Sequence record: MZ234025.1
DNA length: 64,000 bases
Direction: 5' to 3' (one strand)
DNA from: Escherichia phage vB_EcoM-172859UKE1
Shown: piece by piece, positions 1-64,000 of the stretch
Numbering within the stretch: the first letter of the stretch is position 1
How the letters are laid out: each line of letters begins with the position of its first letter
The notes under the pieces: model-generated
Database searches by the model: none
What the model was told of the DNA's origin: nothing
What the model saw: the letters and a program-made list of their open reading frames with translations, nothing else
Translations under genes and position numbers: made by a program

Positions 1-456
1 TTCAGTCAAATCATTCCATGGGTACCATTCATCATTATAATATATTTCTTTTATGTTTTCACTTATCATTAATGCCTTGTTGTCATAAAACTTTTCAGGG
101 AAAGAAAAACGTATTTTTATACCAGCAACATCAAGTTCAGGTTCGACTAGTTCTTTTTGATATATCTCAAATGGTGCAGTTTTTTCTTTAGAGCATTTAG
201 GGCAAGTGAAAATAACGGGAACTTTTGTTTTGCCTATAGAGCCTGCAAAAACTTGCAGGAATATAAATGGTTGCCATGTTTTAGGGTACTCGCCAAAATA
301 ATCATCAATCAGATCGGCAATTATTTCTTTTTGTTCTTGCGGCGAACGATGTTCGATATCATTTCTAACTAGTAAAAAGTCTCTATAATCCGCCACAGTG
401 AACGGCTTAAAACGATGAACACCATCCGGTAATTTACAACGAATTATATTAGCCAT
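1..456 (-). CDS. 51: Partial CDS (N-terminal 152 codons, continues beyond window start); by gene order the baseplate hub assembly protein gp51
   Basis: Open reverse-strand frame from ATG (456-454) to window edge, [16 protein letters not shown]...CPKCSKEK; GGAG SD upstream; divergent from gene 26 as in T4. Name from synteny only. Confidence 0.5.
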
Positions 457-473
457 AATTACTCCTTTTCTAT

Positions 474-481
474 TATTTATA
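474..481 (-). promoter_or_regulatory. T4-type late promoter box TATAAATA (for gene 51)
   Basis: Exact TATAAATA on minus strand about 20 nt upstream of the gene 51 start. Confidence 0.6.
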
Positions 482-485
482 AATA
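478..485 (+). promoter_or_regulatory. T4-type late promoter box TATAAATA (for gene 26)
   Basis: Exact TATAAATA on plus strand upstream of AAGGAG SD and ATG 504; overlaps the divergent minus-strand box. Confidence 0.6.
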
Positions 486-503
486 CACAATAAAGGAGTT
501 AAC

Positions 504-1130
504 ATGTACAAATATACGTTTACCGTACGTTTAGGCGATAAAGAAGTGAATTGTAGAGCCTTTACTTTAAAAGAATATTTAGGACTCATAGGTGCGCGGG
601 CTACCGGTACTATTGAATCAGCAGTGAACAATATTATCACTAATTGCTCTAACGCTAAAAACTTGACTAAACAAGAAGCCGAGTTATTGTTGGTAAATCT
701 GTGGGCACATTCGTTAGGTGAAGTGAATCAAGAACACACCTGGAATTGTTCCTGTGGGCATTCATTTCAAGTCTATATGAATTTATTGCACACTCAATTA
801 GATGAACAGGCCGATCCCTGGTATTCGTTTAGTGGTATTAAAATTAAGTTCCGTCAACCTAAATTATTTGATGATAAAAATATCGCATTAATGATTGCTT
901 CATGTATTGAGGCTGTTTTTGTCAATGGAGAGTCCATCCCTGTTGAAGATTTAACTGAAGCAGAAATAAACGACCTTTACGGCCTTATAACAGAAGATGA
1001 CATGATCAATATTAAAAATCTTTTGGTATCACCATCAATTTATCTGGCAACCCCTATTAAATGTCCCAAATGCGGGGCGTCACACGTTCACACAATACGA
1101 GGCCTCAAAGAATTCTTTGAGTTACTATAA
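504..1130 (+). CDS. 26: Baseplate hub subunit gp26
   Basis: 208-aa ORF, same length as T4 gp26; lies between 51 and 25; strong SD; Cys pairs CSCG...CPKCG. Confidence 0.7.
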   Translation: MYKYTFTVRLGDKEVNCRAFTLKEYLGLIGARATGTIESAVNNIITNCSNAKNLTKQEAELLLVNLWAHSLGEVNQEHTWNCSCGHSFQVYMNLLHTQLDEQADPWYSFSGIKIKFRQPKLFDDKNIALMIASCIEAVFVNGESIPVEDLTEAEINDLYGLITEDDMINIKNLLVSPSIYLATPIKCPKCGASHVHTIRGLKEFFELL

Positions 1131-1528
1131 TGTCTAATATCAATAAACTTTATTCAGATATCGATCCAGAAATGCGTATGGATTGGAACAAGGACGTTGC
1201 TCGTTCTGTAGGACTTCGTTCTATTAAAAATAGTCTTCTTGGCATAGTGACAACTAGAAAAGGCTCACGCCCCTTCGACCCTGAATTTGGATGCGATTTG
1301 GTCGACGAACTTTTCGAGAACATGACACCGCTTACAGCCGATACGATTGAGCGTAATATCCAGGCAGCCGTCCGTAACTATGAGCCGCGCATCGACAAAC
1401 TTTCTGTAAGTGTAACGCCAGTATATGATGACTATACAGTTATAGTAGAGATTAGATTTTCGGTCGTAGATAATCCTGATGATATCGAACAAATCAAACT
1501 TCAGTTAGCATCAAGCAATAGAGTGTAA
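1130..1528 (+). CDS. 25: Baseplate wedge subunit gp25
   Basis: 132 aa; matches recalled T4 gp25 (MSNINKLYSDIDPEM...IEQIKLQLASSNRV); start overlaps gene 26 stop (TAATG). Confidence 0.9.
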   Translation: MSNINKLYSDIDPEMRMDWNKDVARSVGLRSIKNSLLGIVTTRKGSRPFDPEFGCDLVDELFENMTPLTADTIERNIQAAVRNYEPRIDKLSVSVTPVYDDYTVIVEIRFSVVDNPDDIEQIKLQLASSNRV

Positions 1529-1553
1529 TGCTTCAAGGCAACCTATGTATAAT
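1527..1553 (+). promoter_or_regulatory. T4 middle (MotA-dependent) promoter for uvsY
   Basis: MotA box aaTGCTTcA at 1527-1535, 12-nt spacer, TATAAT at 1548-1553. Confidence 0.6.
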
Positions 1554-1608
1554 GGTTTTAGGTCCTTCCGATACAGCCGGGAGATTATTAGTTAAAAGAG
1601 AGAATATT

Positions 1609-2022
1609 ATGAAGCTGGAAGATTTACAGGAAGAGTTAGACGCAGACTTAGCTATTGATACGACAAAGTTGCAATATGAGACGGCGAATAATGTTAAGTT
1701 ATACAGCAAATGGCTACGTAAGCACTCATTTATTCGTAAAGAAATGTTGCGTATAGAGACTCAGAAGAAAACTGCTCTAAAAGCAAGATTAGACTACTAC
1801 TCGGGACGAGGTGACGGTGATGAATTCAGTATGGACCGATACGAGAAATCTGAAATGAAAACTGTCCTGGCTGCAGATAAAGATGTGCTTAAAATAGAGA
1901 CTACTTTACAATACTGGGGAATTTTACTTGAGTTCTGTAGTGGTGCACTTGACGCAGTTAAATCTCGTAGTTTTGCACTTAAACATATCCAGGATATGCG
2001 AGAATTTGAAGCGGGGCAATAA
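1609..2022 (+). CDS. uvsY: UvsY recombination mediator protein
   Basis: 137-aa product from ATG 1609 (MKLEDLQEEL...DMREFEAGQ) matches recalled T4 UvsY; the ORF-track start at 1528 would span the promoter. Confidence 0.9.
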   Translation: MKLEDLQEELDADLAIDTTKLQYETANNVKLYSKWLRKHSFIRKEMLRIETQKKTALKARLDYYSGRGDGDEFSMDRYEKSEMKTVLAADKDVLKIETTLQYWGILLEFCSGALDAVKSRSFALKHIQDMREFEAGQ

Positions 2023-2246
2023 TGCGTTATTCAATTGAAGATGCCTTTAATAATGATGAAGAATTTGAAACTGAAATTAAATTCTTAATGGAAAAGTATC
2101 GTCTACGTCGTCAGGATATTCGTATCCTGGCAGACCACCCGTGTGGTGAAGACGTCCTTTATATTAAAGGAAAATTTGCCGGATATCTTGATGAATATTT
2201 TTATTCTAAAGATATGGGCATTGATATGCATATGAGAGTTGTATAA
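2022..2246 (+). CDS. UvsY.-1-like small protein
   Basis: 74-aa ORF, start overlapping uvsY stop; position as in T4. Confidence 0.6.
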   Translation: MRYSIEDAFNNDEEFETEIKFLMEKYRLRRQDIRILADHPCGEDVLYIKGKFAGYLDEYFYSKDMGIDMHMRVV

Positions 2247-2249
2247 ATA
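2242..2249 (+). promoter_or_regulatory. T4-type late promoter box TATAAATA
   Basis: Exact TATAAATA about 30 nt upstream of the 2279 ATG. Confidence 0.5.
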
Positions 2250-2278
2250 GATATGTAATTTCAACTTAGGAGGCAATC

Positions 2279-2446
2279 ATGTCAGATAAGATTTGTGTTG
2301 TCTGTAAAACTCCAATCGATTCTGCATTGGTTGTTGAAACAGACAAAGGACCAGCACATCCTGGTCCTTGTTATAATTATGTCCAACAATTGCCGGTTTC
2401 AGAAAGTTCAGAAGAGCAATTGAACGAAACCCAACTTTTACTATAG
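2279..2446 (+). CDS. Small Cys-containing protein (uvsY.-2-like), 55 aa
   Basis: ATG preceded by AGGAGG SD; MSDKICVVCKTPIDS...; below the 60-aa cutoff of the ORF track. Confidence 0.55.
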   Translation: MSDKICVVCKTPIDSALVVETDKGPAHPGPCYNYVQQLPVSESSEEQLNETQLLL

Positions 2447-2471
2447 TGTTACCTTTTTGCCTATGGTTTTT

Positions 2472-2501
2472 GGCCCTTCCAAAAAGGTCGGGCCTTTTTT
2501 T
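2472..2501 (+). terminator. Rho-independent terminator hairpin
   Basis: GGCCC...GGGCC stem followed by T7 run, between convergent uvsY.-2 and uvsW.1. Confidence 0.6.
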
Positions 2502-2503
2502 AA

Positions 2504-2737
2504 TTAGAAGTCTTCTTCCACATCCTCATCATCGTCGCCTTCAAGTTCGGCACGCTTACCTGCTAAGGCATCCCTGACAGAAATATCATCTGTATCTTTT
2601 AATTCCGTTTCTTTTATACGTTTCTTATAATAAGCTTCCAATTCTTCAAGCCCTTCTAAGGTATGACAACTAGCAATTTTACCCATGAATTCGTCAATAG
2701 ATGCTTCGTATAAAAATTGTTTAAATTCAAGTACCAT
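2504..2737 (-). CDS. uvsW.1: UvsW.1 (small acidic partner of UvsW helicase)
   Basis: 77 aa with acidic C-terminus DDDEDVEEDF, immediately downstream of uvsW as in T4. Confidence 0.8.
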   Translation of the reverse strand: MVLEFKQFLYEASIDEFMGKIASCHTLEGLEELEAYYKKRIKETELKDTDDISVRDALAGKRAELEGDDDEDVEEDF

Positions 2738-2762
2738 TTTTATCTCCTAAGGGCCGAAGCCC

Positions 2763-4277
2763 TTATAAATTAATTGTTTTCATTACATAGTTAAATTTCT
2801 CATCAGCGTAACGTTGGATACGATCAATACCGTGTTTTAACAAGTAATTAAGATGAGTATACTTCTTTTTAGTATTTAATGATTTAGGTTTTACACCTGC
2901 GTCATCTATGAGATCCCAAACTGTAGCAACAGCTTTAGAACCGTGCTTACGAAGCACACGACCTACGGTTTGAAGTACGATAATTTTTGATTTAACACCA
3001 TGGGCAAAAATAACATGATGAAGATTCTTGACTGAAATACCAGTAGAGAATACTCCATATGATGCGACAATAATAATGCCTTTACCATTTTCTGCCATGA
3101 CTTTAAGCGCGTTACGTGTTTCAGTATCAACTTCACCTGATACGTAATAAACTTTTTCGTATCCAAGCTCTTTAATAGCTTCAAATATTTCTTTACCGTG
3201 TGTAACGTGTTTAAACATTACAAAGGCGTTCTCGTCTTTCTTAGCCAATTTGACCGAAAGTTGAGCAATCCACTTTGTACGACGTTTTAGTCCGGTAATA
3301 ATTTTAACTTCTTCTTGGTATGTTTTACCTTTTAATTTAATGGCGAATTCGTCCGGATAACGAAGGAAAATACTATTAATCTTAAGCTCAGTTACCTGTC
3401 CGTCTTCCATTAATTTAGACGTGCTAACAGGACGGAAGATTTCGCCGAACATGCCTACGTACTGCATTACATTGGCTTTTCCGTCTCTTAATGAGCCAGA
3501 TAAACCGAATTTAAACATGCAATTATTTAATCCTGAGATGATTGAAGAAATACTTTTGCCTGTTGCTAAGTGGCATTCATCGTTCATCATCATACCGAAC
3601 TGAGAGAACCATTCTTTAGGCTGCTTAACTACCGTTTGCCATGTGCCAACAATAATTGGAGCGTCGTTTTTAGATTTGTCCGCTTTATCAGCACCACCGC
3701 CAATTTTCTTAATCATCGAATGACTAAACAAGCGATAATCAACAAAATCATTAGCCATCTGGGTTGTCAATGCTGTTGTAGGGACGATAATGAGAATTTT
3801 ACCTTCATAGTTCTCTAGATAATACCGAGCTAAAAGTGCTTGGATTAGTGATTTACCTGCTGATGTCGGAAGGTTTAAAATTCGACGACGATTAACTAGC
3901 CCTTCATATACTGCATCTTTTTGATACCAATGTGGTTCGATTTTGGCGTTGCCTGAATAAATTTCTTGTTTAGAAAGCCATGCGTCAAAATCTTCCCTGG
4001 TAAGGTCTTCAGTCTCAAAGATTTTAGGGTCAATCCATACAGAATAACTCATATTGTTACAGAACTTTTTTATTTGTCCTACAAGTCCATATGGTAACAA
4101 ACGATTGTAATCTAAAAGTCGAATTCTACCGTCCCATTGCCCATAGCGATATTTTGGGTTAAATTTATACCCGTCAGCTTCAAAGCTAAAAAAGTCACGA
4201 AGTTCGTAAAACGTACTTTCGTCGCATTCAATGCGCACGTGACTAAAATCATGAAAATGTACTTTAATGTCAGTCAT
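2763..4277 (-). CDS. uvsW: UvsW DNA/RNA helicase (SF2)
   Basis: 504 aa; Walker A PTSAGKS, DECH box; length and position match T4 UvsW. Confidence 0.9.
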   Translation of the reverse strand: MTDIKVHFHDFSHVRIECDESTFYELRDFFSFEADGYKFNPKYRYGQWDGRIRLLDYNRLLPYGLVGQIKKFCNNMSYSVWIDPKIFETEDLTREDFDAWLSKQEIYSGNAKIEPHWYQKDAVYEGLVNRRRILNLPTSAGKSLIQALLARYYLENYEGKILIIVPTTALTTQMANDFVDYRLFSHSMIKKIGGGADKADKSKNDAPIIVGTWQTVVKQPKEWFSQFGMMMNDECHLATGKSISSIISGLNNCMFKFGLSGSLRDGKANVMQYVGMFGEIFRPVSTSKLMEDGQVTELKINSIFLRYPDEFAIKLKGKTYQEEVKIITGLKRRTKWIAQLSVKLAKKDENAFVMFKHVTHGKEIFEAIKELGYEKVYYVSGEVDTETRNALKVMAENGKGIIIVASYGVFSTGISVKNLHHVIFAHGVKSKIIVLQTVGRVLRKHGSKAVATVWDLIDDAGVKPKSLNTKKKYTHLNYLLKHGIDRIQRYADEKFNYVMKTINL

Positions 4278-4306
4278 GTCAAATTACCATGTAATAAATA
4301 TAGTTA

Positions 4307-4314
4307 TATTTATA
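4307..4314 (-). promoter_or_regulatory. T4-type late promoter box TATAAATA (for uvsW)
   Basis: Exact TATAAATA on minus strand about 30 nt upstream of uvsW ATG. Confidence 0.55.
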
Positions 4315-4327
4315 ATGAGGAAATATC

Positions 4328-4996
4328 ATGATCGATAAAGACTATATTGAAGAGTTACGTGCTCTTTCTGATAAAAAGGAAGCCAAAGCTAAACTGTTTG
4401 AATATGCGGAACAATTTGGCATTAGTGTTAAGAAAACAAAATCATTCGATAATATTGTTATTGATATCGAAGAAGCTCTTAACGCACTGGCTGATGAACC
4501 ATTACCTGAAACTGATGGATTATCTATCACTGATTTAATTACTGCCGCAGACGATGTGGACGGTGTTAATTTCACCAACGAAGAAGTTAAAGAAGAAGCT
4601 ATTCTGTTGTTTGATTCTCCAACAGAACAAGTTGAAGTATTAGAAGTTGTCGAACAAGAAAAAGAATTCGACCATGATAAATTCGAAGAAGCAATTACTC
4701 AGGTTGTTGAATCTGAAAAAGAGCCTGAGTCAGAGGTAAATAAAGAAGTAAAATTTGTTCTGCCTGAAAATTTTAGTCCTACGCTCATTAAATTAGGCAA
4801 AGGCCTAGGATATGTTACTGTTCCTTGGTGGATTTATCAATGGATAGCCGAAACCCCAGATTGGAAATCTCGCCCAACTAGTTTTGTGCATGCTTCTGCT
4901 CACCAAACATTATTTAGCTTAATTTATTATATTAATCGCGATGGATCAGTTCTAATTCGTGAAACTCGTAATTCTTCTTTCGTAACATTAAAATAA
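4328..4996 (+). CDS. inh: Inh, inhibitor of prohead protease gp21
   Basis: 222 aa, acidic N-terminal half; size and position (between uvsW and hoc) match T4 Inh. Confidence 0.75.
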   Translation: MIDKDYIEELRALSDKKEAKAKLFEYAEQFGISVKKTKSFDNIVIDIEEALNALADEPLPETDGLSITDLITAADDVDGVNFTNEEVKEEAILLFDSPTEQVEVLEVVEQEKEFDHDKFEEAITQVVESEKEPESEVNKEVKFVLPENFSPTLIKLGKGLGYVTVPWWIYQWIAETPDWKSRPTSFVHASAHQTLFSLIYYINRDGSVLIRETRNSSFVTLK

Positions 4997-5005
4997 GGAT
5001 AACTT

Positions 5006-5785
5006 ATGGCTTTTACAGTTGATATAACTCCTAAAACACCTACTGGAGTTATAGATCAGACTCAGCAGTTTACTGCTACACCCAGTGGTCAAACTGGAGA
5101 TGGACCTATTACATATGCTTGGACTGTAGATGATGTTCCACAAGATGGAGCTGAAGCAACTTTTAGTTATGTACTAAAAGGACCTGCCGGTCAAAAGACT
5201 ATTAAAGTAGTTGCAACAAACCCAGTCCTAGACGCTGAAGCTGAAACAGCAGAAGCTACTACAACTATCACAGTTCAAAATAAGACACAAACGACCACCT
5301 TAGCTGTAACTCCTAATAGCCCTGACGCTGGAGTAATTGGAACAGCTATTGAATTTACTGCTACTTTAGCTTCGCAGCCATCGGGCGCAAACGCTACTTA
5401 TCAATGGTATGTAGATGATTCTCCTGTGGGCGAAGCAACTAACGCTACGTTCAATTACACTCCTGCCGAAAGCGGGGTAAAAAGAATTAAGTGTGTGGCT
5501 CAAGTAACTGCGACAGATTATGATGCACTAAGCGTTACTTCTAATGAAGTATCACTGACTGTTAATAAAAAGACACAGACAACTACTTTGGCAGTAACTC
5601 CCGATAGTCCTTCAGCTGGAGTAATTGGAACCCCAGTTCAATTTACTGCTGCCTTAGCTTCTCAACCAGTTGGAGCGTCTGCTACGTATCAGTGGTATGT
5701 AGATGATTCACAAGTTGGTGGAGAAACTAACTCTACATTTAGCTATACTCCAACTACAAGTGGAGTTAAAAAATTAAATGCGTAG
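5006..5785 (+). CDS. hoc: Hoc outer capsid protein, N-terminal part (Ig-like domains 1-3), ended by a frameshift
   Basis: Tandem Ig-like repeats (TQTTTLAVTP...YQWYVDD...); frame ends at TAG 5783-5785 after an A6 run; continues in another frame (see 5863..6423). Confidence 0.8.
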   Translation: MAFTVDITPKTPTGVIDQTQQFTATPSGQTGDGPITYAWTVDDVPQDGAEATFSYVLKGPAGQKTIKVVATNPVLDAEAETAEATTTITVQNKTQTTTLAVTPNSPDAGVIGTAIEFTATLASQPSGANATYQWYVDDSPVGEATNATFNYTPAESGVKRIKCVAQVTATDYDALSVTSNEVSLTVNKKTQTTTLAVTPDSPSAGVIGTPVQFTAALASQPVGASATYQWYVDDSQVGGETNSTFSYTPTTSGVKKLNA

Positions 5786-5859
5786 CCCAAGTAACCGCGG
5801 CAGATTATGATGCAAAGGAAGTTACTTCTAATGAAGTATCATTAACGGTTAATAAGAAG
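5281..5859 (+). repeat. Tandem direct repeat (2 x ~289 bp) encoding duplicated Hoc Ig-like domains
   Basis: Copy 1 about 5281-5570 and copy 2 about 5571-5859 align at the nucleotide level at most positions (identity not computed). Confidence 0.8.
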
Positions 5860-5862
5860 ACA

Positions 5863-6423
5863 ATGAATCCACAGGTTACATTGACTCCTCCTTCTATTAA
5901 CGTTCAGCAAGATGCTTCAGCTACATTTACCGCTAATGTCACTGATGCTCCAGAAGAAGCGCAAATTGCGTATTCATGGAAGAAAGATTCTTCTCCTGTA
6001 GAAGGATCAACTAATGTATATACCGTTGATACCTCATCTATTGGAAGTCAAACTATTGAAGTTACTGCAACTGTTACTGCTACTGATTATGATAGCAAAA
6101 CTATTACAGCAGAAGGTCAAGTTCAGGTAACTGATAAAGTTGCTCCAGAACCAGAAGGTGAATTACCTTATGTTCATCCTCTTCCACATCGTACTTCAGC
6201 TTACATCTGGTGCGGTTGGTGGGTTATGGATGAAATCCAAAAAATGACTGAAGAAGGTAAAGATTGGAAAACTGAAGATCCAGATAGTAAATACTACCTG
6301 CATCGTTACACTCTTCAGAAGATGATGAAAGACTACCCAGAAGTTGATGTTCAAGAATCACGTAATGGATACATCATCCATAAAACTGCTTTGGAAACTG
6401 GTATCATCTATACATATCCATAA
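5863..6423 (+). CDS. hoc: Hoc outer capsid protein, C-terminal part (4th Ig-like domain plus capsid-binding domain)
   Basis: C-terminus ...WCGWWVMDEIQKMTEEGKDW...ETGIIYTYP as recalled for T4 Hoc; this frame is open back to 5770, overlapping the upstream frame. Confidence 0.8.
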   Translation: MNPQVTLTPPSINVQQDASATFTANVTDAPEEAQIAYSWKKDSSPVEGSTNVYTVDTSSIGSQTIEVTATVTATDYDSKTITAEGQVQVTDKVAPEPEGELPYVHPLPHRTSAYIWCGWWVMDEIQKMTEEGKDWKTEDPDSKYYLHRYTLQKMMKDYPEVDVQESRNGYIIHKTALETGIIYTYP

Positions 6424-6429
6424 TTGTAA

Positions 6430-6450
6430 GGGGCTTCGGCCCCTTTCTTC
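6430..6450 (+). terminator. Rho-independent terminator after hoc
   Basis: GGGGC-TTCG-GCCCC hairpin followed by a T-rich run. Confidence 0.65.
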
Positions 6451-6524
6451 GTTTTTAAAGCATACAAAACACAACTTGAGATTGATGTATATAATGGCAC
6501 AAACCAAATAATACGGGATTGATT

Positions 6525-6719
6525 ATGAGAGCTGAAGTTGAAGTTTATACATTACATGAGGCGGGATTTTCATTCGTAGAAATTGCTCAAAAAATCGGTT
6601 TACAACCTAAAGAAGTTGGATTACTATGGACTAAAGCCGAGACAGCTCGGTCAAAGTTTAAAGCAAAAGAAAAAGTTGTATACCGTAAACGTCTGATTAA
6701 TAAAAAGGTGAAGAAATGA
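6525..6719 (+). CDS. Hypothetical small protein with helix-turn-helix-like segment
   Basis: 64 aa from ATG 6525; FSFVEIAQKIGLQPKEV resembles an HTH; basic C-terminus. Confidence 0.5.
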   Translation: MRAEVEVYTLHEAGFSFVEIAQKIGLQPKEVGLLWTKAETARSKFKAKEKVVYRKRLINKKVKK

Positions 6720-6967
6720 GTTTTGCACAGGAATTAAGAGAAAGGGCTCTGGCCACTAAAGCCAATTTGTTGAGTGATTTTATTACTAACTTCTCAGTAA
6801 TAGCAGAGAAAGCTGCTGACAAAGGTCAGACACAATTCACGTACTATCCATCAAAGAATGATTTAACTATCACCGAGCAAGTCGGGCAGTGGTTACGTGA
6901 TAATGGCTTTCAGTATAAAATTAATCACGACCAGCGTGATGGTCATTGGATAGAAATCAAGTTCTAA
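6716..6967 (+). CDS. Hypothetical protein (83 aa)
   Basis: ORF with start overlapping upstream stop; position of T4 24.2/24.3. Confidence 0.5.
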   Translation: MSFAQELRERALATKANLLSDFITNFSVIAEKAADKGQTQFTYYPSKNDLTITEQVGQWLRDNGFQYKINHDQRDGHWIEIKF

Positions 6968-6995
6968 TATGCTTTACAATTTTTGATGGTATAAT
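6968..6995 (+). promoter_or_regulatory. T4 middle (MotA-dependent) promoter for rnlB
   Basis: MotA box ATGCTTTA at 6969-6976, 13-nt spacer, TGgTATAAT at 6987-6995. Confidence 0.55.
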
Positions 6996-7086
6996 GAATC
7001 TAGGTTCTATCCATTCAAATTAAACATCTGGTCAGAGACAGAGTCTCTGCTAATTATTTTGATATTATTATTTATAATGGTGATTT

Positions 7087-8085
7087 ATGTTTAAGAAATA
7101 CAGCAGTCTTGAAAACCACTACAACTCTAAGTTTATTGAAAAACTCTACACTAATGGTTTGACTACTGGTGTTTGGGTAGCACGTGAGAAAATCCATGGG
7201 ACCAACTTCTCGTTAATAATTGAACGTGACAACGTCACATGCGCCAAGCGCACAGGCCCTATTCTTCCAGCAGAAGATTTTTATGGTTATGAAATCGTAC
7301 TCAAGAAGTATGATAAAGCTATTAAAGCCGTTCAGGAATTCATGTACACAGCTCGAGCCGTATCATATCAAGTATTCGGTGAATTCGCTGGTGGTGGAAT
7401 CCAGAAAGGTGTTGACTACGGTGAAAAAGATTTTTATGTGTTCGATATCCTTATCAATACAGAAAGTGGTGATAATACGTATTTGACTGATTACGAAATG
7501 CAAGATTTCTGTAATGAATTCGGTTTTAAAATGGCACCAATGCTTGGTCGTGGCACATTTGATGCTCTTATCATGATTCCAAACGACCTTGATTCCGTCT
7601 TAGCCGCTTATAATGCTACAGCGTCAGAAGACCTTGTCGAAGCAAATAATTGTGTATTTGATGCTAATGTTATTGGCGATAATACGGCAGAAGGTTATGT
7701 TCTGAAGCCTTGTTTCCCTAAATGGCTGCCAAACGGTACTCGTGTAGCTATTAAGTGCAAGAACTCTAAATTCAGTGAAAAGAAAAAGTCTGATAAGCCT
7801 ATTAAAACTCAGGTTCCATTAACCGAAATTGACAAAAACTTGCTTGATGTTCTAGCTTGTTATGTTACATTAAATCGTGTTAATAATGTGATTTCTAAGA
7901 TTGGGACTGTAACGCCAAAAGATTTTGGCAAAGTGATGGGATTGACTGTTCAAGATATTCTGGAAGAAACTTCTCGTGAAGGTATTGTATTAACATCATC
8001 TGATAATCCGAATCTTGTTAAGAAAGAATTAGTCCGAATGGTGCAAGATGTTCTGCGTCCTGCATGGATTGAATTAGTATCATAA
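7087..8085 (+). CDS. rnlB: RNA ligase 2 (Rnl2)
   Basis: 332 aa; matches recalled T4 Rnl2 ([21 protein letters not shown]...[10 protein letters not shown]...RPAWIELVS), lysine-containing KIHGTN motif. Confidence 0.9.
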
Positions 8086-8093
8086 CGAAAAAA

Positions 8094-8114
8094 GGGACCT
8101 TATGGTCCCTTTTT
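8094..8114. terminator. Bidirectional terminator between convergent rnlB and gene 24
   Basis: GGGACC-ttat-GGTCCC hairpin flanked by an A-run upstream and a T-run downstream. Confidence 0.7.
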
Positions 8115-8115
8115 A

Positions 8116-9396
8116 TTAGTCTATAATAATTTTAGGCAATTTAACACCGAGTAAAACAGACAAGTCTGAACGTCCTGCCATTTTATCCATGTCCCCACCA
8201 TCAATTATTCTCGCTTCTTTTTCGTCTTTTGCTACTGTGTAAGGATTTGCTGATAAAGCATATCTAACCAATAATCCGATAGACGGTTGCAAGCTTTCTG
8301 GATCAACTACAACTTTAAAAGCACCGACATGTTCCGGGTCATCTAAATCTACTCCTTCAGTGTATGGAGCATAAAAGATTGACCCTACAATTTCTTTTTC
8401 GCCGATATTTTCTACAACACCCACAACAACATAATCTAACGGGCTGTTGGTATCGCAGTAAAGAGGTAATCCATTTGCCAAGAATCCATAAGCATTTTGT
8501 GAAAGATACTTGTCATCTTCTGGCTTATGTTTTAACCAACCAGAAGCAGCAAGAATAGCAGCTGCACGAGCTGAGGCTACACAAAACGTTGCAGTATAAG
8601 TTGTCTCTTTTTGAATGTGTGATACCATTTCACACACCATTCGATATAATGAACGACCTGCTTCTGGAGCGGATGCATAACTCAAGTCAATAAATCCGGT
8701 GTCAGTAATTCCAGTAACTTTATAACGTTTCGATACAGTAATTAAAGACTGAAGAATATCTTTATTAATTTCATCAGCCATTTCAGTAGCAAGCAAATCT
8801 TCTAAGAAGTTAGGGGCATCAAATCCATTAGCTTCCAAATCTTGCGCTAATTCAACCGTGAGGCCAGTTTTAAGTTTACGAGATTTGACTGAAGTTTGCC
8901 ATTTATTAATCTGGAATCTTGCATCAGAAATTTCGCTACCAGAGCTTTCAAATTTGCTTGTTACCGCTGCATCTGAAAATAACCGTACCTTTAAATGAAC
9001 GATTGCAATCTGAAGAGCTAATTCTAGATCACTTTCTTGAATATCTGCAAATGGTGCATCTTCTAACACTTTATAGACGATATTATTATATTTGAAAAAA
9101 TCGCCTTTATTTAGTGTGACTTTTGATTCTTCTGTGAGTTCGGTAATTTTTTCTCGGTCTACATATCCAGCTTCACCCGCATAAGTAGCACCAGTTTTAA
9201 ATGTGAATTCGTTATCCGGGTTAAGATATTTGATACCATAAAAAGCAGCAACAGGTTGATTAGTTCTTTGTGTTGCTACAATGTCAGAATATATTAATTT
9301 AGTCGTAGCGCGAGTCAAAGCAACGAGATTTGGGCGACCAATTGAGTTGCTAGTAGACGTTGTAGATTCACGCAATAATTTTTGGATTTTACTCAT
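8116..9396 (-). CDS. 24: Capsid vertex protein gp24
   Basis: 426 aa; gp23 paralog downstream of gene 23 as in T4. Confidence 0.9.
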   Translation of the reverse strand: MSKIQKLLRESTTSTSNSIGRPNLVALTRATTKLIYSDIVATQRTNQPVAAFYGIKYLNPDNEFTFKTGATYAGEAGYVDREKITELTEESKVTLNKGDFFKYNNIVYKVLEDAPFADIQESDLELALQIAIVHLKVRLFSDAAVTSKFESSGSEISDARFQINKWQTSVKSRKLKTGLTVELAQDLEANGFDAPNFLEDLLATEMADEINKDILQSLITVSKRYKVTGITDTGFIDLSYASAPEAGRSLYRMVCEMVSHIQKETTYTATFCVASARAAAILAASGWLKHKPEDDKYLSQNAYGFLANGLPLYCDTNSPLDYVVVGVVENIGEKEIVGSIFYAPYTEGVDLDDPEHVGAFKVVVDPESLQPSIGLLVRYALSANPYTVAKDEKEARIIDGGDMDKMAGRSDLSVLLGVKLPKIIID

Positions 9397-9423
9397 TGCA
9401 TTTTTTCCTTATGTGATATAGAT

Positions 9424-9431
9424 TATTTATA
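9424..9431 (-). promoter_or_regulatory. T4-type late promoter box TATAAATA (for gene 24)
   Basis: Exact TATAAATA on minus strand about 30 nt upstream of gene 24 ATG. Confidence 0.6.
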
Positions 9432-9437
9432 AAGATT

Positions 9438-9467
9438 GTTTACAACGTATTTGGTATGTGATACTAT
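9438..9467 (+). promoter_or_regulatory. Early sigma70-type promoter (GTTTAC -35, TGaTACTAT -10)
   Basis: GTTTAC at 9438-9443, 18-nt spacer, TACTAT at 9462-9467; same cassette as at 45750-45813. Confidence 0.55.
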
Positions 9468-9503
9468 AGACTTATCAACTACAGAGGAGTAAACAAAATG
9501 ACT
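9462..9503 (+). repeat. 42-bp promoter/RBS cassette, exact copy of 45772..45813
   Basis: tactatagacttatcaactacagaggagtaaacaaaatgact occurs identically at both loci. Confidence 0.85.
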
Positions 9504-9767
9504 AAAGCACGTTTCTTACGAGATACTTTAAAAGTTCTGGAAGCTGAAGCAGTTAAGTTAGTAGAAAAATATGGTGCAAAAGTTAATGGTAATGCCTTCA
9601 ACAAAGTATGGATGAAAGTTGATTCTGAAGCTCGAGCTAAAGGTTATTGGGCCACTGATAAACTTGCATCATTCAAAAACAAAGACGGTTCTCCAGCATA
9701 TGTCCAAGAAGGTATGCCTAATTGGCAAAATATTTTGAAAACTTACATCGAAATTGCACAGAAATAA
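9498..9767 (+). CDS. Hypothetical protein (89 aa) inserted between genes 24 and 23 on the opposite strand
   Basis: ORF with GAGGAG SD; MTKARFLRDTLKVLEAE...; own early-type promoter; no recognisable domain. Confidence 0.65.
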   Translation: MTKARFLRDTLKVLEAEAVKLVEKYGAKVNGNAFNKVWMKVDSEARAKGYWATDKLASFKNKDGSPAYVQEGMPNWQNILKTYIEIAQK

Positions 9768-9777
9768 AACCAAAAAT

Positions 9778-9795
9778 GGGAGACCGAAGTCTCCC
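9778..9795 (-). terminator. Terminator hairpin downstream of gene 23
   Basis: GGGAGAC-cgaa-GTCTCCC hairpin; a T-run follows on the minus strand. Confidence 0.65.
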
Positions 9796-9819
9796 AAAAT
9801 AAGATTTAATCAATTAAGA

Positions 9820-11388
9820 TTAGATGCCTTTTACATATACACGTCTAAAGTAAGCGTTCTTACCAAGGCTGTTCAGGATAGACGGCATACCGGACTGGAT
9901 GCGAGCACCTGGAGCCTGCAGGGAACTTTCAGCAAACGGGTTAACACCGATACCGTAACGAGTTTTAAAGCCCATTACCGGCTGGAAGTTCTTAGGATCG
10001 GAACCACGCAGTGGGGTAAGTGCAACGTAAGGAGCATAGTAAATACCTGCATCCATTTCGTTAGCGCCTTTGTAACCAACGGTGAAGTAATCCTGTTTAG
10101 CATACTGGTCGATGTATACGCGGTATTTACCGCCAAGTACACCGGCAAATACAGACTTAGTAGTGTCGGTATTAAAACCAGAAGCCAGACCCTGTGCAGC
10201 GTAAGAAATACCAGTATCAACTGAAGCCAGTACGTTAACTACGTTACGGGAAGCGATAATGAAGTTACCTTCACCACGACCGGTTTGACGAGCAATTTCA
10301 ACTGCTTCTTTATCAATCTGGAACAACAGAGCTTTAAAGCTTTCACCGGCCCAACGAGCACCACGGATATCAATCGGGTCCTGGAAGTCGAATACACCAG
10401 CTTTAGAACCAACGATATTAGTCATACCAGATTTACCAACCTGAGCGGAGTAGTTAATCCAGTCAACAACTTCACGGTTGATTTCCAGCATAATTTCAGT
10501 AGCAAGAATACCACTCAGTTCAGCATCAGCATCCATACCGTGTACTGCACGGAGGTCTTGTGCCAATTCGATGGAGTAAGCTGCTTTCAGCTGACGAGAT
10601 TTAGCTTCAATAACTTGTTTGTCGATACGGAAGCCCATTTCGTTCCACGGGTTGTCGGTAGAACCATTGAAGCCTTCCTGAAGTTCAGCGATAGAAGTAG
10701 CCATACCTTCAGCGATTTCTACCAGTACACCTGCTTCCATTTGTTTGATAATTTCTGCATCCAGCAATTCTGGGGTAGAAGCCTCAGCGCTAATGGTAAC
10801 AACTTTAGTGGCCTGAAGATAAGTAGAACCAGTTTCAGCGAAGAAGTGATAATAAATGTCGCCGGCTACAGTGGACATACCAGCGGTAACAGGAGCAAAT
10901 GCTTTTGCAGCACCCTGACCAGAGAACATCGCATCTGGAGCATACATCGGATGGAAAGCTTCTTTAGCGTCAGCAGCGATAGGGTCTTTACCATATACTG
11001 CACGGAGAGCAAATACCTGACCGGTAGGGCTGTTCATAGGCTGAACACCACAAATATCAAAAGCGATCAGATTAGGAATAGCACGACGAACCATACCCAT
11101 AACTGCCGGCCCAATTTGGGTTACTGCACCAGAGGTTTGACCTGCTGCGATGTTCTGAGCATTATAACCGTGGTCACCACCAATTTCAGCTTCGGTCAAG
11201 AAAGAACCAAATGCCTGAGCGATTTTCTCGTCTTTATATTCAGGGGATACTTCGAAATCTTTTTCCTGGTTTTCGAAGATTTTAGCGATAATAGCCTGCT
11301 TGCTATTAGCGATTTCCGGCAGGCCTTCACCTTCCAGCAGTTCTTTCCATTTGTCTACGAGCTGAGCTTTAGTTTTGATAGTAGTCAT
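9820..11388 (-). CDS. 23: Major capsid protein gp23
   Basis: 522 aa; matches recalled T4 gp23 over most of its length (MTTIKTKAQL...NAYFRRVYVKGI). Confidence 0.97.
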   Translation of the reverse strand: MTTIKTKAQLVDKWKELLEGEGLPEIANSKQAIIAKIFENQEKDFEVSPEYKDEKIAQAFGSFLTEAEIGGDHGYNAQNIAAGQTSGAVTQIGPAVMGMVRRAIPNLIAFDICGVQPMNSPTGQVFALRAVYGKDPIAADAKEAFHPMYAPDAMFSGQGAAKAFAPVTAGMSTVAGDIYYHFFAETGSTYLQATKVVTISAEASTPELLDAEIIKQMEAGVLVEIAEGMATSIAELQEGFNGSTDNPWNEMGFRIDKQVIEAKSRQLKAAYSIELAQDLRAVHGMDADAELSGILATEIMLEINREVVDWINYSAQVGKSGMTNIVGSKAGVFDFQDPIDIRGARWAGESFKALLFQIDKEAVEIARQTGRGEGNFIIASRNVVNVLASVDTGISYAAQGLASGFNTDTTKSVFAGVLGGKYRVYIDQYAKQDYFTVGYKGANEMDAGIYYAPYVALTPLRGSDPKNFQPVMGFKTRYGIGVNPFAESSLQAPGARIQSGMPSILNSLGKNAYFRRVYVKGI

Positions 11389-11405
11389 TTGTGTTAACCT
11401 TTAAA

Positions 11406-12218
11406 TTAGAAACGAGATGCGACTTTCGCATATAAACTTACATTAGAATTCTGTTCTACCTGAGTTGTGGTAGTGTCAACTGCTTCGGCAACAAAATTAA
11501 GACCGGCAGCGTCATTGTCAACTGTATTTATACTTTCGGTAATAGCGGCTTCTTCTTTAGTAGAACCTTTAACCATTTCTACAATAGCAGTTAACTTAGT
11601 ACCAAATGCGTCAGAATAATCCATACCTTCAACCAGGCCAATAACTTTTTCTTTCTGAGATTCAGTCAGGTCTTTTACGCTTTCATTAATAGCGGTTTCA
11701 CGCTGAACGTAATTGATATATGCATCACGTTTGGTAACTTCTTCGAACAAACGAGCGGTTTCTTCTTTATGTTCGGCCAGCTCTTCTTCCATTTCTGCTA
11801 CAACATCTACAGATTCTTCTGGAACAACAACGTTATGTTCAACAAACAGTTCTTTCAGACCACCAAGCATGGATTCGAACAAATCAGCTTTAATGCCTTT
11901 ATCAACTGCGATTTGGTTTTCTGCGAGCCATTCTTTTGCAAGATGGTCTAGGAATTTAGAAGCTTGTTCAGCCAATTTTTTATCAGCTTTCTCTTCAGCA
12001 TCTTCTTTAGCCTTTTCAACTTCTTCTTCGGCTTTTTCGGCGATGGCTTTGATATGAGATTCAGCCAGTTTGACTGCTTCCTGCTTAACGGTGGCTTCGA
12101 ATACAGTGCTGAAATTAGCTTTAACGTCCGGAGACAGTTCTACTGATTCGAAAACACTATTAAGAGCAACTGAAGTCTCGATGTTCTGAGCTTCTTTCAA
12201 AAGTTGTTCTTTGATCAT
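11406..12218 (-). CDS. 22: Prohead core scaffold protein gp22
   Basis: 270-aa acidic coiled-coil protein directly upstream of gene 23. Confidence 0.9.
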   Translation of the reverse strand: MIKEQLLKEAQNIETSVALNSVFESVELSPDVKANFSTVFEATVKQEAVKLAESHIKAIAEKAEEEVEKAKEDAEEKADKKLAEQASKFLDHLAKEWLAENQIAVDKGIKADLFESMLGGLKELFVEHNVVVPEESVDVVAEMEEELAEHKEETARLFEEVTKRDAYINYVQRETAINESVKDLTESQKEKVIGLVEGMDYSDAFGTKLTAIVEMVKGSTKEEAAITESINTVDNDAAGLNFVAEAVDTTTTQVEQNSNVSLYAKVASRF

Positions 12219-12248
12219 TTTAGTGTCCTGTGGTTTAGATTACATTAT

Positions 12249-12256
12249 TATTTATA
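12249..12256 (-). promoter_or_regulatory. T4-type late promoter box TATAAATA (for gene 22)
   Basis: Exact TATAAATA on minus strand at the 3' end of gene 21. Confidence 0.55.
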
Positions 12257-12893
12257 ATGCTTTTAAACTCTCTGCGAGAGCTTTAAATGCTTCGTCAGCA
12301 CTGTTTTTGGTGATTTCCACCGAATTTTCTGATTCTGATATTTGTTTAGGAGTAACCCAAGCATCTGGAGCAGAAGGTCCCCATACGGCATCTACGCCGA
12401 CGGTTAATTTAAATCCTTCGTTCACGATACGGTACCCTTTATTGGTGTCGGTTAAAGAACCAAGACCACGAGAGGAAACACCTGGAATCCAACCAGCTCG
12501 TATATTAGCAGCTAATTTATCGCCGGGACCGTGGTCGCCTTCAATAATTCTAGCACGTCCATATACATCGTTTCCTTTCCACCACATATCTTCAATAATG
12601 ATAGCGGCTTGCATAGGGTCAACATTTGCACGAGGTGGATGGTTTAATTCTCCAAGGGCTTGTTTGGTTGCGACTTGTTCTTTAATATAGTCACTTACTG
12701 CTTTTTCCAAAACACGTTTAGGATATAAACGTTTATTTCGGTTAACAACCTCTGCCTGAAGAAAAATACCTTCTATATAAAGCCCTGGTTTTAAGCCAGA
12801 ATCTTTTCCATCATGAGATTCCAACATTGGAACGCCATCAATAATCTCACCGGGTTGACCCCAAGTTTCAATAAGTAACTCGGGTTTATTCAT
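12252..12893 (-). CDS. 21: Prohead core protease gp21
   Basis: 213 aa; position and size as T4 gp21. Confidence 0.9.
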   Translation of the reverse strand: MNKPELLIETWGQPGEIIDGVPMLESHDGKDSGLKPGLYIEGIFLQAEVVNRNKRLYPKRVLEKAVSDYIKEQVATKQALGELNHPPRANVDPMQAAIIIEDMWWKGNDVYGRARIIEGDHGPGDKLAANIRAGWIPGVSSRGLGSLTDTNKGYRIVNEGFKLTVGVDAVWGPSAPDAWVTPKQISESENSVEITKNSADEAFKALAESLKAL

Positions 12894-13318
12894 TAGCTTA
12901 ATCCTAATGCTTTACGACGTTTAAGAGCCTTTTTACGCTTACGCAAGCCTTTAACTTGGCCTGAAGGGTTAGCTTTTTTAGCTTTAACGACCTTACGAGC
13001 GATTTGTCTACGTTTTGCTTTAGAAAGACCAGTTGTTTGGAACGCGTTACGTTCACGAGTTTTACGGTCTTTAGTGCGGGTGACTTCACCACGAGAAGAA
13101 ACATGTTTAACGATAAACTCATTTAACTGTTCTTCATTAATAATGGAAGCCATTGCAACAGCTAAATCCGTTTCAGTTTCAAGCATGTTCTCGATAATAG
13201 TATTTATATCGTCAATATCGAGAGCAGAAGACAATGCATCGATTCGGCCCTGTGCTTCAGGAATAAGTGCTTCGACATTTTCGAGTACCAATTCATAAGA
13301 TTCAGGGATAAGATACAT
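12893..13318 (-). CDS. 68: Prohead core protein gp68
   Basis: 141 aa with basic C-terminus, between 67 and 21. Confidence 0.85.
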
Positions 13319-13554
13319 TATTCATCGTCCTCATCATCTTCGTCTTCGTCGTCATCGCCTTCATCAGCGTCGTCTTCCGAAGCTTTAGCTTTCTTTTCTT
13401 CTTCAGGTTCTTCGCCTTCAATCAAAAATTGAGAAGCGATTTCTGCTTTGCGTGCTTCAATCAAACAAACCGTTTTTTCTGCCATTGCACTTTCAAAAAA
13501 CTTTCGAGTAGCAACGAGGTCGTTTGATTTAATAGCTTGAATTAAATCGTCCAT
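13318..13554 (-). CDS. 67: Prohead core protein gp67
   Basis: 78 aa with poly-acidic C-terminus ([12 protein letters not shown]). Confidence 0.85.
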
Positions 13555-15125
13555 TAAAAATCCTCTTGTTCTTGGTCGGGGTCTTGGAAACGAGCCTCTT
13601 TCGACTCTTCTTCAATTTGCTTAGCCTCTTGTTCAATTTCCTCATCAGACATCTGAAGAATATCTTTCATAGCTGTTCTGTGAGAAATATATTTACCAAT
13701 AAATGGTTCGGCCATCTGAAGCATATTAATGCGACGCTCCAGAATCTCAGCATCCTTTAATTCCGAGAAATAACTATCCCGATGAAATTTTATCTTAATA
13801 TTATTTATTTCATCATTCCACTCATCTTCTGTAATAATTCCTTTAAGAATTAAATTAGTTTTAAGCGGGTCTAGGAATATCTCTTCAAATTTATGTTGCA
13901 GCTCACGAATAAATTTACCAAATGACAATTCATCTCGTGTAATAGAAGTACCAGCATCAAACTGTATACCACCTTGGTCACTTGGAATACGGGTAATAGG
14001 AATACGTAAAGCCATATAAAGCGCATTACGGAACCAACGTACATCTTCCATATTTCCAGTATTATCTGCACCTGGTAATGTGTCAACTTCTGTTACTGCT
14101 TTACCATCACGTCGTTGTAACCAATAATCTTCGGTCATCGACATAATATGCTGCTGGTTTTTAATCTTGCCTGTAGTAGCATCATATGCAATACGGTTTT
14201 TCATCGTATTCATAACATGTTGCATATGTTCTGCTGCTTTTCTTGAAGGCATATTACCTGTATCAACGTACCATACACGACGATCGGGAGCACGAGTAAT
14301 ACGATAAATTACGACGGCATCTTCAAGAAGTTTTAATTGGTTCGCTGGCTTAATAGCCCGATGCAAATAACCGATGATATTTTTACCACAACAATCAACT
14401 AAACCAGAATGGGCATAAACAATCGCGGCTTTAGGGATTTTTATTTTTGTGCCAGCTTCATATATGCGACCATCACAAGCATAAGATTCGTGTGATGTGT
14501 CATAAATGAAATATTCTTTATAACCCTTGACTATTTTAACACCGGCTTCAGTGGTTGTAATAACTTCACGGACATATTGAACTTGACGTGGGTCTAAACG
14601 ACGAAGCTCTTTAATACCTTCTTTAGGGCGTTTAGGGTCAATAATTTTATGGAAGAAAATTCGAGAATCTACATACCAACGCCTAAAATGGTCTGAACCT
14701 TTACGTTGGAAAGATAAATGATTCAACACTTCGTTAAATTCATCCAACATCATTGATTTGATATTTGGACTAAATTTTGTGTTGTCTAAATTTATAGAAA
14801 CGACTTCTGTATCATCTTCATACACGATAGCATCAGAAACTATTTCAGAGACCGCGTTATCCACTTCATAGTTCGTCATCAAATTTCGATACGTATCGAT
14901 TAATTCACGGGTTGATTTAAGCCCCGGTTCTTGACTACCGAACATTCTCTGAAACATAGCATTATATGTTTGCTGTGCTTCATTTTCAGATACTTCGTAT
15001 TCTTTAGCGCCGTCGTCTAATTTTGGTGCGGTGATAGATTCTAAATTTTCTTTTTCTTGGTCTTTGTAATCACGTTCGTCCATTTTTGCCCATGGAGCAA
15101 ACAAACTTAAGATATTAAATTTCAT
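13554..15125 (-). CDS. 20: Portal vertex protein gp20
   Basis: 523 aa; size and position as T4 gp20. Confidence 0.92.
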
Positions 15126-15153
15126 TGTATTCTCCGAATGGGAATTATAGTTA

Positions 15154-15161
15154 TATTTATA
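15154..15161 (-). promoter_or_regulatory. T4-type late promoter box TATAAATA (for gene 20)
   Basis: Exact TATAAATA on minus strand about 30 nt upstream of gene 20 ATG. Confidence 0.6.
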
Positions 15162-15209
15162 TGGACTTCTCCGTCATCACGGGAAGCTGGGGATTTCTCC
15201 CCAACCAGA

Positions 15210-15701
15210 TTATTCCCACCAATCAAGAGCAAGAGTTACTTCGAACGTTTCAATCTCGTTATTCGAATCCCAATCAAGAGATACTTCACCGACGTTAGTA
15301 GGCCACAAGCCAACAATTTCAACTTCTTTAGTGACCGTTTTAGCATCACGAGCAAATTGACGAACGATAGCAGACTTTTTATATTCAGCAGGTTTACCAC
15401 CGGTAATTTCATTACCTTGTCCTGCTGCAATACCTTGCCAATCAACAAATTTCTGACGAATGCTATGAGCATCATCGTTCATTACTGTAATAGTCCAATC
15501 ATCGAATGTACGATCACCGGCCACGTTAATTTTACGGTTCATATAAGAAACAGGAACCTTTTCAACGATCGCAGCAGGAAGAGCCGTAGCACGACACTGG
15601 AAGCTAAAGTTTTGCCCAAGATAAGAGATTTCTACTTCGAACAGGTTAGGGCGAGCGAAATCACCTGATTCGAAGGCACGAGTTACGTCATCTACAAACA
15701 T
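15210..15701 (-). CDS. 19: Tail tube protein gp19
   Basis: 163 aa, as T4 gp19. Confidence 0.92.
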   Translation of the reverse strand: MFVDDVTRAFESGDFARPNLFEVEISYLGQNFSFQCRATALPAAIVEKVPVSYMNRKINVAGDRTFDDWTITVMNDDAHSIRQKFVDWQGIAAGQGNEITGGKPAEYKKSAIVRQFARDAKTVTKEVEIVGLWPTNVGEVSLDWDSNNEIETFEVTLALDWWE

Positions 15702-15773
15702 ATTAGCCTCTGTAGTAATATGGGCTTAGGATTAACCTGATGCCCATAGAATTAATTTTTAAACGATATAGTA

Positions 15774-15781
15774 TATTTATA
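15774..15781 (-). promoter_or_regulatory. T4-type late promoter box TATAAATA (for gene 19)
   Basis: Exact TATAAATA on minus strand; adjacent 8-bp perfect palindrome ATGGGCTA/TAGCCCAT at 15781-15802. Confidence 0.55.
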
Positions 15782-15813
15782 TGGGCTACCGAAATAGCCC
15801 ATCAGGCGTCTTA

Positions 15814-17796
15814 TTAGGCACCTACAGCACCAATTAGTTCGTCGAAATCGGCACCAGTTGCTGTTGCTACAAAGTTCAACGTAATATAATTTATCGAGCG
15901 GGCAGGTTGTAAGTAGAAAGTAGCTACAAATTCATTACGGTCGATAACTGCTGGTGTGTTATTGGTAGTATCACAAACAACTTTAAAGTTATATACACCA
16001 CCGAGAGCTTTAATACCCTGTAGATATTGAGAAGTCTCTGTACGGAAAGAAGAACGGGTAAATGCGTTGTTCAATTCAAACAGGCGATATTTAGATGCTG
16101 AACCAATGTTCGTTTTAACCATATTGAACAAACGACGAACGTTAATACGGTCAAATGGTGAAGGAACAGAAGTGGCAGTTTTATCACCATACAGAACATA
16201 CCCATCACCACCGGTACCAGTAACAGGGTTAATAGCTTCCTGGTACAAACGATCACGCTGCGCTTGGCGAGTTTCAATTGCAAGCTTAATAACGTTAAGA
16301 ATTTGCCCACGGTTATAACCGGCAGGAGACATCCAAGGCTGAGAAATATTGTCTGTGCGAGCACAAAGACCGGCAATATCAGCAGCTAATGGAACCCAAC
16401 GATTCACATCATTATATTTGTCATATTGATATTTATAGTTACCGTCAATAGCAGCATAAGTAGAACTTACATTAAAGTTATTATCAGTGTAAGTTCCTGA
16501 CGCAGTACGCCAATCAACCAGATTATCAACTGCACGATTAACAGGAATACCGACTATAGTTGCACGTGGTGGTGAGCAAAGAACCAAGCAATCTTGGCGA
16601 GAATCACCAATTGCTACAACATGTTTCTGAACTGTAGAAGCAACTTCTAAAGATTCACCTGCACAAGAACCAGCAATAAACAACTGCGCATTAACAGATT
16701 CACGGTCAGCAAACAAATCCCAAGCTTCCATTAAATCACCAGCGTCAACAGTTTCATTAGATGATAAGCCGCCGCCCAGTTTGATTACGCCAGAGAAACC
16801 TTTTGGCCAACCTTGTGCAGTAGCGAAAATATAATTGCTTGCGCCTTTAGCAAAGAAATCATCAATAAAGATATTACTACCATAAATATCGCGTTCACCA
16901 CGTTTAGTAGAAAGAACTACACTCTGGACTACAGCATCGTTACGACGAACGATAATTGCATATTGGTCATCAGTTTGTGGACCATACCCAAAGATTGCTT
17001 TAGCCGTAGATGCACGAGTACCACCATCAGGATAAATTTTTAACTGGGCTGAAGCACCTTTGTCATAGTCTGCTTTAGATACGATTTCAATTTCGAGCTG
17101 GTCGCCAAGTTCACCAGGATAAAGAGCAACTACGCCTGGGACACCATATTTTTTAATAGATTCTTGGAAAGTTAGAGAAGTAATAGCTTCTTCAGAAGTT
17201 TCAACTTCAGTTAACAAAATACCCGAATCGGTTACGATAGAACCAATTGTAATAACGCCAGAGAGACCAGAAGAAGAACTGGCAACTTCGGCGGTCCAGT
17301 TAGAACCCAATGCCGGATATTCATTAATTTCTTTTGCACGAGCAATAATTTTACCGGTTGGGATATAAATGTTACGAATTTTACCATCGACATCAACTGA
17401 AGTGACATAACCATCTGCTTCAACAGTTTCGGTCAAATACTTAACGATAATTTTATCACCAACTGCATAGTTACTACCAGCAGCAGAGATTGTGAATTCA
17501 ATATTGCCTGCTACAGGAGATGAGTTCTTAGCAGTATCACGATCAACTGCGCGTACAACACGAAGGTCATTACCATATTGAAGGAAGTTCATAGCAGACA
17601 TGAAATAATCTGCTGTATCCGTATTAGGAGTACCAAACATATCAACCAATGCAACTTCATCAGTGATTTGTTTAATCTGGAATGCAGGTCCCCATTGGAA
17701 TTTTCCAGCCAGGGCAGCAGTACCAGTGGAGTTATTAACTACAGTACTCTGTACGGTAGTTTCTTTGAGCTCAACGCCCGGAGAGAGAAGTGCCAT
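15814..17796 (-). CDS. 18: Tail sheath protein gp18
   Basis: 660 aa, as T4 gp18. Confidence 0.95.
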   Translation of the reverse strand: MALLSPGVELKETTVQSTVVNNSTGTAALAGKFQWGPAFQIKQITDEVALVDMFGTPNTDTADYFMSAMNFLQYGNDLRVVRAVDRDTAKNSSPVAGNIEFTISAAGSNYAVGDKIIVKYLTETVEADGYVTSVDVDGKIRNIYIPTGKIIARAKEINEYPALGSNWTAEVASSSSGLSGVITIGSIVTDSGILLTEVETSEEAITSLTFQESIKKYGVPGVVALYPGELGDQLEIEIVSKADYDKGASAQLKIYPDGGTRASTAKAIFGYGPQTDDQYAIIVRRNDAVVQSVVLSTKRGERDIYGSNIFIDDFFAKGASNYIFATAQGWPKGFSGVIKLGGGLSSNETVDAGDLMEAWDLFADRESVNAQLFIAGSCAGESLEVASTVQKHVVAIGDSRQDCLVLCSPPRATIVGIPVNRAVDNLVDWRTASGTYTDNNFNVSSTYAAIDGNYKYQYDKYNDVNRWVPLAADIAGLCARTDNISQPWMSPAGYNRGQILNVIKLAIETRQAQRDRLYQEAINPVTGTGGDGYVLYGDKTATSVPSPFDRINVRRLFNMVKTNIGSASKYRLFELNNAFTRSSFRTETSQYLQGIKALGGVYNFKVVCDTTNNTPAVIDRNEFVATFYLQPARSINYITLNFVATATGADFDELIGAVGA

Positions 17797-17823
17797 TTTA
17801 ATTCCTCTTAATTTGCTTTATTT

Positions 17824-20149
<2,326 letters not shown>

Positions 20150-20974
20150 TTATTGTTTTCTAGGACCAGGAGGGGTTGGTGGAGTCGGGATTGGAATATC
20201 ATGAGTATAAGTTTGTTCAACTTCACCATTCCAATCTTGTGCTTCAACGTCTCTCGGTTTAATTTCTGTATCAACTGATTCAAAAACGCTGGCGGCTGTT
20301 TGAAGGTCTCGTTCATTAGCATGAAAATCAAGATAAGTCGTTTTAATAAGGCCTTCAGCTGCGCCTACCGGAGGATACATCCATCCATTTACTTCAAATG
20401 TTAATGACCACTCTAAACGTCGACGAGATAAATTATCACCGTCTATTTGTTCATCCATTGCTGCTGCCATCCATACGACTTTAATATCCCTTTCAAATGG
20501 AATATCCTGCCCATATTGCTCAATCATAGTCGTATTAAAATGCGGCTGAAAATATGGAATAATTTGCTCAACGATTTGGAACATATCATCTTCATAACGA
20601 GTAAAGATGCTCAGTTCAAAAATCATTTTAATTGGTGATGGGTTGTATTGGTCTACAATATCCTTAGTCGATTTACTCAAAAGAGAGTTATTCAATATAT
20701 TCGTTTTAAACGTTGGGTTATAAACGAAATCTACCATTTGGAGATTTATACGCGGTAGAATAGTTTCGACTTTAGCCACATCTTCTTGTGAGTTTATAGA
20801 GGTCCATTTATTAAGTTTCATCATAAAGTGCTCTTTAGATGCATACGTAATAGGAACTCTAATTAATTTATTGCCTGTAGACAATTGACGGTTAACTTGG
20901 ATATTTGAAAACAAATCGCCCATCATTGTGATATATCGCCTGAACGACGAGTTGTAAAAATAGCCAAACATCAT
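20150..20974 (-). CDS. 15: Tail sheath stabilizer and completion protein gp15
   Basis: 274 aa, position as T4 gp15. Confidence 0.9.
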   Translation of the reverse strand: MMFGYFYNSSFRRYITMMGDLFSNIQVNRQLSTGNKLIRVPITYASKEHFMMKLNKWTSINSQEDVAKVETILPRINLQMVDFVYNPTFKTNILNNSLLSKSTKDIVDQYNPSPIKMIFELSIFTRYEDDMFQIVEQIIPYFQPHFNTTMIEQYGQDIPFERDIKVVWMAAAMDEQIDGDNLSRRRLEWSLTFEVNGWMYPPVGAAEGLIKTTYLDFHANERDLQTAASVFESVDTEIKPRDVEAQDWNGEVEQTYTHDIPIPTPPTPPGPRKQ

Positions 20975-21023
20975 TTCTCCTAACCGGCCTTTCGACCGGT
21001 GTTTGCTTTATCTTATCTATTTA

Positions 21024-21788
21024 TTAATTCATAAACCCATCGTCAAATGGTGAATTTTGTCTACCACGGTTGTTAACTACTACATACGGCTCAACGTATT
21101 CACTTGCCTCTGAATTGATTTGCTCAACTTCAGAATATTCATCGATATTAATGTCATGGATACCGTCAAGATTTCTAACAGGGTTAAGTTCCAAGTCACT
21201 AAATTCAGGTATATTGATACCTTCATTTTTCTGAAGCACCGGATTGATTTCTTCGCCAGAGTAAATAAACTTGCCTGCAGTAATTTTACGAATCGCATTT
21301 TTACCTACTTGATAGAATGGGTCATATGGTTCAACCCAGTTAATCTCAAACAAACTGTTGTCCATTGGGAAGTATATTAAATCACCTTCCTTGGGCTCCT
21401 GATTGTTGACCTGGTGTTTGAAAAGACCCGGGTTAATAGATAATGTAACTTCGTCTTGAACTTGCATTCCGAAGTTGCTGAAGAACGATTTCGCTCCTTC
21501 ATAACCTTCAAATGAGTTCAGATATGCCGCAAATTTCCATGCTTTAGTAAATTTATTTTTAAGGTCCTCACCAAAGATAAGGTCCACAGCAACATATTCA
21601 CGTGGAACATAAAAACATTCAATACCGCGCATTTGTATGCTTTCTGCCACTAGAACATCGGCTAATGTCTGACTATTCTCATAATTATTAAAATTGACAA
21701 ATGGATTGAGGATTTCGGTCTCATTTGTCTGAGAATACCCACCACGATTTTCTAGCTTGGCGAAAAGATTTTTATCATAAGTTGCCAT
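21024..21788 (-). CDS. 14: Neck protein gp14
   Basis: 254 aa. Confidence 0.9.
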
Positions 21789-21789
21789 A

Positions 21790-22716
21790 TTAACCTACCA
21801 AAATACCTGCAGGAGGGTCCAGTAAATATAACTCTTCTCGTAAAGCTTCTTTCTCTAAACGAGCTTCTTCAATTAATCGAACACCATCAACAGTGACGCC
21901 ACCCGGTAACATCATACCTTGATGTTTAGCAAGAATTTGTCCATTAAGCTCTTTAGCTAATGCAGTTGCATAATCTTTAACCCAGCGGTTGTTATATGCG
22001 CCTTGTTTGGTTGCAGGATCTTCACCAACTCGACGTCCGACCAAATTATGGTCTGGATTATCATAACGTTCAGAAATAGACCATGAATCACGAGGACCGA
22101 CCTGTCCATACCCTACTGTATTTCCTACCATCTTATGGGTCTCGATATAAGAGCGAACATACGATTCAACGATAATGACATCTTTCTGTCTAAAGTTACC
22201 CATTACTTTTAATTGCTCGTTTGCAGAGTTAAACCAAAAATCTGGAAGAGGAGCAATCATATCTTGAAGCATACCCATATAAGATACTAATTGAGAATAA
22301 TACCCGAGGTCAGCGCCAAAAGCGTTCGGGCCGTAGAATTTACCACAATTACTACCCATACCACCTGAAACACCAGCCATTCCTAAAAGGAAATCAGTGA
22401 ACCATGGATAAGTTGCATTACCATCCATTGAAGTAATAGAGCCAACATTTGTTCTTATAATTCTTGTTACAGCAAATACGTTAGAACCGCGCATATCAAA
22501 TACGCCATGACGGTATTTTTCTTCGTCATCAACAAAAAATACATGGAAACCTTTATTCAACCCGTCAAAATGGTATTCGCCATAAAGTTCTAACGCTCGT
22601 GAAATACAATCATAAATTTGGTCTGTAGTTAATTCAACATTTACAATAGGAGCGCCTAAACGACGTAATATTACGTCCTTTAATTCTTTAGGGTTTTGTG
22701 CATTATAACCTGACAT
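21790..22716 (-). CDS. 13: Neck protein gp13
   Basis: 308 aa. Confidence 0.9.
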
Positions 22717-22748
22717 ATAAATCCTTTAGGGCCCGAAGGCCCTTTTCA

Positions 22749-24197
22749 TTAAGCTGTAGGAAGTTCAACCCATGCACCATCTTTGCGAACATAGAATTTA
22801 CCGTCTGAAGGAGCATCTTCAATATATCCAGCGTCCTTAAGAGTTTGGATTTCAGCTTCTGCAGCGGCCAAATCAGTTTCAAGAGTAGCAATTCTAGAAG
22901 TTAAACCATTAATTGTCGTATCATGACTTTTAACTGTAGGCAATATACCTCGTTCTTCAACAGTCGAACCATTTGGGTTGGTGCCATTTATAAGAGTATT
23001 TAATGTGTTTACAGAACCCTTAATTCCTGTGGAATTAGTCCCAACATCAGTTTGAATGTTCTGAATGTCATTACTCAGCCCACCGATAGTTCCTTCGAGC
23101 TCTCGAGTACGATAAAGCAAAGAGCCGTCTGGTTCCGGTTTCCCACCTGAAGCGTCAACACCGACTACGTTATTTAACCATGACACATTAAAACGCAATC
23201 CTGACGAAGAATCAGAGCCGACAACAGTGTTCAATGCTCCGATAGCATCAGTATTGAGTTTAATACGTCCTTGGATTGTAGTAGGCAAATCATCGGCGCC
23301 AATGGCAGTTTCTACCGTAGTCAAACGAGGTTTAATACCGCCTGATTGATTGAGCTCAAGATTAATGTCATTTATTGCTGAACTATTCGCATTAGTTGTA
23401 GTAATAATAGAAGTCGTATTAGGATACCCAATAGACTGTTTAATGCCATCCAAGTCAGCATTTTGACGCGACAAAGTTAAATCAATACTAGAAAGACGAC
23501 TAAACACTGGGGTAGTGAAAGAAGTACGAGGTCCCATTTCTTCGCGCAAGTGTTCGACTTCAAGAGTTAAAGAGCCAACATCAGAATCAGCAAATTTAGT
23601 TTCTAAATCAGTTAATCGAACACCGTGGTCAACAATTACGGAGCTATTAGTCATAATACGGCGTTTCATACCAGTGCTATCATTTCCTGGAGTAGGAACC
23701 CCATTAATATCTTGACCAGTATATTGTCCTAATTCGTTTTTAATCCAAAGCAGGTCGTTACGAACAGTTCTATAAACTGAATCTGTTTCCTGATTATAAA
23801 CACCAATATCATCAGTATTCGCATCAATATGTTCATTCAAATCATTCAATTCACTAGCGTGGGTTTGAACTGTGACTTTAATGACATCTATATCTTGGGT
23901 GTTCTGGCCTATCTGTGCAAGAGCATCAACATCCCCAGAAACATCTAAAATACCTTGAATAACTTTGATATCTTCATTGGCTGTATTCAAAGAAGATGCT
24001 ATAGTTTTAATATTAACATCTAACGCTTCTACATTACGTTGAACTTCAACAATAGGACGGTTCATTACACCTTCAGAACCGTATTTTGTGTCAGCACCTG
24101 TTATTTCTTCATCGTTTTTAATCCATTCAATACGACTCTGACCCGCGTCTGGCGGGCCGTCAACATATGGTAAATCTACCAGAGTTATATCAGCCAT
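22749..24197 (-). CDS. wac: Fibritin (whisker) protein
   Basis: 482 aa, coiled-coil repeats, C-terminal foldon-like GYIEDAPSDGKFYVRKDGAWVELPTA. Confidence 0.92.
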   Translation of the reverse strand: MADITLVDLPYVDGPPDAGQSRIEWIKNDEEITGADTKYGSEGVMNRPIVEVQRNVEALDVNIKTIASSLNTANEDIKVIQGILDVSGDVDALAQIGQNTQDIDVIKVTVQTHASELNDLNEHIDANTDDIGVYNQETDSVYRTVRNDLLWIKNELGQYTGQDINGVPTPGNDSTGMKRRIMTNSSVIVDHGVRLTDLETKFADSDVGSLTLEVEHLREEMGPRTSFTTPVFSRLSSIDLTLSRQNADLDGIKQSIGYPNTTSIITTTNANSSAINDINLELNQSGGIKPRLTTVETAIGADDLPTTIQGRIKLNTDAIGALNTVVGSDSSSGLRFNVSWLNNVVGVDASGGKPEPDGSLLYRTRELEGTIGGLSNDIQNIQTDVGTNSTGIKGSVNTLNTLINGTNPNGSTVEERGILPTVKSHDTTINGLTSRIATLETDLAAAEAEIQTLKDAGYIEDAPSDGKFYVRKDGAWVELPTA

Positions 24198-25780
24198 TAT
24201 TTTACCTTAATGATATAGTTTAAAGAAATATTCCATGGACGAGTTTCATTTCCAATTAATTCTGGACGATTCATGGTATATTTAGAGTTACGCTGAGACG
24301 CTGGATCAATTTCATATCCCTCGTTAGTAAAATATGAACGGTTATCCCAGTCAAGTCCTTTACGAGTACCAACAAAGTTTGAACGACGAGTATTACCAAA
24401 TGCACCGGAATCGTCATGTTCACCAAAACCACCAGCATGCTTATGATATGACATCTGTTGTTTTTGCACTTCACCAACATATCCACCGGTACAACCTACC
24501 GCTAGACGAGGCTTACCGAATTGGTCATTACCATTAACATTAGGGTTAGTTAAATGGTTACCACGACCTGAGCCACGAACAAATAATCCACGCATATCAG
24601 GCAAGCCTGGGTTAGAAGAACTACCACCATATCGTGTCCCAATTCTAGAAGCATATACCGGACATTCTGAAGCAGAAACGGTCCCACCGTGGCAGAAGCG
24701 CCAGTCAGAACTCGGTAAACTATCTGCAGCCCACATTGTAATAGCGCCAACTGGAAGAATTCGGTCTAATTCATTTTGAGTCACAATACGATTGCCTTGA
24801 ATATAACCGCCGGTCATATTGACATTACCAGTTATATTAGCGCCACCAGAACCAACCGTCAACGTATTATTAATGCGAAGCGTGCCATTAATAGTTTGTC
24901 CGCCTCGTTGGTGGATAACATCAGCATTCCAAGCAAGGGCAGAAGAACCATCACCACCTGATTGGCTACCCGCTTGTGTAGTTAAACGAACAACTCCACG
25001 TAAAGAAGTTGTAGCCCCACGCCCGTTTAATGTTGCGCCGGTCACTACAACTGAAGAGTTGTTACTATTTACTTCAGTCTGTGTCCCTAGTTTAACGACA
25101 CCTTTATTAGTTTCTGATGCTACTGAATTCATAAAGGTATAAGGTGAAATTGCATAGCCTTCACGCAGGGTGCCTTGTTGTGCTTGAGCAACTGTAGCTA
25201 AACGAACAACACCTGTAATAGATTCGGTGGCGTCACTATTATTTGGAGCAATTTGTGAAATAAGTTTAATTGCTAATTGTTGTGTTTTTAACGGGGTCAT
25301 TGCCGTTGTATCGTCAGAACCAGCTAATGCCGCAGCAGAAGTTGAAATTTTAATTACACCATTTGTTGCTTCTGTTGACACTTTTGTCTGAAATACATTG
25401 TCTATTTTTTGATTCAATTTAAGCGGAGTAATTGATGCATCGTCAATAGTTCCTGTTACTGCTTCATCTTCAGTAGCATAACGAGTTAAGCCATATTGAG
25501 TTTCGGTTGCATTAGGATATTGTAGACGAGCATTCAGTGTTGCCGGAGTAACAGCTTTACTATTATCTAATCCATCAATAACTTCTTGTGGAGTAGCTAT
25601 TTGAATAATTCCTGGTGTAGTAGTTGTTGCTTCCGGTACACCATTAACACCTGAAGGAGAAATAGCAGCTAATGCGGCTTGGACATTAGTGACTGTATCT
25701 GGAAAATTCGACCCCGTAGGGTCGAATTCAACGTAAATGGATTCGTTTGAAACGTGTTGGTATGTATTGTTATTACTCAT
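24197..25780 (-). CDS. 12: Short tail fiber protein gp12
   Basis: 527 aa, same length as T4 gp12. Confidence 0.92.
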
Positions 25781-26436
25781 GAGGCTCTCACAAAGTGGTA
25801 GAAAACGGTAGGAGTATCATGGTTATCAAGAGTAACCGTTTGGGCACCCAATAAATTCCATGTTCCGTATCCGGATTTTGCTTCAGACAAAATTTCTTGC
25901 GAAATTGTTACACCAAACGAAGCATATGTTGGCAACACATGACGTTGGTTATCTAAATATGTCACCTGAAGTTTATTACCTTCAGACGGATGGTCTTTAT
26001 AAGAAGAAATAGCGATTTGATTAGCAATGGCTTCTTGTAAAGCTATACGAACTTGTGCCGTTAATTCGTTATCAGTCATACCGATTGTTGCTTTAACAGC
26101 AAGTCCAAATACGTTAATAACGACCGGCGTTCCAGGGGCCAAAGTATCGTCGAGAACATCACCAGAAAAAGTCCAATAATCAACTTGTGCTGTACCTTCA
26201 GGCGATACGCCTGAAGTATTTGTGACAACAGTACCAATATCAGCTCGTGCCATATTATGGACATCATTTATTGCAGATTCTACGTTAGCATCATAAAAAC
26301 CGCGAGCTAACTGAGAAATAGTCACGGAACCTACAGCTTGGTTGTTTAAAACATCAATTTGAGCTGGATTTTTTCTGTAATTCAAAAAATCAGCATGACG
26401 GGAAATAACTCCCGCCTTTGTATTAAGTACAGTCAT
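25777..26436 (-). CDS. 11: Baseplate wedge subunit gp11
   Basis: 219 aa from internal ATG ([13 protein letters not shown]...), matching recalled T4 gp11; start overlaps gene 10 stop. Confidence 0.9.
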
Positions 26437-28241
26437 TATGCAATCCTTACCCAACGGTATACAGTTATAGATGGCTGAATATTAGTTATAGAACGCGCTG
26501 GAACATGAGATTCATTAGTCTTTGCATGGTCTTCACGATATTTAGTGTAAATAGGACCTTCTGCATCTGGGTCGTATTGACAACCGCCTATAATTACTGT
26601 ACCATTATCATCAGAAATAAGAACCTTTTCATCGGTTTGTGTAGCTGGTAAATCAGCATTTTCTAATGTGATGGTTGTTACACCAACGGTACCACCTGCG
26701 GTATGAGTAGGGTTACCATTGACGTCAAGGTCATTATTATTTAATGCAAAATTAGGATCCGACGCGTCGTCATTCCAACCTGCTAATACTTTGCCTTGTC
26801 CCCAAATTTTCCACGAACCAAAACCTAAATAAGTGGCCGGATTATTAGGGTTAACCGCATTTTCGTAAATAGTCCCGACAGGATAAATTGTATCAAATAT
26901 TGCTGAAATAGTCGAGAATTCACGTTCATACTTAGGAACAGGTTCTACATTAGGCCATCCAATTTTATCGAAATCGGTTAATGCAACGTCACCAGTAATT
27001 TCAATGTTAGACCCTTGAGAAACATATTTCTCGTCAGCGACATCAAGGATTTCTTCCATTTCAAGAAGAGTTCCTAAATCGTTATTAAACCATGTGATGG
27101 TAATAATGTCTTGGTCTTCAAATTGACGGTCAAACAGAATTGCGCTAGGGATATTATCGGTATATTCAATCGCATAATCTGTATACGATTGAGTCCATGT
27201 CCCACCGAGATTAGCGCATGACTCTTCAGAATCAGCATCCACGCCTTCACAACGGAAAATAGGAGTTCCAACAGTACCAGCTAATTCTTGGAGAATACCA
27301 TTGAAGCGAACTTCTAATGAATTCGGGTTAGGTGGTTCTGTAGGATTAATACCAAATGCTGTAAATGGAATAGACCTGAATGTACTCAAATCAGTGACGT
27401 AAATACTTCCGTCAATAGACTTTTTAGCAGTCAATTTACTATCTAAAATGCGAACTTGGCGACGAGTATATGAACTACGCCACTGAGAAACACCATCTAG
27501 GAATGTTTCAATTTGTACAGTGTCTCCAACATTACATGGTTGGCGTAATCTAATATTAAATCCATCAAGTGCAACCAGTTCACCAGGATTAGCGCCTGGA
27601 GAACCAAAATCACTATTATCACTGAATACATCACCATAATACAATTCGTTGCCACGATGTTTTACGCGAATGTTGTTAACGTTATAAGAGGTCCCGTTAA
27701 AAACATCCATGAAATCGGTCTGACCTTGGGTTTCAACCAGATATTCTCTACGAGCAACATTACTAATGTCAGAGCTAACTATTTTATCAATTTGTTTGTT
27801 CTTGATGTATTCCCAACGTCCAGGAGCACAATAAACTAATTCTAAGTCAGAGAACTGAACGTTAATTTCTACCGGAGATGAAGAACCTTTAATCGTGTCT
27901 CCGTTTGCCGGAATTAAAGTAACAGGGTTAATGTTCCAAGTTGCAAATACGTCACGAGCACGAATAACTTTATTATAGTCTGCAATTGTCCCTTTAGGAA
28001 GATTTACTGAAACTCGTCCAGAAGTAGTATTAATTGCATAAGATTTACCCCAAGCAGCCTTAAGATTAAGACCATCAGCCGCATCATAAGTCTTCCACGC
28101 ACCAGCGGCGTAAGGAACTTCACCATCACCTAATTCATAATAGATTTCGTCAAAGTTCTCATTTATTTTTTCACCACCTCGACGAAGGTAATCGCCTTGT
28201 CCGTCATCAACGACGTTACCAATTTTAATATTTTGTTTCAT
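26436..28241 (-). CDS. 10: Baseplate wedge subunit gp10
   Basis: 601 aa. Confidence 0.92.
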
Positions 28242-29113
28242 TATTGAGCGACCCCAATTTTCTGAGTTGAGATAATTTTAACTGCTGAACGTAATCCAAT
28301 AATATCGGATGTAATCGTCATAGTAGCAAAGTTGTTAATAATACTAAAGCTAATATTAGCAATCTCGTCGGTTTCATCTACATTACCAACTCGCATTACT
28401 GCAAATTCGGTAGAAAGAACTTCTGAGTTAATTGTATCTATTAGAATATTTATTTCGCATGTTTTTATTTTTCTACCGTCGGCGGATTGGCATGTAACAA
28501 GCAATTTAGCCATGTTATAATCTGTGCGATAAAACAGAGGAATAGAAACTGTGTTTCCTGTAAGACCCCAAGTCCCATCGACGGGAGATTCTTTCTGCCC
28601 AAACATGCTATCAGTAGAATAATTCCATACTGAAGTTGGCCCATTAATTTCAACACAACGAAGAACAACATGGGTATAAGGGGTGGAAATAACAAGATTA
28701 TTAAGAACACCTTTAATCGAACCATCGGTTACTTGGATACTTAAAGGATTGTTAACAGAAATAGACCCATTAGAGTTTATGAATTCCACAGAGTCACCTA
28801 ATTCAGGACGGTCAATAATAACAATCACACCGCCATCAGAAGCATCAATATCATGCATGGTGCCGGGTTTAATAGGAGTTTGATAATCGACCGCCTTTCC
28901 TTTTTGATAATAACCTGTGGCATGAATAGTTTGACCTGTAGGTCCGGTTCCATCTGCTACGGCCATTTTACGTTGATCGCCAAATGCATTGTAAATAGCG
29001 TTGATATCGTCATTTATTTTATTACCACCGTCGAATAAGATATCACCTGTTGAGGCATTACCAATTTCGCCGGTATCGATTAATTGTTTAGGAGTTTGCT
29101 TAAAAAATGCCAT
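28241..29113 (-). CDS. 9: Baseplate wedge subunit gp9 (long tail fiber attachment)
   Basis: 290 aa. Confidence 0.9.
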   Translation of the reverse strand: MAFFKQTPKQLIDTGEIGNASTGDILFDGGNKINDDINAIYNAFGDQRKMAVADGTGPTGQTIHATGYYQKGKAVDYQTPIKPGTMHDIDASDGGVIVIIDRPELGDSVEFINSNGSISVNNPLSIQVTDGSIKGVLNNLVISTPYTHVVLRCVEINGPTSVWNYSTDSMFGQKESPVDGTWGLTGNTVSIPLFYRTDYNMAKLLVTCQSADGRKIKTCEINILIDTINSEVLSTEFAVMRVGNVDETDEIANISFSIINNFATMTITSDIIGLRSAVKIISTQKIGVAQ

Positions 29114-29145
29114 AATTCTGCCTTTTGTTGTCCGATATTATATTC

Positions 29146-29153
29146 TATTTATA
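29146..29153 (-). promoter_or_regulatory. T4-type late promoter box TATAAATA (for gene 9)
   Basis: Exact TATAAATA on minus strand between the gene 8 terminator and gene 9. Confidence 0.6.
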
Positions 29154-29164
29154 GATACAAAAAT

Positions 29165-29182
29165 GGGAGCCCGAAGGCTCCC
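29165..29182 (-). terminator. Terminator hairpin after gene 8
   Basis: GGGAGCC-cgaa-GGCTCCC hairpin; a T-run follows on the minus strand. Confidence 0.65.
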
Positions 29183-29185
29183 TAA

Positions 29186-30190
29186 TTAAAACATAAACAA
29201 AATGTTAATTTCTTCTGTTTGGTCCATTGCCATAATAACAGGTGGTCGGTTTTCCATATAAATCATTTCACCAGAATGACGCTGCAGGTCTCTAGGGTCG
29301 TAATAATCCTTTTCTGCTTTAACATTAGGGTCATTTGGATTTTTCTTAGCTTCTAACGGGTTTGCGATAATTGATATCTGTCTAAAACCCTTGTTACCAG
29401 GCAAAGCTGCCTCAGGGAAATAAACCGAATCAAAATATGCTTTAAACCGCATCGTATTGGCTTTAACACGGTAAATCAAGCCATAGTCGTCTTGTTGCCA
29501 AGTTAAGTTATTTTCGTATCCCCAACGCGTAGGGTCTTCTTTAATTTCTTCCGGCCATGGAACTACAAGATATTCGTTAGTGCAACGGTTAATTGACACA
29601 TCGGCAGGAATCTCATAAAGATATTCCCAAATATATCCATCACCGGTTTCGATAACCCCATTAGCATCGCCTCTGCCTTCAGGAGGAGACATAGAACGAA
29701 CAGACGGGGTCCATTTACCACCCAATTTAAGACATTCATCTTTATTATCTAAAGATTCTATTGAACAGAGCCCTACGTCAGGGACATCTAAACAACGGTA
29801 AATTAACCAACCGGCTCCAACTTCTGTCGCGTTGTACGGAGCAGTATTACATGCGACTATATCGTTAATTCTAAACGTGTAAGGGTCTGGATATCGCACA
29901 TCTCCCCAATCACGCCTAGGAATAACAGAATCTAACATTGAAGGTAAAACTTTAACGGTACCCATCATATGGGTCCACATATCAGTAACACCAAGAACAG
30001 AATCTGTAGGATAAGGTGGGGCGAAGCCCACCTCATTTTCATTTGACGCCCAAGGCTCTGAACGCCCAAATGTAATATAAATGGAGTTCTTATCGTCTCC
30101 ATCCCCAACTGAATTGTAAAAATTCAGCATTTTCTCTGTTCTAAATTTTGATGTAACTATTGCACGATAGATAACACTTGAATCATTCAT
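29186..30190 (-). CDS. 8: Baseplate wedge subunit gp8
   Basis: 334 aa. Confidence 0.92.
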   Translation of the reverse strand: MNDSSVIYRAIVTSKFRTEKMLNFYNSVGDGDDKNSIYITFGRSEPWASNENEVGFAPPYPTDSVLGVTDMWTHMMGTVKVLPSMLDSVIPRRDWGDVRYPDPYTFRINDIVACNTAPYNATEVGAGWLIYRCLDVPDVGLCSIESLDNKDECLKLGGKWTPSVRSMSPPEGRGDANGVIETGDGYIWEYLYEIPADVSINRCTNEYLVVPWPEEIKEDPTRWGYENNLTWQQDDYGLIYRVKANTMRFKAYFDSVYFPEAALPGNKGFRQISIIANPLEAKKNPNDPNVKAEKDYYDPRDLQRHSGEMIYMENRPPVIMAMDQTEEINILFMF

Positions 30191-33100
30191 CTAATTTAAC
30201 CTGTGGTGGATTCACGGGGTCTCTTGGATTTCCTACATTATCGATTAACCGCTGTTCAACCAAATCTCTAAATCTAGAGAATGTTGTTCCGGACGCATCA
30301 AATAATGGGCTCATCAGTTTACGTCGTTCCGATGGAAGTTGACCTTGAAATATGGAGTTATTGTTTTCAGCGTTATAATCTTCAGGTAATGGATAATCTT
30401 GACCAGCCATAGGGCCTATTTCATATATCGCTTTACCTGTAATAGGGTCAAACTCAACATTTCCTTGTGGGTCTAATTTAGCCACTCGGTCTGCATATTT
30501 AGTCGGTAATCCAGAATCCCACTTATAGTTTTTGTATTTATTAATAATGGTTTCAACATGTTTAAGTGTTAATCCGGTGTTAATAAACATTGTGAGAAGG
30601 GTAATTGCGATAAATCCAAATCCAACCGGATGAACAAAACGTAATACGTCTGATTTCCAACGAGATGATGGAAGTTTAGATTTAATCTTCATTACGTAGT
30701 ATGCTCTACCACGATTTATGTAATCGATGTTGTTCTGAGAAAGCTCTTTACCTTTAATACCACGAACAATTTCACCTTCAAAACCAGGGAGTCTTTCAGC
30801 TTTAACTTCCTGTCCTTGGATTAAACGACCTAAGAGGTTGTGAATTGTTACAGCCCATTGTAATTTACCTTTAGAGTAACTTCTCTCGATATACGTCACA
30901 TTACAACGTCCTGTAGCGGTGTATATGGTTTGTCCGACCAAATCTTCTGTCAACGAATCAGATTCAATGATGATATCATATTCAGTCCCGGAACTAGATT
31001 CAATTTCAATTTCAACATCTTCGTTATAAAGCACTTTAAACAAGAATTTATATGATGCTTCAGTTCCTTTAGTTGAATAGAAGTCATAACTTCTTGATTC
31101 AAAGAAACGAGACACTAAATCGCGTTTTTCGGCGTTTAAGTAAATGTTTCGTTTATAAATCTCAGACCATAAGTATTCCCACGCATGTTCTTCGCGCGGA
31201 TATTGATTTTTAATAAGATTTAAAAGGTTGTTATAATGAGTCCCATAACCGTCAGAAAGATACCGAATATAAGCCTCGCAGAATGCTTCGAAGTTTGTAT
31301 TATCTAAAAGATAAGACTCTGGCATCATTGTAGTGAGCAATGGTCGTAAATCTGGGTCCGCAATACCATTCTCTTCCACAGGAGTCCATGTGGTATCTTT
31401 TTCTTGGTTTTGTAACGATGCTGTTAAGAATATATTAGTAGGCTTCCAAATTATAGAAACATTATCTCTAACACGATAACTAAAATCATAATAAGAAATA
31501 ATCTCACCTGATGCTTTATAGAAAATCATGCCAGATGCATATTTTTTAAATCCGGTGAAATCTACGTTAGGCATAACTATTGTACAGTCACCGTCCTTCC
31601 AATATTCATGAACTTCACGGTCTGAAGAACTAAGTGGATGATTCTCAATAACCTTAGTGTAAAGTAAATCAGAATAAATTACAACGGCCTTGTCTGAGTT
31701 ATTAATCCAACAACGAGTACCAGACTTTCTAGAATAACTAAAGAATGGCTCAGCATAGTATTCCATTGGTTGAGGAGTGAACGATTCCCATTGAGAGTCT
31801 TCAGTTGAAATAAATGCCATCATATGATAATGTTTATCAGCCAACCATTCGCGAGGATACTCATATTTAACAGCACCGATTAAACCGTACTTGACTTGTG
31901 TTTTTGGGTCATCAACAATATCCGATTCTAGAAATTTAAAATTACTAGATGAAATAGATAACTCAACACCATCAGTAGACATACTGGTGTACCCAGGTTC
32001 AATACGACGGCGTTCTTCTTCAGTATTACCAAACACACGTTTAAATGTGCCAGCATCATGGTCTAGAACGTAAATACCCTTATCAACAGAATCAACAATA
32101 GGAGTAGTCCTCGGGTCATCGTTAAGATTAACAACTTCACCGATAATCAGTGCAAATATTTTACCACCGACAGAATCCATTTTATAGCAAACTGCCTTAG
32201 GGTTACCTGTGATGTTAAATGTTTCTTGTTCAAACAAACGTTCGGAATACGTCGGAGATAACGGGTCTGAATCAATAGGGGCATTACTAGTTTTAATAAA
32301 ACGAACTTTATCTCGAGCAGCAACGTATACATAATCGTCATTGCAAACGATAGCTTCTGCAATACGTGACACGTTAGCAGGTAATGATGCGTAGTTACCA
32401 AATATTTCTACATCAAATCCTAAATTTAACTGGTCACCAATTTTAGCAAATGTTATATCTTGAGAACTAAATCTCACATCATCAGCAGACCAACGAACGT
32501 CAGTTGATTTACGCCCGTAAAATAATTTATCATACCCAAGAACATACGTGGTATAATCTGTCTGGTAATACACTGTTCTTGATACAGGGTACCCTACACG
32601 GTCATTAAACAATTTAACCGATTTCCAGGTTTGTCCCTTATCATTAGAGACTTTAACCACAGGCTGATACCGTTCAAACAAATAAAGAATTCCTTCGGAT
32701 TCCATCAAATAAACACGGTTTATATCATGACACACCTGTTGAATCGAACCTTGAATTTCATGATACTCATTTTCGCCAATAATGAAATTTTTAATAGATG
32801 AAATATCCGCATAAGCAGGGCTAAATTGGAACGATTCATTCATTAGAGCTGCCATTATAGTGTCGTTATTAAAATCGACATAAGCCATGTTGTTATTTGT
32901 AAATTTTTCTCTAATAAAAGTGTTAGCCAATTGCATTTCAATCATATGTTGAAATGTATACGCGTTAGTCTGAAATGATTCAAATATTTCGGTGTATACC
33001 CAATCAGATCTCTCGAAGCCTTCGGCTGCAGTTGATACACGAATAATATAAGAAGTTAATGGGTCTAAGCTACTTTCGAACCAGTTGCTATTAGGAGTAT

Positions 33101-33281
33101 ATCCTAAATTTATCCATCTGTAGCTGGCAGGGGGAATTATTTCCCCGTCTGCCGTTTTAGTCTCAGCGATTTCTACGAAATAGTAGAAATTAGCACCAAC
33201 GTCATCCCAGCGTATTTGAACTTGGTTAGCGGACAACTTGGATATTCTGAGACTTGTGACTGCTGGCGCTTTTACTGTCAT
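30183..33281 (-). CDS. 7: Baseplate wedge initiator gp7
   Basis: 1032 aa, same length as T4 gp7. Confidence 0.95.
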   Translation of the reverse strand: MTVKAPAVTSLRISKLSANQVQIRWDDVGANFYYFVEIAETKTADGEIIPPASYRWINLGYTPNSNWFESSLDPLTSYIIRVSTAAEGFERSDWVYTEIFESFQTNAYTFQHMIEMQLANTFIREKFTNNNMAYVDFNNDTIMAALMNESFQFSPAYADISSIKNFIIGENEYHEIQGSIQQVCHDINRVYLMESEGILYLFERYQPVVKVSNDKGQTWKSVKLFNDRVGYPVSRTVYYQTDYTTYVLGYDKLFYGRKSTDVRWSADDVRFSSQDITFAKIGDQLNLGFDVEIFGNYASLPANVSRIAEAIVCNDDYVYVAARDKVRFIKTSNAPIDSDPLSPTYSERLFEQETFNITGNPKAVCYKMDSVGGKIFALIIGEVVNLNDDPRTTPIVDSVDKGIYVLDHDAGTFKRVFGNTEEERRRIEPGYTSMSTDGVELSISSSNFKFLESDIVDDPKTQVKYGLIGAVKYEYPREWLADKHYHMMAFISTEDSQWESFTPQPMEYYAEPFFSYSRKSGTRCWINNSDKAVVIYSDLLYTKVIENHPLSSSDREVHEYWKDGDCTIVMPNVDFTGFKKYASGMIFYKASGEIISYYDFSYRVRDNVSIIWKPTNIFLTASLQNQEKDTTWTPVEENGIADPDLRPLLTTMMPESYLLDNTNFEAFCEAYIRYLSDGYGTHYNNLLNLIKNQYPREEHAWEYLWSEIYKRNIYLNAEKRDLVSRFFESRSYDFYSTKGTEASYKFLFKVLYNEDVEIEIESSSGTEYDIIIESDSLTEDLVGQTIYTATGRCNVTYIERSYSKGKLQWAVTIHNLLGRLIQGQEVKAERLPGFEGEIVRGIKGKELSQNNIDYINRGRAYYVMKIKSKLPSSRWKSDVLRFVHPVGFGFIAITLLTMFINTGLTLKHVETIINKYKNYKWDSGLPTKYADRVAKLDPQGNVEFDPITGKAIYEIGPMAGQDYPLPEDYNAENNNSIFQGQLPSERRKLMSPLFDASGTTFSRFRDLVEQRLIDNVGNPRDPVNPPQVKLDE

Positions 33282-35251
33282 TGTGAAATAGGCTCCAAAT
33301 CTATAGTTAAGTACTGAGGACGTAAGTCATTTTCGAATACAATTAAAGAACCATCCTTTGTAAAAATAATATCATCTGCAGGGTCGGAATAAAGTTCAAT
33401 TGTTTGAACTTCAAAACGGTCTGAAGTGAGGTCAATTTTAGCAATGTTCCAATAAATCGAATCGGCAGGATAATTCACTTCACCAATTGAATAGTATTTG
33501 TTTCGTCCGTCAGTAACAGTAAGTTTATTAAAATCATTACCTGTATAAGGTTGTATATTTTCGTTTTCAACAACATCACCGTCTGCAAATGGACCAATAA
33601 TAACTTGACCTATGCCACGGTCATTACGGTCAGAAGATACTATGCGAACACCGTATTTAATAGTTTCGTTTGCATTTTCTGGATTAGGTCTGTGCGAATC
33701 AAACGAGAATATATTAGATTCCATCGATCTATCTTTAATCTGATTATTGTATTTAATACCGGCCTCAGGCGTTTTATAGAAGTTTTGTACTTCGCGAACC
33801 ATTTGAATAGTAGCTGAAGAACCAATAATAGAAATATCTGCATCATCGACATAAGTTAGCATTTTAGATTTTGCAAACGATGAGTTAAAAATTTCTACAT
33901 CTTCAATATAATAACGGTCTATTTTATTAATAATCTGCCCTTCAAGATATTGTTCTGATTCTTGGAGTTTATTCAACGCGTATGTAACTTTGATATTCAT
34001 TTTGATAAACAAATAATCAGGCGAAATAACAACAGGTGTAATAGTCCCTAAGTTATAATCATTCAAATAGTTTTTGATATCATCACGTTGAACAGAAGTC
34101 AAATACAATCCAGATTTAGGCTTAGCAGCAATATATGCGTACCCTGGTTTAGATGAATCTGTGAATGTTTGAACCGCTTGAATAATAGAACCAAACCGCT
34201 CAGAGACGAATGTGTCATAGTCGGAAGCAGTTACACAACGTTGTTGAGTTTCGCGTTTAATTGTGCCTAATTCGCGGATACGTTCAATATCTTCAGGGTC
34301 ACCACCGCCGTCAGCCCCAACAAAGTCTGGGTTATTGCTAGGGTTCTCGTTAATATCGATTACCGTGATATTAGCTAATGTATCAGCATAAGAAAATCCT
34401 ACAGCACCGTTAGCATCTGCGCCATTAGTAGAAATATACTCAATTACGATTTTAGAACCCTGAACAGGTTTAAGGCCACCAATATAGTTAGATGTTAACG
34501 CACCTTCTGACGTGTTAATAGAGATTTCGCCTTCACCAAAATAAAATTCGGTGTTCCCATCAACTGTTTCACGCATATAATAGATTGTTGACGTAGAACC
34601 AGCGTGAACCATCGACTTACGAGTCCAGTTAATCCATTCTGCTCCGTCAACATACAACTTAACCAAATTACGGTCAATATTCTTATCACGAATAATGATA
34701 GGTTTTAATCTATCAAATGTTAATTCAGTGCGAACAATACGTCCTTGAGCTAATCGAAGACGTGGAAAATATTGGTTATTTTTGTCTTTAACTACAATGA
34801 CATCTTCAGTAGAAACAAAGTTATACGGGTTAACAGAAGTATCTTTAGCGTATGCTAAGAAACGAGTGCCACGTGGAATGGTGATATAGTTTCTATTTAA
34901 TGCATCTGTACATGTGAGCATAATTTCTGTTTGTGCTGCTGATTTAGATGAAGGCAGATATCCGTTATCTTGAGCCGCTTGTACAACAGAACTACGCAAG
35001 TTTGCAGTACGCATAAAACTTTCATACACTGCACTATTACTGAACTGTTGGATGTAAAGAGTGTTATATGCTAAAAGGTCACACAATACGTTTAAACGCG
35101 AACCTTCAAAATCATAATCAAGAAATTCATTCTGCCCATTGAGCCATTCAATAATGTTCTGTTTGATTTCGGCAAATGTGCCCCCGATAAAAATCTCGGG
35201 AATAGCATTCGCTGTTCGGGTTAATTGATAATTTACAGGAGTGTTTGGCAT
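33278..35251 (-). CDS. 6: Baseplate wedge subunit gp6
   Basis: 657 aa from internal ATG (MPNTPVNYQLTRTANAIPEIF...) matching recalled T4 gp6 N-terminus; the longer ORF-track start would overlap 5.4. Confidence 0.9.
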   Translation of the reverse strand: MPNTPVNYQLTRTANAIPEIFIGGTFAEIKQNIIEWLNGQNEFLDYDFEGSRLNVLCDLLAYNTLYIQQFSNSAVYESFMRTANLRSSVVQAAQDNGYLPSSKSAAQTEIMLTCTDALNRNYITIPRGTRFLAYAKDTSVNPYNFVSTEDVIVVKDKNNQYFPRLRLAQGRIVRTELTFDRLKPIIIRDKNIDRNLVKLYVDGAEWINWTRKSMVHAGSTSTIYYMRETVDGNTEFYFGEGEISINTSEGALTSNYIGGLKPVQGSKIVIEYISTNGADANGAVGFSYADTLANITVIDINENPSNNPDFVGADGGGDPEDIERIRELGTIKRETQQRCVTASDYDTFVSERFGSIIQAVQTFTDSSKPGYAYIAAKPKSGLYLTSVQRDDIKNYLNDYNLGTITPVVISPDYLFIKMNIKVTYALNKLQESEQYLEGQIINKIDRYYIEDVEIFNSSFAKSKMLTYVDDADISIIGSSATIQMVREVQNFYKTPEAGIKYNNQIKDRSMESNIFSFDSHRPNPENANETIKYGVRIVSSDRNDRGIGQVIIGPFADGDVVENENIQPYTGNDFNKLTVTDGRNKYYSIGEVNYPADSIYWNIAKIDLTSDRFEVQTIELYSDPADDIIFTKDGSLIVFENDLRPQYLTIDLEPISQ

Positions 35252-35259
35252 TTTAATTC

Positions 35260-35553
35260 CTATTTTATAAAGACTTTTGACGAGGCCTGAGAAACAGTAT
35301 CCCCGCATGAAATTGGGTCAGCCATTTGAACGGCCTTTTTACCGGTGACGTATACTTTAGATGTACGAGGTTCAGTAACACCTCCATGAGTCTCGTATGG
35401 TTTTTTAATTTCTGTATGAGGTGTTATTTGGTCTCCTGCCACAAGAACAGGAATACCGCCGGTGAACACTTTAGATTGGGAAGCATTTATTACAGTAGGA
35501 GGCCATGCTTCATGACCTGTTGTAACGCACTTGTCGTAACTTAAGCCAGACAT
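35260..35553 (-). CDS. 5.4: PAAR-repeat baseplate spike tip protein gp5.4
   Basis: 97 aa from MSGLSYDKC..., PAAR-type motifs, between genes 5 and 6. Confidence 0.8.
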
Positions 35554-35555
35554 TT

Positions 35556-36071
35556 TCACGGCCTCACATAAACATAGTTTCGTAATTGATGAGCCCATTT
35601 GCTCCAATTTCCTACTATAGTTTTTGTATAAACCTTAGTAAGAGTTTTTTGTACTGGAGCCGGTGGAGGTTCTGTACCAGAGTCACTTCTAGAACCGCCT
35701 GATGAACTTTCTTCTTGGTAGTTATAAATCATTTCAACCGTATAACTAAACACTTTACGAAGATTCTGAGGAGCTCTCCACAAATATAACTGTGTGGACT
35801 CATCTTTTGGTAAATCATCCCATGAAGATGCGGTTTCAAAATCATCATTTAATCGGTATTTCAATGCGTCCGAAGAAAAGCTAAACACACTTTCATATGT
35901 TCCATATAAACGATTACCATCTACCGTAATGCCTTGTGTCGGTTCATAATCTGTTATATTTATTGACACTAAAGTTTCGGTTGTTTCTAACTGTGGAGTA
36001 AAAAGGACGTCAATAGACGCCCCTTCCATGTCTTCTCCTAAGTCGGTATTTAAAGGAAGTATTTGTGCCAT
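35556..36071 (-). CDS. 5.1: gp5.1-like hypothetical protein
   Basis: 171-aa ORF between gene 5 and 5.4. Confidence 0.6.
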
Positions 36072-36074
36072 ATA

Positions 36075-37808
36075 TTACCCAATATCAATACGAGATCCGT
36101 CAACGGTGTATTGTCCTGAAGCTACTGAGCTCATTGTAGACATTGTTTCTGCCCAATCCCCGGCAACAGTCATATCAACATTACCATTAACAGTCCATTT
36201 AACGTTTCCGTTGACGGTGTAATCATGATTCCCTTCGACCTGAGTTTTAGCATCACCTTTAACAAGAATATCTGCATTTCCGTCAACAACTATTTTGATA
36301 TTACCCTTAACGTAAAGAGTTCCATCGCCTTCAACAGTTTTAGATTGGTTACCACGAATAAAGATTGTGTCATTGCCGTCTATTTGATGGAGGCGGTCTG
36401 CCATGTTATAATATATTTCATTAGCACCAACGTTAACAAGCTTATCGCCAGAAATCAAGAAGTTCCCATCGCCATTAGTGATGTCAAAAAGGTCTTCTAC
36501 AGTTTTACGAGTACGACGGCCGGATGGAGAAACTTCCTCATATGACCCTGTTGGATGAACTAAGCGATAACGTTCATTACCTGGAGTATCGTCAAATTCT
36601 TGGATATGACCACTTTCTGTTTCCATAGCATGAACGTATGGATACTCACCACGATAACTTGATTCCGGTTCTTTAAAAAGGATACGTGAATCTAATGGAA
36701 CAGGAGGACCAGCCGGGTCTTCTGGATCGGTATTTCTAGTAACTAAATCGGCACCAACTCCTGGTGAAGGTGGTGTTTTAACAGGAACACCGTATGATTC
36801 CATGTTACCTGTTAAAATAATTGTTGTTACACGTGAAGCGCGTCCTTTAGTCTGTTGGAACCATAATGAATCGCGTCCAGATTTGTATGCAGTTTTCCAA
36901 TCGCCTGCGGCCATTGCTTTAAGCATAGTATTGAATTTTGCTACACCACCAACGCCCATTTGGAAACACATGTTTTCTAATGCCATTTGACGAGACCTGT
37001 TCATTTTAGCATAAACAGGACCTACTTTAGAATTAGAACGAATGTCTTTCTGCATCTTAGCAAGGTCTTTCTCAAATAACGCTGTTGCTTCTTCTAATGT
37101 AATAGTTCCGGGATTTCCTGTTACTTCACGCCCTACTTGATCAGATAACAATTTATTAATTCGAGACATATCTCGGGTCTTTTCCATTACGATAAGGTGT
37201 CCAATACCTACTGTAGGATACCCAAGATGGTCCCAATACACTTTATCACGAAGACCTTCGTCACGACGTAACATTTCTGTTATTGTAAAATTAGGGTCGT
37301 CATCTTCTGGAATATTTGCTAAATCTGTATCGTCTGGGTTTATACCGTAATCCAAGTTGTTATCTTGAATTACGTTAGAGTTCGAATAATAACCAGCTTC
37401 ACCACCTTGGTTTAATACGTTCGTATCATTACCTAAACGTCGCGGATACTGGCCTGTCGGGTCTGAAAAACCTTCAAGTCTATTAGGCTTTTCACGTACG
37501 ATTCCGCCGTATGTACCAAGTACGATCCCGTTTGTTTTCCATTTGTCTAAGAAATGACCATATACTCGAGTTCCTTCAACAGGACCTGTAACAGAACCAC
37601 CAATACCTGACATTGATGCAGACGTAATAGGTTGAATAACAGTCATCCATGGAAGTTTTTCTGTAGGAATACCTTGTACATCACCTTGTGCTCTCTGTGC
37701 CGGATGAAGACCAACGACTCGAACTCGAACTCGCCCTTGTTTTAATGGGTCCATTCTGTCTTCGACAACACCCACGAACCAATTAAGACTACTGCTAATC
37801 ATTTCCAT
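36075..37808 (-). CDS. 5: Baseplate hub subunit and tail lysozyme gp5
   Basis: 577 aa; lysozyme domain plus C-terminal beta-helix VxGxxxxx repeats. Confidence 0.95.
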   Translation of the reverse strand: MEMISSSLNWFVGVVEDRMDPLKQGRVRVRVVGLHPAQRAQGDVQGIPTEKLPWMTVIQPITSASMSGIGGSVTGPVEGTRVYGHFLDKWKTNGIVLGTYGGIVREKPNRLEGFSDPTGQYPRRLGNDTNVLNQGGEAGYYSNSNVIQDNNLDYGINPDDTDLANIPEDDDPNFTITEMLRRDEGLRDKVYWDHLGYPTVGIGHLIVMEKTRDMSRINKLLSDQVGREVTGNPGTITLEEATALFEKDLAKMQKDIRSNSKVGPVYAKMNRSRQMALENMCFQMGVGGVAKFNTMLKAMAAGDWKTAYKSGRDSLWFQQTKGRASRVTTIILTGNMESYGVPVKTPPSPGVGADLVTRNTDPEDPAGPPVPLDSRILFKEPESSYRGEYPYVHAMETESGHIQEFDDTPGNERYRLVHPTGSYEEVSPSGRRTRKTVEDLFDITNGDGNFLISGDKLVNVGANEIYYNMADRLHQIDGNDTIFIRGNQSKTVEGDGTLYVKGNIKIVVDGNADILVKGDAKTQVEGNHDYTVNGNVKWTVNGNVDMTVAGDWAETMSTMSSVASGQYTVDGSRIDIG

Positions 37809-38383
37809 TATGCAATCTCCATCTCACGAATCAAATCTGTGATAAACGAGTTTATATCTTCTTTTGCAACAATTTTTATTTTACGAAGTTTTTCATTATC
37901 TAATACTGCCGCTTCATAAGTATCTACCGCAGCTAAAGGTCCTTTATATTGCGGATACTTACGAGCTTCATCACCTTTATCGTACCACACTAAAGGCTCA
38001 TCCGGATATGAAACCAAATTGTAAAATTTCTCACGGTTCTCGTTAATATGATAAAGAATTTGGTCGCCGCCTGCATTAGCATATTTCTGAATAGAAGCTT
38101 GATACGCTGCTTCCTGAGATGTAATCCAACCATAATACGGGTCGTAGTTGTCATTACACATCAAAAGGACCCAGTATAATTGAGGGTTGCCATAAATGAT
38201 ATTCGCTAGTTCTTCAGGACGCGGAGAGCCTTTAATATAATAAGAACGTAATCTATAATTGGCAGCAACACGCTTAAAGTACTCTTTATAGTTACGAAAT
38301 ATGTCTGTCATAGGAATAGTAGGTGCATTCTTATCAACTGTTTTAGCACTATATCCTATTGGGTCGAAGAATGTAAATAACAA
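37808..38383 (-). CDS. 53: Baseplate wedge subunit gp53
   Basis: 191 aa, upstream of gene 5. Confidence 0.85.
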   Translation of the reverse strand: MLFTFFDPIGYSAKTVDKNAPTIPMTDIFRNYKEYFKRVAANYRLRSYYIKGSPRPEELANIIYGNPQLYWVLLMCNDNYDPYYGWITSQEAAYQASIQKYANAGGDQILYHINENREKFYNLVSYPDEPLVWYDKGDEARKYPQYKGPLAAVDTYEAAVLDNEKLRKIKIVAKEDINSFITDLIREMEIA

Positions 38384-38410
38384 GATAGTCTCCTTCCAAT
38401 ATGAAATTGG

Positions 38411-38418
38411 TATAAATA
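38411..38418 (+). promoter_or_regulatory. T4-type late promoter box TATAAATA (for gene 4)
   Basis: Exact TATAAATA upstream of AGGAGG SD and ATG 38445. Confidence 0.6.
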
Positions 38419-38427
38419 ATAATACTA

Positions 38428-38435
38428 TTTATAAG
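38428..38435 (-). promoter_or_regulatory. T4-type late promoter box TATAAATA (for gene 53)
   Basis: Exact TATAAATA on minus strand in the divergent 53/4 intergenic region. Confidence 0.6.
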
Positions 38436-38444
38436 GAGGACAAC

Positions 38445-38894
38445 ATGGCCTACTCTGGTAAATGGGTCCCAAAAAATTTAAAAAAATACCGTGGAGACCA
38501 TACCAAAATAACGTATCGTTCAAACTGGGAAAAATTCTTTTTCGAATGGTTGGATAAAAATCCAGAAATTATTGCATGGGGTAGTGAAACAGCAGTAATT
38601 CCATATTTTTGTAATGCTGAAGGTAAGAAACGTCGATACTATATGGACATATGGATGAAAGATGCATCAGGTCAAGAGTTCTTTGTAGAAATAAAACCAA
38701 AGAAAGAAACTCAGCCACCTATTAAGCCTGCAAATCTTACTACCGCAGCAAAGAAACGTTATATGAATGAAATATATACCTGGTCTGTGAACTGCGACAA
38801 ATGGAAAGCTGCCTCAGCTGTTGCTGAAAAGAGAAATATAAAATTTCGAGTTCTAACCGAAGATGGTCTTAGAAAACTCGGATACAAGGGGTAA
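38445..38894 (+). CDS. 4: Head completion protein gp4
   Basis: 149 aa from ATG 38445 (strong AGGAGG SD); the ORF-track start at 38301 spans the promoter. Confidence 0.85.
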
Positions 38895-38896
38895 TT

Positions 38897-39718
38897 ATGA
38901 GCATATTCCAAATTATATCTGAAGGCGTACAAGCCCCTAAGATTGCTCAGTCTATGAATGAAAGAAAATGGATTGAGATAGGATTAGAATACAAGAAAGC
39001 TAAAGAGAAAGGAATCACTGCAAAAGCATTTGCAGAATCAAAAGGAATAAAATACTCGTCGTTTACATCTGCAATGTCTAGATATGCATCATCTATTAAA
39101 ACTGCACAGAAAATTGAAACGCTTGAATCTAAACCTAAAAATAAACTCAATAAGCAAGAACGTCAACTTCTGATGATAAACTCGTTTCGCAGTTCAATAC
39201 GAGAAAAGATTAGAAATGAAGGCGCAGCAGTAAACAATAAATCATCTAAGTGGTTTGTTGAAACAATTAAGAAAAGTGTAAAAGGTCATAAAGTAGTCAA
39301 GCCTACGCCAGGCAAAATTTATACTTACGTGTATGATGCTAAACATAAAGATACTCTGCCGTATTGGGACAGATATCCTTTGATTATTTATTTAGGATTA
39401 GGTAAACATAATTTGATGTATGGGTTAAACTTGCACTATATCCCACCTAAAGCACGACAACAGTTTCTTGAAGAATTGCTGAAGCAATATGCTAGCACAA
39501 CCACTATTACTAATAACACAAAGTTGAAGATAGACTGGAGCAAGGTGAAAGGATTTCAAGGTGCTGACAAAATGATTAAAGCATACCTGCCAGGCCACAT
39601 TAGAGGAACAATAACAGAAATAGCTCCTAAAGACTGGGCTAACATAATCATGTTACCTACTCAGCAGTTTATGTCAAAAGGAAAACGTTTCTCTGCGAAT
39701 ACTGTTTGGAAATCTTAA
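38897..39718 (+). CDS. 2: DNA end protector protein gp2
   Basis: 273 aa, as T4 gp2. Confidence 0.85.
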
Positions 39719-39820
39719 TTCTATTCTCTTCCGTTCTTCTGATATTCTGTTGAACCGGATTAATGGAAGAGACCTAAAACCATTATACTGCATTTTTATT
39801 AAAGCGTTTTTGAGGTGCTT

Positions 39821-40405
39821 ATGACTCGTCCAGCGAGACAGATTTTTAACCAAACAAATATAACAAACTTTGTTGTGGATATCCCAGATAGTACACGAAC
39901 TTCAGGTTTTGTGCTCAATGCCCAAACGGCTCCATTGCCAGGTGTGAGAATTCCTGTTGTTGAAACTGTGACAGGCACGATGGGGTTAGGACGTGCAATG
40001 CGCGCAGGCACTACATTTGAATATGACCCTTTTATTGTACGCTTTATAGTTGATGAAGACATGACGTCCTGGATGAACATGTATAAATGGATGCTCAGCA
40101 CTAATAACTATATAACCGGTCATAATACAGCCCACTCCGATGGTCCTGAGTTTGTTACTTTGCACATTTTAAACAACAATAAGACTGAAGTAGTTTTGAC
40201 GGCGAATTTCTATAAACCATGGATTTCTGATTTGAGTGAAATTGAATTTAGTTACACTGAAGACTCTGACCCTGCCGTTACGTGCGTAGCAACTATTCAC
40301 TATGCGTATATGACGATAGAAAAAGATGGTGAAGTCATTGTATCTCAACAACCACGTCAAACGGTCGAATCTAAATCCATTTCTAGACACCCTTCCTTGC
40401 GTTAA
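39821..40405 (+). CDS. 3: Tail completion and sheath stabilizer protein gp3
   Basis: About 194 aa from ATG 39821; position between 2 and 1. Confidence 0.8.
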   Translation: MTRPARQIFNQTNITNFVVDIPDSTRTSGFVLNAQTAPLPGVRIPVVETVTGTMGLGRAMRAGTTFEYDPFIVRFIVDEDMTSWMNMYKWMLSTNNYITGHNTAHSDGPEFVTLHILNNNKTEVVLTANFYKPWISDLSEIEFSYTEDSDPAVTCVATIHYAYMTIEKDGEVIVSQQPRQTVESKSISRHPSLR

Positions 40406-40458
40406 TCGCTTCTAGCTCCGTATGTTATAATCACTCATAAATTATATGAGGAAAACCT

Positions 40459-41193
40459 ATGGAGCTAATCTTTTTAAGTGGCATCAAACGTAGTGGCAAA
40501 GATACTACTGCTGATTACATCAATTCAAACTTTAAATCCGTAAAATACCAATTGGCATATCCGATTAAAGACGCTCTAGCAATAGCCTGGGGGCGTAAAC
40601 ATGCTGAAAACCCTGATGTATTCACCGAGTTGAAATACGAATACTTTGAAGGCATTGGATACGACCGTGAAACACCATTAAATCTCAATAAGTTGGATGT
40701 TATTGAATTATTGGAAGAAGCGCTAATTTATTTGCAAAGTCAATATTTACCGATTAATAATGTTAAAGTATTATCATCGTTAGAAGGTGGATATTCGTAT
40801 CTAGATATTAAACCATATGAAGCCCTGCGTGAAGCTATAAATAATATCAACGACACATGGTCAATCCGCCGTCTTATGCAAGCCCTCGGTACGGATGTTG
40901 TCGTTAATTTATTTGACCGTATGTATTGGGTTAAGCTTTTTGCATTAAACTATATGGATTATATTGGAAGTGATTTCGATTACTATGTTGTAACCGATAC
41001 ACGTCAAGTCCATGAAATGGAAACCGCTAGAGCGATGGGTGCTACAGTTATTCATGTGGTTCGCTCTGGTACGGAATCCACCGATAAACATATTACAGAA
41101 GCTGGGTTGCCTATTGAAGAAGGCGATTTAGTTATTACAAACGACGGCTCTTTAGAAGAGCTTTATTCTAAAATTGAAACAATCTTAAGGTAA
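40459..41193 (+). CDS. 1: Deoxynucleoside monophosphate kinase gp1
   Basis: 244 aa; P-loop GIKRSGKDT; matches recalled T4 dNMP kinase N-terminus. Confidence 0.9.
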   Translation: MELIFLSGIKRSGKDTTADYINSNFKSVKYQLAYPIKDALAIAWGRKHAENPDVFTELKYEYFEGIGYDRETPLNLNKLDVIELLEEALIYLQSQYLPINNVKVLSSLEGGYSYLDIKPYEALREAINNINDTWSIRRLMQALGTDVVVNLFDRMYWVKLFALNYMDYIGSDFDYYVVTDTRQVHEMETARAMGATVIHVVRSGTESTDKHITEAGLPIEEGDLVITNDGSLEELYSKIETILR

Positions 41194-41197
41194 TAAA

Positions 41198-41883
<686 letters not shown>

Positions 41884-41896
41884 TTTTCACAAAACA

Positions 41897-41926
41897 GTTT
41901 ACATAAGGATGATGGTGTGTTACTAT
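41897..41926 (+). promoter_or_regulatory. Early promoter with embedded inverted repeat
   Basis: GTTTAC at 41897-41902, 18-nt spacer, TACTAT at 41921-41926; inverted repeat GGATGAT/ATCATCC flanks the -10. Confidence 0.6.
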
Positions 41927-41960
41927 CATCCTATCAAATAAACAACCTCAAGGAAATAAA

Positions 41961-42248
41961 ATGAAAACTTATCAAGAGTTTATATCACCTATTGCTAACG
42001 TTTCTACTCTGACCGAAGCAACCCTTACTTCCGAAGTTATTAAAGCAAATAAAGGACGTGAGGGTAAACCAATGATTAGTCTGGCTGACGGCGAAGAAGT
42101 AAAAGGTACTGTTTACTTAGGGGATGGATGGTCTGCTAAGAAAGACGGCGCTACTATTGTTATCTCTCCGGCTGAAGAGACCGCACTGTTTAAAGCTAAG
42201 CATATTTCTGTAGCTCAGCTTAAAATTATTGCAAAAACTCTTCTGTAA
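41961..42248 (+). CDS. ipI: Internal protein I-like (capsid-targeted, DNA co-injected)
   Basis: 95 aa (length of T4 IPI precursor); N-terminal capsid targeting sequence MKTYQEFI...LTE; position after 57B. Confidence 0.65.
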   Translation: MKTYQEFISPIANVSTLTEATLTSEVIKANKGREGKPMISLADGEEVKGTVYLGDGWSAKKDGATIVISPAEETALFKAKHISVAQLKIIAKTLL

Positions 42249-42251
42249 GTA

Positions 42252-42281
42252 GTTTACACGCTGATAGGACTATGTTATAGT
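42252..42281 (+). promoter_or_regulatory. Early promoter within palindromic cassette
   Basis: GTTTAC at 42252-42257, 18-nt spacer, TGtTATAGT; lies in the 28-bp palindrome GATAGGACTAtgttatagTAGTCCTATC. Confidence 0.6.
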
Positions 42282-42290
42282 AGTCCTATC
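42263..42290 (+). repeat. 28-bp palindromic promoter element (copy 1 of 4)
   Basis: Identical to 49071..49098 and 61235..61262; one mismatch at 50635..50662; truncated copy at 45981..46000. Confidence 0.85.
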
Positions 42291-42318
42291 AAAACAAATG
42301 AGTAAATGGAGAAATAAA

Positions 42319-42504
42319 ATGAAACGCGCTGAACTGATTCGTAATGTTGCTGTAGTAATTGCTTCAATGGCTTTTAGTTTTTCGATGTTTGTAGGATTCA
42401 TTTGTGGACTACTGACAACAACTGAAAACTCTAACTCATTGGTAGTAGCATTTCTAATCGGCTTAATCGCTATCGTTATGGATAAAATTGCAAAAGGTGA
42501 GTAA
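42319..42504 (+). CDS. Small membrane protein (61 aa, two predicted TM helices)
   Basis: ATG 42319 preceded by GGAG; hydrophobic segments VAVVIASMAFSFSMFVGFICGLL and LVVAFLIGLIAIVM. Confidence 0.55.
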   Translation: MKRAELIRNVAVVIASMAFSFSMFVGFICGLLTTTENSNSLVVAFLIGLIAIVMDKIAKGE

Positions 42505-42505
42505 A

Positions 42506-42868
42506 ATGAAATATCACGTATATGCGGATTTTGAAGCAAATCCTTCTAAAGACCCTGATTGTCGTTTGATACGCAGACCATTTGATTCGGCAGCTCAAGC
42601 ATGGGCTTGGATTAAAACTTGTACTCCTTCTTACATTTTCTTTGAAGTGGTAGACGATAACGGTGTTCTGCATCCAGAACCCACAGAAACTATTAATTTC
42701 CTTCTGTTTGCTGGTTACGACTGTTATCCTCTTGGCGGTATCGATGATCTTGTTGCTACAGGAAAAACTGTTGAAGCTCTTCGCGAAATTTATAAAAACG
42801 CGGAAGAAAATTTTGACTGGTATCATATTGTTGATGCTCATACCTTTGAAGTGGTGGAACACTCATGA
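42506..42868 (+). CDS. Hypothetical protein (120 aa)
   Basis: ORF with GGTGAG SD, tightly packed in operon. Confidence 0.55.
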   Translation: MKYHVYADFEANPSKDPDCRLIRRPFDSAAQAWAWIKTCTPSYIFFEVVDDNGVLHPEPTETINFLLFAGYDCYPLGGIDDLVATGKTVEALREIYKNAEENFDWYHIVDAHTFEVVEHS

Positions 42869-43155
42869 TTCTTTATGCTAAAGTAAAATCTGTCGAGAAT
42901 GGATATGAAAGCGATCAACGTGCAGCTAAAGCACTAGTCGATGACTACGGTATTCTGACTAACTTTGAGGTTGAAAAGGTTTATATCGACCGTTCATCTT
43001 CACAGGTTAAATTACTCTGCGAAGACAATAAATTTAACACAGTTAACTTTGATTTCTTTATTGAAACAGAAAAAGGCCCTCTTGAATATGATATTTTCAA
43101 GAATCCTTTGAAATTACGTTGCATTGAATATAATTACATTAATATGGTACGGTGA
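42865..43155 (+). CDS. Hypothetical protein (96 aa)
   Basis: ATGA start/stop overlap with upstream ORF. Confidence 0.55.
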   Translation: MILYAKVKSVENGYESDQRAAKALVDDYGILTNFEVEKVYIDRSSSQVKLLCEDNKFNTVNFDFFIETEKGPLEYDIFKNPLKLRCIEYNYINMVR

Positions 43156-43159
43156 GTAA

Positions 43160-43675
43160 ATGAATATTTGTTTAGGCAGTACAATTCCTAAGGGTTACGT
43201 AATTGATGTCACTACTTGGGAAAATGACGGCGACAACTATAAAACCAAAACATTATTTGGTGTGGAAGAGCATGAGCTCCAACAGTTTAAATATCTCTTG
43301 AAGAAATTTAAGAGTCGTCATTCTAGCACTAAAGCTGAACGTTACTGTGGTAATACACCATTCAGTGATTGCTCGCTTTTAATCTATGAATACTTGGTTG
43401 AAGGACTGTTCTCAGACCAGCTTTATCCAGAATTCATTAAAAAGGTCTTTGGTATTGAAGTCGACCTTGGTGATAAATCTGAAGAAGACGAAGCCCGCGT
43501 ATTCGACCTGTTCTTTGTGAAAGGCGATGAGATATCTCAAGGACTTATTGATATTCTTGGCTATGCTTCTGAATACTACGACTATGATTTCTTGCGTGTA
43601 GTTGAACGTGTTGAATTCGCTTATATTGAAGAAGAAATTGTTTTGCCAACTGTTAAAATGATTGATTTGCTTTAA
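43160..43675 (+). CDS. Hypothetical protein (171 aa)
   Basis: ORF with GGTGAG SD; acidic C-terminal half. Confidence 0.55.
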   Translation: MNICLGSTIPKGYVIDVTTWENDGDNYKTKTLFGVEEHELQQFKYLLKKFKSRHSSTKAERYCGNTPFSDCSLLIYEYLVEGLFSDQLYPEFIKKVFGIEVDLGDKSEEDEARVFDLFFVKGDEISQGLIDILGYASEYYDYDFLRVVERVEFAYIEEEIVLPTVKMIDLL

Positions 43676-43754
43676 GAATTATGTGGTATTATTAATTCAT
43701 ACCCTCTATTACCAAAGGTGCTCTAAAGTGCCTTTCATAATAGAAAGTTATTTA

Positions 43755-43829
43755 GGCCCTGTAGCTCAATGGGAGAGCTGTCAGCTCATAACTGATAGGT
43801 AGCTGGATCGAAACCAGCCAGGGTCACCA
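43755..43829 (+). tRNA. tRNA-Met (anticodon CAT; could be initiator, elongator or lysidine-modified Ile2)
   Basis: Hand-folded cloverleaf: 7-bp acceptor stem, D arm GCTC/GAGC, anticodon loop CTCATAA, T arm GCTGG/CCAGC, encoded CCA; T-loop ATCGAAA is atypical. Confidence 0.75.
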
Positions 43830-43832
43830 ATC

Positions 43833-43909
<77 letters not shown>

Positions 43910-43927
43910 ACTTTAAGTGAGGAAAAT

Positions 43928-44272
43928 ATGAAAGGCAATATTTATCTGGTAGTTCATGACTTAACGTTTTATTTTAACGAACGTGAAACAGTTATTTCCG
44001 ACCGGTTGATTAATTCGTTATATCAACACGCTGATTACGTTTATTTCCAAAATGAATTTGGCCATTGGAAGTTTCTTAAAAACCGTTCAGGGTTAACTAG
44101 TTTTGAATACTTTGACCGTAAAGACCTTTTAAACGAAATTCCATTACAACATCGGTTCCAGAAACGCGAATCACTATACTATTGTCGTCATATACCAAAT
44201 GCTGAATGTGTTAATGAAGCGATTAATCTATGGCGGCGGCGTCGAGAGCAAATTGATGATATGCCAAAATAA
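43928..44272 (+). CDS. Hypothetical protein (114 aa)
   Basis: ATG 43928 after GAGG SD, just downstream of the tRNAs; the ORF-track start at 43880 would overlap tRNA-Arg. Confidence 0.55.
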   Translation: MKGNIYLVVHDLTFYFNERETVISDRLINSLYQHADYVYFQNEFGHWKFLKNRSGLTSFEYFDRKDLLNEIPLQHRFQKRESLYYCRHIPNAECVNEAINLWRRRREQIDDMPK

Positions 44273-44273
44273 G

Positions 44274-44583
44274 AAGCCGGGTCGCTACCGGCAAGTCGTC
44301 GGACTGATGTTCCCTGAGTAAGGACTGGTCTTAATAAATCTTTACGATTTGTTAATATCCCCTTACATCACAGCAGAAACGGCGCACCGAATTATCGATT
44401 CGAGGAAATATCTTTGCCGTAAGCCGAGTAGCGTTTTTGACGGAACGTTCGGATATGGTCGAGATATGGCCTTTTAAAAATATTGAGTAGCGTCAACTGC
44501 TTAATAACCGGGTTCGAATCCCGGCGTTTCGTACAAACACTTGCCTTAGCAGGTGGAACCCCGACAAGGTTGCCGCAAGGCTT
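44274..44583 (+). ncRNA. Candidate stable noncoding RNA region next to the tRNA genes
   Basis: About 310 nt without a credible ORF, GC-richer than surroundings, tRNA-like T-arm CCGGG-TTCGAAT-CCCGG at 44508-44524, ends at a strong terminator; analogous to T4 stable RNAs by position. Confidence 0.3.
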
Positions 44584-44612
44584 AGCCCCTTCCGAAAGGT
44601 CGGGGCTTTTTG
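44584..44612 (+). terminator. Rho-independent terminator
   Basis: AGCCCC...GGGGCT hairpin followed by TTTTT; near-identical copy at 60733. Confidence 0.7.
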
Positions 44613-44656
44613 GCATAATAATAAATAGATAAGTTAATTAACTTAGGAAAAGCAAC

Positions 44657-45121
44657 ATGAAATCATACGCTGAATTTTTGACTGAACAATCTAGTTCAGA
44701 TGTAAAAGCCGCTGCGATTGCAGCAATTCAAGCAGGTAAATATTCTTACAAAGACGCCTCTGATGAAGAACGTTTCCGTTTTATTAGAGATTTTAAAGCC
44801 GAAGGTTTTACTAATGCTAATACTGTTAGCCGAGTTTTTAAAAGCCTAGCTGCATCAGGTGAATTGTTCCAGAAAGCTACAGGTAAAGCACCTGCGCCAA
44901 AAACAGACCCTAAAGCAGCTCAAGAAAAAAATATCGCCAAAGGAATTATTTCTAAGTATGAAGCAATTCTTAAAGAGCTTTTAGTAATCAAAACAGAAGG
45001 CCAGAAACTGGCACGAGCACATAGCTTCAAAGATAATCCTCACGCTCATAGCCTTGAGTATGTTGAAGATATCCAAAAACTTATTAAAGACCGTATCTGG
45101 TCTGCTAAACAAATTAAATAA
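44657..45121 (+). CDS. Internal-protein-like protein with CTS-like N-terminus (154 aa)
   Basis: N-terminus MKSYAEFLTE resembles the T4 capsid targeting sequence MKTYQEFIAE. Confidence 0.55.
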   Translation: MKSYAEFLTEQSSSDVKAAAIAAIQAGKYSYKDASDEERFRFIRDFKAEGFTNANTVSRVFKSLAASGELFQKATGKAPAPKTDPKAAQEKNIAKGIISKYEAILKELLVIKTEGQKLARAHSFKDNPHAHSLEYVEDIQKLIKDRIWSAKQIK

Positions 45122-45126
45122 TAGAA

Positions 45127-45155
45127 TGCCCCTTCCTTATGGTTGGGGCCTTTTG
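45127..45155 (+). terminator. Rho-independent terminator
   Basis: GCCCC...GGGGC hairpin followed by a T-rich run. Confidence 0.6.
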
Positions 45156-45187
45156 GTATCTAGGGCATAAAAATATTTCATAAAGAT

Positions 45188-45216
45188 GTTTACTTCTTCT
45201 AAGGACATGATACTAT
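45188..45216 (+). promoter_or_regulatory. Early promoter
   Basis: GTTTAC at 45188-45193, 17-nt spacer, TACTAT at 45211-45216. Confidence 0.55.
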
Positions 45217-45244
45217 AGACTTATCAACCATAGAGGAAAATGTT

Positions 45245-45748
45245 ATGAGTCTTTACACTGAACTGAATAAAAAATCTGAAGAATCTGCTGAAACTATTTT
45301 TAAAAACGTGCAAAAGCGTATTTTGGAAAAGATGTATGATGCAGCATCTAAAGGTGAAAAATCTTGCCGGTTTCCGATGAGGTGTTCTTCTGATTTATGC
45401 GCAAATACTATTGAATGGCTGGAAAGTGAAGGTCTTACGGTAGAGAAAAACCCGGCGACTTCTATTGACGGCGAATCATATATTAGTATTTCTTGGGATA
45501 AATCAAGGGTAGAAGAGAAAGATGGTGATTGGGTTGTAGATGTTAAAACTTCTGATGGTGGACGTTCTGTTGAAGTTTCGGCTGTAGTTAAAGGTACCCA
45601 CGAACAAAGGACTTGGGGTTGGGGTGGTGAAGAAAAAGAAATTGTTCTTAGTGTGATTGCCAGGTCAACTAGTAATAAAATTGCACAAAGCATCATTGAC
45701 GCTGCAATTGCTGAAGCAGAAAAAATTTGCAAAATTAAAAATAAATGA
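45245..45748 (+). CDS. Hypothetical protein (167 aa)
   Basis: ORF following promoter and GAGGAA SD. Confidence 0.55.
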   Translation: MSLYTELNKKSEESAETIFKNVQKRILEKMYDAASKGEKSCRFPMRCSSDLCANTIEWLESEGLTVEKNPATSIDGESYISISWDKSRVEEKDGDWVVDVKTSDGGRSVEVSAVVKGTHEQRTWGWGGEEKEIVLSVIARSTSNKIAQSIIDAAIAEAEKICKIKNK

Positions 45749-45749
45749 T

Positions 45750-45777
45750 GTACAAACGCCAAGGATGGTGGTACTAT
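45750..45777 (+). promoter_or_regulatory. Early promoter (weaker -35 GTACAA)
   Basis: -10 TACTAT at 45772-45777 inside the 42-bp cassette duplicated at 9462. Confidence 0.45.
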
Positions 45778-45813
45778 AGACTTATCAACTACAGAGGAGT
45801 AAACAAAATGACT
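45772..45813 (+). repeat. 42-bp promoter/RBS cassette, exact copy of 9462..9503
   Basis: Identical sequence including -10, GAGGAG SD and ATG ACT. Confidence 0.85.
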
Positions 45814-45972
45814 ACTTTAATTATTTGGTTCGATGAAAATGAAGAAACATACTGTGTGAATATTGGTGAAAGTCCAATGCCTGAATTTGAATCCTCGGAT
45901 AAAAACTCTGTTGTATCTTGGGCTGAAGGTTATAAAGCAGCTAAAGGTGACGTTGAAATAATTTACATCTAA
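45808..45972 (+). CDS. Hypothetical small protein (54 aa)
   Basis: ATG 45808 after GAGGAG SD within the duplicated cassette; the ORF-track start at 45745 spans the promoter. Confidence 0.5.
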   Translation: MTTLIIWFDENEETYCVNIGESPMPEFESSDKNSVVSWAEGYKAAKGDVEIIYI

Positions 45973-45990
45973 GTAAGTTTATGTTATAGT
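45961..45990 (+). promoter_or_regulatory. Early promoter (truncated palindromic cassette)
   Basis: ATTTAC at 45961-45966, 18-nt spacer, TATAGT at 45985-45990; only the right arm of the palindrome is present. Confidence 0.45.
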
Positions 45991-46018
45991 AGTCCTATCA
46001 AATCAAGAGGAAAACAAA

Positions 46019-46246
46019 ATGGCTAAAGTTAGTATTGATGTCGTTGATTATGAATACACAGAAGAAGTTATTCGCAACCGCCACCCTGAAGTTCGTATCG
46101 ATTCAGTCCAAGATTCCAAGTTCTGGACAACTGAGCTTAATCTGAGTGGTCCTTATGAAGCTGTTAAGAAGTTCATGGTTGAAGAATACTGCGAAGGCAT
46201 GCACCCCGAAGACGCCAAGTTTTATGTCAATTTGATTAAAAAATAA
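46019..46246 (+). CDS. Hypothetical protein (75 aa)
   Basis: ORF after AGAGGAAAA SD. Confidence 0.5.
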   Translation: MAKVSIDVVDYEYTEEVIRNRHPEVRIDSVQDSKFWTTELNLSGPYEAVKKFMVEEYCEGMHPEDAKFYVNLIKK

Positions 46247-46275
46247 TTTACAAACTCTTGAGAGCAGAGTATAAT
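46246..46275 (+). promoter_or_regulatory. Promoter with -10 TATAAT in the loop of an inverted repeat
   Basis: ATTTAC at 46246-46251, 18-nt spacer, TATAAT at 46270-46275; arms GAGAGCA/TGCTCTC. Confidence 0.5.
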
Positions 46276-46316
46276 GCTCTCGTTGGATAATAAACCACCA
46301 ATTGAAAGGTAATAAT

Positions 46317-46910
46317 ATGAACACACTGAAGAAACTTGTTGAATTCATCCGCACTAAACTTGGTACTGCTATGGCTAAAAATCTGACTGTCGAAGAACAG
46401 TATAACGCAGCTGCAGATAAGTTGATTACCCAAATCAAAGAACTAAAAACGGCTTCTGTTAAATCTATTAATGAAGAAAAACGTATTCGCGAACTTGTTA
46501 ATGAAAAGAACAAACAAGCCGCTTCTAAGGAACGTGAAATTCGTAAGCTCTTGGCTGAAGGACAAGATGTTACCATGCATGCTAAGCTTGGTCTTCTGTA
46601 TCGTCGAACTGCCGAACAACTTAATACAAAAGCTGACGGGTATGCCGCTATGCGAATTGAAATTGCTCGTAAGGTGGTTGAACTTGATGATGCTCGTCAG
46701 AATCTGGCAATCAAACTCGAATACATTCGTGAAACTCGAGCAGCCAACGCCCTTGGTATCTCTACGGCTGATGATGTAATTGAAATCGCTGCACTGACTA
46801 AGGTTGATATCGAAGACACTCTGACTCGTGTTGAAACGTTCAATGGCACTCCAGCCGGCGTCGAAACCACTTCTGCTGATGTACAAGAATATATTAACTC
46901 TTTGAAATAA
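46317..46910 (+). CDS. Coiled-coil protein, possibly PspA/IM30-like (197 aa)
   Basis: ATG 46317 (the ORF-track TTG start at 46302 is unlikely); long heptad-rich helices; PspA resemblance is by eye only. Confidence 0.5.
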
Positions 46911-46918
46911 AATAATAC

Positions 46919-46940
46919 GGAGGACTCCGGTCCTCCTTTT
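46919..46940 (+). terminator. Rho-independent terminator
   Basis: GGAGGAC-tccg-GTCCTCC hairpin followed by TTTT. Confidence 0.7.
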
Positions 46941-46959
46941 GGATAATAAAGGAGTTAAC

Positions 46960-47562
46960 ATGCGAAACCAAAATAATGATATTGACTCAATGTTCGAAGA
47001 GTTCCGAGATAAGGTAAATCCACCTACGTCTTTAGTTGATTCATTACGATATGTTGCAACCGGACGTAAATGGTACTGGTCGTCTTCTTATGAGACTACT
47101 GAGAAAACGGCTAGCCATAGCAGAAAATCTTTATTAGCCCCAGGTATTATGATTCATGATATCGGAGCTATTGCTAAACTAGTTGCAGACCATGATATTA
47201 GATTCACTGATTTCGTTGCTCCTACATGGTCTGTTTGTTGTTTAAACACTGAATTGGAATATATCAGCGAACGCTCTGAAGATTATTATGGTTTTAGAGA
47301 TAAGCTTCTGAGGTCTAATATGTTTTATATCGATACAGAAGTTCTAGTCGATAATAAAAAATATTACTTTACGTTAATCATCGATTCTGAAACTATGTAT
47401 GAAGGCAAGCCTTTGCTTAAAAGAGTTGATGCTTTAAGTGCTATTGATGCGCTTTATGAAACTATGGTTGTTAGTCCTAATTTCACTAACAATTTAATCC
47501 TTGAGCAATTTATTATGGAATGTAGAGAATATGTCAAAGCCAACCCTGTACATGCCAATTAA
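46960..47562 (+). CDS. Hypothetical protein (200 aa)
   Basis: ATG 46960 after AAAGGAG SD. Confidence 0.55.
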   Translation: MRNQNNDIDSMFEEFRDKVNPPTSLVDSLRYVATGRKWYWSSSYETTEKTASHSRKSLLAPGIMIHDIGAIAKLVADHDIRFTDFVAPTWSVCCLNTELEYISERSEDYYGFRDKLLRSNMFYIDTEVLVDNKKYYFTLIIDSETMYEGKPLLKRVDALSAIDALYETMVVSPNFTNNLILEQFIMECREYVKANPVHAN

Positions 47563-47926
47563 GCCCTGGGCGTATGAATACAAGCGTAAATTAATCCCAA
47601 ACGAAGTACTATTTGGCCCTATTTTAGCTTTAGCATTTTTAATCTTTATGATTGTAGGAGCTGTTTTAGATTCTAGTGAAGTTATATCGTCTGATGCAGT
47701 GTTTTTACTTATTATAGCCGGGTCGTTTATTGTGCCATTTTTATTAATGCCTATTAACTGGGTGGGATATTGGTACCAAGGCCGTCATCACAGAGCTCGA
47801 GTTCGTGAATGGAAAGTTCAGTGCGCAAAAGCCAAAGCTCAGTATGATGAAGCTGTTAAAAAGTATGAATATGAAGAAGCTATGGAATTCGTTAAGGAAA
47901 TAAGATGCAAAAGCCTCAACTCTTAA
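47531..47926 (+). CDS. Membrane protein (two TM helices, basic C-terminal helix); start uncertain (47531 or 47552)
   Basis: Hydrophobic segments LFGPILALAFLIFMIVGAVL and AVFLLIIAGSFIVPFLLMPI; overlaps upstream ORF. Confidence 0.5.
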   Translation: MSKPTLYMPIKPWAYEYKRKLIPNEVLFGPILALAFLIFMIVGAVLDSSEVISSDAVFLLIIAGSFIVPFLLMPINWVGYWYQGRHHRARVREWKVQCAKAKAQYDEAVKKYEYEEAMEFVKEIRCKSLNS

Positions 47927-48264
47927 CCGTATGGCCTTCTCTTGGTGAGAACATTCTAATTTTTATTATGAGTATTGGCATGGGATTTGCCTTTGGATTA
48001 GTTGGATTTCTTATTGACGGCGTTGTGTTAGGATTTATAGGGAACACTGGTGGATTCACAGACCAATGGCAGGACTTACGATATACTCAAGCCTTTGCAT
48101 CAATCGCATCCTTTTGTACAGTAGTCTATTTTTACTACGATTTTATAAACCATAACAAGAAAAATAAAAAGGTTTACGCTTCTCAAATGATTAGTTATAA
48201 TGAACTCCTAGCTAGACGTGAAAATGAAACAATCGAAAACTTTATTAAGGAATGTAGAAAATGA
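47905..48264 (+). CDS. Membrane protein, member of the C-terminal ENFIKECR family
   Basis: 119 aa; TM segment plus C-terminal ...ETIENFIKECRK, shared with ORFs at 50680 and 51673. Confidence 0.55.
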   Translation: MQKPQLLTVWPSLGENILIFIMSIGMGFAFGLVGFLIDGVVLGFIGNTGGFTDQWQDLRYTQAFASIASFCTVVYFYYDFINHNKKNKKVYASQMISYNELLARRENETIENFIKECRK

Positions 48265-48566
48265 GTAAGATTATTGAAATTAAAGTACCAGAGTTTAATG
48301 ATGCCAAATCCGCTTCAGATGCAATTTATAAACTTCTGAATCAAGCTGAACGTATCGAAGAAGAAGCAACAAAGATCGCAGACCAATATGCCGTATCATT
48401 TTCTGTAGGTGATTATGGTAGCGGTCGTACTTATTATCCTAAGGGTGAAATCGTATCCCAGTGGATGAAAGATGAAATTGAAAATAATGGTGGCGATGTT
48501 AAGCGTGAAGGTAATGGTTACGTTATTACTGAAGGTGCTTGGGTTTCGTCTTCTGCGTTGTGCTAA
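48261..48566 (+). CDS. Hypothetical protein, paralog family member 1 (C-terminal GWVSSS..C)
   Basis: 101 aa ending GAWVSSSALC. Confidence 0.55.
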   Translation: MSKIIEIKVPEFNDAKSASDAIYKLLNQAERIEEEATKIADQYAVSFSVGDYGSGRTYYPKGEIVSQWMKDEIENNGGDVKREGNGYVITEGAWVSSSALC

Positions 48567-48575
48567 GGAATCATT

Positions 48576-48848
48576 ATGTCTAAAGAACAAACCGAACTGG
48601 CTGAAGCTGTAGCAAAAATCTATGCAGCTATTGAGGCTGCCAAAGAAATTGCTGATAAACAAAACACAACATTCGACTTGTATCCAGCTTATGGTATGGG
48701 TGGAACCTATCATTCACCCGGACATCTTAAAGCCGATCTTGAACGTTGTACAAAAAACGGTTATGCTGAATGGGCTGATGTTTATCAATACGACTACAAC
48801 CTGAGCCTTGAAGATGGTGGTTGGGTTGCATCTTCACACACTTGCTAA
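48576..48848 (+). CDS. Hypothetical protein, paralog family member 2
   Basis: 90 aa ending GGWVASSHTC; SD AAGGAA. Confidence 0.55.
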   Translation: MSKEQTELAEAVAKIYAAIEAAKEIADKQNTTFDLYPAYGMGGTYHSPGHLKADLERCTKNGYAEWADVYQYDYNLSLEDGGWVASSHTC

Positions 48849-48857
48849 GGAAACCAT

Positions 48858-49055
48858 ATGTCTCGTGAATTAGATTGTGCTGTACGTACCGCGGTAGCTG
48901 CTCTAGAAAACCTGTTCCAAATTGCAACAGAAGAACGCGAAGAAGTTACATTATGGATTGAAGATAACGCAGGTCTGAATCTCCAGGACGCGATCTCATT
49001 ATCTAATAATAGCATTACTGTTCAAGGCTGGGTATCGTCTAGTTATTCTTGCTAA
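48858..49055 (+). CDS. Hypothetical protein, paralog family member 3
   Basis: 65 aa ending QGWVSSSYSC; SD AAGGAAA. Confidence 0.55.
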   Translation: MSRELDCAVRTAVAALENLFQIATEEREEVTLWIEDNAGLNLQDAISLSNNSITVQGWVSSSYSC

Positions 49056-49059
49056 AACA

Positions 49060-49089
49060 GTTTACAATAAGATAGGACTATGTTATAGT
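49060..49089 (+). promoter_or_regulatory. Early promoter within palindromic cassette
   Basis: GTTTAC at 49060-49065, TGtTATAGT -10; exact 28-bp palindrome copy at 49071-49098. Confidence 0.6.
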
Positions 49090-49117
49090 AGTCCTATCAA
49101 ATTAAATGGAGTCCGCA

Positions 49118-49357
49118 ATGATTTATTACGAAAGTATCGGAACCAAAGTGATTGGTAAAACCATTACTCGTGAAAAGTTTGCAAAGATATTCGATATGCG
49201 TTATAAAAAATCTGAACACAAAGGCATCCGATTCGAAGATGCGCACTGTACAATTTGCCCTTATAATGAAGACATAAATGGTACAATCGTTCCATTGGTA
49301 GAGGCTTCACATGATGACCTCTGGGATGAATATAATATCGCATGTCGTGAAATTTAA
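49118..49357 (+). CDS. Hypothetical protein (79 aa)
   Basis: ATG 49118 after GGAG; the ATG at 49106 lies within the conserved AAATGGAG cassette. Confidence 0.5.
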   Translation: MIYYESIGTKVIGKTITREKFAKIFDMRYKKSEHKGIRFEDAHCTICPYNEDINGTIVPLVEASHDDLWDEYNIACREI

Positions 49358-49385
49358 GTTAATGAATTAATCCGAGGAAAATATT

Positions 49386-50342
49386 ATGATGTTAGTTATT
49401 GGTTCTCGTGCACTTCACTATCATGGTCTTATTGATTCTAGCGCTATCAAAAATAGTGATTGGGACTTTATTGCGGACCAAGGTTCTTGGAATGCATTCA
49501 AAAATCAAATGATGGGTGTATATGTTCACCAAGATAACCCTGATGTCCAAGTTTTCAAATGCTTCCATAATGGACGCGAAACTCATTTTGAAGCATATAT
49601 TGTTCCGGCGATCACTAATGTCCGTGAATTAGTCGGTGAACTCACTCCTGAAGATTTCACGTCTTCTTATGACCTTTTAAAATACGCCAAGAAAAATTTG
49701 ACTAAAGACCGTTTGACCGGGTTTTACTGGGCAACTCCTGAGATATGTCTTGCAATTAAAATGTCTCATCGTTTCAAGAAAAATAATCCATTCTTTTTAA
49801 AGACTATGAACCATATTCAGTATCTTCGCGGTAAAGGTGTTACACTGAACGATGAACTTACTGAAATTATGCTGAAACGCCAGAAAGAAACTTTGAACTA
49901 TGCTCACCCGGTTCTTGACACTTCTAAAAGTGCGTTCTTTAAAGATGACATCTATACATATGACCATGATACTATTCATGAAGCCATTGCACTAACTGAC
50001 CAGCCTGCTTATAAGTTTTATATGAAAGAAGGCTCAGAAGTTATGACATCACGCGAGAAGTTCGAATCATTACCAGAAATGGTTAAATTAGCCGGTGTAT
50101 ATGAAGAAGCTTGTGTATTAGCTCTTGAACGTTCACAGATTCCTAACGACTTTAAAATCCATCCGAGTGATAGTTTTATGATGGCCCTTGAAAAGGTCTG
50201 TACATCAATCACATCAGGATGGTTCCGTGAGTTCGCTTGGGAAAATTATAGCAAAGTAGTAAGTATGTACCAAAGCTTAGGACATGACGATTACGTCAAG
50301 CGTTTCAAACAAAACTTTCATATGGTAAAACCTTTCAAATAA
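49386..50342 (+). CDS. Hypothetical protein (318 aa) with a weak nucleotidyltransferase-like GS...DxD N-terminal motif
   Basis: IGSRALHYHGL...NSDWDF near N-terminus; longest ORF of the accessory region. Confidence 0.6.
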   Translation: MMLVIGSRALHYHGLIDSSAIKNSDWDFIADQGSWNAFKNQMMGVYVHQDNPDVQVFKCFHNGRETHFEAYIVPAITNVRELVGELTPEDFTSSYDLLKYAKKNLTKDRLTGFYWATPEICLAIKMSHRFKKNNPFFLKTMNHIQYLRGKGVTLNDELTEIMLKRQKETLNYAHPVLDTSKSAFFKDDIYTYDHDTIHEAIALTDQPAYKFYMKEGSEVMTSREKFESLPEMVKLAGVYEEACVLALERSQIPNDFKIHPSDSFMMALEKVCTSITSGWFREFAWENYSKVVSMYQSLGHDDYVKRFKQNFHMVKPFK

Positions 50343-50354
50343 TTTCACAAAACA

Positions 50355-50384
50355 GTTTACAAGGTCTGTAGTTGTTGATACTAT
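50355..50384 (+). promoter_or_regulatory. Early promoter with inverted repeat
   Basis: GTTTAC at 50355-50360, 18-nt spacer, TACTAT at 50379-50384; arms AGGTCTGTAG/CTATAGACCT. Confidence 0.6.
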
Positions 50385-50422
50385 AGACCTATCAAAACAA
50401 ATGAGTGAATGGAGATATAAAA

Positions 50423-50623
50423 ATGACTACTTTGAATAAACGTTTCGGTAAAGCTAAACCTGGTTGTGCAGCAGAACGTCGTTATGTTTTCGCTCAGTTA
50501 GAAGATGTAGAGTATCAGATTAATCAAGTTCACATTACTGGTATCGAGCCTATGTGTGGCCTTGAAGCTCTTCGTGAAGTTCGTGATGGGTATCGTCGTG
50601 ACATCGAAGAAATGTCAAAATAA
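50423..50623 (+). CDS. Hypothetical small protein (66 aa)
   Basis: ATG 50423 after GGAG within the conserved RBS cassette. Confidence 0.5.
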   Translation: MTTLNKRFGKAKPGCAAERRYVFAQLEDVEYQINQVHITGIEPMCGLEALREVRDGYRRDIEEMSK

Positions 50624-50624
50624 G

Positions 50625-50653
50625 TGTACAAACTGATAGGGCTATGTTATAGT
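50625..50653 (+). promoter_or_regulatory. Early promoter within palindromic cassette
   Basis: GTGTAC -35, TATAGT -10; 28-bp palindrome with one mismatch at 50635-50662. Confidence 0.55.
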
Positions 50654-50679
50654 AGTCCTATCAACTTGAGGAGAATATT

Positions 50680-50985
50680 ATGAAATTAACAGAAACCAAC
50701 CGAATCGGTCTTTTTACAATATTTGCATCGCTTTTTTACGCAGCTCTTTCTGTTGCAGTATTACAAAAGGCTTACGATATGGATGGTGTTCCTGGTTGTA
50801 TATTTTTATCACCGTTTTTATTATTCGTCGGAGCTTTGATATTATATGCCACGTCCGGTTTAGACCATAATGTCTGGGTCAATTATAAACGTAAATTGTC
50901 CGAAGAAGAACACGCAGAAGCTCGTAAAAAAGCTATTGAATCTACCAATCTAGAAAATTTCATTAAAGAATGTCGAGGAAAATAA
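50680..50985 (+). CDS. Membrane protein, ENFIKECR family
   Basis: 101 aa; two hydrophobic segments; C-terminus ...STNLENFIKECRGK. Confidence 0.55.
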   Translation: MKLTETNRIGLFTIFASLFYAALSVAVLQKAYDMDGVPGCIFLSPFLLFVGALILYATSGLDHNVWVNYKRKLSEEEHAEARKKAIESTNLENFIKECRGK

Positions 50986-50986
50986 T

Positions 50987-51673
50987 ATGAATAGTTCTAA
51001 AGTGTTTAATAGTCAAGCTCGTGCAGTAGGTGGTTTTGCCGGCGGTATTTCTAATGATAAAATCAAGAACGAGCCTATGTTCTTCAACTGTAGTTTAGAA
51101 TTTGCTTATAATAACGGCGGTCCTATTACTCGCTCTTTCATTATGAACTTGCCGGATGATTGGAACACCGACCAGGTTGTATTTGATTCACGAGTCCACA
51201 TGCTGATGCCTGGTTGGTATCCTGCAATCCCAGGCTATCACCATGATGACGTACCACGCCCAGATATTCCAGTTGGTCAACACTTTATTACTGCAGGACA
51301 ACCTGACTATGACAACCCTCGTTACCATTCTGAACATATTCTTGGTCTTGTTAACGCTGATGTGTGTCCTACTCATTTTGCAACAGGAACTGCGGAGTTC
51401 AGTCAGATTCCTTATGGCGAACTTATCTATCGCCAGTGGCACAAAGAAGTCCTCGAAAAAATTGAAAAAGGTGAACTAGAGAAATGGGAAGCTCCAGATC
51501 GTACTCTTCTTCAGTTTGATTGGCAAACATGGCACACTGGTTCTCGTGCAATTAGTAACGGATGGCGTTGGTTCGGACGTGTATCTCGTAATACAGACCG
51601 AGTTAAAAAGATTACCAATGAAATTCGTGTCAATGCTCAAGTTTATCTGGAATTCCCTATGGAAGGCTGGTAA
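50987..51673 (+). CDS. Hypothetical protein (228 aa)
   Basis: ORF after GGAAAA SD, Trp/His-rich. Confidence 0.55.
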   Translation: MNSSKVFNSQARAVGGFAGGISNDKIKNEPMFFNCSLEFAYNNGGPITRSFIMNLPDDWNTDQVVFDSRVHMLMPGWYPAIPGYHHDDVPRPDIPVGQHFITAGQPDYDNPRYHSEHILGLVNADVCPTHFATGTAEFSQIPYGELIYRQWHKEVLEKIEKGELEKWEAPDRTLLQFDWQTWHTGSRAISNGWRWFGRVSRNTDRVKKITNEIRVNAQVYLEFPMEGW

Positions 51674-52164
51674 TGATACATAAAATTCACTGGGCAAACA
51701 TGGACGATGACGACGAAGGTACTTCATATTATTCTATAGATTGGACAGGATGTCCATCCTACTTAGTGAAACGTCATTGTCAAGCATTTAAAATCGACCA
51801 GCCAGCAGGTATTATTGTGAACAGATACATTAACGGATATCAACCTATCGATGAAGTAATACGAACAACTCAAGCTGAGCTTGAAAAGTTTTTCAATAAG
51901 TGCCAATGGATAACAGGATGGATTATATTTGTACCGTCAGTGTGGTTTTTTAGTACTAAGGTGAGTTCTTTCGGTTTTGTTGATATTATTGCTATCTTAT
52001 TAGCATCTAGTATCATAAGTGTTGTTGGTGGCATCATTGGCGGCGGTACCGCCGCCATCATTATTAATCTTATTAAAAGTAGTTTACAAGAACATAAAGA
52101 CAAGATAAAAGCCAAGAATAATGAAGTTGAACGTTTTATTACCGAATGCAGGAATTTGAGATGA
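51673..52164 (+). CDS. Membrane protein, ENFIKECR family
   Basis: 163 aa; C-terminal TM region and ...NNEVERFITECRNLR. Confidence 0.55.
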   Translation: MIHKIHWANMDDDDEGTSYYSIDWTGCPSYLVKRHCQAFKIDQPAGIIVNRYINGYQPIDEVIRTTQAELEKFFNKCQWITGWIIFVPSVWFFSTKVSSFGFVDIIAILLASSIISVVGGIIGGGTAAIIINLIKSSLQEHKDKIKAKNNEVERFITECRNLR

Positions 52165-52397
52165 GTATAGCAATTTACATTAAATCAGAATCATGTGATA
52201 GTTATCTGTACACATATGATAAAGATGTGTCAGAAGAAAAAATCAAAGACGATCTTAATATGGACCTTGATTTGTTCCGTCCTATTGCAGATTACAAACT
52301 TGCGGTCTCTAATAGTGAAAGTCCATCTAAAGAAACGCGCATTGAAGAATTTATGTCAGAATTAATGGCCAAATCATGGGACCGAGATGATGAGTAA
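52161..52397 (+). CDS. Hypothetical acidic protein (78 aa)
   Basis: ATGA overlap with upstream stop. Confidence 0.45.
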   Translation: MSIAIYIKSESCDSYLYTYDKDVSEEKIKDDLNMDLDLFRPIADYKLAVSNSESPSKETRIEEFMSELMAKSWDRDDE

Positions 52398-52845
52398 GAA
52401 AAATAAAGTGAAAGAACTATCAGCCGGTATTATCTTCATGACAAAAGATAAAGAGTTATTCATGGGGCGTGTAACTGGTTCTCGTCCTAAAGGTGCATTA
52501 GCTCATCGGTGGGATATTCCTAAAGGCCGTGTCGAACCCGGCGAATCTCCTATTGAAGCCGCTATTCGTGAATGCGAAGAAGAAACTGGGTTTACACAAT
52601 ATGACCCTGCCTTCCTGAAAGACCTAGGTGAACATAATTACTCAGACAATAAGAATATTCATCTGTTCCTATATACCATCCCTGTAGAGCACGAGCAATT
52701 CAGAAACAGTGTTTGTAATTCTTATCATACATTCCCAGACGGACGACAGATTCCTGAATTTGATGCATTCGCTTTAATTAAACCTTCTCAATGGGAATAT
52801 GTAATGGGCAAATCATTATATAAGGTGCTCACTACCCTCCTATAA
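52387..52845 (+). CDS. nudE: Nudix hydrolase NudE
   Basis: 152 aa; Nudix box GRVEPGESPIEAAIRECEEETG; directly upstream of e as in T4. Confidence 0.85.
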   Translation: MMSKKNKVKELSAGIIFMTKDKELFMGRVTGSRPKGALAHRWDIPKGRVEPGESPIEAAIRECEEETGFTQYDPAFLKDLGEHNYSDNKNIHLFLYTIPVEHEQFRNSVCNSYHTFPDGRQIPEFDAFALIKPSQWEYVMGKSLYKVLTTLL

Positions 52846-52855
52846 GTAATAAATA

Positions 52856-52875
52856 CCTCCTATAAACGTGGGAGG
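52856..52875 (+). promoter_or_regulatory. RBS-sequestering hairpin with embedded late-promoter-like box upstream of e
   Basis: CCTCC...GGAGG inverted repeat enclosing TATAAACG; the right arm is the SD of e. Confidence 0.45.
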
Positions 52876-52879
52876 TATT

Positions 52880-53368
52880 ATGAATATATTTGAAATGCTT
52901 CGTAATGACGAAGGTCTTAGACTGACTTTATACAAAGACACTGAAGGCTTTTGGACGATTGGCATAGGCCATTTAGTAACAAAGAACCCGTCTTTAGCCG
53001 TAGCTAAAGCTGAACTTGACAGAATGATCGGTCGTAAATGCAACGGTACAATTACCCTTGATGAGGCTGAAAAGCTATTTAATGAAGACGTTGATAAAGC
53101 CGTTCGCGGAATCTTGGGTAATGCTAAACTTAAACCGGTATACGATTCTTTAGATGCGGTTCGTCGATGTGCATTGGTCAATATGGTCTTCCAAATGGGT
53201 GTAGCAGGCGTCGCCGGTTTTACTAATTCTCTTCGTATGCTTCAACAGAAACGTTGGGACGAAGCGGCAGTAAATCTAGCCCAATCTAAATGGTATCGTC
53301 AGACACCTAATCGCGCGAAACGCGTAATCTCAACATTTAAAACAGGAACTTGGAAAGCGTATATATGA
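52880..53368 (+). CDS. e: Lysozyme (endolysin) e
   Basis: 162 aa from ATG 52880; matches recalled T4 lysozyme ([20 protein letters not shown]...TGTW). Confidence 0.95.
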
Positions 53369-53646
53369 AAACATATAGTGAATTTTTATCAGAATCTATT
53401 CTTAGCGAAGCTACTGACACATTTGCAACTAAGCTAGGTGCAGCTTTGGTTGAAGCTGAAAGTCTATTAGCACGTATTTCTGAACTTGCTAGTAAGATAG
53501 ATACTCGCAAATTTGAGCGCACTAGTGATATCGTTAAGCTTGAAGCATTGTTGCGCATGTGCGATAAACCGGAAGAAATCGCTAAGAACGGCTCTCTAAT
53601 GAAACAACGTCTTGAAAAATATATTTCAGGCGCTTCAGAAAAATAG
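53365..53646 (+). CDS. Internal-protein-like protein with CTS (93 aa)
   Basis: N-terminus [10 protein letters not shown]; located between e and denV where T4 has ipIII/ipII. Confidence 0.6.
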
Positions 53647-53647
53647 T

Positions 53648-53677
53648 GTTTACTTCCTCCAAGAGTTTTGATACTAT
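53648..53677 (+). promoter_or_regulatory. Early promoter with inverted repeat whose right arm contains the SD
   Basis: GTTTAC at 53648-53653, 18-nt spacer, TACTAT at 53672-53677; arms TTCCTCCAAG/CTTGGAGGAA. Confidence 0.6.
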
Positions 53678-53704
53678 ACATTCATCAACTACTTGGAGGA
53701 AATT

Positions 53705-54118
53705 ATGACCCGTATCAATTTAACACTTGTTTCTGAACTGGCCGACCAACATCTTATGGCTGAGTATCGTGAATTACCTCGTGTATTCGGTGCAGTCCGT
53801 AAACATGTCCAAAACGGTAAACGTGTAAAAGATTTTAAAATCTCTCCAACATTTATCTTAGGCACAGGTCACGTAACATTCTTTTACGACAAACTCGAAT
53901 TTTTACGTTTACGACAAATCGAGCTAATCGCTGAATGTTTGAAACGTGGTTTCAAAATCAAGGACACGACAGTCCAGGATATTTCCGACATCCCTGCCGA
54001 ATTTCGTAATAATTATGTCCCGTCCGAAGCGTCCATTGCGATAAGTCAAGCACGCTTAGATGAAAAAATTGCTCAACGTCCGACTTGGTACAAATACTAT
54101 GGTAAATCAATTTACTAA
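53705..54118 (+). CDS. denV: Endonuclease V (pyrimidine dimer DNA glycosylase) DenV
   Basis: 137 aa from ATG 53705; matches recalled T4 endonuclease V ([34 protein letters not shown]...). Confidence 0.95.
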
Positions 54119-54124
54119 GGAAAA

Positions 54125-54241
54125 ATGAAAATGTATCAAGAATTTATCATTGAAGCAGATGCCAAAGGTCCTAAAGTAGATGTTGACGATATTGGATACG
54201 ATTTTAACAACTTCGGAATTATTTCTGGCGGTAAAGCTTAA
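54125..54241 (+). CDS. Mini internal-protein-like peptide with CTS (38 aa)
   Basis: MKMYQEFIIEADAKG...; AAGGAAAA SD; below the ORF-track cutoff. Confidence 0.4.
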   Translation: MKMYQEFIIEADAKGPKVDVDDIGYDFNNFGIISGGKA

Positions 54242-54244
54242 ATT

Positions 54245-54274
54245 GTTTACGCTTAAGTATTAATATGGTATAAT
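54245..54274 (+). promoter_or_regulatory. Early promoter (near-consensus)
   Basis: GTTTAC at 54245-54250, 18-nt spacer, TGgTATAAT at 54266-54274. Confidence 0.65.
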
Positions 54275-54304
54275 TACTCTATCAAAACAAACAAGGAAAC
54301 AAAA

Positions 54305-54619
54305 ATGAAAACGTATAAAGAATTTATTGCAGAATCCGCCAACCAACGCGTTGAAGGCGGTTATATTTGGATTGAACAAGTTGAACCACCGAGCCGCACT
54401 TCTACAGGTAAATGGAAAATTACTGTTGATGGTCCTGGTGGTAAACGTAGGACCCTTAAAGAAATTAATGGGTACTATGAAGAAGCTCTTTCGGATGCAG
54501 GAACTTACATGATGCAAATCATGATTAAAAACCCTGAAAACCGTTTTGCAGCTAAAGTCTTCCGTCGCATCGGTAATAAACTTTATGATGCATACTCTAA
54601 AAACTTCCCTAAAGAATAA
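54305..54619 (+). CDS. Internal-protein-like protein with CTS (104 aa)
   Basis: N-terminus MKTYKEFIAE. Confidence 0.6.
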   Translation: MKTYKEFIAESANQRVEGGYIWIEQVEPPSRTSTGKWKITVDGPGGKRRTLKEINGYYEEALSDAGTYMMQIMIKNPENRFAAKVFRRIGNKLYDAYSKNFPKE

Positions 54620-54644
54620 CATAAATTAAAACAATAGGAACAAA

Positions 54645-54974
54645 ATGAAAACGTATCAAGAGTTTATCACTGAAGTTACATTATCTGCGGAACAGAAAGC
54701 TGCTATCGAAGAAGGTAAAAATCCCAAAGTAACATATAAAGTAAATAGTAAAGGCGTTTTTGATGGTTTGGTTCAAGACCCTGAATTGAAAAAAGCTCTT
54801 TCTAAAACTAATGCGTACTTTGCTCCTAAATTTAACACAGCCGGTGTACTTATTGGATTGGATGTATTCAACTCTAAAGGTGTTCTATCTAGTGCCTTTG
54901 GTTATGCCGCTAACAAAATTACCAAAGCTGCATGGGAATCCAATACCAAACAAGCTCAAAAGCCTAGAGTATAA
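54645..54974 (+). CDS. Internal-protein-like protein with CTS (109 aa)
   Basis: N-terminus MKTYQEFITE. Confidence 0.6.
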   Translation: MKTYQEFITEVTLSAEQKAAIEEGKNPKVTYKVNSKGVFDGLVQDPELKKALSKTNAYFAPKFNTAGVLIGLDVFNSKGVLSSAFGYAANKITKAAWESNTKQAQKPRV

Positions 54975-55081
54975 TTCTTGCCTAATAAAGGGAAACGCAA
55001 CCTCTCCTCATGAACGTCGAGTCCTCTGAGTGATGTACCTTTTCCAACCTGTAATAAGGTCGAGCCCAAGTGCGGTAATGG

Positions 55082-55111
55082 GTTTACATAGCGAGTCGAA
55101 GGACCTAACAT
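55082..55111 (+). promoter_or_regulatory. Putative early promoter
   Basis: GTTTAC at 55082-55087, 18-nt spacer, TAACAT. Confidence 0.4.
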
Positions 55112-55147
55112 GTGCCACGGAATGGCCCCAACCTTAAGAGAAACTAA

Positions 55148-55687
55148 ATGAGAACATTTTTAACCGGACCTTATCTATCCCTGATGAATGCTTTTACACA
55201 CCATTCTGATGCTAGAGTAGAAGAAATTTGTAAGAACGGTTATGCCCCACCGTTTGAAGACGTACTCAAGCAGTACTGTACACTTCGTTTAGACGGCGGC
55301 AGACAATCCGGTAAATCAATTGCTGTGACTAATTTTGCTGCTAATTGGTTGTATGATGGCGGAACAGTTATTGTTCTTTCTAATACTTCAGCTTACGCTA
55401 AAATTTCTGCCGGCAACATTGAAAAAGAATTTTCTCGATATTCTAGCGATGATATTCGATTCCGTTTATTTACTGATTCTGTCCGTAGTTTTATTGGTAA
55501 TGAAGGACATAAATTCCGTGGATTAACGCTTTCTCGTATTCTGTACATAATTGACGAGCCTATTAAAGCTCCTGATATGGATAAGATTTACGACATCCAT
55601 ATTAAAACAGTCCAACACTGTTGCAAAAGCAAATATTGCATCGGCGGTAATGCTCGTCCTCAATTTTTTGTGATTGGAATGCAATGA
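55148..55687 (+). CDS. P-loop NTPase of unknown function (179 aa)
   Basis: Walker A GGRQSGKS and Walker B-like ILYIIDEP. Confidence 0.6.
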   Translation: MRTFLTGPYLSLMNAFTHHSDARVEEICKNGYAPPFEDVLKQYCTLRLDGGRQSGKSIAVTNFAANWLYDGGTVIVLSNTSAYAKISAGNIEKEFSRYSSDDIRFRLFTDSVRSFIGNEGHKFRGLTLSRILYIIDEPIKAPDMDKIYDIHIKTVQHCCKSKYCIGGNARPQFFVIGMQ

Positions 55688-55992
55688 TGACAACTATTGA
55701 AGTTTTTGAGTATTGTTATAACAGCCCAGTATGCAATAAAAGGGCTCTTGTAGAAAATTATGAGATTTACCATTTTAAACCTAAACGATATCGTTTGACT
55801 AAAGGTCCGTTCGCAGGGCAGCAGGTTCTTTGTACTGCTCCTAATGCACGGTTGATGACTAGTATTCCGCATTTCAAAATGGAATTTATTGATGGGCCAT
55901 TTAAGGGATTAATAACTCAAAGTTTAATGGCGTTTAATTCCGATCCATTTTTGATTAAAGAAAAATCTTGGATAAATTTATTTTCTAATTGA
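55684..55992 (+). CDS. Hypothetical protein (102 aa)
   Basis: ATGA overlap with upstream ORF. Confidence 0.5.
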   Translation: MMTTIEVFEYCYNSPVCNKRALVENYEIYHFKPKRYRLTKGPFAGQQVLCTAPNARLMTSIPHFKMEFIDGPFKGLITQSLMAFNSDPFLIKEKSWINLFSN

Positions 55993-55998
55993 GGTTAT

Positions 55999-56361
55999 AT
56001 GAAAGCATATCAAATTCTTGAAGGTGAACATAAAGGCACTATTTATTTTGAAGACGGTACTCAAGCCCGGATTATTGTCTCTAAGACTTTTAAAGAAGAC
56101 GCTATTGTAGATCCAGAAATTTTCTACGGTTTGAATGCTCGTGAAATTGAAATTGAACATCAACCTAAAGTTAAAATTGAAGGTGGTCAACACCTGAACG
56201 TTAACGTTCTGCGTCGCGAAACTCTGGAAGATGCAGTTAAGCATCCGGAAAAATATCCGCAGCTGACCATCCGTGTATCCGGTTATGCAGTTCGCTTTAA
56301 CTCTCTGACTCCGGAACAGCAGCGCGACGTTATCGCTCGTACCTTTACCGAGAGTCTATAA
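55999..56361 (+). CDS. Autonomous glycyl radical cofactor GrcA/YfiD-like protein
   Basis: 120 aa; C-terminal ~60 residues ([60 protein letters not shown]) match recalled E. coli GrcA; host-like codon usage there. Confidence 0.85.
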
Positions 56362-56585
56362 TGGCTAAATTGATTATAGAAGGGTCTGAAGATGTTTTAA
56401 AATGTTTTGCCGCCTGGTTTAGTTGCTCAGGCGAGCAATCATTCATTGAAGCATTTAGAATTGGTGATATTACTGGAAACTATCCGACAACTGATATCAC
56501 TGTACGTGGATATGGTATTAATGAGCCTATCCAATTGGTCGAATATGACCTTGCCACAGATGAGGAAATTCCTTATGTCGATTGA
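56361..56585 (+). CDS. Hypothetical protein (74 aa)
   Basis: TAATG overlap with upstream ORF. Confidence 0.5.
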   Translation: MAKLIIEGSEDVLKCFAAWFSCSGEQSFIEAFRIGDITGNYPTTDITVRGYGINEPIQLVEYDLATDEEIPYVD

Positions 56586-56820
56586 AGACATCAAAGGCTA
56601 CAAGCCGCATACCGATGATAAAATCGGTAAAGTGAACGCTATTAAAGATGCCGAAGTTCGTTTAGGACTTATTCTAGACGCCCTGGCAGAAGAAGCATTA
56701 TCAGCAAATACTCCTGAAGCTCTGACGGCTTTGTCCCAATTGAACTGTGCTAAAGAACGCCTAAAGGAATCTAGTATGTGGGCTTGTCGTGCGGTATTTC
56801 AACCAGAGGAAAAATACTAA
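56575..56820 (+). CDS. Hypothetical protein (81 aa)
   Basis: ATG 56575 after GAGGAA SD; the ORF-track start at 56407 overlaps the upstream gene. Confidence 0.5.
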
Positions 56821-57119
56821 TGGCTCAAATCCTATCAGGCTTTGGAACTCATTATGAAGCATCTCGACGCATAACTGAAAGCAATCCTTTTGGCCTTGTT
56901 CCGAAGCACAAGAAAATTCAAAGCCTTGATGACTTTGAGAATCGCTTATGGGCCCTCTTTAATGAGTACAAGGCATATCTGAAAGAAGACGCTGACGATT
57001 GTCTTGAAGAAGATGAGATTGCGTATTACGAACAACGCCTTGAACAGCTCAAGAACTTCCACCAGGTTCGTGACGAAGTATCTAAAGCAGTTAAAAAGTT
57101 AATTCCTTTCAAAGAGTAG
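56820..57119 (+). CDS. Hypothetical protein (99 aa)
   Basis: ATG 56820 after AGAGGA SD; the ORF-track start at 56778 is less likely. Confidence 0.5.
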
Positions 57120-57147
57120 TTTACTTCTCCTCTAGTTGTGTTACTAT
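57119..57147 (+). promoter_or_regulatory. Early promoter with 14-bp inverted repeat whose right arm contains the SD
   Basis: GTTTAC at 57119-57124, 17-nt spacer, TACTAT at 57142-57147; arms TTCTCCTCTAGTTG (57125-57138) / CAACTAGAGGAGAA (57156-57169). Confidence 0.65.
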
Positions 57148-57175
57148 AGACCTGTCAACTAGAGGAGAAATCAAA

Positions 57176-57634
57176 ATGACTATCAATTCAGACGTTTTTA
57201 TCCGCCGTAATAAACTCCGTCGAATCTTTGAAACGGAGTTCCGCAAAATAAATGCCAGTATAAAAGATGCTGCAAAGTCTCTTGGACTACCAGGCTTTCA
57301 TATCAAGTATTCTCAACATCTCTTAGATCGTGCCATCCAGAGAGAAATAGATGAGAATTACGTTTTTGAATTATTTCGTAAAGTAAAAAATCATGTTAAA
57401 GAAGTTGCAGAATTTTTATCAATGCCGGCACGTCCAGATGTTGATGAAGATTTTGTCGAAGGTGTCGAATATCGCCCAGGCCGTTTAGAAATAACTGATG
57501 GAAATCTTTGGTTAGGACTTACAGTTTGTCGCGAAAATCCGGCATTCAAAATGAAGACTCTTCAATGCAGAATGGCTATTATTAACAATAAACGACTACC
57601 AGGAAAAGCTTCTAAAGCAGTGATTAAAATCTAG
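57176..57634 (+). CDS. regB: RegB site-specific endoribonuclease
   Basis: 152 aa; matches recalled T4 RegB (MTIN..VFIRRNKLRR...YSQHLLDRAIQREIDE...GKASKAVIK). Confidence 0.9.
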   Translation: MTINSDVFIRRNKLRRIFETEFRKINASIKDAAKSLGLPGFHIKYSQHLLDRAIQREIDENYVFELFRKVKNHVKEVAEFLSMPARPDVDEDFVEGVEYRPGRLEITDGNLWLGLTVCRENPAFKMKTLQCRMAIINNKRLPGKASKAVIKI

Positions 57635-57642
57635 AGGTAAAC

Positions 57643-58185
57643 ATGAGAAAAGCACTACTCGCTGGTCTATTTGCTCTTTCGTTATCAGCACATAGCTCCG
57701 AGCATACTTTTAGTAATGTCCAACTCGATAACTTGAATTATGCTTATCAGTTTGGGGAACAGTTTTCTAAGGATGGAAAATTTAAAACGCATGAAAATAT
57801 GCATAAGAAAGGACTTGGATACATAATGGCCGCAATACTATGGCAGGAATCATCTGCTGGTATTAATCTTAAAGATAAGAAAGGTCACCATGCGTATGGA
57901 ATGTTCCAAAATTATCTACCAACAATGAGGGCAAGAATTAACCAGCTTGGTTATAATATGACTGATGCCCAAATTAAGAAAATGCTATCTAAGCGGTCTA
58001 ATTCAACCAGATGGGCTTATATCGAATTTTCTTATTGGTTAAATATACATAATGGGGATATAAGAAAAGCTATATCCTCATACAATGCGGGATGGAAGAC
58101 AAGTGCTGGAAGTAAATATGCTTCTGAAGTCCTAGAAAAGGCTAATTACCTTAAATCAAATAAACTACTGGAAATAAAAGAATGA
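57643..58185 (+). CDS. Putative secreted lytic transglycosylase (SLT-like)
   Basis: Signal-peptide-like N-terminus; ES motif (WQESSAG) and AYNxG-like SSYNAG typical of SLT domains. Confidence 0.55.
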   Translation: MRKALLAGLFALSLSAHSSEHTFSNVQLDNLNYAYQFGEQFSKDGKFKTHENMHKKGLGYIMAAILWQESSAGINLKDKKGHHAYGMFQNYLPTMRARINQLGYNMTDAQIKKMLSKRSNSTRWAYIEFSYWLNIHNGDIRKAISSYNAGWKTSAGSKYASEVLEKANYLKSNKLLEIKE

Positions 58186-58529
58186 CCAAAATGTTGGCTT
58201 TAATAGTTGGCTTGGTTTCATTTAACACTCTTGCTAATACTACATATACTGATGTAACGGAGTATACAAACAGAACGGCGTCTGATTATTGTGGTAAAAG
58301 TCAAGAGTGTAAAGTAGATTTTTCACAAAAATTGTTATATGCGTATAAAGACGGAGAAAAAGATGGGGCGTCTAGTAGGTTCAAGGCGTCTACCTTAATT
58401 AAAAGATACTATAAAAAATGGCAAATATTAGAATGCTCGGTGGCGGAACCTAAAGATAAGGCAGCATGCAATTCTATGGTGGACCGTCTAGTTGACTCTT
58501 ATACTAGAGGACTTGCAGCAAGTGATTAA
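58182..58529 (+). CDS. Putative secreted Cys-containing protein (115 aa)
   Basis: N-terminal signal-like MTKMLALIVGLVSFNTLA; four Cys. Confidence 0.5.
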   Translation: MTKMLALIVGLVSFNTLANTTYTDVTEYTNRTASDYCGKSQECKVDFSQKLLYAYKDGEKDGASSRFKASTLIKRYYKKWQILECSVAEPKDKAACNSMVDRLVDSYTRGLAASD

Positions 58530-58989
58530 AAACTATATCAAGGGCGATATTGTCGCCCTGTTTTCTAAAGGTAATAATATTGCTCATGGGTGTAATTGTT
58601 TTCATACAATGGGCGCTGGTGTGGCAGGACAATTAGCAAAGGCTTATCCAAAAATTCTGGAAGCCGATAAACTTCAAACCGAATTCGGAGACGAGTCTAA
58701 ACTCGGGTCTTATTCGGTTTATGAAAAATATTTTAAGACCCATAAAGCTTATTGCTTTAATCTTTATACACAGTTTGAGCCTGGACCTAATTTTGAGTAC
58801 TCTGCTTTAATGAATTGTATAATAGAATTAAATAAATTCGGAAAGAATAAGATAACAAAGCCTTTAATTTATATGCCAAGAATTGGTGCTGGTATCGGTG
58901 GCGGAAACTGGGATATCATCGAAGAGATTTTAGATACGTATTCCACTAAACTAGAAATTGTGATTGTTGATTGGGAACCATTATTATGA
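58492..58989 (+). CDS. Macro-domain-like protein (start uncertain, ATG 58492 or GTG 58522)
   Basis: Motifs GDIV, HGCNCFHTMGAGVAGQL and PRIGAGIGGGNW resemble macro-domain GDIT / NAAN..GGGV / GxxG signatures. Confidence 0.6.
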   Translation: MTLILEDLQQVIKNYIKGDIVALFSKGNNIAHGCNCFHTMGAGVAGQLAKAYPKILEADKLQTEFGDESKLGSYSVYEKYFKTHKAYCFNLYTQFEPGPNFEYSALMNCIIELNKFGKNKITKPLIYMPRIGAGIGGGNWDIIEEILDTYSTKLEIVIVDWEPLL

Positions 58990-59198
58990 ATATACATTAT
59001 CCACATCCATACGACCCAAAGAATAAGGCAGTAATTATTCGTCAATGGGAACGCATTTGTCGTACTAAATGTCCAATTAATAGTCCACATGATGTAGATA
59101 AAGACTACATTGGAACATTCGTTGAATATACCTTTATTGATAAGAAAGGTCGTAAACAGCATGTAGAAGAATACTGCTTAAAGGTGACATGGTTATGA
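58986..59198 (+). CDS. Hypothetical protein (70 aa)
   Basis: ATGA overlap with upstream stop. Confidence 0.45.
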   Translation: MNIHYPHPYDPKNKAVIIRQWERICRTKCPINSPHDVDKDYIGTFVEYTFIDKKGRKQHVEEYCLKVTWL

Positions 59199-59401
59199 GC
59201 CAAACAAAAATTCTTACAGGCGCTAAATGCGAAAAATGCGAATGGCCTGTAGTTTTTGCTTTATGCAATGACGAAATGGCTTGTGATTTTGATTATTGGT
59301 GTTACTGTTCGAACAAAGGTTGTAGTAATCATAAAGGTGAAGGGTTTTACTCAGGATTTTACCCTTACCCAGATTTCGTTAAAGAAGGTGAACCTAAATG
59401 A
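59195..59401 (+). CDS. Cys-rich small protein (68 aa), possible zinc ribbon
   Basis: CEKCEW...CDFDYWCYCSNKGC. Confidence 0.5.
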   Translation: MSQTKILTGAKCEKCEWPVVFALCNDEMACDFDYWCYCSNKGCSNHKGEGFYSGFYPYPDFVKEGEPK

Positions 59402-59580
59402 AATTGACTAAAGAAGAGAAAGCTAAACTGTTCGAACTTATCCATGACCTATTGGATGAACAAGCAGCCACCAATGCGTACGATGAATATGCTCCTTTGA
59501 CGGACGAAGAATATCACGCATTGATGGAATCATTTGACAGGAAAGAACAAGAACTCATTGACTACGTGAATTCACTATAA
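59398..59580 (+). CDS. Hypothetical protein (60 aa)
   Basis: ATGA overlap; helical acidic protein. Confidence 0.45.
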   Translation: MKLTKEEKAKLFELIHDLLDEQAATNAYDEYAPLTDEEYHALMESFDRKEQELIDYVNSL

Positions 59581-59589
59581 GGGACTCTT

Positions 59590-60171
59590 ATGGCTAGTTT
59601 AATTTTTACATATGCCGCTATGAATGCTGGTAAGTCCGCTTCATTACTTACTGCCGCACATAACTATAAAGAACGTGGCATGGGTGTATTAGTTCTTAAA
59701 CCGGCTATTGATACTCGCGATTCAAAAGGTGAAATAGTCTCTCGTATTGGTATTCGTCAGGATGCCAATATAATTACAAAAGACATGGACATCTTTGAAT
59801 TCTATAAATGGGCTGCAGCACAAAAGGATATTCATTGTGTATTTGTTGACGAAGCTCAGTTCTTAACTACTGAAAAGGTGTATCAACTTAGTCGTATTGT
59901 TGACGTATACAATGTGCCAGTAATGGCATATGGACTACGAACAGATTTTAAAGGTAATCTATTTGAAGGTTCTCAAGCATTAATGGCTATTGCCGATAAG
60001 CTTGTTGAACTTAAAGGTGTCTGTCATTGTGGTAAAAAGGCCACAATGGTAGCTAGAGTCACGGAAGACGGACTTCCAATTACAGATGGCAGTCAAATTG
60101 AAATTGGTGATACTGATAGATACGTGTCATTATGCCGGAAGCATTGGAATGATTTGACAGGGTTGTTATAA
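59590..60171 (+). CDS. tk: Thymidine kinase
   Basis: 193 aa; matches recalled T4 Tk (MASLIFTYAAMNAGKSASLL...CRKHWN). Confidence 0.95.
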   Translation: MASLIFTYAAMNAGKSASLLTAAHNYKERGMGVLVLKPAIDTRDSKGEIVSRIGIRQDANIITKDMDIFEFYKWAAAQKDIHCVFVDEAQFLTTEKVYQLSRIVDVYNVPVMAYGLRTDFKGNLFEGSQALMAIADKLVELKGVCHCGKKATMVARVTEDGLPITDGSQIEIGDTDRYVSLCRKHWNDLTGLL

Positions 60172-60198
60172 ATACTAATATCTAACCAAGAGGTATAT

Positions 60199-60411
60199 AT
60201 GCAGCAATTAAACGAAAGACAACTTCGTAATCTTACTGTAACCCAATTGGATGAAATCCGAAGAGAATTAGGACATTCTATTTCTCATTTAAATGAGGAT
60301 ATCCGTCAAACTGGTTCTAAAGCTGATTATACACGCAAGCGCAAGCTGGAAAAATACCTCACAGATGTTAAGGCCGTCCAAAGGCGAAAAATAAATACTG
60401 GCCAAAATTAA
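60199..60411 (+). CDS. Hypothetical basic protein (70 aa), rI.-1 position
   Basis: ORF after AAGAGG SD between tk and rI. Confidence 0.5.
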
Positions 60412-60423
60412 CAGGAGGCCTAT

Positions 60424-60726
60424 ATGGCCTTAAGAGCGATAGCTGTCATAGCGATGCTGGGGTTTTTTGCAGCAACAACTCCTATCGTTGGTACTGCACA
60501 TATCGACCCATATTTTGATAACTTTATGGAATCAGGGATTAAAAACGTATATACTTTGTTTGAAATTCAAAATGTCGAGAATTCTGAAAAATTCTATAAG
60601 TATATGGCAAAGCATTACAAAAATAGTCCCTGTGATGATGCATTTGAATGTCATGAACAAGGCATAAAAACCGCCAGACAATTTGCTGAGTTCATGAAAA
60701 TAAAATTAGAGCCTACATCTATCTAA
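60424..60726 (+). CDS. rI: Lysis inhibition regulator RI (periplasmic antiholin)
   Basis: 100 aa; signal-anchor N-terminus; matches recalled T4 RI (DP.FD.FMESGI..VY.LFE...PC...FEC). Confidence 0.65.
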   Translation: MALRAIAVIAMLGFFAATTPIVGTAHIDPYFDNFMESGIKNVYTLFEIQNVENSEKFYKYMAKHYKNSPCDDAFECHEQGIKTARQFAEFMKIKLEPTSI

Positions 60727-60732
60727 TTTAAT

Positions 60733-60761
60733 AGCCCCTTCCGAAAGGTTGGGGCTTTTTG
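60733..60761 (+). terminator. Rho-independent terminator (copy of the 44584 element)
   Basis: AGCCCC-ttccgaaaggtt-GGGGCT followed by TTTTT. Confidence 0.7.
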
Positions 60762-60771
60762 GCATTTAGCA

Positions 60772-60800
60772 GTTTACTTTTCCTCAGGTTGTGTTATAGT
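60772..60800 (+). promoter_or_regulatory. Early promoter
   Basis: GTTTAC at 60772-60777, 17-nt spacer, TGtTATAGT. Confidence 0.6.
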
Positions 60801-60827
60801 AGACCTTACTTACTAGAGGAGAACGTT

Positions 60828-61007
60828 ATGTCACGTAAAGAAAAAATTTCTAAGTTAATGTTTTTGATTGAAGAGTACGCTAATGCGGTATCTGATTGGG
60901 AAAATGCTCATGGTTGCGAAGATGGAGACATCGACATTAACAGAGCTATGAAAAAGATGGCCGATACGCACACCGAATTGCAAATGTATGTTAACGAGAT
61001 TATGTGA
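60828..61007 (+). CDS. Hypothetical protein (59 aa)
   Basis: ATG 60828 after GAGGAGAA SD; the ORF-track start at 60759 spans terminator and promoter. Confidence 0.45.
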   Translation: MSRKEKISKLMFLIEEYANAVSDWENAHGCEDGDIDINRAMKKMADTHTELQMYVNEIM

Positions 61008-61014
61008 GGATATT

Positions 61015-61224
61015 ATGCTTTACGATTATACTGGAAAATCTGAAGACGGTGTACTTGAACTTTTACCTGAAAGCGCTGAAGATGACGATATGACGACGGT
61101 GATGTTTTGTAAAAATGGCCCTGGGGATAAGGGATGGATTTATCTTCGTCAAGAAAATGACTTAATTGTTTTGGACCCTAAACAAGTTGAAGAACTTTAT
61201 CAACATTTAAAACACAATCGGTAG
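61015..61224 (+). CDS. Hypothetical acidic protein (69 aa)
   Basis: ATG 61015 after GAGGA SD. Confidence 0.45.
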   Translation: MLYDYTGKSEDGVLELLPESAEDDDMTTVMFCKNGPGDKGWIYLRQENDLIVLDPKQVEELYQHLKHNR

Positions 61225-61253
61225 TTTACAACTTGATAGGACTATGTTATAGT
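61224..61253 (+). promoter_or_regulatory. Early promoter within palindromic cassette
   Basis: GTTTAC at 61224-61229, TGtTATAGT -10; exact 28-bp palindrome copy at 61235-61262. Confidence 0.6.
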
Positions 61254-61281
61254 AGTCCTATCAAAACGAACGGAGAACAAA

Positions 61282-61392
61282 ATGAAACTTTTGCTTATCG
61301 CTTATGTTGTAGTACAATACAATTATCCGATGTTTACTTATAACATGGTAAACGGCATAGTGAATCTTATTGAAACGAGTATGGTAAAATGA
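61282..61392 (+). CDS. Small hydrophobic peptide (36 aa)
   Basis: MKLLLIAYVVVQYNYPMF...; CGGAG SD; ATGA-coupled to the next ORF. Confidence 0.35.
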   Translation: MKLLLIAYVVVQYNYPMFTYNMVNGIVNLIETSMVK

Positions 61393-61568
61393 CCCGTGAA
61401 CAAGCTAATAAATTGATGGACCTTATCCATGACTTACGTGAAGCCGATTCAGATTTGAATGATGTAGCTTATCATGCGGTAAATGATAACGGAGACTTTT
61501 ATGAAAATCAGGTTGACGCTTGCCAGAATGCTTTGGTGAATTTTGTTGAAACTTTAATTGGTGAATAA
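61389..61568 (+). CDS. Hypothetical acidic protein (59 aa)
   Basis: ATGA overlap with the preceding peptide ORF. Confidence 0.4.
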   Translation: MTREQANKLMDLIHDLREADSDLNDVAYHAVNDNGDFYENQVDACQNALVNFVETLIGE

Positions 61569-61569
61569 T

Positions 61570-62100
61570 ATGAAAACTGTAATTGAAACAACTGAATTGT
61601 TTGGTGATTTATGTATTGAAAAACGCGGTTATGCTTACGTTCTGACGCAAGAAGATGATGCTGTTACTATTCTTCCTATGGAACTGGACAAGATTTTGAA
61701 ACTCAATCCACCAGGCCATGCATCTGTAATTAACATTGACGAAGACCTTCAAGTTCGTTTTTATCATGGACTTTATAGTGGGGTTAATATCGAAACTGAA
61801 GACGAATGTTTTTCTATTAATAATTGGAAAACATTCGTCACTAAGGTGAAAGAATTCGTGGAATCTGAAACAGCCAAAAAGGCCAAACTTCAATGGGCTA
61901 AATGCCGTAATGCTTTTATTACAAATCAGGACAACCCTGACTATACAACAGTCCTGAGCGTTAATCCTTCTTATGAAGATGGAGACGTCGTAGTTATTCG
62001 CCAAATTGATGACCTTCGTCAACATATCATTACATTAGACAAAGATGAAGCAGTTGCTCTTAAAGCTTATCTCGATTCTATTATCCCGACTTTGAAATAA
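61570..62100 (+). CDS. Hypothetical protein (176 aa)
   Basis: ATG 61570 directly after the upstream stop. Confidence 0.55.
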   Translation: MKTVIETTELFGDLCIEKRGYAYVLTQEDDAVTILPMELDKILKLNPPGHASVINIDEDLQVRFYHGLYSGVNIETEDECFSINNWKTFVTKVKEFVESETAKKAKLQWAKCRNAFITNQDNPDYTTVLSVNPSYEDGDVVVIRQIDDLRQHIITLDKDEAVALKAYLDSIIPTLK

Positions 62101-62109
62101 GGAATTATT

Positions 62110-62583
62110 ATGATTATCAATGAAAACTCTTGGCACTTTAAAATTTATGCCACGTTCAATAGTACGTGGAATCGTCCGAAAACATTATGTGCTTATTTTT
62201 GGAAAACGTTTATTCCGGTATTGGCTGTTTCAATTGTTGGATTTGCAACTTTAGCAGGTGCCGCAATCATTGGCCAAGAAATTTTAATTAAATTCTTTGT
62301 CTTTAGTAGTTTATGGACATTAGTTCCTGCTTCAATTGGTATAGGCATTTTAACAATATCAGTAATGGTTCTTATTGCTGTCGGGGCGGTAATTGGTCCG
62401 TCTTGGTTGTTAGACAAATATAACGACAGAAAATATTATAAAGAAATTGAGCTCATTGCACAAAACCAAGAACGAATTAAAAATGGACTTGAGCCTATTG
62501 AACGTAAGAAATCATTAATAGGTGAATACCTTAAAGCTCGTAAAGAAAAAGTCTGTCCTACTCTTGAATATAAGGCTAAATGA
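62110..62583 (+). CDS. Membrane protein (157 aa, several TM helices)
   Basis: Hydrophobic segments FIPVLAVSIVGFATLAGAAIIG and GIGILTISVMVLIAVGAVIG. Confidence 0.55.
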   Translation: MIINENSWHFKIYATFNSTWNRPKTLCAYFWKTFIPVLAVSIVGFATLAGAAIIGQEILIKFFVFSSLWTLVPASIGIGILTISVMVLIAVGAVIGPSWLLDKYNDRKYYKEIELIAQNQERIKNGLEPIERKKSLIGEYLKARKEKVCPTLEYKAK

Positions 62584-63569
62584 TGAAAACAATTATGAAA
62601 GGCTACTTTGGTAGCCACCTTTATGGAACGTCTACTCCTGAATCTGACGTCGATTTTAAAGAAATTTATGTCCCTCATGCTCGTGATATCTTGACCGGTA
62701 ACGTTAAAGAACACATGAGCAAGAACACTAACAACACTGCTTCTAAGAACACAAAAGACGACGTGGACCATGAGTTGTATAGTCTCAAATATTTCTTTAA
62801 ACTAGCTGCAGATGGTGAAACCGTCGCATTAGATATGCTTCACACTCCACAAAGTCTAGTAGTTAAATCTGATTTGCCTGATGTATGGAAGTATATTCAA
62901 GATAACAGGTCTCGTTTCTATACCACTAACATGAAATCTTATTTAGGGTATGTCCGTAAGCAAGCTTCTAAATATGGTGTCAAGGGTTCTCGACTGGCTG
63001 TTCTTCGTCAAGCCCTTAAACGTTCTAATGAATGGGGACAATACTTTGATAATGGTGCGGTAATTCGTTTATCACATATGAAGAATGTTCTGCCTGTAGG
63101 TGAATTTGCTTCATGGGTTGAAACCGAAAACGAGAAAACAGGTAAGCAAACATTCTATAATCTATTAGACCGTAAATTCCAAGACACGTTAACCAATAAA
63201 GAGTTCAATGCCATCCTGGTTAAACTGGAAGAGAACTATGGTGAACGTGCTCGTAAGGCGGAAGCCAACGAAGGTATTGACTGGAAAGCATTGAGTCATG
63301 CATGTCGTGGTGGACTTCAATTATTGGAAATTTACAAAACCGGTGACCTGGTTTACCCGCTTCAGGATGCTCCATTTATTCTTGATGTTAAGCTTGGTAA
63401 ACATACGTTTAAAACTGTACAAGAATTCCTAGAAGATATCGTTGACCAAGTTGAACAAGCATCAGAACAAGCCGCTAAGAACGGTATGCAACAAAAAGTA
63501 GATATGAGTTTCTGGGATGATTTCCTTGAGCAAGTCTATCTCGAAAATCATAATTCTTACTATAAATAA
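62580..63569 (+). CDS. Putative nucleotidyltransferase (pol-beta-like fold), 329 aa
   Basis: Canonical minimal NTase motif GS-x9-DxD near the N-terminus: YFGSHLYGTSTPESDVDF. Confidence 0.6.
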   Translation: MMKTIMKGYFGSHLYGTSTPESDVDFKEIYVPHARDILTGNVKEHMSKNTNNTASKNTKDDVDHELYSLKYFFKLAADGETVALDMLHTPQSLVVKSDLPDVWKYIQDNRSRFYTTNMKSYLGYVRKQASKYGVKGSRLAVLRQALKRSNEWGQYFDNGAVIRLSHMKNVLPVGEFASWVETENEKTGKQTFYNLLDRKFQDTLTNKEFNAILVKLEENYGERARKAEANEGIDWKALSHACRGGLQLLEIYKTGDLVYPLQDAPFILDVKLGKHTFKTVQEFLEDIVDQVEQASEQAAKNGMQQKVDMSFWDDFLEQVYLENHNSYYK

Positions 63570-63600
63570 ATAGATAAATAACCATTCACTTGAGGTAAAT

Positions 63601-63882
63601 ATGAAAAAATTAGTAATTGGTTTATTCGCAGTAATGATGGCGTTCTCTGTTGGTGCTACCACGGGTGCAGCCAGCGGTAGTGCAGGAGCTGGTGGTAACC
63701 AGTCTTCTGGGCCTTCCAACGGTTCGGTAAATGCATCACATTCTCAGGGTATTGAGAATATCAAATCAAGCTATATTAATAGCACTGCCGGACAAGCAAC
63801 TGAAGCATGGTCAAAGGGTCGAGTAGTTACTCGCTCCGTATTCTGTGATATGCCTAATTATGTTGCTAAGTGCGATAAGTAA
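63601..63882 (+). CDS. Putative secreted Gly/Ser-rich protein (93 aa)
   Basis: Signal-peptide-like MKKLVIGLFAVMMAFSVGA, low-complexity G/S/N region, two C-terminal Cys. Confidence 0.5.
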   Translation: MKKLVIGLFAVMMAFSVGATTGAASGSAGAGGNQSSGPSNGSVNASHSQGIENIKSSYINSTAGQATEAWSKGRVVTRSVFCDMPNYVAKCDK

Positions 63883-63887
63883 ATGTG

Positions 63888-63906
63888 GGGACCTTCGGGT
63901 CCCTTT
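63888..63906 (+). terminator. Rho-independent terminator
   Basis: GGGACC-ttcg-GGTCCC hairpin followed by a T-rich run. Confidence 0.6.
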
Positions 63907-63933
63907 AGGGGGTTAAAATATTTTTAAAAAGTA

Positions 63934-63962
63934 GTGTACATGCTTTTAGGATATGTTATTAT
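63934..63962 (+). promoter_or_regulatory. Early promoter at window end
   Basis: GTGTAC -35, TGtTATTAT -10, followed by the conserved AAATGAGTAAAT.GGAGAA RBS cassette; gene lies beyond the window. Confidence 0.45.
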
Positions 63963-64000
63963 AGACCTATCGAAACGAAATGAGTAAATTGGAGAATAAA

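What the first reader, a model, noticed from the sequence alone, without database searches (positions are those of the whole stretch)
53365..54974. Expanded, diversified family of capsid-targeted internal-protein genes around denV
Four ORFs (53365-53646, 54125-54241, 54305-54619, 54645-54974) begin with variants of the T4 capsid targeting sequence ([40 protein letters not shown]) and then diverge completely. In T4 this leader directs proteins into the head for co-injection with DNA, and IPI* is an injected inhibitor of a type IV restriction system. T4 has two IP genes between e and denV; this phage has one there and three more after denV. They are strong candidates for injected, host-specific anti-defence effectors of unknown target.
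Basis: partly seen in the sequence, partly recalled or inferred. Interest (0 to 1): 0.8.

Follow-up and report, generated by a model that had tools for sequence, protein, structure and literature searches.

The report
Polymorphic internal-protein genes of T-even phage
These four small genes of an RB69-like T-even phage carry the short N-terminal tag that loads proteins into the phage head for injection with the DNA. The gene class and three of the four families have been described since 1994, one copy is a deletion remnant, and their host targets are still unknown.

Summary
Four + strand ORFs around denV start with [30 protein letters not shown] and MKTYQEFITE. Their DNA is 73% alike over codons 1-10 and about 30% after that. 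The motif occurs 6 times in the window against 0.04 expected. The window is a Mosigvirus (RB69-like) phage and also encodes a gp21 prohead protease (88% identical to T4) and a gp22 scaffold (77%). These are ordinary members of the polymorphic internal-protein (Ip) set of T-even phages (Repoila 1994).

- **ORF1** belongs to the Ip5 family. Its conserved cleavage site is probably E15, not E10.
- **ORF2** is a 48-codon in-frame deletion remnant of an 86-aa IP that is intact in 214 of 217 phage records.
- **ORF3** belongs to the Ip10 family.
- **ORF4** is RB69ORF123c. It is annotated "hypothetical" in every record listed, occurs only in Mosigvirus and Dhakavirus, and has a compact alpha/beta fold with no known relative.

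The layout e-Ip-denV-Ip-Ip-Ip-vs.8 is already annotated in phage VR25. An anti-defence role is a reasonable inference, because T4 Ip1-3 each block a GmrSD nuclease, but it is untested here.

In passing, I found a covarying, Rfam-absent RNA motif at 55033-55092. It is shared with rV5-like and other phages, where it usually sits upstream of tRNA clusters.

The parts
53365..53646 (+). ORF1, an Ip5-family internal protein (93 aa). Its start overlaps the e stop codon (ATGA). Leader: [10 protein letters not shown]|SILSE|A.
54125..54241 (+). ORF2, a remnant (38 aa) of an 86-aa internal protein. It has lost 144 nt (48 codons) in frame.
   Evidence: The alignment with APCEc01 and RB69 shows the deletion at junction ...CCAAAG|GTCCTAAAG.... 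The full-length form matches phrog_2667 'internal head protein'. The full-length form is present in 214 of 217 phage records, and the truncated form is seen in UGJNEcP1.
54246..54274 (+). Early-type sigma-70 promoter (TTTACG-17-TATAAT with an upstream TG) ahead of ORF3 and ORF4. It has PeSL-like architecture.
   Evidence: Best promoter-like site in the region, matching 10 of 12 positions. T4 ipII and ipIII have the same GTTTAC...TA-rich -10 arrangement. The PeSL consensus is TTTACW-N17-TAYWAT (PMC4122927).
54305..54619 (+). ORF3, an Ip10-family internal protein (104 aa). Leader: MKTYKEFIAE|S. The mature part is 10.8 kDa with pI 9.6.
   Evidence: It is 72-73% identical to SP18 'Ip10' (P0002) and VR25 ip10. 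It occurs in 189 phage records, with 52-57% relatives in Karamvirus and in Klebsiella and Kosakonia phages. dN/dS is 0.20.
54645..54974 (+). ORF4, an RB69ORF123c-type tagged protein (109 aa). Leader: MKTYQEFITE|V. The mature part is 10.6 kDa with pI 9.7.
41961..42248 (+). IPI ortholog (95 aa) at the second IP locus. It is not in the finding.
   Evidence: Pfam IPI_T4 at 1.1e-49. It is 86% identical to T4 IPI, with the LTE|A site at residues 17-19.
44657..45121 (+). Sixth tagged ORF (154 aa, MKSYAEFLTE|Q, mature pI 9.6). It is not in the finding.
   Evidence: Found by the motif scan. It matches phrog_2280, function unknown. It occurs in 511 phage records, all listed rows 'hypothetical' or unannotated. 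It has no homolog in T4 60-78 kb.
12252..12893 (-). gp21 prohead protease, the enzyme expected to remove the leaders.
   Evidence: Pfam Peptidase_S77 at 2.9e-107. It is 88% identical to T4 gp21.
11406..12218 (-). gp22 scaffolding core protein, the structure the leader is thought to bind.
   Evidence: Pfam T4_CASP at 1.5e-89. It is 77% identical to T4 gp22.
52880..53368 (+). e lysozyme, the left anchor of the locus.
   Evidence: ORF list and synteny with the T4, RB69 and APCEc01 annotations.
53705..54118 (+). denV endonuclease V, the conserved gene inside the locus.
   Evidence: ORF list and synteny with the T4, RB69 and APCEc01 annotations.

Best explanation
The four ORFs are members of the polymorphic internal-protein (Ip) gene set that T-even phages keep in two hyperplastic loci. 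Here the locus is e-vs.8 of a Mosigvirus (RB69-like) phage.

**Proposed mechanism.** Only the sequence features, the homologies and the presence of the machinery are shown here; every step of the mechanism below is inferred.
1. The N-terminal ~10-residue capsid targeting sequence (MKTYxEF[I/L]xE) binds the gp22-based scaffolding core while the prohead assembles.
2. The gp21 protease then cuts after Glu of the [L/I]-x-E motif. This is E10 in ORF2-4 and probably E15 in the Ip5-type ORF1.
3. The mature 9-11 kDa proteins stay in the head with the DNA and are ejected into the cell with it.
4. Once inside, the intact ones (ORF1/Ip5, ORF3/Ip10, ORF4/RB69ORF123c type) most likely act as stoichiometric inhibitors of first-line host defences. 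The most likely targets are modification-dependent (type IV, GmrSD-like) nucleases that attack the sugar-modified hmC DNA of these phages.
5. ORF2 is an internally deleted remnant and is probably inactive.

**How the set evolves.** The cassettes are exchanged between phages by recombination in the shared leader DNA and in early-promoter/stem-loop (PeSL) sequences.
For: **Tag.** All four ORFs have Tyr4, Phe7, Ile/Leu8 and Glu10. These are the residues that amber-suppression work on T4 IPIII identified for targeting (4, 7) and processing (8, 10), as summarised in PMC9026906. The motif is far beyond chance. Its DNA is conserved at 0.73 against 0.30 downstream.

**Machinery in the same window.** gp20, gp21 (88% to T4), gp22 (77%), gp23 and gp24 are all present.

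**Family identity.** ORF1 matches RB15 Ip5 from the original 1994 sequence set and VR25 ip5. ORF3 matches SP18 and VR25 Ip10. Full-length ORF2 matches phrog_2667 'internal head protein'. An IPI ortholog lies at 41961.

**Real coding genes.** dN/dS is 0.10-0.38. Relatives occur across genera.

**Locus plasticity.** T4, AnYang, VR25, RB69 and fGh-Ecl04 carry different tagged cassettes at the same place.

**Function by analogy.** T4 Ip1, Ip2 and Ip3 each inhibit a different GmrSD type IV nuclease (PMC12373910). ipIII is needed on ECOR17 (PMC9391042).
Against: - No virion proteomics or cleavage data for these proteins was found.
- No exact late promoter (TATAAATA) lies in or near the locus. There are only one-mismatch versions upstream of e and an early-type promoter before ORF3. 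T4 ipII and ipIII look the same in this respect.
- The mature part of ORF1 is near neutral (pI 6.3-8.1), and the ORF2 remnant is acidic and only 28 aa.
- Silas et al. tested ip4-ip10 against GmrSD variants and found no reproducible inhibition. The target class is therefore a guess.
- The RB69 allele of ORF4 has Ala at position 10, and the RB69 allele of ORF1 has a degenerate leader. The tag is therefore not always maintained.
- The ORF3 structure model was too poor to use (pLDDT 49).
Confidence: 0.8

Rival explanations
1. The proteins are packaged and injected, but they serve a general physical role in the head, such as charge neutralisation, DNA condensation or aiding ejection. They would not be specific inhibitors of host defences.
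For: The mature parts of ORF3, ORF4 and the ORF at 44657 are basic (pI 9.6-9.7), as the classical T4 internal proteins are. The head holds about 1000 internal protein molecules embedded in the DNA (PMC3012670). ip4-ip10 showed no reproducible GmrSD inhibition.
Against: All three T4 Ips now have specific nuclease targets with no cross-protection. The families are unrelated in sequence and come and go between close relatives, which fits an arms race better than a generic physical role. ORF1 is not basic.
Confidence: 0.15
2. Part of the set is decaying and no longer functional. ORF2, and possibly other copies, would be remnants carried along in a hyperplastic region.
For: ORF2 has lost 48 of 86 codons, and the intact form is present in 214 of 217 records. 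In RB69, ORF124c has a frameshifted 3' end, ORF127c has a degenerate leader (MKTYMNFYQN) and ORF123c has lost Glu10.
Against: ORF1, ORF3 and ORF4 are intact in the window, have canonical leaders and show dN/dS of 0.10-0.38. The ORF2 deletion is in frame and keeps the leader and the conserved C-terminal 24 residues, so a short packaged peptide is still possible.
Confidence: 0.7
3. The shared N-terminus is only a recombination scar or a conserved translation-initiation region left by cassette shuffling, and it does not target these proteins to the capsid.
For: The leader DNA and the upstream promoter/SD are the only sequences shared between cassettes. PeSL-type elements are proposed recombination sites.
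Against: The residues shown experimentally in T4 to matter for targeting and cleavage are exactly the ones kept, while other leader positions vary. The first ten residues of T4 IPIII alone load foreign proteins into heads (PMC9026906). gp21 and gp22 are 88% and 77% identical to T4.
Confidence: 0.03

Closest known systems
T4 internal proteins IPI, IPII and IPIII (Ip1-3)
   Same: They share the same N-terminal capsid targeting sequence with an [I/L]-x-E gp21 site. They occupy the same two loci (57B-tRNA and e-denV). The mature proteins are similarly small and mostly basic. The upstream architecture is the same early-type promoter plus stem-loop.
   Different: The mature parts of ORF1-4 have no detectable similarity to IPII or IPIII. 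Three of the genes lie after denV, where T4 has none. T4 Ip1-3 have known GmrSD targets and these do not. The host phage is a Mosigvirus, whose type member RB69 has arabinosyl-hmC rather than glucosyl-hmC DNA (PMC6024577).
Ip5 (RB15/T6/PST 'ipV') and Ip10 (SP18, VR7/VR25), from the Repoila et al. 1994 Ip4-Ip10 series
   Same: ORF1 is 47.6% identical over 84 aa to RB15 Ip5 and 87% to VR25 ip5. ORF3 is 72-73% identical to SP18 and VR25 Ip10.
   Different: In Tequatrovirus phages Ip5 sits at the ipI locus. Here, and in VR25 and RB69, the Ip5-type gene is fused to the end of e. In Karamvirus the Ip10-type gene takes that position instead.
RB69 ORF127c-ORF123c and the VR25 ip5-denV-ip10-IP-ip7 cluster
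   Same: The layout is identical: e, one tagged ORF, denV, three tagged ORFs, vs.8. The proteins are 91-98% identical to those of RB69.
   Different: In the window ORF2 is truncated, ORF3 is full length (RB69 ORF124c has a frameshifted end), and ORF1 and ORF4 have canonical leaders that RB69 has partly lost. VR25 has ip7 where this phage has the ORF123c type.
PeSL (promoter-early stem-loop) cassette shuffling in T4-like phages
   Same: GTTTAC-N17-TA-rich -10 elements with adjacent hairpins flank ipI, denV, ORF3 and the gene after 45121.
   Different: ORF1, ORF2 and ORF4 have no promoter of their own. They are coupled to the upstream gene, so the shared leader DNA is the more likely exchange point for them. 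This is an inference.

Membership tests
T4-type CTS internal (head) proteins | N-terminal capsid targeting sequence with the targeting residues Tyr/Phe4 and Phe7 | tested here: met
   MKTY.EF is present in all four ORFs and in the two extra ORFs. The roles of these residues come from PMC9026906.
T4-type CTS internal (head) proteins | gp21 cleavage motif [L/I]-x-E directly after the targeting residues | tested here: met
   LSE, IIE, IAE and ITE at residues 8-10. ORF1 also has LSE at 13-15, which is the site conserved in RB69, VR25 and RB15 Ip5.
T4-type CTS internal (head) proteins | The same genome encodes a T4-type prohead protease and scaffolding core | tested here: met
   Peptidase_S77 at 12252-12893 and T4_CASP at 11406-12218. 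They are 88% and 77% identical to T4 gp21 and gp22.
T4-type CTS internal (head) proteins | Located in one of the two IP hyperplastic loci | tested here: met
   The genes lie between e and vs.8, around denV. The second locus (57B-tRNA side) holds the IPI ortholog.
T4-type CTS internal (head) proteins | Small, basic mature protein | tested here: inconclusive
   ORF3 has pI 9.6 and ORF4 9.7. ORF1 has pI 6.3-8.1, depending on the cut site. The ORF2 remnant has pI 4.3 and 28 aa.
T4-type CTS internal (head) proteins | Physically present in the virion, N-terminally processed and ejected with the DNA | not testable with these tools
   No proteomic dataset for these proteins was found in the held literature.
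Ip5 family | Sequence similarity of the mature part to Ip5 of RB15/T6 | tested here: met
Ip10 family | Sequence similarity of the mature part to Ip10 of SP18/VR7/VR25 | tested here: met
   P0002 'Ip10 [Shigella phage SP18]' is 72% identical over 100% of the query, E=1.9e-44. VR25 ip10 is 73% identical.
IPI*-like fold (PDB 2JUB type; Pfam IPI_T4) | Match to Pfam IPI_T4 or structural similarity to IPI* | tested here: not met
Injected inhibitors of GmrSD type IV restriction enzymes | Binds and inhibits a GmrSD-family nuclease and restores plating | not testable with these tools
   The literature shows this only for T4 Ip1-3. ip4-ip10 gave no reproducible inhibition against the GmrSD variants tested (PMC12373910).

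The most novel reading that the evidence does not exclude
ORF4 (RB69ORF123c type) and the 154-aa ORF at 44657 are annotated as internal proteins in none of the database rows I saw. They could be injected inhibitors of defences that act specifically on arabinosyl-hmC phages. Possible targets are type IV nuclease or glycosylase subtypes that the glucosyl-hmC-centred screens with T2, T4 and T6 could not reveal. If so, the Mosigvirus Ip set would give the first handles on the defences that shape the host range of ara-hmC phages.
Probability: 0.3. Interest if true: 0.55.

Novelty: already known. Interest (0 to 1): 0.3.

Why it matters
Internal proteins are among the few phage anti-defence factors delivered as ready-made protein together with the DNA. 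Every T4 member studied so far blocks a different type IV restriction enzyme. The orphan families seen here (Ip5, Ip10, RB69ORF123c type, phrog_2280) are therefore sensible baits for finding new host defences, especially those aimed at arabinosyl-hmC phages. But the genes, their tag and the idea are all established. What this window adds is an allele catalogue: one truncated copy, intact leaders where RB69 has degraded ones, and two unannotated tagged families. It does not add a new kind of system.

Tried and rejected
- **Paralogy of ORF3 and ORF4.** Both match phrog_3966 end to end. Without the leader, the two family profiles show no similarity (hhalign probability 0.14%). Pairwise BLAST similarity is weak (about 32-33% identity, E 3e-05 to 4e-04, over a stretch that begins with the shared leader). 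I rejected paralogy.
- **ORF3 structure.** The AF2 model from a 4-sequence alignment reached only pLDDT 49, so I did not use it.
- **Deeper homolog searches.** The families are very narrow: 2-3 clusters each. For mature ORF4 against 1.84 billion representatives there were 9 hits at E<=0.001. Only two are genuine; the rest are long multi-stretch proteins that I read as repetitive and spurious.
- **Antisense ORFs.** The long antisense ORFs 53337-53681 and 54260-54622 match no PHROG family and conflict with the + strand dN/dS signal. I rejected them as genes.
- **Late promoters.** There is no exact TATAAATA in the locus. This is not decisive, because T4 ipII and ipIII also lack one.
- **Literature.** Repoila et al. 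1994 is not held. Searches for virion proteomics of Mosigvirus internal proteins found nothing usable.
- **The 54975-55147 spacer as leftover coding sequence.** It reads as T4 vs.8 residues 6-40 only across two frameshifts. The vs.8 family profile starts at the downstream Met. The core recurs in intergenic DNA of unrelated phages. I rejected a coding reading in favour of an RNA element.
- **The 44280-44620 non-coding stretch.** It has no tRNA, no Rfam family and no similarity to T4 rnaC or rnaD.
Full report
**What the window is.** The 1.85-kb region matches 792 phage records. The best are Escherichia phages UGJNEcP1 and UGJNEcP2 (98.8%, one collinear piece) and then many Mosigvirus genomes such as APCEc01, mar005P1 and RB69 at 97-98% in two pieces. 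The window also carries the T4-type head module on the minus strand: portal gp20, prohead protease gp21, scaffold gp22, major capsid protein gp23 and vertex protein gp24.

**Checking the observation.** The four ORFs are present exactly as described. e is 52880-53368 and its stop overlaps the ORF1 start (ATGA). denV is 53705-54118. ORF2 starts 6 nt after the denV stop. ORF3 has its own early-type promoter, TTTACG-17-TATAAT with TG, at 54246-54274. ORF4 follows 25 nt after ORF3.

A six-frame scan for MK.[YF].[ED]F gives six matches in 64 kb. All are on the + strand and at ORF starts. Shuffled sequence gives 0.04 on average. The six share 73% nucleotide identity over codons 1-10 and 30% over the next 20 codons.

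- 41961-42248, a clear IPI ortholog (Pfam IPI_T4 1.1e-49; 86% identical to T4 IPI).
- 44657-45121, a 154-aa protein starting MKSYAEFLTE (phrog_2280, function unknown).

**What each ORF is.**
- **ORF1** matches phrog_3499 'internal head protein'. It is 87% identical to the gene annotated ip5 in phage VR25 and 91% to RB69ORF127c. It is 47.6% identical over 84 residues to Ip5 of phage RB15, in a 1994 GenBank entry titled 'DNA for Ip5, Ip9, Ip7, Ip8'.
- **ORF2** is not a complete gene. Alignment with APCEc01 and RB69 shows that 144 nt (48 codons) are missing in frame between ...GCCAAAG and GTCCTAAAG.... The intact 86-aa protein belongs to phrog_2667 'internal head protein'. It is present over at least 80% of its length in 214 of 217 phage records that have it, and the short form is seen in UGJNEcP1.
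- **ORF3** is the Ip10 family. It is 72% identical to 'Ip10 [Shigella phage SP18]' and 73% to VR25 ip10. It occurs in 189 phage records, with 52-57% identical relatives in Enterobacter, Klebsiella and Kosakonia phages.
- **ORF4** is RB69ORF123c (97%). It occurs in 90 phage records, and the listed rows call it 'hypothetical protein' (one distant hit sits under a different annotation, an RNA polymerase ADP-ribosylase). Its only distant relatives (34-38%) are in Dhakavirus phages such as AnYang.

**Do the mature parts diverge completely?** Yes. PHROGs places ORF3 and ORF4 in one family (phrog_3966). But profiles of the two families built without the leader show no relationship (hhalign probability 0.14%). 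None of the four has a Pfam domain or a PDB relative by sequence. A full HMMER pass of mature ORF4 over 1.84 billion representative proteins returned nine hits at E<=0.001; only its own cluster and the Dhakavirus type are full-length matches, and I read the long multi-stretch hits as repetitive and spurious.

All three intact genes are under purifying selection, with dN/dS of 0.10-0.38.

**The tag and the processing site.** According to the review of Black's work (PMC9026906), amber-suppression analysis of the T4 IPIII leader showed that residues 4 and 7 matter for targeting and residues 8 and 10 for cleavage. gp21 cuts after Glu in L/I-x-E. All four ORFs have Tyr4, Phe7, Ile/Leu8 and Glu10.

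The Ip5 family needs a refinement. RB69 (MKTYMNFYQNLSLNE|A), VR25 (MKTYNEFLTVTTLNE|A) and RB15 Ip5 (MKTFKEFATKTTITE|S) lack a site at residues 8-10 but all keep [L/I]-x-E at 13-15. ORF1 is therefore probably matured at E15, like the long-leader IPI type. This is an inference.

The window's gp21 and gp22 are 88% and 77% identical to those of T4, so the recognition and cutting machinery is essentially the same.

**Is the family 'expanded'?** Only relative to T4, which has ipIII and ipII between e and denV and nothing between denV and vs.8. Other phages compare as follows:
- RB69 and APCEc01 have the same four genes as the window.
- VR25 is annotated e-ip5-denV-ip10-'internal head protein'-ip7-vs.8.
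- AnYang has five tagged ORFs at this locus.
- Karamvirus fGh-Ecl04 has a single Ip10-like gene next to e.

This is the known picture of a hyperplastic locus whose cassettes are swapped between phages. Repoila et al. 1994 described the polymorphic Ip genes recognised by their leader. Comeau et al. 2014 (PMC4122927) linked such exchanges to promoter-early/stem-loop elements with consensus TTTACW-N17-TAYWAT. Elements of that form sit upstream of ipI, denV and ORF3 here, as they do upstream of T4 ipII and ipIII.

**How it most likely works.**
- *Shown here:* the tag, the cleavage motif, the protease and scaffold genes, the family memberships, the purifying selection, and the absence of housekeeping homology.
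- *Inferred from T4:* the leader binds the assembling core, gp21 removes it, and the mature proteins remain with the DNA and are injected.
- *Inferred by analogy:* they inhibit host defences. T4 Ip1 blocks GmrSD of strain CT596, Ip2 blocks the ECOR21 enzyme and Ip3 blocks the two-gene ECOR17 enzyme, with no cross-protection (PMC12373910). Loss of ipIII abolishes growth on ECOR17 (PMC9391042).

The same study tested ip4-ip10 against further GmrSD variants and found no reproducible inhibition. The Ip5 and Ip10 families therefore remain orphans. The phage here is a Mosigvirus, and the type member RB69 carries arabinosyl-hmC instead of glucosyl-hmC (PMC6024577). The relevant nucleases may therefore differ from those probed with T2, T4 and T6.

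**Points against, or still open.**
- No exact late promoter lies in the locus, although T4 ipII and ipIII are the same in this respect.
- ORF1 is not basic.
- ORF2 is a remnant.
- RB69 alleles show decay of the tag or the reading frame.
- I found no virion proteomics for these proteins.

**Verdict.** The finding is already known in kind, and largely in detail. The modest additions are the truncated ORF2 allele, the probable E15 site of the Ip5 type, and two tagged families that are not annotated as internal proteins in the database rows I saw (RB69ORF123c type and phrog_2280).

**Seen in passing: a conserved RNA-like element next to the locus.** The 173-nt spacer between ORF4 and the vs.8-like gene is far better conserved than a spacer should be. 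It is 83-84% identical in VR25 and AnYang, 89% over 79 nt in Karamvirus and 80% in T4. The indels between genera are not multiples of three.

In T4 this DNA is annotated as the first 40 codons of vs.8. Here it can be read that way only across two frameshifts, and the vs.8 family profile starts at the downstream Met.

A 32-nt core, ACCTGTAATAAGGTCGAGCCCAAGTGCGGTAA (window 55047-55078), also occurs at 94-97% identity in intergenic DNA of rV5 and phage Ivi. It occurs in 30 IMG/VR loci, including contigs of about 46, 84, 117-121 and 148 kb.

On a gapless 20-sequence alignment, I tested a model with three parts: a closing helix with an invariant bulged G, and two invariant mini-hairpins whose loops hold all the variable core positions.
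- 91% of cells are paired, against 79% in shuffles (0 of 500 shuffles as high).
- The covariation score is 0.308, against 0.078 in shuffles and 0.02-0.09 in slid controls.
- Three closing pairs are paired in all 20 sequences, with two to five pair types each.

I drew the structure by eye from the same sequences, so some circularity remains. No Rfam family matches, even at E<=10. A covariance model finds one copy per locus. Outside the T-even phages, the element lies about 200-600 nt upstream of a tRNA gene cluster on the same strand in six of seven contexts. This deserves its own follow-up.

Noticed in passing
window 55033-55092 (+); core 55047-55078; whole conserved spacer 54975-55147: A conserved structured RNA-like motif sits between ORF4 and the vs.8-like gene. 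Its nearly invariant 32-nt core (27 of 32 positions fixed), ACCTGTAATAAGGTCGAGCCCAAGTGCGGTAA, is closed by a covarying helix with a bulged G. It is present in five Tevenvirinae genera and also in rV5-like phages, phage Ivi and IMG/VR contigs of about 46-148 kb. In six of the seven non-T-even contexts it lies 200-600 nt upstream of a tRNA cluster on the same strand. No Rfam family matches. Covariation is 0.308 against 0.078 in shuffles (0 of 500 as high).
   Followed up: partly
L002 (T4 NC_000866) 64793-64912 versus window 55148-55687: T4 vs.8 is annotated with a 40-codon N-terminal extension that covers the RNA-like motif. In the window, RB69, VR25 and AnYang the gene starts at the downstream Met. 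The phrog_1488 profile (177 positions) also starts there. The T4 extension is probably a mis-annotation.
   Followed up: partly
window 41961-42248 and 44657-45121 (+): Two more ORFs carry the capsid targeting sequence and are not in the finding. One is an IPI ortholog (86% to T4 IPI). The other is a 154-aa basic protein (MKSYAEFLTE; phrog_2280). It is present in 511 phage records, with every listed row 'hypothetical' or unannotated, and it is absent from the T4 60-78 kb region.
   Followed up: partly
window 44280-44620: A GC-rich stretch of about 340 nt without ORFs lies between a small gene after the tRNA-Met/tRNA-Arg pair and the tagged ORF at 44657. It contains a T-arm-like GGTTCGAATCCCGG and ends in a terminator-like hairpin. 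ARAGORN calls no tRNA, no Rfam family matches, and blastn finds no similarity to T4 rnaC or rnaD.
   Followed up: partly
L003 (RB69) 1076-1357, 2160-2432, 2501-2830: The RB69 alleles of these genes look partly degraded compared with the window. ORF127c has a degenerate leader (MKTYMNFYQN). ORF124c (Ip10 type) has a frameshifted 3' end (90 aa instead of 104 aa). ORF123c has Ala instead of Glu at leader position 10.
   Followed up: partly
window 52841-52882: Upstream of e are three one-mismatch late-promoter-like octamers (TATAAGTA, AATAAATA, TATAAACG). There is also an inverted repeat (cctcc...ggagg) that includes the e ribosome-binding site. This mirrors the T4 e arrangement, where T4 has two exact TATAAATA boxes.
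   Followed up: no
window 53337-53681 (-) and 54260-54622 (-): Long antisense ORFs (114 and 120 aa) overlap ORF1 and ORF3. They match no PHROG family and are almost certainly not genes.
   Followed up: yes
PHROGs phrog_3966 versus window 54305-54619 and 54645-54974: PHROGs places the Ip10 type and the RB69ORF123c type in one family. Once the shared leader is removed, the two are unrelated (hhalign probability 0.14%). The shared capsid targeting sequence may be what chains unrelated internal proteins together in such clusterings.
   Followed up: yes

Follow-up and report, generated by a model that had tools for sequence, protein, structure and literature searches.

The locus upstream of vs.8 in T4-type phages raises the question of what is encoded between this gene and its upstream neighbor. 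We addressed it in Escherichia phage vB_EcoM-172859UKE1, an RB69-like (Mosigvirus) phage of the T4 type, using a stretch of 64,000 nucleotides of sequence record MZ234025.1 (here called the window). An earlier note, made from the letters alone, had described a GC-rich spacer with three GTCGAG repeats and a weak promoter, followed by an open reading frame (ORF) for a small P-loop NTPase, and had suggested that the spacer may be what is left of acquired DNA or else a structured RNA. The gap was found as described, extending for 173 nt from the stop of the upstream ORF at 54974 to the ATG at 55148, and no ORF runs through it.

54975 to 55147, + strand: intergenic spacer of 173 nt between the RB69ORF123c-like internal-protein gene and vs.8; GC content, 47.4%.
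55148 to 55687, + strand: vs.8 homologue of 179 aa, predicted stand-alone RecA-like P-loop ATPase (PHROG 1488).

The GC content of the spacer was indeed higher than that of the window (38.1%; z = 2.3) and was equaled by only 1.6% of 173-nt windows. The repeats did not hold up as such: GTCGAG was present at 55016 and 55059, the third site (55095) reads GTCGAA, and the hexamer occurs 16 times in the window versus 14.9 expected, so that it does not form a repeat family; two of the three GTCGAG-type sites lie within conserved parts of the RNA described below. The proposed promoter (TTTACA, 17 nt, TAACAT; positions 55083 to 55111) matched 9 of 12 positions, and the region holds 14 such matches versus 10.9 ± 3.4 in shuffles. 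As it is at chance level and overlaps the 3' part of the RNA, we gave it no weight.

Comparison with relatives led to a different kind of element. With high confidence, the spacer encodes a conserved structured RNA family on the + strand, the core of which is predicted to fold as a three-way junction of stems P1, P2, and P3.

55040 to 55086, + strand: core three-way junction, 47 nt (covariance model R1, 71.3 bits, E = 4e-22).
55044 to 55046, + strand: 5' strand of P1, CCA, pairing with U55079 and G55081-G55082.
55047 to 55060, + strand: P2 hairpin, ACCU-GUAAUA-AGGU, with a GNRA-like hexaloop (GURANA) and a covarying closing pair.
55064 to 55073, + strand: P3 mini-hairpin of 3 bp, GCC-CAA-G(U)GC (pair 26-33, CG in 41 and UA in 10).
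55074 to 55078, + strand: junction J3/1, GGUAA, identical in every member seen.

Model R1 found the core only once in the window. Across the family, P1 has a length of 3 to 6 bp with a bulged G; it has 3 bp in the window, where the near-invariant bulge is G55080, and it stacks directly on P2 (0-nt junction). The CCU/AGG stem of P2 is invariant, and in a diverged paralogue (L175:159-203) the hairpin reads ACCA-GUAA-UGGU. A linker of 1 to 3 nt, C(N)A, leads from P2 to P3, variants of which include GUC-CGU-GAC and GCC-CGC-GGC. The invariance of P2, of GGUAA, and of parts of P3 was partly built into our search patterns, and the only copies independent of these patterns are those found by BLAST in Vibrio phages and Vequintavirus and the L175 paralogue; GGUAA was also unchanged in the Vibrio phage copy found in this way.

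Evidence for the fold came from covariation in 51 distinct cores. In these, 91% of cells were paired, versus 76% in shuffles, and the covariation score was 0.394, versus 0.112, with none of 500 shuffles scoring as high and slid controls at 0.04 to 0.12. Covariation was seen in P1, in P3, and in the closing pair of P2: the three inner pairs of P1 were paired in all 51 sequences, with 3 to 5 pair types each, and the closing pair of P2 was AU in 48, GC in 2, and CG in 1. G-U pairs (UG in 7 and GU in 9) fit the + strand only, which places the RNA on this strand. In an identity profile of 15 diverse T4-like phages, many of them with a vs.8 protein only 34 to 46% identical to that of the window, the core was the identity peak of the region (0.91 at 55049 to 55068, versus 0.72 to 0.76 at the Walker motifs of vs.8). 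Members of the family scored 47.8 to 71 bits with model R1, and chance sequences satisfying the whole search pattern scored at most 27 bits. Of the two origins that had been proposed for the spacer, the structured RNA is thus strongly supported, by covariation, by extreme conservation at the nucleotide level, and by independence of reading frame. The spacer does match the corresponding sequence in relatives, but the match exposes constraint at the level of function rather than ordinary intergenic sequence.

The evidence for structure comes from comparison with relatives only, and single-sequence folding of the spacer was no better than that of shuffles on either strand (z = +1.9 and +0.5). The nearest-neighbor energy of the window core in the proposed structure was +1.7 kcal/mol, versus -11.1 kcal/mol for an alternative fold. 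Given the 3-bp P1, this unfavorable energy, and the unremarkable z scores, the proposed fold would need an outer helix (P0, below), tertiary contacts, or a partner for stability. The helix of the alternative minimum-free-energy fold (GAGCCCA with UGGGUUU) was rejected as the conserved structure, since it shows no covariation and the SonariX and Ivi types lack it; a GUAA/UUAC hairpin proposed by RNAalifold, which competes with P1, was likewise rejected, being invariant in T4-likes and absent in other families.

In T4-like phages the core is embedded in a longer predicted fold of about 100 nt, and the full element comprises about 100 to 130 nt.

54996 to 55093, + strand: RNA body of the T4-like long form, closed by the long-range helix P0 (CGC at 54996 to 54998 with GCG at 55091 to 55093).
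55000 to 55036, + strand: 5' extended hairpin domain, in which CUCA (55007 to 55010) pairs with UGAG (55027 to 55030).
55114 to 55126, + strand: 3' hairpin, GCCA-CGGAA-UGGC, in T4-likes only, 21 nt upstream of the vs.8 start.

Across 16 T4-likes, pairs of P0 covaried (CG in 10, AU in 3, GC in 2, and UG in 1 for one pair; GC in 8 and CG in 5 for another), as did base pair 55000-55036 (CG in 9 and AU in 7). For the whole T4-like fold, 95.3% of cells were paired, versus 86.6% in shuffles, and the covariation score was 0.209, versus 0.070, again with none of 500 shuffles as high. T4 itself has a shorter hairpin in place of the 5' extended domain. The stem of the 3' hairpin never varies; it is conserved, and proof by covariation is absent for it.

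The RNA did not belong to any known class among those searched. Of the 4,227 covariance models of Rfam 15, only four matched positions 54400 to 55800 at an E value of ≤10, all at chance level, one of them being an unstructured lncRNA model on the opposite strand that overlaps the spacer (E = 4.2). At 10 other motif loci (E ≤ 1), matches comprised tRNAs and unrelated models, with none over the motif. Neither ARAGORN nor the Rfam tRNA clan placed a tRNA in the spacer, the only ARAGORN tRNAs of the window being tRNA-Met and tRNA-Arg at 43755 to 43909. A hammerhead ribozyme has a core of CUGANGA, GAAA, and UH around three stems; this catalytic core is absent here, and junction strands of 0 nt, C(N)A, and GGUAA do not fit it. 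A type III antitoxin or pseudo-antitoxin RNA was rejected because no bacterial or plasmid copies were found in the sets searched, and mimicry of an rRNA fragment, suggested by the presence of GUAAUA and CGGUAA in 23S H44 and the 16S 530 loop as well, because the best match of model R1 on the Escherichia coli rrnH operon reached only 6.2 bits (E = 2.2). Some features recall tRNA-Tyr, namely, the CU-GUA-A loop and a P3 of 3 bp with a 3-nt loop that resembles GUC-AUC-GAC. The P2 loop contains UGUA or UGUG in most copies and UGCA in one tandem copy, and it has 6 nt, versus 7 nt in an anticodon loop. Since the L175 paralogue carries a plain GUAA tetraloop, mimicry of the tRNA-Tyr anticodon or of the UGU read by TGT is a weak lead only. 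Keyword and literal-sequence searches retrieved no published description of the motif, gene-name searches being swamped by "vs. 8" statistics and dengue "DENV," and none of the records inspected annotates it as RNA.

A BLAST search with the 47-nt core returned 1,094 phage records, 1,039 of which cover at least 80% of the core; many of these roughly 1,090 records are close relatives, and independent lineages number about a dozen. Carriers include Vequintavirus, Vibrio phages, phages of about 45 kb without vs.8, jumbo phages, and phages of about 90 kb. In Straboviridae, the RNA lies between denV or internal-protein genes and vs.8. Within the T4-likes it is always upstream of vs.8, the core ending 63 to 76 nt before the start codon in most; in four loci a whole internal-protein gene lies in between (465 to 486 nt). 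Outside the T4-likes, it lies within tRNA gene arrays or next to them, in some cases as tandem copies and in some ahead of its own terminator. Of the 26 non-T4-like loci, 18 had a tRNA gene on the same strand within about 1.2 kb, and a tRNA gene also lay nearby in 5 of 6 metagenome loci. Tandem copies occur at five loci (L018, L022, L149, L168, and L175). At L159 the RNA follows a tRNA by 46 nt and precedes an intrinsic terminator, L161 also has a terminator shortly 3' of the motif, and at L063 the RNA lies 27 nt upstream of a tRNA. In Murica and Ivi, a σ70-like -35/-10 pair could be read by eye downstream of the motif. Features 3' of the motif thus vary (vs.8, internal-protein gene, tRNA, promoter, or terminator), and no protein neighbor was common to the phage families. 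Only two neighbors recurred: in one 45-kb group a T4-type lysozyme lies upstream, and at four loci a putative small terminase subunit, called by its acidic tail and position, lies downstream. At one further locus (L097), an Rfam match to abiF RNA adjoins a tRNA about 480 nt from the motif, and related loci also hold a look-alike of the 23S rRNA thiostrepton loop.

By tblastn, vs.8 was found in T4-likes only (1,009 records). Eighteen records labeled "Campylobacter phage" match the core; nine also match a 1.15-kb region that includes vs.8 and are therefore probably T4-like genomes. No convincing bacterial copy was found in 185,579 species genomes, in which eight pattern matches looked like chance occurrences in coding sequence, and a search of 5,426 complete E. 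coli genomes gave no match either. Among 72,556 plasmids there was no convincing source either, the sole match being a record of 137.6 kb, which is as large as a Vequintavirus genome. The suggestion that the spacer is a remnant of acquired DNA survived only in part: the element may have been acquired in that it is a module shared with unrelated phage families, but it is the best-conserved element of the region and not a decaying remnant.

The reading that we favor, with a probability of about 0.55, is that of an autonomous structured RNA module that binds a conserved factor. The RNA would arise within polycistronic transcripts or those of tRNA arrays, from which a stable species would probably be trimmed. 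In it, the invariant P2 hairpin together with the GGUAA junction would provide a specific surface for a single conserved partner, which could be a host factor or else a small ligand shared by gammaproteobacterial hosts. It would act as a decoy, sponge, or cofactor and, somewhat more probably than not judging from its distribution, independently of vs.8 rather than as its regulator, a coupling of the two being rejected because the RNA, unlike vs.8, extends beyond the T4-likes. That it is specifically a decoy or sponge for a host factor is a tentative proposal, which we hold at somewhat less than even odds. A still narrower version is unlikely as formulated: a compact, aptamer-like three-way junction that is expressed with phage tRNAs, sometimes in tandem, titrates a conserved component of host immunity or RNA metabolism, and would found a new class of free-standing sponge or decoy RNAs in phages. 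The target might be a nuclease or enzyme directed at tRNA that recognizes the anticodon/variable-arm half of class II tRNAs. It might also be a nucleotide second messenger, which would make the RNA a counterpart of protein sponges such as Acb2, in T4 the Vs.4 protein encoded in the same vs cluster.

Two alternatives dispense with a functional RNA. In reference T4 (NC_000866), vs.8 is annotated across the RNA as a protein of 219 aa, and Pyrodigal called an ORF of 216 aa in another T4 record, the T4 stretch being open in frame with vs.8. That the conserved stretch encodes such an N-terminal extension, or a small ORF on either strand (the window has a 51-aa ORF on the - strand at 54956 to 55111 and a short +-strand ORF that overlaps the vs.8 start at its end, in an ATGA), is nevertheless almost certainly wrong and already contradicted for the window. 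There, stops occur in all three + frames; the frame is broken by stops in both the window and RB69, and a TAA directly precedes the ATG. A deletion makes P3 of RB69 1 nt shorter, the length of P3 varies by 1 to 2 nt among members, including close relatives, and the core keeps its identity of 0.91 without relaxation at third positions, while the vs.8 protein diverges to the 34 to 46% given above. Moreover, 17 of 18 vs.8 homologues start at the downstream Met, with Met1, L5, Y9, and L10 invariant and a common beginning of MK/RTFLT, and PHROG 1488 has 177 positions. The true start of vs.8 in the window is the ATG at 55148; the T4 annotation over the RNA is probably a mis-called start, and re-annotation of vs.8 start codons in T4-like genomes is warranted. 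An element acting as DNA (a recombination or homing site, a protein-binding site, or an origin-like hairpin), with RNA structure incidental, would agree with horizontal movement of the module, as indicated by its presence in unrelated phage genomes, and with its location at gene-module boundaries. We consider it very improbable, as each of three separate stems retains Watson-Crick or G-U pairing through compensatory changes, any G-U pair would be an A-C mismatch on the other strand, and the motif is oriented with the genes or tRNAs at every inspected locus having called ones; a homing or recombination site, moreover, needs no three-way junction with a covarying outer stem.

The two remaining alternatives assign the RNA another role. 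A cis-acting leader of vs.8, i.e., a riboswitch aptamer or protein-binding translational operator that would switch between P1 and an alternative pairing and so control translation of vs.8 and of the downstream genes vs.7 and vs.6 (GrcA), to vs.4, appears quite unlikely, since the RNA is present in phages without vs.8, sits between tRNA genes, is separated from vs.8 by an internal-protein gene at four T4-like loci, and has no downstream gene family in common. In favor of a leader are the constant position before vs.8 in T4-likes, at a nearly fixed distance in most, a conserved hairpin whose loop contains GGA and which lies just before a weak Shine-Dalgarno sequence, and the terminators shortly 3' of the motif at L159 and L161. 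Invariant junction nucleotides in a three-way junction are a typical riboswitch trait, as are tandem copies, and the motif has the covarying aptamer-like architecture with invariant junction nucleotides, but neither a constant place in the 5' untranslated region of one gene class nor an expression platform was found. The stable GAGCCCA/UGGGUUU helix competes with P1 and P3 in the window, yet it lacks covariation and does not occur in the SonariX or Ivi type; in Murica and Ivi, the promoter read by eye lies downstream of the motif, so that the transcript of the next gene from that promoter would not contain it. Less probable still is a new class of self-cleaving ribozyme, or a dedicated processing signal, that cuts or marks polycistronic and tRNA-array transcripts. 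At about 47 nt the RNA is small, its covarying stems enclose invariant nucleotides of the junction and loops, and it occurs in many unrelated contexts, in tandem and inside tRNA arrays, where precursors need processing; small self-cleaving ribozymes are common in phage DNA. No Rfam ribozyme model (hammerhead, twister, pistol, hatchet, HDV-like, and others) matched even at an E value of ≤10, however, the junction strands (0, 1 to 3, and 5 nt) are unlike a hammerhead core, no sign of a cleavage site was seen, and RNase P and RNase E already take care of tRNA-array processing.

The factor-binding module that we favor resembles several known systems in part. T4 rnaC and rnaD (species 1 and species 2) are likewise small structured phage RNAs; they are orphans as to function and lie with phage tRNA genes, with which they are presumably co-processed, and outside the T4-likes the present motif is also found in tRNA arrays. 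Homology was rejected, as no similarity was seen and neither RNA holds the P2/GGUAA core. By reading, rnaC ends in a tRNA-like T-arm, whereas the present RNA forms a three-way junction, and the T4 copy of the motif, unlike rnaC and rnaD, lies about 6 kb from the tRNA cluster, inside the denV-vs.8 transcript. The purine and c-di-GMP-I (GEMM-I) aptamers are three-way junctions with covarying stems and near-invariant junction strands, with a GNRA loop in GEMM-I, and can occur in tandem; the present RNA shares the junction scale of about 50 to 70 nt, the GNRA-type loop on one arm, and the tandem arrangement. Unlike those riboswitches, it has no Rfam match and no conserved downstream gene family or expression platform, and it often stands after a gene or tRNA and before a promoter. 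Phage decoys (pseudo-ToxI, RNA anti-CRISPRs, and abiF-RNA-like elements) are also context-independent noncoding RNA modules of lytic phages, sometimes in tandem, but they copy bacterial RNA, while the present motif is without a counterpart in the bacterial and plasmid sets searched; if it is a mimic, it would therefore be one of shape and not of sequence. ROOL and GOLLD are orphan structured RNAs often found beside tRNA genes in phages and prophages; at 500 to 800 nt they are far longer than the present RNA, which has no Rfam match.

T4 is among the best-studied phages. According to a review of posttranscriptional control in this phage, no riboswitch or trans-acting regulatory RNA of T4 had been functionally characterized, and the roles of its two stable RNAs were unknown (Uzan & Miller 2010, PMC3014915). 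The RNA described here has no match in Rfam 15, its locus being covered in the T4 reference by a probably mis-called coding sequence, and it is more conserved than the neighboring proteins and present in about 1,090 phages of unrelated families that infect Enterobacterales and Vibrio. If the sponge reading is true, it would be the first functionally assigned trans-acting noncoding RNA of T4-type phages. The question of its binding partner lends itself to direct testing, given the small size of the element, its defined key nucleotides, and the easy genetics of T4 and RB69. The presence of the motif in tRNA arrays, together with the abiF-RNA-like element and the thiostrepton-loop look-alike in related loci, suggests that phage tRNA clusters may be islands of functional noncoding RNAs, possibly tools of counter-defense.

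The downstream gene is a separate matter from the RNA. It was identified as vs.8 by a PHROG 1488 match (E = 2e-78, positions 2 to 177 of 177), by synteny (denV ... vs.8-vs.7-vs.6), and by the RB69 and T4 annotation. Both motifs noted earlier in the 179-aa ORF were present.

55295 to 55318, + strand: Walker A, GGRQSGKS (aa 50 to 57); G50-K56 invariant, position 57 S or T.
55538 to 55561, + strand: Walker B, ILYIIDEP (aa 131 to 138); D136 nearly invariant, E137 and P138 invariant.

These residues were compared in 18 vs.8 homologues of 38 to 91% identity, and the earlier assignment to a small P-loop NTPase was borne out by them and by the structural model. All Pfam matches fell below curated cutoffs. 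An SF2 helicase was rejected, since vs.8 has one domain in 179 aa and no Pfam helicase match above cutoff; compared with RecA-like domain 1 of such helicases, it has no second RecA domain and no helicase motifs beyond Walker A and B, and it differs from the ATPase domain of phage large terminases in having no nuclease domain and only 179 aa. Walker A follows the GxxxxGK[ST] pattern, and Walker B has the hhhhDE form on a strand of the RecA-like sheet, as in ASCE and RecA-like ATPases. As modeled by AlphaFold, in which it forms one RecA-like domain, vs.8 is a small single-domain RecA-like P-loop ATPase.

The window belongs to an RB69-like Mosigvirus, a T4-type phage: a 1.15-kb query around the spacer (54975-55147) and vs.8 was 96 to 98% identical to RB69, SSE1, APCEc01, and others in BLAST searches. 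The gene order was that of the RB69 annotation (nudE, e [lysozyme], an internal-protein gene, denV, two internal-protein-like open reading frames [ORFs], the spacer, vs.8, vs.7, vs.6, vs.5, vs.4, regB, vs.1, and vs), with every gene from nudE to vs on the + strand.

54305-54619 and 54645-54974, +, internal-protein-like ORFs after denV, ordered as in RB69
55148-55687, +, vs.8, after the RB69 annotation
55999-56361, +, vs.6, GrcA homologue, annotated so in RB69 and T4

The two ORFs after denV are paralogues (PHROG 3966) and weakly match families of internal head and virion proteins. At or near the N terminus of both, and of a small ORF at 53350-53646, stands MKTY(S/K/Q)EF(L/I), which we take to be the capsid-targeting sequence of T4 internal proteins. 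The C-terminal end of the vs.6 ORF presumably carries the glycyl-radical motif of GrcA/YfiD (autonomous glycyl radical cofactor).

The spacer is indeed GC rich, as the earlier note had it (173 nt, 47.4% GC versus 38.1% in the window; z = 2.3), and no + strand frame is open across it. Two of the three GTCGAG repeats described there are real (55016 and 55059), the third site being GTCGAA, and the hexamer occurs at chance frequency in the window; the weak promoter (55083-55111) matches at 9/12 positions, as do sites that are equally frequent in shuffled sequence. Folding of the spacer alone showed nothing unusual, and neither Rfam nor ARAGORN returned a match in it. BLAST of the spacer against phages and hosts, proposed as a check, matched 1,114 phage records and none of 5,426 complete E. 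coli genomes. The structured RNA that the note had offered as an alternative was supported by covariation among relatives and is considerably more interesting than was implied: from sequence comparison, the motif is a predicted RNA family of virulent phages, widely distributed and horizontally shared, that is hidden under a coding sequence in the T4 reference.

When the spacer alone was used as the BLAST query, its 5' and 3' parts were common only to other T4-likes; its central ~40 nt were 88 to 97% identical in phages otherwise unrelated to the window phage. Phages with only this central match included rV5-like Vequintavirus (Murica, ime, slur16, and V18) and the 45-kb phage Ivi, and a longer match (query positions 25 to 104) was seen in the T4-like Enterobacter record SonariX and in Serratia CHI14. 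The match lies inside long intergenic regions in Murica and Ivi, and in the T4 reference genome directly after denV, within the annotated first ~39 codons of vs.8. Motif copies were gathered by pattern scans of IMG/VR and lined up, and the flanks of the invariant core were found to vary in a compensating manner. A model of the 47-nt core (55040-55086), a three-way junction, was built on 51 distinct sequences (alignment A2).

55044-55046 with 55079/55081-55082, +, helix P1, G55080 bulged
55047-55060, +, helix P2, ACCU-GUAAUA-AGGU
55064-55073, +, helix P3, GCC-CAA-G(U)GC
55074-55078, +, unpaired strand GGUAA

In the core model, 91% of cells were paired versus 76% in shuffles, and the covariation score was 0.394 versus 0.112 shuffled (0/500 as high) and 0.04 to 0.12 with partners slid. 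The three inner P1 pairs were formed in all 51 sequences, with three to five pair types each; the closing pair of P2 was A-U in 48, G-C in 2, and C-G in 1, and one P3 pair was C-G in 41 and U-A in 10. The G-U pairs fit the + strand only. The helix preferred by RNAfold in the window, GAGCCCA/UGGGUUU (-11.1 kcal/mol versus +1.7 for the three-way-junction structure), lacked covariation (0.068 versus 0.076 shuffled) and was rejected. R1, the covariance model of the core, had a single match in the window (71.3 bits); members scored 47.8 to 71 bits, and chance sequences meeting the whole search pattern scored at most 27 bits. The invariant parts of the core are GGUAA, the bulged G, and the entire P2 hairpin with the C that follows; this invariance is partly imposed by the search patterns but is also seen in copies that only BLAST detected (in Vibrio phage 184E37.3a, ACCUGUAAUAAGGUCGAG is unchanged and the bulge is A). 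In a diverged paralogue (L175:159-203; 27 bits), P1, P3, and GGUAA are retained but P2 reads ACCA-GUAA-UGGU, a difference suggesting that the GURANA hexaloop of P2 belongs to the GNRA type, a classic docking module.

A larger fold was modeled from 16 "long form" T4-likes (alignment A3).

54996-54998 with 55091-55093, +, P0, long-range helix enclosing the core and the 5' hairpin domain, from covariation in A3
55000-55036, +, 5' hairpin domain, from A3
55114-55126, +, conserved 3' hairpin GCCA-NGGAA-UGGC, from A3

P0 variants covary (CGC/GCG, CCG/CGG, ACAC/GUGU, CCA/UGG, and CUCGA/UCGAG), and in the whole T4-like model 95.3% of cells were paired versus 86.6% shuffled, with a covariation score of 0.209 versus 0.070. 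Other phage families appear, by eye, to share this plan of an outer stem around a variable hairpin and the core, with quite different sequences.

In T4 the RNA is covered by the annotated vs.8.

NC_000866 64253-64912 (L147:1754-2413 in our T4 reference locus), -, T4 vs.8 as annotated, 219 aa, starting 26 nt after denV and homologous to window 54990-55687

To judge from these sequences, the 219-aa start is very likely mis-called and the real start probably the downstream ATG, because P3 is 1 nt shorter in RB69 than in the window and varies by 1 to 2 nt among other members, RB69 and the window have stops, a TAA directly precedes the vs.8 ATG in the window, 17/18 vs.8 homologues start at MK/RTFLT (Met1, L5, Y9, and L10 invariant), the family profile PHROG 1488 has 177 positions, and the identity profile of 15 diverse T4-likes peaks (0.91) at 55049-55068, with 0.72 to 0.76 at most at the vs.8 Walker A and B codons and 0.2 to 0.4 elsewhere. 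The vs.8 proteins of these genomes are often just 34 to 46% identical to the window protein. By such comparisons, the RNA core is noncoding and more conserved than the neighboring genes. Homologues of vs.8 and vs.7 are labeled "endoribonuclease" in several GenBank records (e.g., MK962754 [JK36], MN850651 [moskry], and OP870147); profile and fold searches gave no support for this label, which appears to be spillover from nearby regB.

The core alone matched 1,094 phage records. The ten commonest record names include Escherichia, Klebsiella, Shigella, Enterobacter, Yersinia, Salmonella, and Citrobacter phages, and Kosakonia and Edwardsiella phages are among the matches listed; 23 records were from Vibrio, and a related query reached 60-kb and 130-kb Vibrio phages. 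Eighteen matching records are named "Campylobacter phage," 9 of which also match the 1.15-kb region including vs.8; they may represent T4-like genomes deposited with Campylobacter as the host, or a genuinely broader host range. When 185,579 bacterial and archaeal species, each represented by one genome, were scanned with a structured pattern, 8 matches appeared, all in apparent coding sequence and without P1. The one match in PLSDB (CP057073.1:100816-100858, 97.7% identity to the core) lies in a 137.6-kb "non-mobilizable E. coli plasmid," a length suggestive of a Vequintavirus genome or a phage-plasmid deposited as a plasmid.

By tblastn, vs.8 was confined to T4-likes (1,009 records); the RNA therefore occurs without vs.8. 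Among T4-likes, the core ends 63 to 76 nt before vs.8 in most and 100 to 120 nt in some, about 190 nt where the motif is in tandem, and 465 to 486 nt at four loci with an internal-protein gene inserted between. No protein family next to the motif was found to be common across phage families. At 18/26 non-T4-like loci, a tRNA gene on the same strand lies no more than about 1.2 kb away (usually 600 nt or less), and 5/6 metagenome contigs found with a different pattern carry tRNA genes, most beside the motif (one contig has two copies). Positions relative to tRNA genes and repeated copies were as follows.

L159, 46 nt after tRNA-Ser, before an intrinsic terminator
L042, 53 nt after tRNA-Glu
L063, 27 nt before tRNA-Thr
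L157, between two tRNAs
Murica, upstream of a seven-tRNA array
L018:5093-5250, L022:9021-9179, L168:2386-2544, L149:830-961, and L175:159-203 and 2460-2505, repeated or tandem copies

The second tandem copy has often diverged: P3 is shortened to GCC-CGC-GGC, the loop reads GCAAAA, or a GUAA tetraloop is present. At L151, a second, far more diverged copy that R1 does not detect was seen by eye.

Because of the tandem copies, context independence, co-location with tRNA genes, absence from the bacterial genomes scanned, and invariant hairpin and junction, our leading proposal is that the RNA would act autonomously through a single conserved binding partner; proximity to tRNA genes would bring high expression and processing by RNases P and E. 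A leader or riboswitch role for vs.8 is possible, as is a ribozyme or processing role, and both are rated below an autonomous RNA. Mimicry of tRNA-Tyr, with CU-GUA-A and the 3-bp, 3-nt P3 as anticodon and variable arms, is weakened by the ACCA-GUAA-UGGU P2 of the L175 paralogue. R1 had no match in E. coli rRNA; mimicry of rRNA is therefore unsupported at the level of secondary structure. A promoter-like site (TTTACG-17-TATAAT, 54246-54274, +; 10/12, extended -10 TG), the top one of the region, lies 30 nt 5' of the ORF at 54305 and could be the start of the transcript carrying the RNA.

The nearest precedents include the T4 orphan stable RNAs rnaC and rnaD, to which the motif has no similarity; three-way-junction riboswitch aptamers, from which it is set apart by the lack of a model match and of a conserved gene neighborhood; RNA decoys of phages (e.g., pseudo-ToxI), unlike which it has no bacterial template that we found; and ROOL and GOLLD, which differ in size class. 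No riboswitch or trans-acting sRNA has been characterized in T4, according to a review of posttranscriptional control (PMC3014915), and vs.8 and denV are absent from the main text of a T4 transcriptome and proteome paper (PMC9697503). The literal core sequence gave nothing relevant in 8 million searchable papers and preprints. As far as these searches reach, the family is undescribed and matches no known family or mechanism; what it does may well prove to be of a known kind (decoy, aptamer, or processing element).

Two other RNA-like elements were seen on motif-bearing contigs. On the 92.8-kb phage contig IMGVR_UViG_3300042010_000030, a 46-nt segment between two tRNA genes (L159:3351-3396, +), AGGUGGGCUUAGAAGCAGCCAUCCUUUAAAGAGUGGAGCAAGAUUC, matches positions 1098 to 1143 of the bacterial 23S rRNA model (E = 2e-4), which we take to be the H43 L11/thiostrepton loop of the GTPase-associated center. 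The segment resembles an rRNA-fragment mimic borne by a phage, and the three-way junction is present on this contig as well. At L097:3624-3655 (-), adjoining a phage tRNA-Asn gene about 480 nt from the motif, a match to the Rfam abiF RNA (RF03085; 45.4 bits, gathering score 37) may represent a decoy resembling an antitoxin RNA within a phage tRNA cluster.

Follow-up and report, generated by a model that had tools for sequence, protein, structure and literature searches.

vs.6 of Escherichia phage vB_EcoM-172859UKE1, an old phage gene whose 3′ half was very likely overwritten by host grcA DNA

Introduction

How does a gene of an AT-rich lytic phage come to end in DNA that reads like that of its host, and what would the encoded protein do in the infected cell? 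These questions are raised by an open reading frame (ORF) in a 64,000-nucleotide stretch (hereafter the window) of the genome of Escherichia phage vB_EcoM-172859UKE1 (MZ234025.1). A sequence-only reading of the window had taken this ORF for a host-like autonomous glycyl radical cofactor (GrcA/YfiD) gene of atypical composition, either chimeric or recently acquired, with a product serving as spare part for oxygen-damaged glycyl-radical enzymes such as pyruvate formate-lyase (PFL) or the anaerobic ribonucleotide reductase.

The corresponding gene of T4-like phages, vs.6, is among the few ORFs conserved in all T4-like genomes compared in an early study (PMC1524935). Its T4 product, Y06I, and YfiD of E. 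coli are the only validated spare-part proteins to date (PMC8683613). According to this source, which cites work of the Knappe group (Wagner et al., 2001), both proteins are activated by the PFL activase (PFL-AE) and restore O2-cleaved PFL; Y06I receives its radical from the activase, forms complexes with the cleaved enzyme and restores catalysis. The gene and its biochemical role are already known at the level of T4 textbooks, and no new function is added here. A mention of DNA-level identity between vs.6 and host grcA was not found in the searchable literature, an earlier mention being possible, for example in Wagner et al. (2001) or the 2003 T4 genome review. The host-tracking mosaic structure described below is a modestly new evolutionary detail.

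Results

Identity and surroundings of the ORF

The ORF is vs.6 of the T4 family (Table 1). Its DNA is 99.4% identical to that of phage ATK47 and 98.1% identical to RB69 vs.6, the records of both annotating the gene as vs.6 or "autonomous glycyl radical cofactor GrcA", and a megablast search with vs.6 matched 789 phage records. As in RB69, ATK47 and T4, the gene is flanked by vs.7 and vs.5 within the denV-regB region, and the whole order e, denV, vs.8, vs.7, vs.6, vs.5, vs.4, regB, vs.1, vs, tk is shared with these phages, which identifies the source of the window as an RB69-like Mosigvirus.

Table 1. Positions of vs.6, its parts and its neighbors in the window.
Feature	Position	Strand	Remarks
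vs.8 and vs.7, upstream, same tightly packed cluster	55148..55992	+	phrog_1488, phrog_2049
GAGG, Shine-Dalgarno-like	55991..55994	+	4 nt 5′ of the vs.6 ATG; from sequence
vs.6 CDS	55999..56361	+	120 aa plus stop, ATG start; T4 Y06I orthologue
N-terminal part, phage lineage, codons 1-59	55999..56176	+	AT-rich; GrcA-like only distantly
Core block, probably host-derived, glycyl radical domain	56177..56348	+	172/172 nt identical to E. coli K-12 grcA
Gly95 codon in RVSGYAV, predicted radical site	56281..56283	+	computed position; alignment to PDB 6owr, 1h16
3′ tail, phage-specific	56349..56361	+	4 synonymous differences from grcA; stop overlaps vs.5 start (TAATG)
vs.5, downstream	56361..56585	+	phrog_1986; start overlaps vs.6 stop

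Over all 120 residues the protein aligns to the phage profile phrog_1209 (positions 1-121 of the profile; E 5.9e-63). It shares with GrcA/YfiD (TIGR04365, IPR011140) the architecture of a small, stand-alone protein with a C-terminal Gly_radical domain (PF01228 on residues 59-101; E 2e-18; 67.3 bits, cut-off 22.2) and carries the PFL-type radical motif RVSGYAV. The GrcA structure 6owr was matched at E 2e-42 and the C-terminus of PFL was matched too; in the alignment to 6owr (GrcA) and 1h16 (PFL), Gly95 of Vs.6 is equivalent to GrcA Gly102 and PflB Gly734. Because its N-terminus is divergent, Vs.6 scores below the equivalog cut-off of TIGR04365 (159.1 bits against 170, with an alignment spanning residues 18-120; E. 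coli GrcA reaches 234). RefSeq phage records label the protein GrcA although the score for this NCBIfam equivalog is below the cut-off. The most fitting label for the protein is phage Vs.6 (phrog_1209): a partial homologue and functional analogue of GrcA in which the C-terminal module is, to the letter, that of the host protein.

T4 Vs.6 has the same length of 120 amino acids, the same neighborhood (vs.8-vs.7-vs.6-vs.5-vs.4) and an E. coli-type 3′ block, and 112 of 120 residues are identical (93%). Seven of the eight amino-acid differences fall in the N-terminal part. In the core block, T4 differs by one nonsynonymous change (R73H) and a T at 56217, where the window has the K-12 allele. E. coli GrcA (YfiD; PDB 6owr; TIGR04365) is likewise a small stand-alone protein with the RVSGYAV motif, and its residues 68-127 are identical to residues 61-120 of Vs.6 at all 60 positions. 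In contrast, the N-terminal 59 residues of Vs.6 are only 27% identical to the E. coli protein, Vs.6 is seven residues shorter and its gene belongs to a phage cluster. The C-terminal glycyl radical domains of PflB and TdcE are homologous modules (Vs.6 residues 57-120 correspond to PflB 696-759). Nevertheless, Vs.6 stands alone and is not part of an 85-kDa enzyme, and its DNA is only about 79% identical to pflB as against 100% to grcA, so that pflB or tdcE was rejected both as identity of the fragment and as donor.

Around vs.6, no promoters, terminators, tRNAs or Rfam families were found above background. The ORF-free segment 5′ of vs.8 (54975-55147) has a raised GC content (0.44-0.49) and a weak promoter-like site at 55083-55111, and was without tRNA or Rfam match. 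Further upstream, at 53350-54974, four small ORFs have near-identical N-termini: 11 residues from an internal ATG in the ORF at 53350, MKMYQEFIIEA (54125), MKTYKEFIAES (54305) and MKTYQEFITEV (54645). By sequence, this common start resembles the leader by which T4 internal proteins are targeted to the capsid; in the RB69 record, two ORFs of the corresponding region, flanking denV, are annotated as "internal head protein".

A host-identical block within a phage gene

vs.6 consists of parts with different affinities. The N-terminal part has a GC content of 0.33 and a GC3 of 0.18, and its nucleotide identity is 88% to T4 and 75% to Klebsiella phage JD18, as against 46% to the corresponding part of E. 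coli grcA (16 of 59 amino acids). In the core block, GC3 rises to 0.45 and GC to 0.50, which ranks at the 99.7th percentile among all windows of 172 nt across the 64 kb; all five leucine codons are CTG and all three proline codons CCG, codons with window-wide shares of 9% and 16%, respectively. The alignment of the block to E. coli K-12 grcA is free of mismatches, synonymous differences included (0 of 42 sites), and identity collapses upstream of it. In the last 12 nt of the gene, the four synonymous differences from grcA appear. The block was matched in every one of the 5,426 complete E. coli genomes, at 99% or more in 3,686 of them, and it was the sole megablast match to E. coli when the window was run against these genomes as three overlapping pieces.

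Much of what had been read from the letters is borne out by these results: the match of the C-terminal ~60 residues to E. coli GrcA was quoted exactly, the DNA encoding them is indeed richer in GC and in host-like codons, and the N-terminal half is phage-like. The compositional switch, put at about 56190, is real but falls at 56177, with a return to phage-specific sequence in the last 12 nt. Of the two terms chosen for the gene, "chimeric" is apt, whereas recent acquisition of the gene as a whole does not hold, the N-terminal part being an old phage-lineage homologue of the GrcA N-terminus. The idea would have been undermined by an identity to host grcA no higher than that to phage homologues and by a uniform GC content. 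Over the last 183 nt, identity was 97.3% to host grcA, 96.7% to T4 vs.6 and about 84% to more distant phage homologues, and GC was uneven across vs.6, so that the idea withstood this check.

Age of the block and direction of transfer

Synonymous divergence (dS) of the phage blocks from E. coli is 0.07-0.09, in the range of another Escherichia species (0.068); for the same block, Citrobacter is at 0.42 and Salmonella at 1.06. Phage RB16, which has the same 61 residues as E. coli and served as control for protein-level constraint, shows a dS of 1.8. Given this value and the bacterial dS of 0.42-1.06, protein constraint is no explanation for identity at the DNA level. Between this phage and T4, the proportion of synonymous differences (pS) pooled over 11 flanking genes is 0.61, as opposed to 1 of 42 synonymous sites in the block (binomial P 4e-16). 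By these counts, the block is far younger than the split of the two phage genera to which this phage and T4 belong.

For bacteria, dS from E. coli in the N-terminal part is 0.068 (Escherichia sp.), 0.50 (Citrobacter) and 0.91 (Salmonella), so that divergence of the C-terminal part parallels that of the N-terminal part, as is expected under vertical descent. In coliphage blocks, 12 of the 16 distinct substitutions are GC>AT, so that the host state is decaying and phage composition is being approached. Both Tequatrovirus and Mosigvirus, the latter including the window, have an E. coli-type block, and when the 162-nt core was compared, five of 13 coliphage blocks equaled extant Escherichia alleles. 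Within a genus (window and FP43; T4 and PD112), the block is no less diverged than the N-terminal part. Conversion is therefore infrequent, and the data do not demonstrate that it is ongoing.

Between T4 and this phage, vs.6 as a whole is less diverged than its neighbors, with a pS of 0.34 for the N-terminal part against 0.61 (P 4e-4). Together with vs.8 (pS 0.45), this part lies below the other flanking genes (pS 0.54-0.76), which hints at a more recent phage-to-phage exchange of a small region. Position 56217 (C/T) is the one polymorphism common to phages and E. coli alleles. As evidence for repeated capture it was downgraded, since a Klebsiella phage varies there too and recurrent mutation may be responsible.

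A mirror case in Klebsiella phages and a survey of other lineages

Jiaodaviruses of Klebsiella (JD18, KPV15, PSE-D1, M12a) carry the same gene. For JD18, KPV15 and PSE-D1, gene length and phage-specific last codons also agree with the window. The N-terminal part is about 75% identical to that of the window at the nucleotide level, the 5′ junction of the core is the same as in coliphages, and the last ~15 nt are phage-specific. The core itself differs: it is 96-97% identical to grcA of the K. pneumoniae complex (reference loci L180-L183) and 86-89% to that of E. coli, and encodes LLDAVEH, the GrcA signature of Klebsiella, Salmonella and Raoultella, in place of the LEDAVKH of E. coli and its phages. 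Twenty core sites separate the E. coli and Klebsiella genes; of these, coliphages agree with E. coli at 18-20 and Jiaodaviruses with Klebsiella at 16-18. Bootstrap support, counted on unrooted bipartitions, was 95% for Escherichia plus coliphages and 86.5% for the K. pneumoniae complex plus Jiaodavirus; a rooted neighbor-joining tree had given a misleading 35% for the former group.

Searches gave a reciprocal picture. With E. coli grcA as query, 632 phage records matched at 95-99%, Klebsiella phages among the matches listed being at 86-89%. With K. pneumoniae-complex grcA, 108 Klebsiella-phage records matched at 95-99% over nt 202-369, coliphages among the matches listed being at 84-88%. These results therefore call for at least two separate host-to-phage replacements of the glycyl-radical module. 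A Pro-to-Ser change in JD18 (SLTSEQQ), common to one Klebsiella protein, was considered as a captured allele and downgraded, the host variant being rare (four contigs).

A third phage-host pair was not found with Citrobacter amalonaticus grcA, for which the top phage match (92.3%) was an E. coli-type block. Likewise, a comparison of 79 IMG/VR homologues and named phages with more than 80 bacterial grcA genes yielded no close host match in T5-like, Karamvirus, Pseudotevenvirus (RB16), Slopekvirus, Nanhuvirus and Erwinia jumbo lineages; best matches were 73-86%, so these lineages hold no recent host copy.

In uncultivated phage contigs of about 150 kb from IMG/VR (L117-L122, L129), a GrcA-like gene shows the Pasteurellaceae-type signature NPDKYP...ITRTFTESL, and for most of them the best DNA match is Haemophilus parainfluenzae grcA (78-83%), which suggests that phages of Pasteurellaceae have such a gene as well. 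Further IMG/VR contigs classed as viral (L168-L177) encode PflB-type C-termini (MNREMLLDAMENPEKY...QSM) and so contain pflB itself, not a gene for a spare part; a bacterial origin is probable, through either prophages or mis-binning of contigs.

Discussion

Origin of the mosaic

We favor the reading that the ORF is vs.6, the autonomous glycyl radical cofactor gene of the T4 family, and that this old phage gene had its 3′ half overwritten by host grcA DNA (probability roughly 0.85). The most likely route would be homologous recombination, in the form of gene conversion, between vs.6 and fragments of host grcA during infection. The 5′ limit of the converted tract would be set by the end of homology and the 3′ limit would lie at the last few codons. 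The latter may have been kept unconverted because of their position in the region where ribosomes would bind for the overlapping start of vs.5: GAGAG in the 3′ tail of the window is a possible ribosome-binding site for vs.5, and the same region reads AGAGG in JD18. This explanation of the kept codons is tentative, because T4 has only GAAAG.

Several other accounts of the near-identity have to be considered. If grcA had been captured whole and long ago, with a drifting N-terminal half and a C-terminal half held by constraint on the protein, no recent transfer would be needed, and the 60 C-terminal residues are indeed near-invariant in GrcA of Enterobacterales and Pasteurellaceae. Synonymous sites, however, are not protected by such a constraint, and the block of the window has none that differs from E. 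coli, while RB16, encoding the same residues, and the bacterial genera have diverged widely there; moreover, Klebsiella phages have the Klebsiella version. An old capture thus appears very unlikely. Near-identity alone does not give a direction either, and E. coli and Klebsiella might have received the block from their phages. Transfer towards the host is nevertheless highly improbable: codon usage and GC3 of the block are those of the host, its bacterial divergence runs parallel to that of the neighboring N-terminal part, and the changes private to phages are GC>AT and lead away from the host state. The exact K-12 identity, taken by itself, might also result from host reads mis-assembled into a phage genome. 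Some 630 independent phage records, the T4 and RB69 references included, contain the block in frame and with the same junction, which leaves almost no room for such an artefact.

How often the host DNA was taken up is harder to decide. A single capture from E. coli may have been followed by spread between Tequatrovirus and Mosigvirus through phage-phage recombination in co-infections, and the low divergence of the vs.6 N-terminal part relative to its neighbors as well as the similar rates at which block and N-terminal part diverge within genera speak for it. The coliphage data are fitted by this course of events about as well as by repeated captures. On the other hand, no substitution in the block is common to all members of either genus, five of 13 coliphage blocks equal extant Escherichia alleles, and neighboring sites in the last 12 nt occur in all four combinations, which suggests several events or recurrent mutation. 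In addition, the Klebsiella-type block still needs a second, independent capture. We regard a single coliphage capture as a serious contender, though one we lean against. That the glycyl-radical module is a recombination target, repeatedly re-copied from the infected host by lytic T4-like phages that degrade host DNA, has in our view an even chance of being correct.

Role of Vs.6 during infection

On the preferred reading, the function of the protein follows that of its orthologue. As in its orthologue T4 Y06I, the radical, on Gly95 in Vs.6, would be placed by the host activase PflA. When O2 cleaves host PFL at its radical glycine, the 60-residue C-terminal module of Vs.6 would then replace the lost glycyl-radical domain and bring activity back. 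For Vs.6 of this phage the same action is inferred, because its module is identical to that of host GrcA. T4-like phages stop host gene expression after infection. With the host shut off, no new GrcA would be made, and the phage copy might keep PFL working in a microaerobic infection. PFL yields acetyl-CoA, ATP via acetate, and formate, the last of which is the reductant of the class III ribonucleotide reductase encoded by T4-like phages.

Of the targets proposed in the sequence-only reading, the spare-part assignment itself and PFL are backed by the literature on the T4 orthologue; repair of the anaerobic ribonucleotide reductase finds no support there or in the present data. A role of Vs.6 in serving the phage's own reductase, NrdD, in place of host PFL is conceivable. 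A function in nucleotide metabolism was proposed from a Pfam match alone (PMC1524935), and in an Erwinia jumbo phage an NrdG-like activase is encoded two genes downstream of the homologue. Nonetheless, the module shows full identity to GrcA and is nearest to the C-terminus of PFL, and the sole biochemical evidence cited in the literature consulted, including PMC8683613, concerns PFL. Service to NrdD is accordingly improbable. In the Erwinia phage, pEa_SNUABM_50 (L091; a 357-kb jumbo phage), the vs.6 homologue is at 495-857 and the gene annotated as anaerobic ribonucleotide reductase activating protein starts at 1308.

Implications

grcA has been chosen as qPCR marker gene for Straboviridae (2026; PMC12845203). 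Primers in the 3′ half of phage vs.6 could pick up bacterial DNA as well, given the 95-100% identity of this half to grcA of E. coli.

A 172-nt host-identical stretch in an old gene of an AT-rich lytic phage, together with the mirror case in Klebsiella phages, points to recent uptake of host sequence by homologous exchange in T4-like phages. The vs.6 mosaic may serve as a simple natural marker for how often such uptake occurs. If the module is indeed re-copied time and again, it would track the GrcA/PflA/PflB system of the host, and vs.6 would be a natural reporter of gene conversion from host to virulent phage.

Follow-up and report, generated by a model that had tools for sequence, protein, structure and literature searches.

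The DNA analysed here (hereafter the window) is a stretch of 64,000 nucleotides from Escherichia phage vB_EcoM-172859UKE1 (MZ234025.1). It shares 99.5% identity with Escherichia phage vB_EcoM_LNA2 and about 98% with numerous RB69-like genomes of the genus Mosigvirus, and is itself part of a Mosigvirus genome. A tRNA-Met (CAT) and a tRNA-Arg (TCT) gene lie side by side at 43755-43909 of the plus strand; the T4 cluster, with eight tRNA genes, is much larger.

The regB-tk block and its macrodomain gene

On the plus strand, ORFs, Pfam matches and the T4 annotation delineate a conserved, tightly packed regB-tk block (57176..60171). Its gene order, common to the window and T4, is regB (57176-57634; Pfam REGB_T4, E 2e-69), vs.1 (57643-58185), vs (58182-58529, stop codon at 58527-58529), tk.4, which is the macrodomain gene studied here (58522..58989), tk.3 (58986-59198; Pfam DUF7202 over residues 1-70, read from ATG 58986), tk.2 (59189-59401; Pfam Phage_zn_bind, a phage zinc-binding protein), tk.1 (59398-59580; Pfam DUF7438), and the thymidine kinase gene tk (59590-60171; Pfam TK). 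A preliminary description of the locus had located a macro-domain-like gene between regB and tk, which is right in outline, the exact neighbours being vs and tk.3. It had also spoken of periplasmic and accessory neighbours. Indeed, vs.1 has a signal-like N-terminus and a weak SLT transglycosylase match that stays below threshold (19.4 bits for a cut-off of 21.3), and vs, for which there is no Pfam match, also has a signal-like N-terminus. As a whole, however, the block is the ordinary conserved regB-tk early region of T-even phages. The product of vs is called “valyl-tRNA synthetase modifier” in other annotations, and its signal-peptide-like N-terminus (MTKMLALIVGLVSFNTLA) is unexpected, given that the enzyme it supposedly modifies is cytoplasmic. 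In T4, vs is reported to be conditionally essential in minimal medium (HIDEN-SEQ, bioRxiv 10.1101/2025.11.20.689424).

The ORF list of the window contains a 165-codon plus-strand ORF that runs from TTG 58492 to a stop codon at 58987-58989. The macro-type motifs attributed to it in the preliminary description are all present (KGDIV, HGCNCFHTMGAGVAGQL, and PRIGAGIGGGNWD), and its stop was rightly placed, but its start has to be moved. The gene almost certainly starts at GTG 58522 and encodes a protein of 155 amino acids, because homologues are 150-160 amino acids long and begin with “MI..”, because a near-identical orthologue in KP869101 (Mosigvirus) is annotated from the equivalent base, because, in a DNA alignment, this GTG falls exactly opposite the ATG of T4 tk.4, and because a Shine-Dalgarno-like GAGGA, conserved in T4, sits 10 nt upstream (58507..58511, plus strand). 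Initiation at TTG 58492 was rejected, as distant tblastn matches begin only at residue 11 of the 165-residue ORF. The in-frame extension from this TTG (58492..58521, plus strand) is the 3' end of vs, which stops just downstream, and is probably not translated as part of the macrodomain protein. The coding sequence thus delimited (GTG start, TGA stop) is also consistent with the Pfam Macro match and with the AlphaFold2 model described below.

The end of vs and the start of the macrodomain gene share positions 58522-58529 (GTGATTAA, plus strand), and the stop codon of the macrodomain gene overlaps the start of tk.3 in an ATGA sequence (58986..58989, plus strand). Therefore, the translation of vs, of the macrodomain gene and of tk.3 is probably coupled. 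Upstream of regB, a sequence resembling a T4 early promoter was read by eye (57119..57147, plus strand); it associates a -35-like GTTTAC (57119-57124) and a -10-like TACTAT (57142-57147) separated by 17 nt, and it is the sole candidate promoter for the whole block. A generic sigma-70 scan of the region returned 16 sites for 15.7 expected, which is chance level, and a search with the MotA-box pattern returned 21 sites for 16.1 expected, near chance. The one MotA-box match inside the macrodomain gene (58803-58828) was rejected, its spacer being too short.

Two potential RNA structures were observed in the block. Upstream of regB, a perfect 12-bp inverted repeat is found on the plus strand, with its left arm CTCCTCTAGTTG (57127-57138) between the -35 and -10 elements and its right arm CAACTAGAGGAG (57156-57167) covering the regB Shine-Dalgarno sequence. 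The corresponding hairpin, which could mask regB translation, could form only in transcripts reading through from upstream. Within codons 7-15 of the macrodomain gene (58541-58559, plus strand), a terminator-like hairpin of 8 pairs, AGGGCGAT-ATT-GTCGCCCT, is followed by GTTTTCT. T4 has the same 26 nt around the hairpin, whereas the flanks differ between the two phages, and the RNA fold z-score is -2.4. This could reflect a structural RNA element, or merely the conservation of the KGDIVAL codons.

A compact macrodomain of the ALC1/TARG1-like class

The product of 58522-58989 matches Pfam Macro (PF01661) over profile positions 2-117 of 118 with 27.2 bits (E=4e-6), above the gathering cut-off of 22, and PHROG 335 with E=9e-66. 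An AlphaFold2 model, built from an input alignment from which the T4 sequence was left out, has a pLDDT of 94.9 and a pTM of 0.90. The predicted structure is a three-layer alpha/beta/alpha macro fold, and its best Foldseek match is human TARG1/OARD1 (E 2e-10). Family profile, model and fold search thus agree with the macro domain proposed at the outset, and the fold assignment is virtually certain. With such matches, the ORF is very unlikely to be open by chance. The closest proteins, by sequence as well as by structure, are TARG1, DarG, Poa1p, SCO6735, and Bt_1257, and not MacroD, PARG, or macroH2A. Judged from these comparisons and from the model, the protein is a stand-alone macrodomain of the ALC1/TARG1-like class.

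The family is large. A tblastn search of 50,697 phage records with the 165-residue ORF as query hit 2,797 of them. Near-identical phages carry the gene in GenBank under the labels “macro domain protein”, “ADP-ribose binding module”, or “phosphatase”. In T4, the counterpart is tk.4, annotated as “phosphatase; contains A1pp phosphatase motif”. Over the full 155 amino acids, T4 Tk.4 and the window protein share 85% identity, and both genes occupy the vs/tk.3 interval of the regB-tk block; the motifs H22, N25, D49, and N80-x-Y-T-Q84 are shared. The window gene is the orthologue of T4 tk.4 (also named adfM) in a Mosigvirus of the RB69 type. The two differ as follows: T4 is a Tequatrovirus and not a Mosigvirus, its gene starts with ATG rather than GTG, and residue 127 is a lysine in T4 and a glycine in the window protein. 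The gene was already known as an annotation, and the function of its T4 orthologue has been known since late 2025.

A glutamine at the position of the catalytic lysine

The active site was compared with that of characterized macrodomains by using the sequences of Mycobacterium tuberculosis and T. aquaticus DarG, TARG1, Bt_1257, and SCO6735 taken from the PDB, and that of PhiKZ gp104 taken from its published construct. All were aligned to a profile HMM of the phage family (HMMER), and residue conservation was counted among 120 retrieved homologues. Residue numbers refer to the 155-residue protein. A plain MAFFT alignment of DarG, TARG1, and PhiKZ gp104 had shifted the catalytic strand by two residues, thereby avoiding a gap; it was discarded because the DarG loop is simply two residues longer. 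The profile-HMM alignments were preferred because they are mutually consistent and match the published structure-based alignment of SCO6735, Bt_1257, TARG1, and DarG (PMC9411070).

Loop 1 and the catalytic loop correspond to the motif H22-G-C-N25-C-F-H-T-M-G-A-G-V-A-G36 (58585..58629, plus strand). N25, present in 118 of the 120 homologues, aligns with DarG N22, SCO6735 N27, and PhiKZ AdfM N23, and H22 (117/120) aligns with Poa1p H23 and TARG1 H32. Poa1p H23 and S30, both probed by mutation, align with H22 and with T29, the latter found in 71 of the homologues. The glycine-rich diphosphate-binding loop P119-R-I-G-A-G-I-G-G-G-N-W130 (58876..58911, plus strand) aligns with PRIGCGLAGGKW in Bt_1257, PRIGCGLDRLQW in TARG1, and PPLGVGNGGLDW in DarG; P119, G122, and G124 are invariant. 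The loops predicted to bind ADP-ribose, G31-x-G33 and P119-x-I-G-x-G-x-G-G128, are conserved.

The main peculiarity lies in the motif N80-L-Y82-T83-Q84 (58759..58773, plus strand), located from HMMER alignments to TARG1, both DarG proteins, Bt_1257, and SCO6735. It aligns with high posterior probability with N-F-P-T-K80 of DarG and L-I-T-K84 of TARG1. Therefore, the catalytic lysine, K80 in DarG and K84 in TARG1, is replaced by a glutamine, Q84, in the phage protein. This residue, together with N80 and Y82, is found in all 120 homologues, and D49 is invariant too. Moreover, D125, the partner of K84 in the TARG1 dyad, corresponds to G126. An invariant glutamine in place of the DarG/TARG1 lysine is the one point that goes beyond the published accounts consulted.

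Q84 aligns with Gln85 of SCO6735, a protein of Streptomyces coelicolor that is 54% identical to Bt_1257 and has this glutamine at the catalytic-lysine position. SCO6735 rescues Escherichia coli from DarT and cuts thymidine-linked ADP-ribose off single-stranded DNA faster than DarG or TARG1, being inactive on guanosine-ADPr; its Q85A variant is dead and its N27S variant nearly dead. A water-mediated catalysis was proposed, with Asn27 locking Gln85 in place and Gln85 orienting the distal ribose (PMC9411070). Q84 and N25 of the window protein are the counterparts of SCO6735 Q85 and N27, and Bt_1257 is also a Gln-type ALC1-like protein. In contrast, SCO6735 (PDB 5E3B) and Bt_1257 (PDB 2FG1/2AFC) are bacterial chromosomal proteins that share only 23-29% identity with the window protein, and the mobile loop that follows their glutamine is 5-6 residues longer than in the phage clade. 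This loop, about five residues longer and carrying DNA-contacting lysines, was called characteristic of the SCO6735/Bt_1257 subclass and linked to DNA binding (PMC9411070). The substrate-contacting K34 and K89 of SCO6735 have no counterpart: A32 stands at the first position and the loop is deleted at the second. The phage protein resembles TARG1 here, since the Q84-Y93 spacing equals that of TARG1 K84-Y93 and equally many residues separate the catalytic position from the following helix. Thus, the phage clade carries SCO6735-like catalytic residues on a loop of TARG1 length. Human TARG1/OARD1 (PDB 4J5R/4J5S) also reverses thymidine-ADPr, with its K84/D125 dyad where the window protein has Q84/G126.

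The antitoxin of DarTG2, DarG (PDB 5M31, 5M3E, 5M3I), was compared as well. In the NCBIfam and PADLOC libraries, the sole matches of the window protein are DarG models, at 30-32 bits and over the macro part of DarG only. For the DarG equivalog NF048014, the match reaches 30 bits for a cut-off of 250 and covers model positions 4-146 of 338. The window protein ends at residue 155 and does not have the C-terminal DarT-binding domain, K80 of the NFPTK motif of both T. aquaticus and M. tuberculosis DarG is Q84 (NLYTQ), and no darT gene lies beside the macrodomain gene, whose neighbours are vs and tk.3. By score, catalytic residue and gene adjacency, the protein is outside this equivalog.

A further comparison is provided by PhiKZ gp104, also named AdfM, which removes DarT2-made thymidine-ADPr from a DNA oligonucleotide in vitro; mutation of its conserved asparagine (N23A) lowers the activity (Cell Rep 2026, PMC13309987). 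Like the window protein, it is a stand-alone phage macrodomain, and it counters DarTG2. However, it is of the Lys type (MFPTK78, as in DarG) and is imported into the phage nucleus. With blastp, PhiKZ gp104 and the window protein align over 23 residues only (E 0.004). The PhiKZ and T4/RB69 proteins are not orthologous and represent two independent recruitments. Hence, the name AdfM spans a Gln type (T4, RB69) and a Lys type (PhiKZ), of which only the PhiKZ protein has biochemical evidence. Since the two proteins are not orthologous and use different catalytic residues, results should not be transferred from one to the other untested. ICP1 AdfB was also considered as a relative and set aside, as it is a DarT-binding protein and not a macrodomain.

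Probable role against DarTG2 and competing readings

Genetic evidence on the function comes from T4. When a T4 transposon library was grown on E. coli expressing DarTG2, tk.4 was the single significant gene and was named adfM, for anti-DarT factor Macrodomain; a clean tk.4 knock-out sensitized T4 to DarTG2 (HIDEN-SEQ preprint, November 2025, bioRxiv 10.1101/2025.11.20.689424). This result agrees with the earlier observation that T2 and T4 lacking the NADAR factor AdfN are still resistant to DarTG2 (PMC11825919). As to enzymatic removal of ADP-ribose by T4 AdfM, the authors only say that it “seems likely” (bioRxiv 10.1101/2025.11.20.689424). The anti-DarTG2 phenotype is that observed with T4; with 85% identity and conserved synteny, the same role in the phage of the window is highly probable. 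The proposal that the protein reverses ADP-ribosylation by DarT-type toxins, made in the preliminary description, is therefore supported by the requirement for the syntenic T4 gene on a DarTG2 host and fits with DarG being the sole NCBIfam and PADLOC match. The other function put forward there, in which the protein would hydrolyse immune signals derived from ADP-ribose (as in Thoeris), received no support.

We favor a model, with a probability of roughly 0.7, in which the protein is an early-expressed orphan antitoxin that strips the ADP-ribose added by DarT2 from single-stranded phage DNA. The gene would be transcribed early, together with the regB-tk block. In a DarTG2 host, DarT2 would attach ADP-ribose to N3 of thymidine within TNTC motifs where the phage DNA is single-stranded, thereby blocking replication. 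The phage macrodomain would then bind the ADP-ribose via its glycine-rich loops and hydrolyse the thymine-ribose bond, allowing replication to proceed. Its active site would work as in SCO6735 and not as in the Lys-type DarG and TARG1: Q84, held by N25, would place the distal ribose where a water molecule can attack it. By analogy with SCO6735, hydrolysis of thymidine-ADPr by the window protein itself is quite probable. The absence of the catalytic lysine of DarG and TARG1 speaks against hydrolysis at first sight; this argument was dropped, as the Gln-type SCO6735 is an efficient thymidine-ADPr hydrolase. The model has other weaknesses: the longer mobile loop tied to DNA binding in SCO6735 is absent from the phage clade, and the supporting genetics, which are those of T4, stand in a preprint.

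The long-standing GenBank labels (“phosphatase; contains A1pp phosphatase motif”) imply a metabolic enzyme acting on small molecules, either a Poa1p-like ADP-ribose-1''-phosphate phosphatase or an O-acetyl-ADP-ribose deacetylase. However, these names are homology transfers, Poa1p has a serine and not a glutamine at the position of Q84, and the DarTG2-specific phenotype of T4 tk.4 would be left unexplained. To our knowledge, there is also no source of ADP-ribose-1''-phosphate in T-even infection, and we regard such an activity as very unlikely to be the main one. Alternatively, the protein might act on DarT2 chiefly by binding to the toxin and thus blocking it, and not by hydrolysis. Indeed, the catalytically dead SCO6735 Q85A, DarG K80A, and TARG1 K84A still inhibit DarT on DNA, SCO6735 being the strongest (PMC9411070), and blocking of DarT is how the phage factors AdfA and AdfB work (PMC11825919, PMC11481870). 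On the other hand, the window protein is devoid of the DarT-binding domain of DarG. In addition, N25, Q84, and the glycine-rich loops show no or almost no variation in 120 homologues whose hosts carry very different DarT proteins, a pattern expected of a catalytic site and not of a toxin-binding surface. Toxin blocking as the principal mechanism is thus unlikely.

The main substrate might also be something other than DarT2-modified DNA, protection against DarTG2 being a side activity. Candidates are ADP-ribosylated RNA (U-ADPr), proteins carrying Glu/Asp-ADPr, the products of the phage's own transferases Alt, ModA, and ModB, and immune signals (Thoeris gcADPR). TARG1-like macrodomains, including SCO6735, do hydrolyse U-ADPr RNA and Glu/Asp-ADPr proteins (PMC13036486, PMC9411070), and a family found in 2,797 phage records is extremely widespread. 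A tblastn search of plasmids for DarG-linked relatives returned stand-alone macro genes only, and no DarT was present in the four contexts inspected (Chondrinema, Eleftheria, Vibrio vulnificus, and Vagococcus). These contexts are unrelated neighbourhoods that encode Gln-type macrodomains (N..YTQ or N..YSQ); the Vagococcus “plasmid” context resembles phage DNA in that it contains numerous small hypothetical genes and encodes a YopX family protein. As DarT is lacking beside all four relatives, the gene neighbourhoods provide no separate evidence for a link with DarT, which weighs against the orphan antitoxin and is compatible with another substrate. Taken as a whole, a different main substrate has in our opinion a low probability, and removal of ADP-ribose from DarT2-modified phage DNA remains the preferred function.

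The discovery value of the gene itself is small, as a macro annotation is present in many GenBank records and an anti-DarTG2 role has already been assigned to the T4 orthologue. A more general suggestion, which we find rather doubtful and put forward tentatively, is that the Tk.4-type macrodomains of T-even phages may represent a third active-site configuration within the ALC1-like class, combining a glutamine, a short mobile loop of TARG1 length and their own invariant D49, N80, and Y82, and recruited independently of the Lys-type AdfM of PhiKZ. Having this distinct configuration, they could act by a lysine-independent mechanism and on a wider range of substrates than DarG does: thymidine-ADPr DNA and, for instance, U-ADPr RNA or Glu/Asp-ADPr proteins. 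A wider range, if true, might explain why about 2,800 phage records, covering many host genera, contain the gene. In any case, the T-even clade offers compact and very widespread Gln-type proteins for studying the lysine-independent removal of ADP-ribose from DNA, and it is relevant to the question of how common intrinsic DarTG2 resistance is among phages.
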